NCBI GenBank assembly: GCA_016839945.1
Contig: JAEOTE010000093.1
Span: 1 to 13,164 of the forward strand
Direction of reading: 5' to 3'
Source of the DNA: Candidatus Heimdallarchaeota archaeon
Lineage (GTDB): Archaea > Asgardarchaeota > Heimdallarchaeia > Heimdallarchaeales > Heimdallarchaeaceae
DNA length: 13,164 nucleotides
Shown one piece after another: positions 1 through 13,164 of the stretch (position 1 is its first letter; each line of letters starts with the position of its first letter). Both the position numbers and the translations under genes were made by a program. Under the pieces are notes generated by a model. It was not told the origin of the DNA. It made no database searches and saw only the letters and a program-made list of their open reading frames with translations.

Positions 1-66
1 TATAGTCCTTTACTCAAAAATAAAGTTTCTCAAATAGTTAATGATCTAGTTCTATTATTTCCAAAA

Positions 67-399
67 ATGGAAGAAGAACTAGAACAACTGCAAGAAAAAG
101 CATTTTACTTAGTTGATGAACGAATAGTTCCTCGAATTAATGTTGATGACGCTGCTCTTGTAATAGTTTCTTCATTATTACCTTACTTTATTAAAGATAA
201 AATCTTGATGAATACTTTCTGGTTAATAATTGAAGATAAATTCAACATCGAACTAGACTTTCTAAGAAGAAAAGTCTATCGTTTTCGTTCGCTTTTGAAA
301 ACGAAAAATATGAATGGTCTACTAATAGGTTTGGGTTCAGAAGTGGAAGAGAGATGCGAAATAGATGAGTGTACCTCCAATAATAATAAATATGTATGA
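67..399 (+). CDS. Hypothetical protein (110 aa)
   Basis: ATG-initiated ORF with protein-like helical composition. Its stop (397-399) overlaps the start region of the next gene, suggesting coupling. No family motif recognised. Confidence 0.55.
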   Translation: MEEELEQLQEKAFYLVDERIVPRINVDDAALVIVSSLLPYFIKDKILMNTFWLIIEDKFNIELDFLRRKVYRFRSLLKTKNMNGLLIGLGSEVEERCEIDECTSNNNKYV

Positions 400-1108
400 A
401 GCGTTAGTAGGAATATTTACTGGAACAATTAGGATTACTTTCCTCGTTATATTAGTCCTTTTTATCACCAAATTTCTATGGGATCTAATAACAGATTGGC
501 TTTTTAAGAATATCAAGAAGTATCTGAACTATCTAGCTTTTCCTGGTGCTTTTATGCACCAGCTTTTTCATTCATTAGCGATTAAGATGCTAGGGTATAA
601 GGTAAAAGTCAACTTTCATATGAGTTTTAGCTTAAGAGATGTAACGTCGCAGAGCCTATCTGGTGAATTAAAAAATGTATGGCATGCGTGGATTATTGGT
701 GTAGCGCCTATATGCAACTTTGGAATAGCTGCTCTTCTCATTTACTTTCATCCAGATTTCAAAGAATTCTTCATTTGGATTGATTTTCCTTATGGTCAAT
801 GGATTATAGCTTACCTAATTTTTTGTTTCATCTACTTTGGAATGCCAGACTTTTCAGATTTAATGCTACCATTTACAACATTAACTGCAAGGCATGTTGA
901 GCTTGTTTTCCTATTGATCGCAGGTTTCTTTTGCTTTGTTATTGCAGTAGGAGTTTGGGGTTGGTTAATTCCCTTAATCAATTTCCTTCTATATTGTATA
1001 GTGCTTATTTATCTTGCTCAGAAACAGTATTTTGAAAAAAGATTTAAACGAATCTCACGGGGTTTCGATGTTTACAATGTTGAAAAAAAAGAGCAGGAAC
1101 AACTATGA
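365..1108 (+). CDS. Multi-pass membrane protein of the M50-like/DUF3267-type zinc metalloprotease superfamily, with catalytic Glu replaced by Gln
   Basis: FPGAFMHQLFH..I..LG matches the PGxxxHExxH...G pattern. Downstream IIGVAP and GMPDFSD correspond to the AP and PSxxD motifs of this family. About 6 hydrophobic segments. Alternative in-frame ATG at 392. Confidence 0.7.
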   Translation: MSVPPIIINMYEALVGIFTGTIRITFLVILVLFITKFLWDLITDWLFKNIKKYLNYLAFPGAFMHQLFHSLAIKMLGYKVKVNFHMSFSLRDVTSQSLSGELKNVWHAWIIGVAPICNFGIAALLIYFHPDFKEFFIWIDFPYGQWIIAYLIFCFIYFGMPDFSDLMLPFTTLTARHVELVFLLIAGFFCFVIAVGVWGWLIPLINFLLYCIVLIYLAQKQYFEKRFKRISRGFDVYNVEKKEQEQL

Positions 1109-1168
1109 GCCAGTACAAAGATTTTTATCTTTAAATCTCCCTATTTCATATGTTTCATTTAACTATTT

Positions 1169-1176
1169 AAGGTGAT
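1169..1176 (+). promoter_or_regulatory. Shine-Dalgarno-like site AAGGTGAT
   Basis: Same AAGGTGA motif as the one before tdh (8756-8762). The reading frame of the 1230-2114 ORF is open from 1176. Confidence 0.55.
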
Positions 1177-1229
1177 GTCTGATTAAGCTACCAGTAACAT
1201 TTGAAGCTGATACAACAACTGGAAACAGA

Positions 1230-2114
1230 GTGACTATCCCTGCATTTTTGTCATTTATAGAAGGCGGGGATAGAGTTGTGGGATATGTTCAGCTTATTGA
1301 TGGAGATGAAACTTTCCATTTTGAGAAAAAAATGTCCACTTTTCGTCATATTACTATAGGTTTCATAAGAAGTTCTCTTCCAGGAAAAGAGTTACCTAAT
1401 AGAGTTAAAATCACGATTCAGTATGTTCATAAAGCTGTTGAGGAAGGATTGAGTTTCAATTTAGTTGGTTATAAGAAAGACGATGGAAACTATATAATGA
1501 ACTATTCAACAGCTAAACCAAATTCTTCTATTCAGTTTAGATTGGATACTTTTACTGAAGAGTTTGTAAGTGGATATTTTGAATCCAAAAATACTGAAGT
1601 TAATCTTTTCTTAGATCCTATTTATGATGAAGAGAGCAAGAAATGGATAATTCCTGTATTTATCCCAATTCAAGATGAAATGGGAGGAAACATTCCTGTT
1701 ATTCTTTATCTTATTCTTATTCAAGACTACTATCAGAAATTCAATGATACATTTGAGAAAATCTCCAAACTTCTTCTTCGTTTTAGTAATTGGTTTTTCG
1801 ATATCAATGACTTCAATAAAGAAAACATGTCCAAATTATCATCACAGTTGAATGATTTATTAGATAAAAATATTGAACCTGAATATTTTGAAATGGGAAA
1901 GGTGCTTCAACTCCCAGATTTGGATAGAGGTATACTTGTTACTGTTTTGAAAGAACACAAAAGTGGAGGAATAACTCTCTCTTTACTTTCAAAACAACTC
2001 CAAGAAACACCACAGAATGTCTCAGCAAAAGTAGATGAACTGATTAAAAAAGGAATATTAAGGAAATACAAAGATAATGATCAGACAATTATTGACACTC
2101 TTTGGATTGTTTAA
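1230..2114 (+). CDS. Putative transcriptional regulator with a C-terminal winged helix-turn-helix and an uncharacterised N-terminal alpha/beta sensor region (true start probably 1179 or 1182)
   Basis: C-terminal LPDLDRGILVTVLKEHKSGGITLSLLSKQLQETPQNVSAKVDELIKKGILRK has MarR/TrmB-type wHTH spacing. No transmembrane segment. Confidence 0.7.
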   Translation: MTIPAFLSFIEGGDRVVGYVQLIDGDETFHFEKKMSTFRHITIGFIRSSLPGKELPNRVKITIQYVHKAVEEGLSFNLVGYKKDDGNYIMNYSTAKPNSSIQFRLDTFTEEFVSGYFESKNTEVNLFLDPIYDEESKKWIIPVFIPIQDEMGGNIPVILYLILIQDYYQKFNDTFEKISKLLLRFSNWFFDINDFNKENMSKLSSQLNDLLDKNIEPEYFEMGKVLQLPDLDRGILVTVLKEHKSGGITLSLLSKQLQETPQNVSAKVDELIKKGILRKYKDNDQTIIDTLWIV

Positions 2115-3205
2115 GGTATTATTTCAGTTGTGTTGTTATATGTAGGATAATTAAACATTTCTCGACTGATTATCCCTTTGTTAATAAGATCTTCAACTTC
2201 CGATTTAATTGCTGTTAATTCCTTTATTAGGTGCTTAACTGTTTTGCAGACTAACTCAAAACCTTCCTCTCCCCAAAGTTTGTACATATTAGCAAAAAGA
2301 CAACGACCTCCACAAAAATCATAAACATCACAAGTGTTACATGGTTCTTGGATTTTTACGGAATTCTTTATTTCATCAATTTTTGAGGTATAGATATCTC
2401 CAACCACTGTATGCTCATACTCTGGCGGTAATGGGCAAAACGTGATTTTTCCATCTGTTCTTATTGAAAAACTAGTTAAACCCGCCTGACACGGAAGATC
2501 TGTTTTAGTATTATTCAAGATATGCTTGAAAATTCCTATAAATGGTACTATTCCTTTAACCTCTCCTTCTCTCATCTTTTCTAACCAATACTGTATCAGC
2601 TTTGTTATTCCTTGTTTATATTCTTCTACCCAATCTGGAAAATCATCCCATCGTGTTTCCATCCCTTCATCCCATTGACAGTCAAGTTGGAAATGAACAT
2701 TATCAAAAGAAAGTTCTTCAGTATTCAGTAGATGAAGAACATCTTCAGATATGCTGGATCCTTGTGTAATTGCCATTCTAGCAACTAAATCACCCTTAAA
2801 ACCTCTTATCCTAATATCTTCAATATTCTTTGTTATTTCCTGATATACTCCTTTGCTTCTGTTTCGGTCAGTTATTGCTTTATCACCATCAAGAGATACC
2901 AGAATAGTAGATAAACGTTTTAATTGTCTAGTTGGGATTCTATGCATTAAAAGACCGTTAGTCTGTATAGTAAAATGCTCAGCTTCAATTGAATCCATAA
3001 TATTTTCTATTAAACTGAAATTTAGAAGCGGTTCACCACCATAAAATGCAATCGTTGGTTTCATATCTTGTTTCAAGAATTCTTTTAATTCTTCAACACT
3101 CCAGTCAGGCTCAATTGGGAGTAATGGAGAAGGTTCATTCTGACAATATTCGCAACATAAATTACAAGCATTTGTCGTAATAATGAACCAATTCGTTTTT
3201 ACCAC
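2111..3205 (-). CDS. Radical SAM/SPASM-domain protein, TIGR04084 (AF_0577) family
   Basis: CNLCCEYC (CxxxCxxC), FYGGEPLL, QTNG and VSLDG motifs; SPASM-like cysteines (CQAG, FCP, CNTCDVYDFCGGRC); C-terminal NNTTEIIP typical of this archaeal family. Confidence 0.9.
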   Translation of the reverse strand: MVKTNWFIITTNACNLCCEYCQNEPSPLLPIEPDWSVEELKEFLKQDMKPTIAFYGGEPLLNFSLIENIMDSIEAEHFTIQTNGLLMHRIPTRQLKRLSTILVSLDGDKAITDRNRSKGVYQEITKNIEDIRIRGFKGDLVARMAITQGSSISEDVLHLLNTEELSFDNVHFQLDCQWDEGMETRWDDFPDWVEEYKQGITKLIQYWLEKMREGEVKGIVPFIGIFKHILNNTKTDLPCQAGLTSFSIRTDGKITFCPLPPEYEHTVVGDIYTSKIDEIKNSVKIQEPCNTCDVYDFCGGRCLFANMYKLWGEEGFELVCKTVKHLIKELTAIKSEVEDLINKGIISREMFNYPTYNNTTEIIP

Positions 3206-3375
3206 TTCATGTGGTGAAAAACTTACCTAGTATATTTAGTTTACTCAACAAATAATAGTTTTTTAAAAAATTGTCAAGAAATTTCATTGGTGTTTTTATA
3301 CTTTAGTGAAAATATCCGATTTTTTAATATGGATTATTTTATATATGTCTTAACGAGAAATTAATTGAGAGAAAA

Positions 3376-3705
3376 ATGAGTCAATCTAATTTCTGTGAGT
3401 ACTGTGGAGCAAAAAACAAACCAGATAATAGATTCTGTGAATCATGTGGTCAAGCACTAATTGACTCTTCTGATTCTATTCCACAAACAAGCTCACAATA
3501 CACTCCTTATCAATCATCAAGAACTAGTGTAAGTACTTCTGGAAGTTATGATGCATTACCTAGCCAACAATCCCCTTATTTGCCACAAAAGAAGCCAGGA
3601 CTACCAAGTATTGTAAAAGCTTTGATCATAATTTTCTTTATTGGAATACCAGGTTTATTTTTCTTAATTTTCTTTGTACTTAGAGATCTTATTTTCCCGT
3701 ATTAA
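3376..3705 (+). CDS. Zinc-ribbon protein with S/T/P/Q-rich linker and C-terminal transmembrane anchor
   Basis: CEYCGAKNKPDNRFCESCG (zinc_ribbon_2 pattern), a low-complexity linker and a hydrophobic C-terminus. TATA-like TTTTATATAT lies about 30 nt upstream. Confidence 0.85.
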   Translation: MSQSNFCEYCGAKNKPDNRFCESCGQALIDSSDSIPQTSSQYTPYQSSRTSVSTSGSYDALPSQQSPYLPQKKPGLPSIVKALIIIFFIGIPGLFFLIFFVLRDLIFPY

Positions 3706-3774
3706 GCGATTTACATAAACACAACCTCATTCTTTCTCATTTTCTGAACATACTTTTAGCTTGCCTTCTACACA

Positions 3775-3785
3775 TTATATATATA
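3775..3785 (+). promoter_or_regulatory. TATA-box candidate for the transcript containing the 3814-3890 hairpin and the 3912 gene
   Basis: TTATATATATA lies about 30 nt upstream of the hairpin's 5' end. Confidence 0.4.
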
Positions 3786-3813
3786 GGAAATTTCAGTATG
3801 TAAACTTGGTTTC

Positions 3814-3890
3814 ACTGGGGTTAATATCTACTTGCTAATTATTTCTATATGGCAGATAGAAGTACAGCATTATAGTGTAAGTTAGCCAGT
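3814..3890 (+). other. Extended imperfect stem-loop (structured 5' leader or small RNA candidate)
   Basis: Nested pairings: ACTGG..TTAA (3814-3824) with TTAGCCAGT (3882-3890); CTA/TAG; TGCT (3833-3836) with AGCA (3866-3869); TATTTCTAT (3840-3848) with ATAGAAGTA (3856-3864); 7-nt loop ATGGCAG. Confidence 0.5.
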
Positions 3891-3911
3891 AGTCCTAATC
3901 ACTATCTTAGA

Positions 3912-4892
3912 GTGGATAGATTGAAGATACTAATAACAACAAAGAATGGGGAATTGTTATTTCAATATGACAGTTTTAGTGAGAGCCAGGTTCATGATAA
4001 CGCTCTAGTTACTGGTCTCATTAGTGCAATTGTAGCTTTATCCTCAGAAGTTGTTTATTCCTTCCCCAGAGAAATTGAATTTGAAGGGAAAATCCTCTAT
4101 TTCTACACCGAAAATGAATTTATTGCTGCCTTATTAGTAGATATTGAATCCCCGTTCAATGGTGATCTCCTTCCTATCCTTCTTGCTGAATTTAGATCAG
4201 TTCAAGAAAAACACAATTTCCATATGTTCCAAGCTTTAAGGTATGAAAAAGAAATTTCAGATAAAATTAAATCAGCTTTAGCTGAATACCTTTCCAATTT
4301 GCAAAATAATATGACATCGATACTTGAAAAAACAGATCTGACAGATTCTAAATCCATAATTAAGCTGAAAAACGTTGCACGAGATGTTATGTTTGATGGA
4401 CCACGAGAATTTCTTTCGTTTGATGTAATAAATCGTCTCTTACCTGAAGGTTTTGATAAAATGCTTTATGCTCTAGTTGTTGGTCACCCTATTGTTGTTT
4501 CAGGAAATAGAAGCATCGTAGAACCTATGATACACTCTTTACGCCTTCTTTCACCAACTAGAATGTTAAAAGTAAAGCAATGGTCATTTGATTACAAAGA
4601 TGGGTATGATATTCTCGGAACAAATAAAATTCAAGGTTTGATTCCATCTTACAACTTCCTAATTGCAAATATAGATGAAGGTGTAGTTTTTGGTGGAAAA
4701 TCCTCATCATATTTCCAGGATATATCCAAACAGCTTTCAAATCTAAATGCGATGGAAGCTTATACCTTACTTAGAACGGAATTAGATTGGATTTTCAAAG
4801 CTATGAAATCACTTTCTATCAAAGCTCACTCTAAAGATTCATTACCTCTTGAAAAACAAATGATACTATTCGAATTACTCAAGAGATTGTAA
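3912..4892 (+). CDS. Longin (uDENN)-plus-DENN-core-like protein (folliculin/SMCR8/C9orf72-like architecture)
   Basis: Residues ~1-125 show the longin/roadblock pattern (ILITTKNGELLF; ALVTGLISAIVALSSEV; short beta strands; closing helices). Residues ~170-300 contain FDKMLYALVVGHPIVVSGNRSIVEPMIHSLRLLSP...YDILG...LIANID, resembling the cDENN core, followed by a helical tail. Confidence 0.7.
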   Translation: MDRLKILITTKNGELLFQYDSFSESQVHDNALVTGLISAIVALSSEVVYSFPREIEFEGKILYFYTENEFIAALLVDIESPFNGDLLPILLAEFRSVQEKHNFHMFQALRYEKEISDKIKSALAEYLSNLQNNMTSILEKTDLTDSKSIIKLKNVARDVMFDGPREFLSFDVINRLLPEGFDKMLYALVVGHPIVVSGNRSIVEPMIHSLRLLSPTRMLKVKQWSFDYKDGYDILGTNKIQGLIPSYNFLIANIDEGVVFGGKSSSYFQDISKQLSNLNAMEAYTLLRTELDWIFKAMKSLSIKAHSKDSLPLEKQMILFELLKRL

Positions 4893-4937
4893 TTGAATAA
4901 GACTTATAATCATCTTTACAAAATTATAATTACCTAA

Positions 4938-5291
4938 ATGAGTTCTTCAAAGAAGCAAAAATTAATAGCTTGGACAAGTTCATTACGTTTTAAAAAACAG
5001 TCCTTAGCTGGTAAAATAATTCTATTCATTACTATTCTTTTGTTTGGAAGTTTTGTCATTTTTAACTTCTTCATACTTATTGTAGGTAGATGGGATGAAT
5101 TAGGAATTTATTCTATTTGGATCTTCTTTGGCTGGTTGTTTCTGATTGTACTAATTTATATAAGTGTTAAACTGATTTCTATGGTGGTGCATAGGGGAAG
5201 CATAGAAATCCAAGAAATGGAGAATAAGGAAAAACTTAATGATGGTGTAAAGTCTGAACATGATGAAGAAGTGAAGAATAATGATGCTTAA
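4938..5291 (+). CDS. Small membrane protein, 2 TM helices, basic N-terminus, acidic C-tail
   Basis: Two hydrophobic segments; ATG start; TTATAAT at 4904-4910 upstream; stop overlaps the next start. Confidence 0.8.
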   Translation: MSSSKKQKLIAWTSSLRFKKQSLAGKIILFITILLFGSFVIFNFFILIVGRWDELGIYSIWIFFGWLFLIVLIYISVKLISMVVHRGSIEIQEMENKEKLNDGVKSEHDEEVKNNDA

Positions 5292-5583
5292 GGTTACTCC
5301 CAAAAAAAATAAGTGGTATATGATTACAATTGGGATAATTTATGGACTTCTTATTGTCAGTATCCTTATTCTTGCTGCTTTTACTAGAGATACAGTGTTC
5401 TGGGTTATAGCAGTAATTATTGATATAGCAGTCATACTTCTAGGAGTAAGAGCTTTCATAAAGATGAATAAACCCCTCATAGTAACTCCTCCAATGGAAG
5501 GAGCTCTTGAGTACTATGGTGGAAAAACTAATAAAAGCGAAGAGAAAAGTGCCGAAGTGAATCCTGATGTTGAAGAACACTAA
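5281..5583 (+). CDS. Small membrane protein, 2 TM helices, acidic C-tail
   Basis: Two hydrophobic segments; overlaps both neighbours (start 5281 or 5284). Confidence 0.8.
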   Translation: MMLKVTPKKNKWYMITIGIIYGLLIVSILILAAFTRDTVFWVIAVIIDIAVILLGVRAFIKMNKPLIVTPPMEGALEYYGGKTNKSEEKSAEVNPDVEEH

Positions 5584-5827
5584 GAAACTGGGAGAAACAT
5601 ATATCGTTCTCTTATCGAGTCTCTTTATGTTGGTTGTGGGAGTAATCATTATCATGATTTTATTAGTTATTGAAAGAAATACTCTTGATTGGGCCCCTGA
5701 AATATGGGGAGTAGTCTTTTTTGTCTTAAGTTGTATTTTTGGCATCTGCTTCCATTTTGGTTATGAGATAATAAAGAAGATAAACAAAAAGAGAGAAGAG
5801 ACAGCTGAACCAAATGTTGAAGAATGA
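5567..5827 (+). CDS. Small membrane protein, 2 TM helices, acidic C-tail
   Basis: Two hydrophobic segments; 17-nt overlap with the upstream gene; same architecture as the two preceding ORFs. Confidence 0.75.
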   Translation: MLKNTKKLGETYIVLLSSLFMLVVGVIIIMILLVIERNTLDWAPEIWGVVFFVLSCIFGICFHFGYEIIKKINKKREETAEPNVEE

Positions 5828-5900
5828 CATCTATTGATGTTCGGAGGGTAATAAAGGAGTCTGACACAGCTTTAAATATCAAAGTCTTGATGTTAGATTG

Positions 5901-6146
5901 ATGTCTAATCCCGACAAAATACAGACCAACCGTGTTTTCGAGAAATCAATCCCACTTATACATAAATGCATGAATGAACGGGTTAGCATCACTTTGCTCT
6001 TATCAACCTTGAAACTGATAGAAAGGGGATTGATAAAAGAAGCCGATGACTTAGTCAAATTTATGGAAAGAAGGGCTGAACTAAATCCGAATCGATCACA
6101 AGATGCTCAAAGAATTCGAGAACTGATTCTTCAATTATACTTCTGA
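5901..6146 (+). CDS. Small soluble helical hypothetical protein (81 aa; ORF track start 5898)
   Basis: ATG at 5901 preceded by TATA-like TTTAAATA (5871-5878) at leaderless spacing; amphipathic helical composition; 16-nt convergent overlap with acdA. Confidence 0.65.
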   Translation: MSNPDKIQTNRVFEKSIPLIHKCMNERVSITLLLSTLKLIERGLIKEADDLVKFMERRAELNPNRSQDAQRIRELILQLYF

Positions 6147-7516
6147 AGCAACTTCTTTCTTTCCATAAGTACTTTTGCAGCAAAAGCTGCTTCTTTTGGT
6201 GAAAAGAAAATTGGTGCTTTTTCTTCTTCTGCTATCTTCTTTATTTCTTCAATCAGAAAACCACTCATGAATACAGGTAGAATAGGTTTCTTTCTTTGTG
6301 TTTCATTCCATGCTCTAATTACTCCTTTGAAATGTTCATCAGGTTGCATCTCAAGGAAAGTAGGTATAACACAACAAGGCGCAACAATATCGATGTTAGG
6401 ATCTTCTAACATGGCTTTTGTAACTTGATAAAATGATTCTCCATTAGCTCCAGCAATCATGTCTAGGGGGTTAACTTTCTTAACCAAAGGAATAACATAT
6501 GGATCAATTATTTGTTTGAAATCTTCAGAAAATTCCGCTAATTCCATATCCAATTCTTCAGCTGCATCACTTAATAAAACGGCACTCCCACCTGAGTTGG
6601 TTAAAATTCCTATCCTCTTACCTTCTGGTAATGGTAAGAAAGAGAATGCTTTGATAGCAATAATATAATCGTTAAGTGATTCACACAACGTTGCACCAGA
6701 TTGTTTTATAGCTGCTTTGAGCGAAGTATAATCTGTAGCTATAGAACCTGTATGAGAGCTAGCACTTTTCATTCCTGCTGAAGTTCTACCTCCTTTTAAT
6801 ATCACAGTTGGTTTTTCTTTTGCTATTTCTTTCATTTTTGTGTAGAATGCTCTACCATCTACAACATTCTCTAGATATATACAGACAACAGAAGTTGAAT
6901 CATCATTCTTGAAATAACCAAGTAAATCAGTCAAATTAACATCAGCCATGTTTCCTAGATTTGCAAATTTTGAGAATCCTAAGCCTTGAGACCACATCTC
7001 ATAAAGACATGCAGCACCAAAAGAACCAGATTGAGTCACCATACTTGTTGTTCCTTTCAATGGTGTTAATACGAAGGAAGCATTCATACCAATATCTAGG
7101 TTCATTAAGCCAACACAATTTGGACCAATGACTCTAATGTTAGCTTCTTTTGCTTTTTTCACCATTTCTTGTTCAATCTTCCTCCCTTCTTCATTTATCT
7201 CTGCAAAACCAGCAGAAACAACTATGATTCTTTTAACTTTCTTTTCGATGCATTGTTCAATAACTATAGGAACAGCTTTAGCAGGAACAAGAATAATTGC
7301 AAGGTCTACCTCTTTCTCTATATCGTTAATTGTTGGATAGCTTTTGAGTCCACAGATAGAATCAGCTTTAGGGTTTACTGGGAAAATCTCGCTCTCAAGA
7401 TTCTTATTTTCAAGTAAGTTCACTGTAACTGCATTTCCAAATTTTTTTGAATCTGCAGTTGCTCCAATAACTGCAATAGATTTAGGATAGAAGAATAGTT
7501 TAACCATAATTCTCAT
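6131..7516 (-). CDS. acdA: Acetate--CoA ligase (ADP-forming) alpha subunit / NDP-forming acyl-CoA synthetase alpha
   Basis: FFYPKSIAVIGAT CoA-binding start, SAGFAE, GPNCVG, QSGS, phospho-His motif ASSHTGS, TNSGG, NPLD. No fused ATP-grasp beta domain. Start may be ATG 7507. Confidence 0.92.
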   Translation of the reverse strand: MRIMVKLFFYPKSIAVIGATADSKKFGNAVTVNLLENKNLESEIFPVNPKADSICGLKSYPTINDIEKEVDLAIILVPAKAVPIVIEQCIEKKVKRIIVVSAGFAEINEEGRKIEQEMVKKAKEANIRVIGPNCVGLMNLDIGMNASFVLTPLKGTTSMVTQSGSFGAACLYEMWSQGLGFSKFANLGNMADVNLTDLLGYFKNDDSTSVVCIYLENVVDGRAFYTKMKEIAKEKPTVILKGGRTSAGMKSASSHTGSIATDYTSLKAAIKQSGATLCESLNDYIIAIKAFSFLPLPEGKRIGILTNSGGSAVLLSDAAEELDMELAEFSEDFKQIIDPYVIPLVKKVNPLDMIAGANGESFYQVTKAMLEDPNIDIVAPCCVIPTFLEMQPDEHFKGVIRAWNETQRKKPILPVFMSGFLIEEIKKIAEEEKAPIFFSPKEAAFAAKVLMERKKLLQKYN

Positions 7517-7595
7517 TTCAACAAAAAGTAATCACTTTTATTTCTTTCTTTGTGAATTGAAATTAATAAAATAAAATCGAATTTTTAGATATTGA

Positions 7596-8564
7596 TTATT
7601 TGAATCCTCTTCTGAGTTCATATTCAGAAGGATCTATTCCTAAACTGTGAGTGACTATTCCTTCTAAGATACCGAATTCTTTCATTCCTTTAACGTAGTC
7701 ACTAATTACATCTATTTGTCTTCTTGCTTCTTCTTGACATTGATCCTTAGAAATTATCATTGAATAAATGTACTCTTCATCAGTTTTGATAATATATTTA
7801 TAGTCTCCAGCAGACAAATATTGAAGCAAACCTCTTTTACCAAACAACTGCTGTGAGAAGCTCTCTATAGCTGATAAGAATCCAGCTAAAAGTGAAGGTT
7901 CTTCTTCTATTCCTAATTTGTCTAGTTCCAGAATTGGAAAACCCTCGATGTCAGCAAGCATAAATAACAAAGGATCAACTTTTCTCTTAACAGCTAATTT
8001 GTTTGTTTGTTTTGTAAGCCAATTAACAGCATTTTCCACATTTTCTCCATTTTTCATGCTTGTCTTGAAGAATTGGTAAGAAGCTTTTTCTTTCTCTGCT
8101 AACTTATAGAGTTCTAGTTTGTTAATTATTGTCTCAAGATCAATACTATCTTCTAAATCAGATTTATTACACAGAAAAAGAATGAGAAACTCATCTTGAG
8201 GATCTTTTTGGTTTATGCTTTTCCAGAATTCTTTCTTAGATTCATCAAAAAGAGCGGGATTAGCAGAATCAATAACAAATACTATACCATAAGCAAGCTT
8301 CACATATGTCTCCCAGATAGTTTTTCTATACGTTATATGACCTCCTAAATCAAATATATCGAAGCGTACATCCCCAATATTTGCGGTTTCAAATTGCAAT
8401 CCCATAGTGGCTTTGGTGAACTTGAACTCTCCAGTTTGTAAGCGTTTTACAAAAGTTGATTTTCCAGCCTGAGCTAAGCCTATTATCACTAAGGGTATGC
8501 CTTTTTTTTCAAATGAAAGTATCTTTGAAGATTCTTGCTCATTCAACTTATATCCATCCCGCAT
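7596..8564 (-). CDS. Arf/Sar1-family small GTPase fused to a C-terminal longin/roadblock-like domain
   Basis: G1 GLAQAGKST, G2 ATMG, G3 FDLGGH, WETY, GIVFVIDS, G4 NKSD, G5 TSMK. Residues ~198-322 contain FMLADIEGFPI and SLLAGFLSAIESFSQQL plus a beta meander typical of Asgard longin/roadblock-like domains. Confidence 0.9.
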   Translation of the reverse strand: MRDGYKLNEQESSKILSFEKKGIPLVIIGLAQAGKSTFVKRLQTGEFKFTKATMGLQFETANIGDVRFDIFDLGGHITYRKTIWETYVKLAYGIVFVIDSANPALFDESKKEFWKSINQKDPQDEFLILFLCNKSDLEDSIDLETIINKLELYKLAEKEKASYQFFKTSMKNGENVENAVNWLTKQTNKLAVKRKVDPLLFMLADIEGFPILELDKLGIEEEPSLLAGFLSAIESFSQQLFGKRGLLQYLSAGDYKYIIKTDEEYIYSMIISKDQCQEEARRQIDVISDYVKGMKEFGILEGIVTHSLGIDPSEYELRRGFK

Positions 8565-8755
8565 TCAAACACTAATAACAATGTTGATTATAAAATCAAA
8601 AATAAATAAACCTTTCTTTAGTTCTCGAAGAACTTGTTTTTTGTGATAAAAAATGAAATAACTAACAAAAAACTAAGTTAAACTAGATTGCTATTTTGTT
8701 ATTATAGAGTTTGCAATAGATTTTTAAAATTCCTTTTTTTCTTGATTTTAATATT

Positions 8756-8762
8756 AAGGTGA
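8756..8762 (+). promoter_or_regulatory. Shine-Dalgarno site of tdh
   Basis: AAGGTGA lies 7 nt upstream of ATG 8770. Confidence 0.7.
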
Positions 8763-8769
8763 ATCAATA

Positions 8770-9729
8770 ATGGCAAAAAGATATTTGATCAGTGGGTCGT
8801 ATGGACAGATCGGTCAAGCATTAATCCCAGCTATGATAGAAAGATATGGTAAAGAGAATGTTATTGCAACAGGAAGAAAGAAAAGAATTCCTTTATTCAA
8901 AGAGCTAGATGTAATTTATCATAGGTTAGATATTAGAGATCAGTATGGTTTAAGATCTTTGCTTGTAGAATATGATATAGATATATTCATCCATAATGCA
9001 TCAGTGCTTTCAGCTACAGGAGAGAAAAATCCTCAACTTGCACATTCGATAAACTTTGAAGGCTTTTACAATGCTCTAGAAGCAAGTCGAGAATTAAGTC
9101 TTGAACAGCTTTTTGCTCCTTCATCAATTGCAGCTTTTGGTCCTACAACTCCATTAGAAAATACTCCAAACACAACAATCATGGAACCAACATCAATTTA
9201 TGGAATAAGTAAAGTCTATACAGAATTAATGGGAAATTACTATAACAAGAAATACGATCTTGATTTTAGAAGCTTACGTTATCCTGGCGTTTTAGGCGTT
9301 GAGGAGCCCGGCGGTGGTACCACAGATTACGCAATCGACATCTTCTATGAAGCGATTAAAACCAAGAAATATACATGTTTTCTAGGATCTGATGTGAGGT
9401 TACCAATGATGCTCATGAGTGATTGTCTTAAATCTACCTTCGATTTGATTGAAGCTCCTAATGAAAAACTCAAACATCGATCTTTCAATGTTACAGCTAT
9501 GAGTTTTACTCCAGAAGAATTAGCAGCTGAAATTAAGAAATACATGCCTGAATTTGAGATAACTTATGAACCTGATTTCAGGGATGGAATTGCGCGAACT
9601 TGGCCTCAATCTTTAGATGATTCTGTCGCTCGAGAGGAATGGGGGTGGCAACCTGAATTTGAATTTGAGGACATGGTTAAATTTATGATGGAAGGTATTA
9701 GTAAGAGATTAGGAATCCCTTACAAATAA
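8770..9729 (+). CDS. tdh: L-threonine 3-dehydrogenase, extended-SDR (GalE-like) type
   Basis: GSYGQIG NAD-binding motif, LSATGEKNP, PSSIAAFG, YGISK catalytic YxxxK, and the family-diagnostic PGGGTTDYA and IARTWP motifs. Confidence 0.92.
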   Translation: MAKRYLISGSYGQIGQALIPAMIERYGKENVIATGRKKRIPLFKELDVIYHRLDIRDQYGLRSLLVEYDIDIFIHNASVLSATGEKNPQLAHSINFEGFYNALEASRELSLEQLFAPSSIAAFGPTTPLENTPNTTIMEPTSIYGISKVYTELMGNYYNKKYDLDFRSLRYPGVLGVEEPGGGTTDYAIDIFYEAIKTKKYTCFLGSDVRLPMMLMSDCLKSTFDLIEAPNEKLKHRSFNVTAMSFTPEELAAEIKKYMPEFEITYEPDFRDGIARTWPQSLDDSVAREEWGWQPEFEFEDMVKFMMEGISKRLGIPYK

Positions 9730-9750
9730 TCTTTTCTTTTTCTTTTTATT
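9730..9750 (+). terminator. Oligo-T archaeal terminator candidate for tdh
   Basis: TCTTTTCTTTTTCTTTTTATT immediately follows the stop, between convergent genes. Confidence 0.55.
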
Positions 9751-9751
9751 C

Positions 9752-10657
9752 CTAAAATTCATCGTCAGTGTAGTCACCAATTAATCCTATAGATTCTGGT
9801 CCGAGATGACTTAATACTGATCCTGAACTTTGTGCGATCTCAATTTCCATTTTTGGATATTTTTCTTTAATGATTTCTGCCATTTTTTCAGCATAATCTT
9901 TCCTGTTTCCATAAACAATAGTAAATGCTTTAGGATCTTTTGTAAAATCTTCTGTGTTAAGTCGTAAGGATTCTACTAATCCTTCTTCCACATCTGTTGC
10001 AGATCCAGCAGTTTCAACGTTTCCTTCTGGATTCATTGTAACAATTGGTTTCTTTCTAAGCATAGAACCTAGCAGAAATTTGGAAGTACCTAGTCTTCCT
10101 CCTTTCCAAAGATATCGTAGAGTTGGTAAGAGGATGATAGTTTTTATCTTGAGAGCTTGTTCTCTAAGAATTTCAGCAATCTTCTCTCCTTCATATCCTT
10201 TCTTTATTAAGTTGAGAGCCATTCGAACGAGATAAACCTCTGGATATGATGCTGACTTGGCATCAACTATATGGATTTTTACATCTTTGTTCTTTCGTGC
10301 AAATTGCTTAGCTGCCAAATTAGAACTATTGATTGTTCCACTTAATCCAGCAGTAACATTAACAACAATTAATTCCTTTGCTCCTTCATCTACTTGTTTC
10401 TGATAAGCATTCAGGAAATCAGCAGGATTGGGTTGTGAAGTTTTAGGTACAAAACTGTAGAGATGAAGTTTAGGTATGTGTAGGAAAGCTTTTTCATCTT
10501 CAAACAATTGATAGTAGCTTTCTCGGTCAAAATTCTCATCTTCAACTAAAGTTTTATCATGAACCATAACATATAGACAAACAACTTCAATATTGTTTTT
10601 CTTTGCAAAATCCCAAGGAATATCAGACGCACTATCTGTAACAATTCGGATAGTCAT
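9752..10657 (-). CDS. DegV/FakB-family fatty-acid-binding protein
   Basis: IRIVTDSASDIP, PKTSQP, LSGT, YLWKGGR, KPI and SHLGP motifs. About 11 extra residues precede PKTSQP. Confidence 0.92.
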   Translation of the reverse strand: MTIRIVTDSASDIPWDFAKKNNIEVVCLYVMVHDKTLVEDENFDRESYYQLFEDEKAFLHIPKLHLYSFVPKTSQPNPADFLNAYQKQVDEGAKELIVVNVTAGLSGTINSSNLAAKQFARKNKDVKIHIVDAKSASYPEVYLVRMALNLIKKGYEGEKIAEILREQALKIKTIILLPTLRYLWKGGRLGTSKFLLGSMLRKKPIVTMNPEGNVETAGSATDVEEGLVESLRLNTEDFTKDPKAFTIVYGNRKDYAEKMAEIIKEKYPKMEIEIAQSSGSVLSHLGPESIGLIGDYTDDEF

Positions 10658-10764
10658 AAACAGAAAATAAAATACAATATTATAAGTTTCCCGATGAAAC
10701 TTATTTTTGTTTCCCTGCCATCTTATGCAATAAAAGAGCTATATAATTCAAGCTAAGGGAGATT

Positions 10765-10782
10765 CTTGACTTTAAATACAAG
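10765..10782. promoter_or_regulatory. TATA box embedded in an imperfect palindrome (operator candidate)
   Basis: CTTGACTTTAAATACAAG matches its reverse complement at 14 of 18 positions. TTTAAATA lies at 10771-10778. Confidence 0.45.
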
Positions 10783-10807
10783 TTTACTTATGATGTGGTG
10801 AACAGAT

Positions 10808-10870
10808 ATGACAAGAAGATATGGCTTACACCCATCTCATGATCGATCTGTTTTCAAAAAACAAAGGTGA
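10808..10870 (+). CDS. Candidate upstream ORF / leader peptide MTRRYGLHPSHDRSVFKKQR (20 aa)
   Basis: GGTGA (10797-10801) lies 6 nt before ATG 10808. The stop TGA (10868-10870) falls inside the GGTGA site of the next gene. Confidence 0.35.
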   Translation: MTRRYGLHPSHDRSVFKKQR

Positions 10871-10874
10871 CAAT

Positions 10875-11483
10875 ATGACTGTAACACAAGGAAGAATTCC
10901 TCTTCCTAGCACTCCTTTAATCGGTTTTAGACTTAATCCAAAGTATAGACATTGGTGGATTAGCATCCTAATGACTATACTTATAGCAATACCTATGGCT
11001 TTGATCATGGCAATAATTGTCTTTGGAACTGAAAATCTTGGACACAACTTTCTAATGAATCTAGTGGCAGCTGGACCAGTTGCTTTTCTCTCAGCTCATT
11101 TTGGTTACAATGGAATCAAAATAAAGAATAGAACTGTCTTACCTGGAATTGGTCCTTTCGCTCAAAAAGTTATGAAATATGACTTTCCTTTGGCGATGAG
11201 ATCACAAACAATGAAACAAATGCTTTCCAGCAAGAAATTCTGGGGTTTTGGACTTATTGTCGATGCACTACTATGTATAGAAATAGCTTTACCTGTATCG
11301 TTTATCAAAGTACCTTGGTTAGCAATGCATTTTGCTCCAGGATGGCCTGGGACTTGGGTGATTGCTTTTGCTCAATCTTACGTTCTAGCATTTGGTATAG
11401 CTTTAGTTGGAATAATCCTAACAATTTGGTTACTTAAAGTATGGATGTGGAAACCAACTCTACTCCCAAAAGTAGAGAATTAA
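10875..11483 (+). CDS. Membrane protein with two DUF2798-like repeats (ORF track start 10821)
   Basis: Two units, each a hydrophobic helix, a G-containing loop and a 'F/W..(N/A)....AF' helix (NFLMNLVAAGPVAF; WVIAFAQSYVLAF), plus GPFAQKV. AGGTGA (10865-10870) precedes ATG 10875. The DUF2798 call is from memory of the pattern. Confidence 0.65.
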   Translation: MTVTQGRIPLPSTPLIGFRLNPKYRHWWISILMTILIAIPMALIMAIIVFGTENLGHNFLMNLVAAGPVAFLSAHFGYNGIKIKNRTVLPGIGPFAQKVMKYDFPLAMRSQTMKQMLSSKKFWGFGLIVDALLCIEIALPVSFIKVPWLAMHFAPGWPGTWVIAFAQSYVLAFGIALVGIILTIWLLKVWMWKPTLLPKVEN

Positions 11484-11491
11484 AAATCCAC

Positions 11492-11516
11492 TTCTTTTTT
11501 TTCTTTTTTTTTCTTT
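11492..11516 (+). terminator. Oligo-T terminator
   Basis: A long T-rich tract (T runs interrupted by single C) starts 9 nt after the stop at 11483. Confidence 0.7.
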
Positions 11517-11595
11517 GTAATCCAATATCTTTAATAATCCGCATAAATAGTGCTAATTTGGGATAAAACCTTATAAAATTCTAAAATTGAAAAAA

Positions 11596-11871
11596 ATGAA
11601 AAAACTTGATTTATTAAAATCTGACATAAAAATGCTTTTTTCAACTATGTACTTGTGTTCGAATTGTAAAAAGGAAATCATTAGGGGAGAAGGTTATTGT
11701 GATGGGTGTGGTGAAGAATTAATTAAAACAAAAGAAGCCAATATATTCAAAAGATTTAATCGAATCTGTTTTTTCAATCAAATTATAATTCTGTTTATCT
11801 CTATTTTTATTTTAGGTATAATCAGTGGTTTCATTGCATTAATTATTTGGTCAGAGATAGGACCTTTCTAA
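11596..11871 (+). CDS. Small zinc-ribbon protein with C-terminal transmembrane helix
   Basis: CSNC-x10-CDGCG and a hydrophobic C-terminus. Start uncertain (11587, 11596, 11632 or 11647); TTTATTAAAA at 11610-11619 favours 11647. Confidence 0.7.
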   Translation: MKKLDLLKSDIKMLFSTMYLCSNCKKEIIRGEGYCDGCGEELIKTKEANIFKRFNRICFFNQIIILFISIFILGIISGFIALIIWSEIGPF

Positions 11872-11944
11872 TAATTTGATACTTGTTATTACCTAGAATA
11901 TTTTTCATTGTATTGCAAAATATAATTAATTTTTTCTTAATGTA

Positions 11945-11979
11945 AACAAGACTTTTAAACAACAGTGGTTTGTCTTGTT
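11945..11979. promoter_or_regulatory. Inverted repeat flanking the TATA-like element upstream of the IMPDH/GMPR gene
   Basis: AACAAGAC (11945-11952) / GTCTTGTT (11972-11979) form perfect 8-bp arms, with inner AAAC/GTTT. TTTTAAAC lies at 11953-11960. Confidence 0.5.
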
Positions 11980-11990
11980 GGATTGAGATT

Positions 11991-13164
11991 ATGAAAGAAG
12001 GTATAACATTTGACGATGTGCTTTTAATTCCGAAATTATCCTCTGTAAACTCAAGAAAAGATATAGACACTTCTACTTATCTTTCTCGAAATATTAAACT
12101 TAATATCCCTATAGTTGCTTCAAATATGGATACAGTTTGCGAGAACCAAATGGCTATAGTCATGGCTCAGCAAGGAGGGATTGGAATAATCCATCGTTTC
12201 ATGTCTGTTGAAGATCAGGTTCAGGAAGTAGTTAGAGTAAAAAGATCTGAGATGTTCAGAATAGATCACCCATATTGTCTTTCTCCTTCTCATACTCTAG
12301 ATGATGCACGAAATATGATGGAAGAAAAGGGTATTTCTGGGATTTTAGTTACAGAAGAAGATGAGAAATTAGTTGGAATACTCACTACACGAGACTTAAT
12401 CTTTGAGGAAAATGGATTTACAAAAATATCAGAATTGATGTCTACTGATTTAGTTACAGCAAATCCTGATATAACAATTGAAGAAGCTGAAAAAGTGCTT
12501 CAAAAAAATCGAATTGAGAAACTCCCTCTGGTTGATAATCATAAAAAACTGAAAGGTCTCATAACATCTAAAGATATTATAAAAAGCAAAATACTTCCTG
12601 ACGCATCAAAAGACGCAAAGGGACGTCTTCTTGTTGGTGCTGCAATAGGAGTAAAAGGAGATTTTCTAAAAAGAGCTGAAGAGCTGATCAATGTAAATTG
12701 TGATGCACTTGTTTTAGATATTGCACATGGACATTCTGATTTAGCAATAAATGCTATGAAGGAAATAAAAAAGAAGCTTGGAGATGTAGAGTTAATAGCG
12801 GGAAATGTTGCAACAGCTAAAGGAACAAAAGATCTTATAGAGGTTGGAGCAGATGGGATTAAAGTTGGAGTAGGTCCAGGTAGTATTTGTGTTACTAGAA
12901 TCGTAGCAGGTTCAGGAGTACCTCAATTAACAGCAATTACTGATAGTGTCTCAGCAGCGAAAAACAATGATATTCCAATCATTGCTGATGGTGGAATTCG
13001 TACTTCTGGTGATGTAGCAAAAGCAATAGCTGCTGGAGCTAATACAGTTATGATAGGCGCACTTTTAGCAGGAACAGAGGAAAGTCCAGGAACTTCGATT
13101 TTAAGACAAGGGAGACGCTATAAAGTTGTCAGAGGAATGGCTAGCACATTTGCTACTTTAGGAA
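11991..13164 (+). CDS. guaB: IMP dehydrogenase / GMP reductase family protein with CBS pair, 3'-truncated by the window edge (guaB-like; motifs favour GMP reductase)
   Basis: Not in the ORF track; translated by hand. [34 protein letters not shown], two CBS repeats, DIAHGHS, AGNVAT, catalytic loop [11 protein letters not shown] (Cys codon 12888-12890), IADGGI, RGMAS. No stop before 13164. Confidence 0.93.

Follow-up and report, generated by a model that had tools for sequence, protein, structure and literature searches.

A conserved longin-DENN protein and an Arf-type GTPase with its own longin domain as a candidate regulator/GTPase pair in Heimdallarchaeaceae

Genes and domain architectures at the locus

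The window analysed here is a 13,164-nucleotide stretch of contig JAEOTE010000093.1 from a Candidatus Heimdallarchaeota archaeon (GCA_016839945.1), in which a sequence-only reading had singled out positions 3912..8564 as a possible GTPase-regulator module. All the elements it named lie where it placed them, and its domain calls were right: a longin-DENN protein on the plus strand, and an Arf G domain with a C-terminal longin domain on the minus strand. It was also correct that acdA, the gene for the alpha subunit of an ADP-forming acetate--CoA ligase (6131..7516, minus strand; TIGR02717 E 2.6e-132, Pfam Succ_CoA_lig and CoA_binding_2), lies between the two. The longin-DENN and GTPase genes point towards each other from five genes apart, and are thus not co-transcribed.

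Judged by its AF2 model (mean pLDDT 79), the gene at 3912..4892 (plus strand) encodes a complete, folliculin-like longin-DENN protein of 326 aa. The model shows an N-terminal longin of beta-beta-alpha-beta-beta-beta-alpha topology (the uDENN; residues 1-103, 3912..4220), a helical linker and a C-terminal domain with alpha/beta and helical parts, the DENN core (cDENN and dDENN; residues 164-326, 4401..4889). In Foldseek searches its best matches were FLCN (6ulg_L, E 2.7e-7), FNIP2, DENND1A/B and C9orf72/SMCR8. VIA-align comparisons matched the core to DENND10 (8p0v_M; Z 13.7, 159 aligned, rmsd 3.0, model residues 168-326), the C-terminal domain of FLCN (3v42_B; Z 12.8, 163 aligned, rmsd 3.4) and DENND1B (Z 10.7), and the longin (model residues 2-127) to that of Sec22b (1ifq_A; Z 12.7, 121 aligned, rmsd 2.9), with further matches to synbindin (Z 12.5), AP sigma (Z 11.9) and Fuzzy (Z 11.1). 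The Pfam Folliculin_C profile matches it below threshold (E 1.6e-3, 18.5 bits; cut-off 27 bits), as it does 20 of 25 orthologues, every one sub-threshold.

This gene is embedded in a run of small genes on the same strand. It is followed after 46 nt by three ORFs for 2-TM proteins of 117 aa (4938..5291, with an acidic C-terminal tail), 100 aa (5281..5583) and 86 aa (5567..5827), which overlap successively by 11 and 17 nt and each combine two hydrophobic segments with a basic N-terminus. The latter two are 29% identical across 104 columns (E 1e-5, uncorrected for composition), and no paralogues of the 2-TM proteins were found elsewhere in the genome. Beyond them lies an ORF for a soluble protein of 82 aa (5898..6146), whose 3' end overlaps the stop region of the convergent acdA by 16 nt; it has no Pfam or NCBIfam match, and its best Atlas score (0.77) is uninformative. 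Upstream of the longin-DENN gene and outside 3912..8564, a co-directional gene (3376..3705) encodes a 109-aa protein with an N-terminal zinc ribbon (Pfam Zn_Ribbon_1, E 1.3e-6) and a single C-terminal hydrophobic segment at residues 73-109.

The GTPase gene (7596..8564, minus strand; 322 aa) gives a strong Pfam Arf match (E 1.3e-34, 119.6 bits; cut-off 22.3 bits) and none to Gtr1_RagA. Its G domain (residues 19-193, 7986..8510) has intact G1-G5 motifs, with G29, G34, K35, T53, D72, G75, N133, K134, D136 and S169 invariant among orthologues; the catalytic position of switch II is occupied by a nearly invariant His (H76). The C-terminal domain (residues 195-322, 7599..7982) is modelled by AF2 as a beta-beta-alpha-beta-beta-beta-alpha-alpha longin, and among 10 orthologues it matches Fuz_longin_1 in seven (best E 4.2e-6), Robl_LC7 in three and MAPKK1_Int in two. 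The N-terminus is short and polar and lacks an amphipathic helix, so the protein needs another route to the membrane.

Conservation of the pair and its specificity

The sequence-only reading had proposed checking synteny across related genomes, and the linkage is indeed conserved: in 21 of the 21 Heimdallarchaeaceae genomes where one contig carries the two genes, two of them single-contig genomes, the pair is convergent and 2.4-3.3 kb apart, a layout that spans four genera at 49-61% identity and is also kept in metagenome contig L047, the sole one reaching far enough. The small genes travel with it. Homologues of the 2-TM proteins lie 3' of the longin-DENN gene in 9/9 genome loci (eight co-directional; on the opposite strand in locus L007) and on 9/11 metagenome contigs, the other two having less than 240 nt of downstream sequence. 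The 82-aa ORF likewise has a homologue in 9/9 genome loci (E down to 1e-33). The zinc-ribbon protein has homologues upstream in six of the nine, with a partial 28-residue match in a seventh (L007), and in 9/10 metagenome contigs with at least 300 nt upstream; it is absent from both loci of genus g5.

How far this conservation speaks for a cognate pair depends on its specificity. Both orthogroups are restricted to one family, which leaves no deep test of linkage possible: the longin-DENN orthogroup comprises 33 database clusters, all named ones from Heimdallarchaeaceae or Heimdallarchaeota, with only four among 1.84 billion representatives at E<=1e-30 and no orthologue in 52 genomes outside the family, while the GTPase shares at most 36% identity with relatives in other Asgard lineages. 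Moreover, the flanking radical-SAM and SDR genes are equally constant in their order across the loci retrieved, such that the linkage may be plain family-level collinearity. The two proteins might then be independent members of large paralogous families, the longin-DENN/2-TM unit serving another GTPase or none and the Arf-longin protein acting as an independent Rag-like dimer whose partners are encoded at other loci, an alternative to which we give slightly less than even odds. Consistent with it, besides the convergent orientation, the distance matrices of the two proteins correlate no better with each other (r 0.88) than with those of unrelated neighbours (0.87-0.95), and thus show no pair-specific co-variation. 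With about 32 G-domain ORFs in the genome, other clients are available to the longin-DENN protein; five paralogues combine GTPase and longin domains, including a tandem couple reminiscent of a Rag pair. Three genomes carry an additional, divergent GTPase copy on a contig without a longin-DENN match, and Tran et al. 2024 (PMC10933270) note that the small GTPase genes of MK-D1 do not, as a rule, share operons with roadblock or longin genes.

The first-helix signature on which the sequence-only reading drew holds only in part. The two helices do line up in register when the longin domains are compared profile to profile (hhalign E 0.002, probability 13.7%, 80 columns). Yet of the genome's 5042 ORFs, 34 contain the motif, G-hydrophobic-hydrophobic-[ST]-A-[IVLM], with 35 matches where shuffles give 12.8, and nine of the 34 are longin-type ORFs matched by the two profiles. 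Being present in at least nine longin proteins, the motif is a family hallmark rather than the mark of this pair. The GTPase profile does not match the longin-DENN protein at E<=0.01, and several longin proteins encoded elsewhere in the genome are closer to the GTPase longin than the longin of the DENN protein is. The GTPase longin also diverges much faster, retaining 32-33% identity to genus g5 against 75-76% for its counterpart.

Against mere independence stand three observations. The layout has no exception in the genomes and the metagenome contig above. The block from longin-DENN to GTPase is never interrupted, whereas both outer junctions take insertions of 1.3-4 kb. Finally, a G-domain ORF lies no more than 3 kb from each of the three DENN-core ORFs of the genome (at 2704, 1783 and 2671 nt), a placement shared by 7.2% of random 1-kb segments; one of the three is closely packed on the same strand with genes that include an Arf of 175 aa (Pfam Arf E 8.8e-41). 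Farther afield, a small GTPase lies less than 1 kb away, again convergently, at 3/20 DENN-like loci of another family; none of the 20 more distant DENN-like loci has a GTPase-longin neighbour, and a scan of 31 distant DENN-like relatives of at least 450 aa found no G domain and thus no evidence from fusion. Weighing these, we put the probability that the longin-DENN protein and the Arf-longin GTPase are a cognate pair at about 0.4: the linkage is conserved, but conserved flanks, an unexceptional correlation and a common helix motif leave it unspecific.

Relationship to known Asgard and eukaryotic systems

Asgard archaea are already known to have proteins of both types (Liu et al., bioRxiv 10.1101/2020.10.19.343400; Nature 2021; Tran et al. 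2024; Traffic 2025, PMC12290439). In Liu et al., FLCN-like proteins of 'some Heimdallarchaea' have the domain organisation of FLCN, like the protein described here, and the longin-DENN family may already figure in their supplementary tables. They report a conserved operon of roadblock, small GTPase and DENN genes, a genomic link to a small GTPase that the window shares, and propose a GEF-like role for the DENN proteins. Compared with that operon as described there, the window lacks a roadblock (LAMTOR1-like) gene, its GTPase is Arf-type with a fused longin rather than Rab-like, its genes are convergent and share no operon, and small 2-TM proteins stand where a tether would be expected.

The human FLCN-FNIP2 complex with RagA/RagC-Ragulator (PDB 6ulg, 6nzd, 8dhb, 3v42) is another close parallel: its regulators also combine longin and DENN domains (6nzd_H, Z 12.6, 288 aligned), its client has a G domain followed by a roadblock/longin-type domain, and the assembly is membrane-tethered, as we infer for the window. 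In contrast, the locus has no gene for a second longin-DENN partner, the G domain is Arf-like rather than Rag-like, and the C-terminal domain of the GTPase has longin, not roadblock, topology. The G domain is nearest to the Asgard ArfRs HodArfR1 and GerdArfR1 (PDB 8ouk, 8oul, 8oum; Vargova et al., bioRxiv 10.1101/2024.02.28.582541), with HodArfR1 the nearest solved sequence (8oul_A, E 8.7e-29) and structure (8ouk, Z 23.9; Sar1 2qtv_B, Z 21.3). However, these consist of one domain, carry a functional amphipathic helix at the N-terminus and have the switch II Gln, while the protein here has a 128-aa longin extension. That architecture belongs with the GTPase-longin and GTPase-roadblock fusions that Tran et al. 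describe as 'Rag-like, close to Arf' (LokiRagO 8yl2_B: 302 columns, Foldseek E 5e-13, TM 0.40), from which it differs as a separate, family-restricted orthogroup.

The Traffic 2025 study describes FLCN/SMCR8-like longins of the Heimdall group, among which the present protein would fit by fold, and asks whether an ArfR or a Rag-like GTPase partners them. It gives a GP motif as the mark of FLCN, NPRL2, SMCR8, C9orf72 and the Asgard GAP-type longins. In the longin-DENN protein, this is replaced by G-E in 25/25 sequences (invariant G13, then E14) and the arginine expected there is missing, which places it outside that GAP-type class. It could still act as a folliculin-type GAP through an arginine from a different longin loop, switching off the neighbouring GTPase with its His for the usual catalytic Gln: R53 is the sole conserved Arg of the longin (24/25 orthologues), lies in an invariant F-P-R-E stretch and, by longin topology and the model's secondary structure, should sit at the beta1-beta2 loop end of the sheet, and FLCN is the best full-length fold match; given the missing motif, we hold this improbable. 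Least probable is a functional tie of the GTPase to acdA, which would make the GTPase a switch tied to acetyl-CoA/acetate energy metabolism and leave the longin-DENN unit unrelated: acdA is the next gene downstream of the GTPase gene on its strand in 9/9 loci (gaps of 47-155 nt; 79 nt in the window), but it is a housekeeping-type enzyme without a known GTPase partner, the T-rich stretch between the two genes may contain a terminator as well as a promoter, and the adjacency is conserved no better than the rest of the block.

A proposed mode of action

In our preferred reading, the first unit is an operon-like run that encodes the zinc-ribbon/TM protein, the longin-DENN protein, between one and three, or perhaps four, 2-TM hairpin proteins specific to the locus, and the small soluble protein. 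The longin-DENN protein, itself soluble, would be tethered to the membrane by the small membrane proteins, a role that fits their tight packing with its gene and their uniqueness to the locus. There, its longin platform may let it regulate a small GTPase. It lacks the GP motif, which makes a role as GEF or scaffold of the DENN/Mon1-Ccz1 type more likely than one as an arginine-finger GAP of the folliculin type. The second unit is an intact Arf-type switch of Rag-like build, which probably dimerises or docks via its C-terminal longin domain. On this view, the locus comprises two conserved units of Asgard small-GTPase signalling that are transcribed towards each other, with the Arf-longin GTPase as the leading, though still tentative, candidate client of the longin-DENN unit.

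Organization and conservation of the locus

The window corresponds to contig C66 of a 3.0 Mb genome assembly (186 contigs, 88% complete); its G+C content is ~32% along the full length, tRNA and Rfam scans of it returned nothing, and the named database relatives of its proteins come from Heimdallarchaeaceae or Heimdallarchaeota (Asgard archaea). On the forward strand, a gene for a zinc ribbon with one hydrophobic segment (3376-3705) precedes that for the 326-aa longin-DENN protein (3912-4892), followed by three genes for proteins with two hydrophobic segments (2-TM proteins) of 117 aa (4938-5291), 100 aa (5281-5583) and 86 aa (5567-5827), the latter two each starting inside the preceding gene. 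The reverse strand encodes a 461-aa acdA alpha subunit (6131-7516) and the 322-aa Arf-family GTPase with a C-terminal longin domain (7596-8564). Flanking this block, and syntenic in most related loci, are genes for a radical-SAM/SPASM protein identified by Pfam (2111-3205, reverse strand) and a 294-aa protein that ends in a MarR-like winged helix (1230-2114, forward strand). A conserved soluble 82-aa ORF with no detectable family (5898-6146, forward strand) sits tightly between the 2-TM genes and acdA, whose stop-codon end it overlaps convergently by 16 nt, and is present in 9/9 related loci; its best ESM Atlas score, 0.77, is a lead only.

An orthologue of the longin-DENN protein (E<=1e-100, or partial at contig ends) is found in 28 of the 31 Heimdallarchaeaceae genomes. 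The 52 genomes from the rest of the class yielded none, their best match (2.7e-14) covering just the DENN core. For the GTPase, 25 of the 31 have an orthologue (E<=1e-90), and relatives of the GTPase outside the family share at most 36% identity with it. Wherever both lie on one contig (21/21 genomes, two of which are single contigs of 3.1 and 3.3 Mb), they are 2.4-3.3 kb apart on opposite strands; in four further genomes the two are split between contigs, each close to a contig end, and another four yielded just one of the two. Three same-genus genomes have the Arf-longin GTPase twice: the additional copy, 48-50% identical, lies on another contig (G014:C24:5780-6709; G030:C15:36316-37242; G024:C3:1443-2369), and the contigs with these copies show no longin-DENN match.

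A gene-by-gene comparison of nine loci from four genera recovered the collinear order radical-SAM, (zinc ribbon), longin-DENN, 2-TM genes, 82-aa ORF, acdA, GTPase and SDR, with insertions of 1.3-4 kb confined to the two outer junctions and variable genes further out. A metagenome scan added 16 loci, mostly on contigs of 1-6 kb, with the same local order; the one that reaches the GTPase has the same full layout, and no informative variant arrangement was found among them. The linkage of the GTPase and the longin-DENN protein, which the sequence-only reading had proposed to be a cognate GTPase/regulator pair, is thus consistently retained. However, the inner block is unbroken in all nine loci and its junctions with two functionally unrelated enzymes are kept equally well, so that conservation of the block cannot single out the pair. 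The same collinearity of unrelated enzymes favors a reading in which the two proteins are independent paralogues residing within a collinear block, a serious contender to which we assign a little less than an even chance, much as for the cognate pair.

Domain composition of the GTPase, the longin-DENN protein and the 2-TM proteins

That the GTPase is a small GTPase carrying its own longin domain is borne out by both halves of the protein. Its G domain matches Pfam Arf at 119.6 bits (threshold 22.3), and the closest solved sequence is HodArfR1 (E 8.7e-29; VIA-align Z 23.9, the aligned model covering the G domain only). The nucleotide-binding motifs G1-G5 are invariant (P-loop, T53, D72/G75, N133-K134-x-D136 and S169). 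Unlike the Arf family, with its switch-II Gln and an N-terminal amphipathic helix coupled to the nucleotide switch, this protein has a nearly invariant His76 after the DxxG motif in place of the catalytic Gln, and such a helix is absent from both its sequence and its AF2 model: the ~8-18 residues before a conserved F-x-K-K-G have a polar character (mean hydrophobicity -0.5), vary among orthologues and are modelled with pLDDT <50. A His at the catalytic place of switch II is also seen in Sar1 and SR-beta.

Residues 195-322 are modelled by AF2 as beta-beta-alpha-beta-beta-beta-alpha-alpha, which places this domain in the longin/roadblock superfamily with a longin topology; among its orthologues Fuz_longin_1 is matched by 7/10 and Robl_LC7 by 3/10, and LokiRagO (8yl2_B) aligns over 302 columns. 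In Rag/Gtr GTPases the C-terminal domain is of the roadblock type and serves dimerization. The profile of the domain found nothing above chance level among solved-structure sequences (best E 0.97). The GTPase has no Gtr1_RagA match in Pfam at E<=0.1, and no Rag is among its best 60 solved-sequence matches. It is an intact switch that, given the absence of the N-terminal amphipathic helix, would probably reach membranes or partners through its own longin domain. Its closest paralogue in the genome (306 aa, 34% identity) is encoded on contig C68 (L037) at 12888-13808 on the reverse strand, followed on the same strand (12206-12799) by a gene whose 197-aa product combines a zinc ribbon and several hydrophobic segments, recalling the zinc-ribbon/TM gene that precedes the one for the longin-DENN protein in the window.

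For the longin-DENN protein, the sole Pfam match is Folliculin_C, at E 1.6e-3 and 18.5 bits, below the cut-off of 27; 20 of the 25 orthologues match it weakly (best E 9.8e-5), none shown above the cut-off, and the family profile against solved-structure sequences gave a best match at chance level (E 0.16). An AF2 model built on the 25 orthologues (mean pLDDT 79) resolves into a longin domain at residues 1-103 and an alpha/beta-plus-helical domain at 164-326, joined by a helical linker, thus presenting the features of the DENN superfamily, namely the longin (uDENN) fold, the central alpha/beta core and the helical dDENN. Foldseek retrieved folliculin (FLCN; 6ulg_L, E 2.7e-7) as the top match, followed by FNIP2, DENND1A/B, C9orf72/SMCR8 and DENND10. 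With VIA-align, the N-terminal half (model residues 2-127) matched Sec22b (1ifq_A, Z 12.7, 121 aligned, rmsd 2.9), and the C-terminal half DENND10 (Z 13.7, 159 aligned), the FLCN C-terminal domain (Z 12.8, 163 aligned) and DENND1B (Z 10.7, 163 aligned); the whole protein aligned with FLCN at Z 12.6 over 288 residues. These fold matches in both halves establish that its earlier labelling as longin plus DENN-like was correct.

The resemblance to FLCN raises the question of a folliculin-type GAP mechanism. GAP longins of the FLCN/SMCR8/NPRL2 type carry a GP motif and a catalytic arginine finger, whereas at the site of the motif, just before longin strand 2, all 25 sequences read G-E, with G13 invariant, the following E conserved at 90% or more and Pro in no column; R53 (24/25), the only conserved Arg in residues 1-135, would be the candidate finger. 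With the GP motif absent, the GAP reading is unsupported, and our guess leans instead to a GEF-like or platform role.

Each of the three small ORFs between the longin-DENN gene and the 82-aa ORF has two hydrophobic segments, as the sequence-only reading had recognized, together with a basic N-terminus and, in two of them, an acidic tail. Their genes are packed against the longin-DENN gene and lie downstream of it in all compared loci, with copy number varying between loci and the genes placed on the opposite strand in genus g4; no 2-TM paralogues occur elsewhere in the genome. This packing, the constant position and the lack of paralogues suggest that the unit may comprise a soluble regulator, the longin-DENN protein, with dedicated membrane partners in the 2-TM proteins.

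Evidence bearing on a functional link

The case for a cognate pair had drawn on a first-helix signature common to the two longins. A profile-profile comparison does place the two helices in register (E 0.002, probability 13.7%). However, the core motif is found in 34 of the 5042 ORFs of the genome (35 matches versus 12.8 in shuffled ORFs), and its carriers include seven further longin-type proteins found by the two profiles, some of them nearer to one member of the pair than its two members are to one another. In searches of the same genome, the GTPase profile detected at least nine other longin-bearing ORFs (E down to 1e-10) and did not find the longin-DENN protein. As a mark of the pair the motif is rejected, being common to many longin-type ORFs; it marks instead a longin subfamily.

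Measures of co-variation are likewise not specific to the pair. In a mirror-tree style comparison over 10 loci, the distance matrices of the two proteins correlate at r 0.88, within the range of unrelated neighbors (all gene pairs 0.62-0.95), and relative to genus g5 the longin of the DENN protein retains 75-76% identity versus 32-33% for that of the GTPase. Among long relatives of the DENN protein (at least 450 aa; 7 + 24 scanned), Pfam detected a G-domain fusion in 0/31. Complex prediction of this pair alone, with both full-length proteins and their alignments, scored 0.21 and 0.01 against a mark of 0.32, which weighs on neither side of the question of binding.

Gene neighborhoods elsewhere offer a further comparison. 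Longin GAPs of the FLCN/SMCR8/NPRL2 type form heterodimers with a second longin(-DENN) subunit; the window has no second longin-DENN gene, and two other DENN-core ORFs are present outside it in the same genome. Each of these three DENN-core ORFs has a G-domain ORF within 3 kb (2704, 1783 and 2671 nt) versus 7.2% of random segments, a contrast that speaks for a link, although the 3-kb threshold was set post hoc and the GTPase match is weak in one of the three cases. Among 20 DENN-like loci of other families, a small GTPase lies <1 kb away in three, in convergent orientation, and ~5-6 kb away in another three; a GTPase-longin fusion was found near none of the 20. Contig C102 (L035 98-4330) has a tight same-strand run of five ORFs, encoding a 168-aa protein without a family, a 175-aa Arf-like GTPase (Pfam Arf E 8.8e-41), a 277-aa multi-TM protein (four hydrophobic stretches judged by eye), a flavin-reductase-like protein and a 467-aa longin-DENN protein.

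Taken together, the elements described from sequence alone are confirmed, and the interpretation of the GTPase and the longin-DENN protein as a cognate pair is supported in part: the linkage is kept, but the layout conservation is not selective and the co-variation is not pair-specific. We place its probability at about 0.4.

Relationship to known systems and implications

Both proteins belong to kinds already described from Asgard archaea. Liu et al. (bioRxiv 10.1101/2020.10.19.343400) report DENN proteins from Asgard archaea, with longin+DENN proteins resembling FLCN in Heimdallarchaea, as well as longin-fused GTPases and a conserved roadblock/Rab-like GTPase/DENN operon. That operon is co-directional and comprises a LAMTOR1-like roadblock, a Rab-like GTPase and a DENN protein, whereas the genes in the window are convergent, lack a roadblock gene and include an Arf-type GTPase with a fused longin. 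GTPase-longin and GTPase-roadblock fusions are described as "Rag-like but close to Arf" by Tran et al. 2024 (PMC10933270), who also note that genome layout is seldom useful for matching GTPases to regulators. Single-domain Asgard Arfs have been characterized, with their regulators left unidentified, by Vargova et al. (bioRxiv 10.1101/2024.02.28.582541) and by Zhu et al. 2025 (PMC11914678), who state that the identities of the Asgard Arf regulators "remain to be established". A 2025 paper in Traffic (PMC12290439) places the GP motif in FLCN, NPRL2, SMCR8, C9orf72 and one class of Asgard longins, and raises whether ArfR or Rag-like GTPases partner FLCN-type longins. In the literature searched, we found no published account of the longin-DENN/2-TM/Arf-longin layout, though preprint supplements may list the families; the combination not found is that of an FLCN-like protein lacking the GAP motif with dedicated 2-TM proteins and a nearby Arf-longin GTPase.

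A different arrangement is seen on contig C71 (L036 1-3200), where tandem GTPase-longin genes with a Rag-like build (52-921, cut by the contig start, and 922-1920, with Pfam Arf at E 8.4e-17 and Gtr1_RagA at 5.8e-4) are followed by a co-directional 256-aa ORF (1932-2702). This ORF has a G-P dipeptide near its N-terminus, before the apparent strand 2, like the GAP-type longins; it matched no Pfam family, solved-structure sequence or profile of the window DENN family, and is placed by the Atlas in a 99-member cluster of Heimdall entries named 'hypothetical protein' (score 0.93). The tandem GTPases and this ORF may come closer to an FLCN/NPRL2-Rag system than the pair in the window does.

An extended form of the cognate-pair proposal would see in the locus an archaeal equivalent of the folliculin-Rag-Ragulator system of lysosomes: an FLCN-like longin-DENN protein tethered to the membrane by dedicated 2-TM proteins would dock by longin-longin contacts on an Arf GTPase of Rag-like build and set its nucleotide state, with the GTPase tied to acetyl-CoA/energy metabolism via acdA. 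We regard this as improbable. Beyond providing a test pair the locus adds little, as the protein classes are already published and the support for pairing is circumstantial; it is a reasonable test case for Asgard GTPase regulation rather than a new kind of system. Nevertheless, the regulators of Asgard Arf- and Rag-like GTPases are an acknowledged open question, and the locus offers one concrete pair with candidate membrane tethers that is expressible and testable and is present in two single-contig Heimdallarchaeaceae genomes. Were the folliculin-Rag-Ragulator counterpart to hold, an Asgard Arf would have its first named native regulator, and a membrane-anchored GTPase module for nutrient signalling would predate eukaryogenesis.
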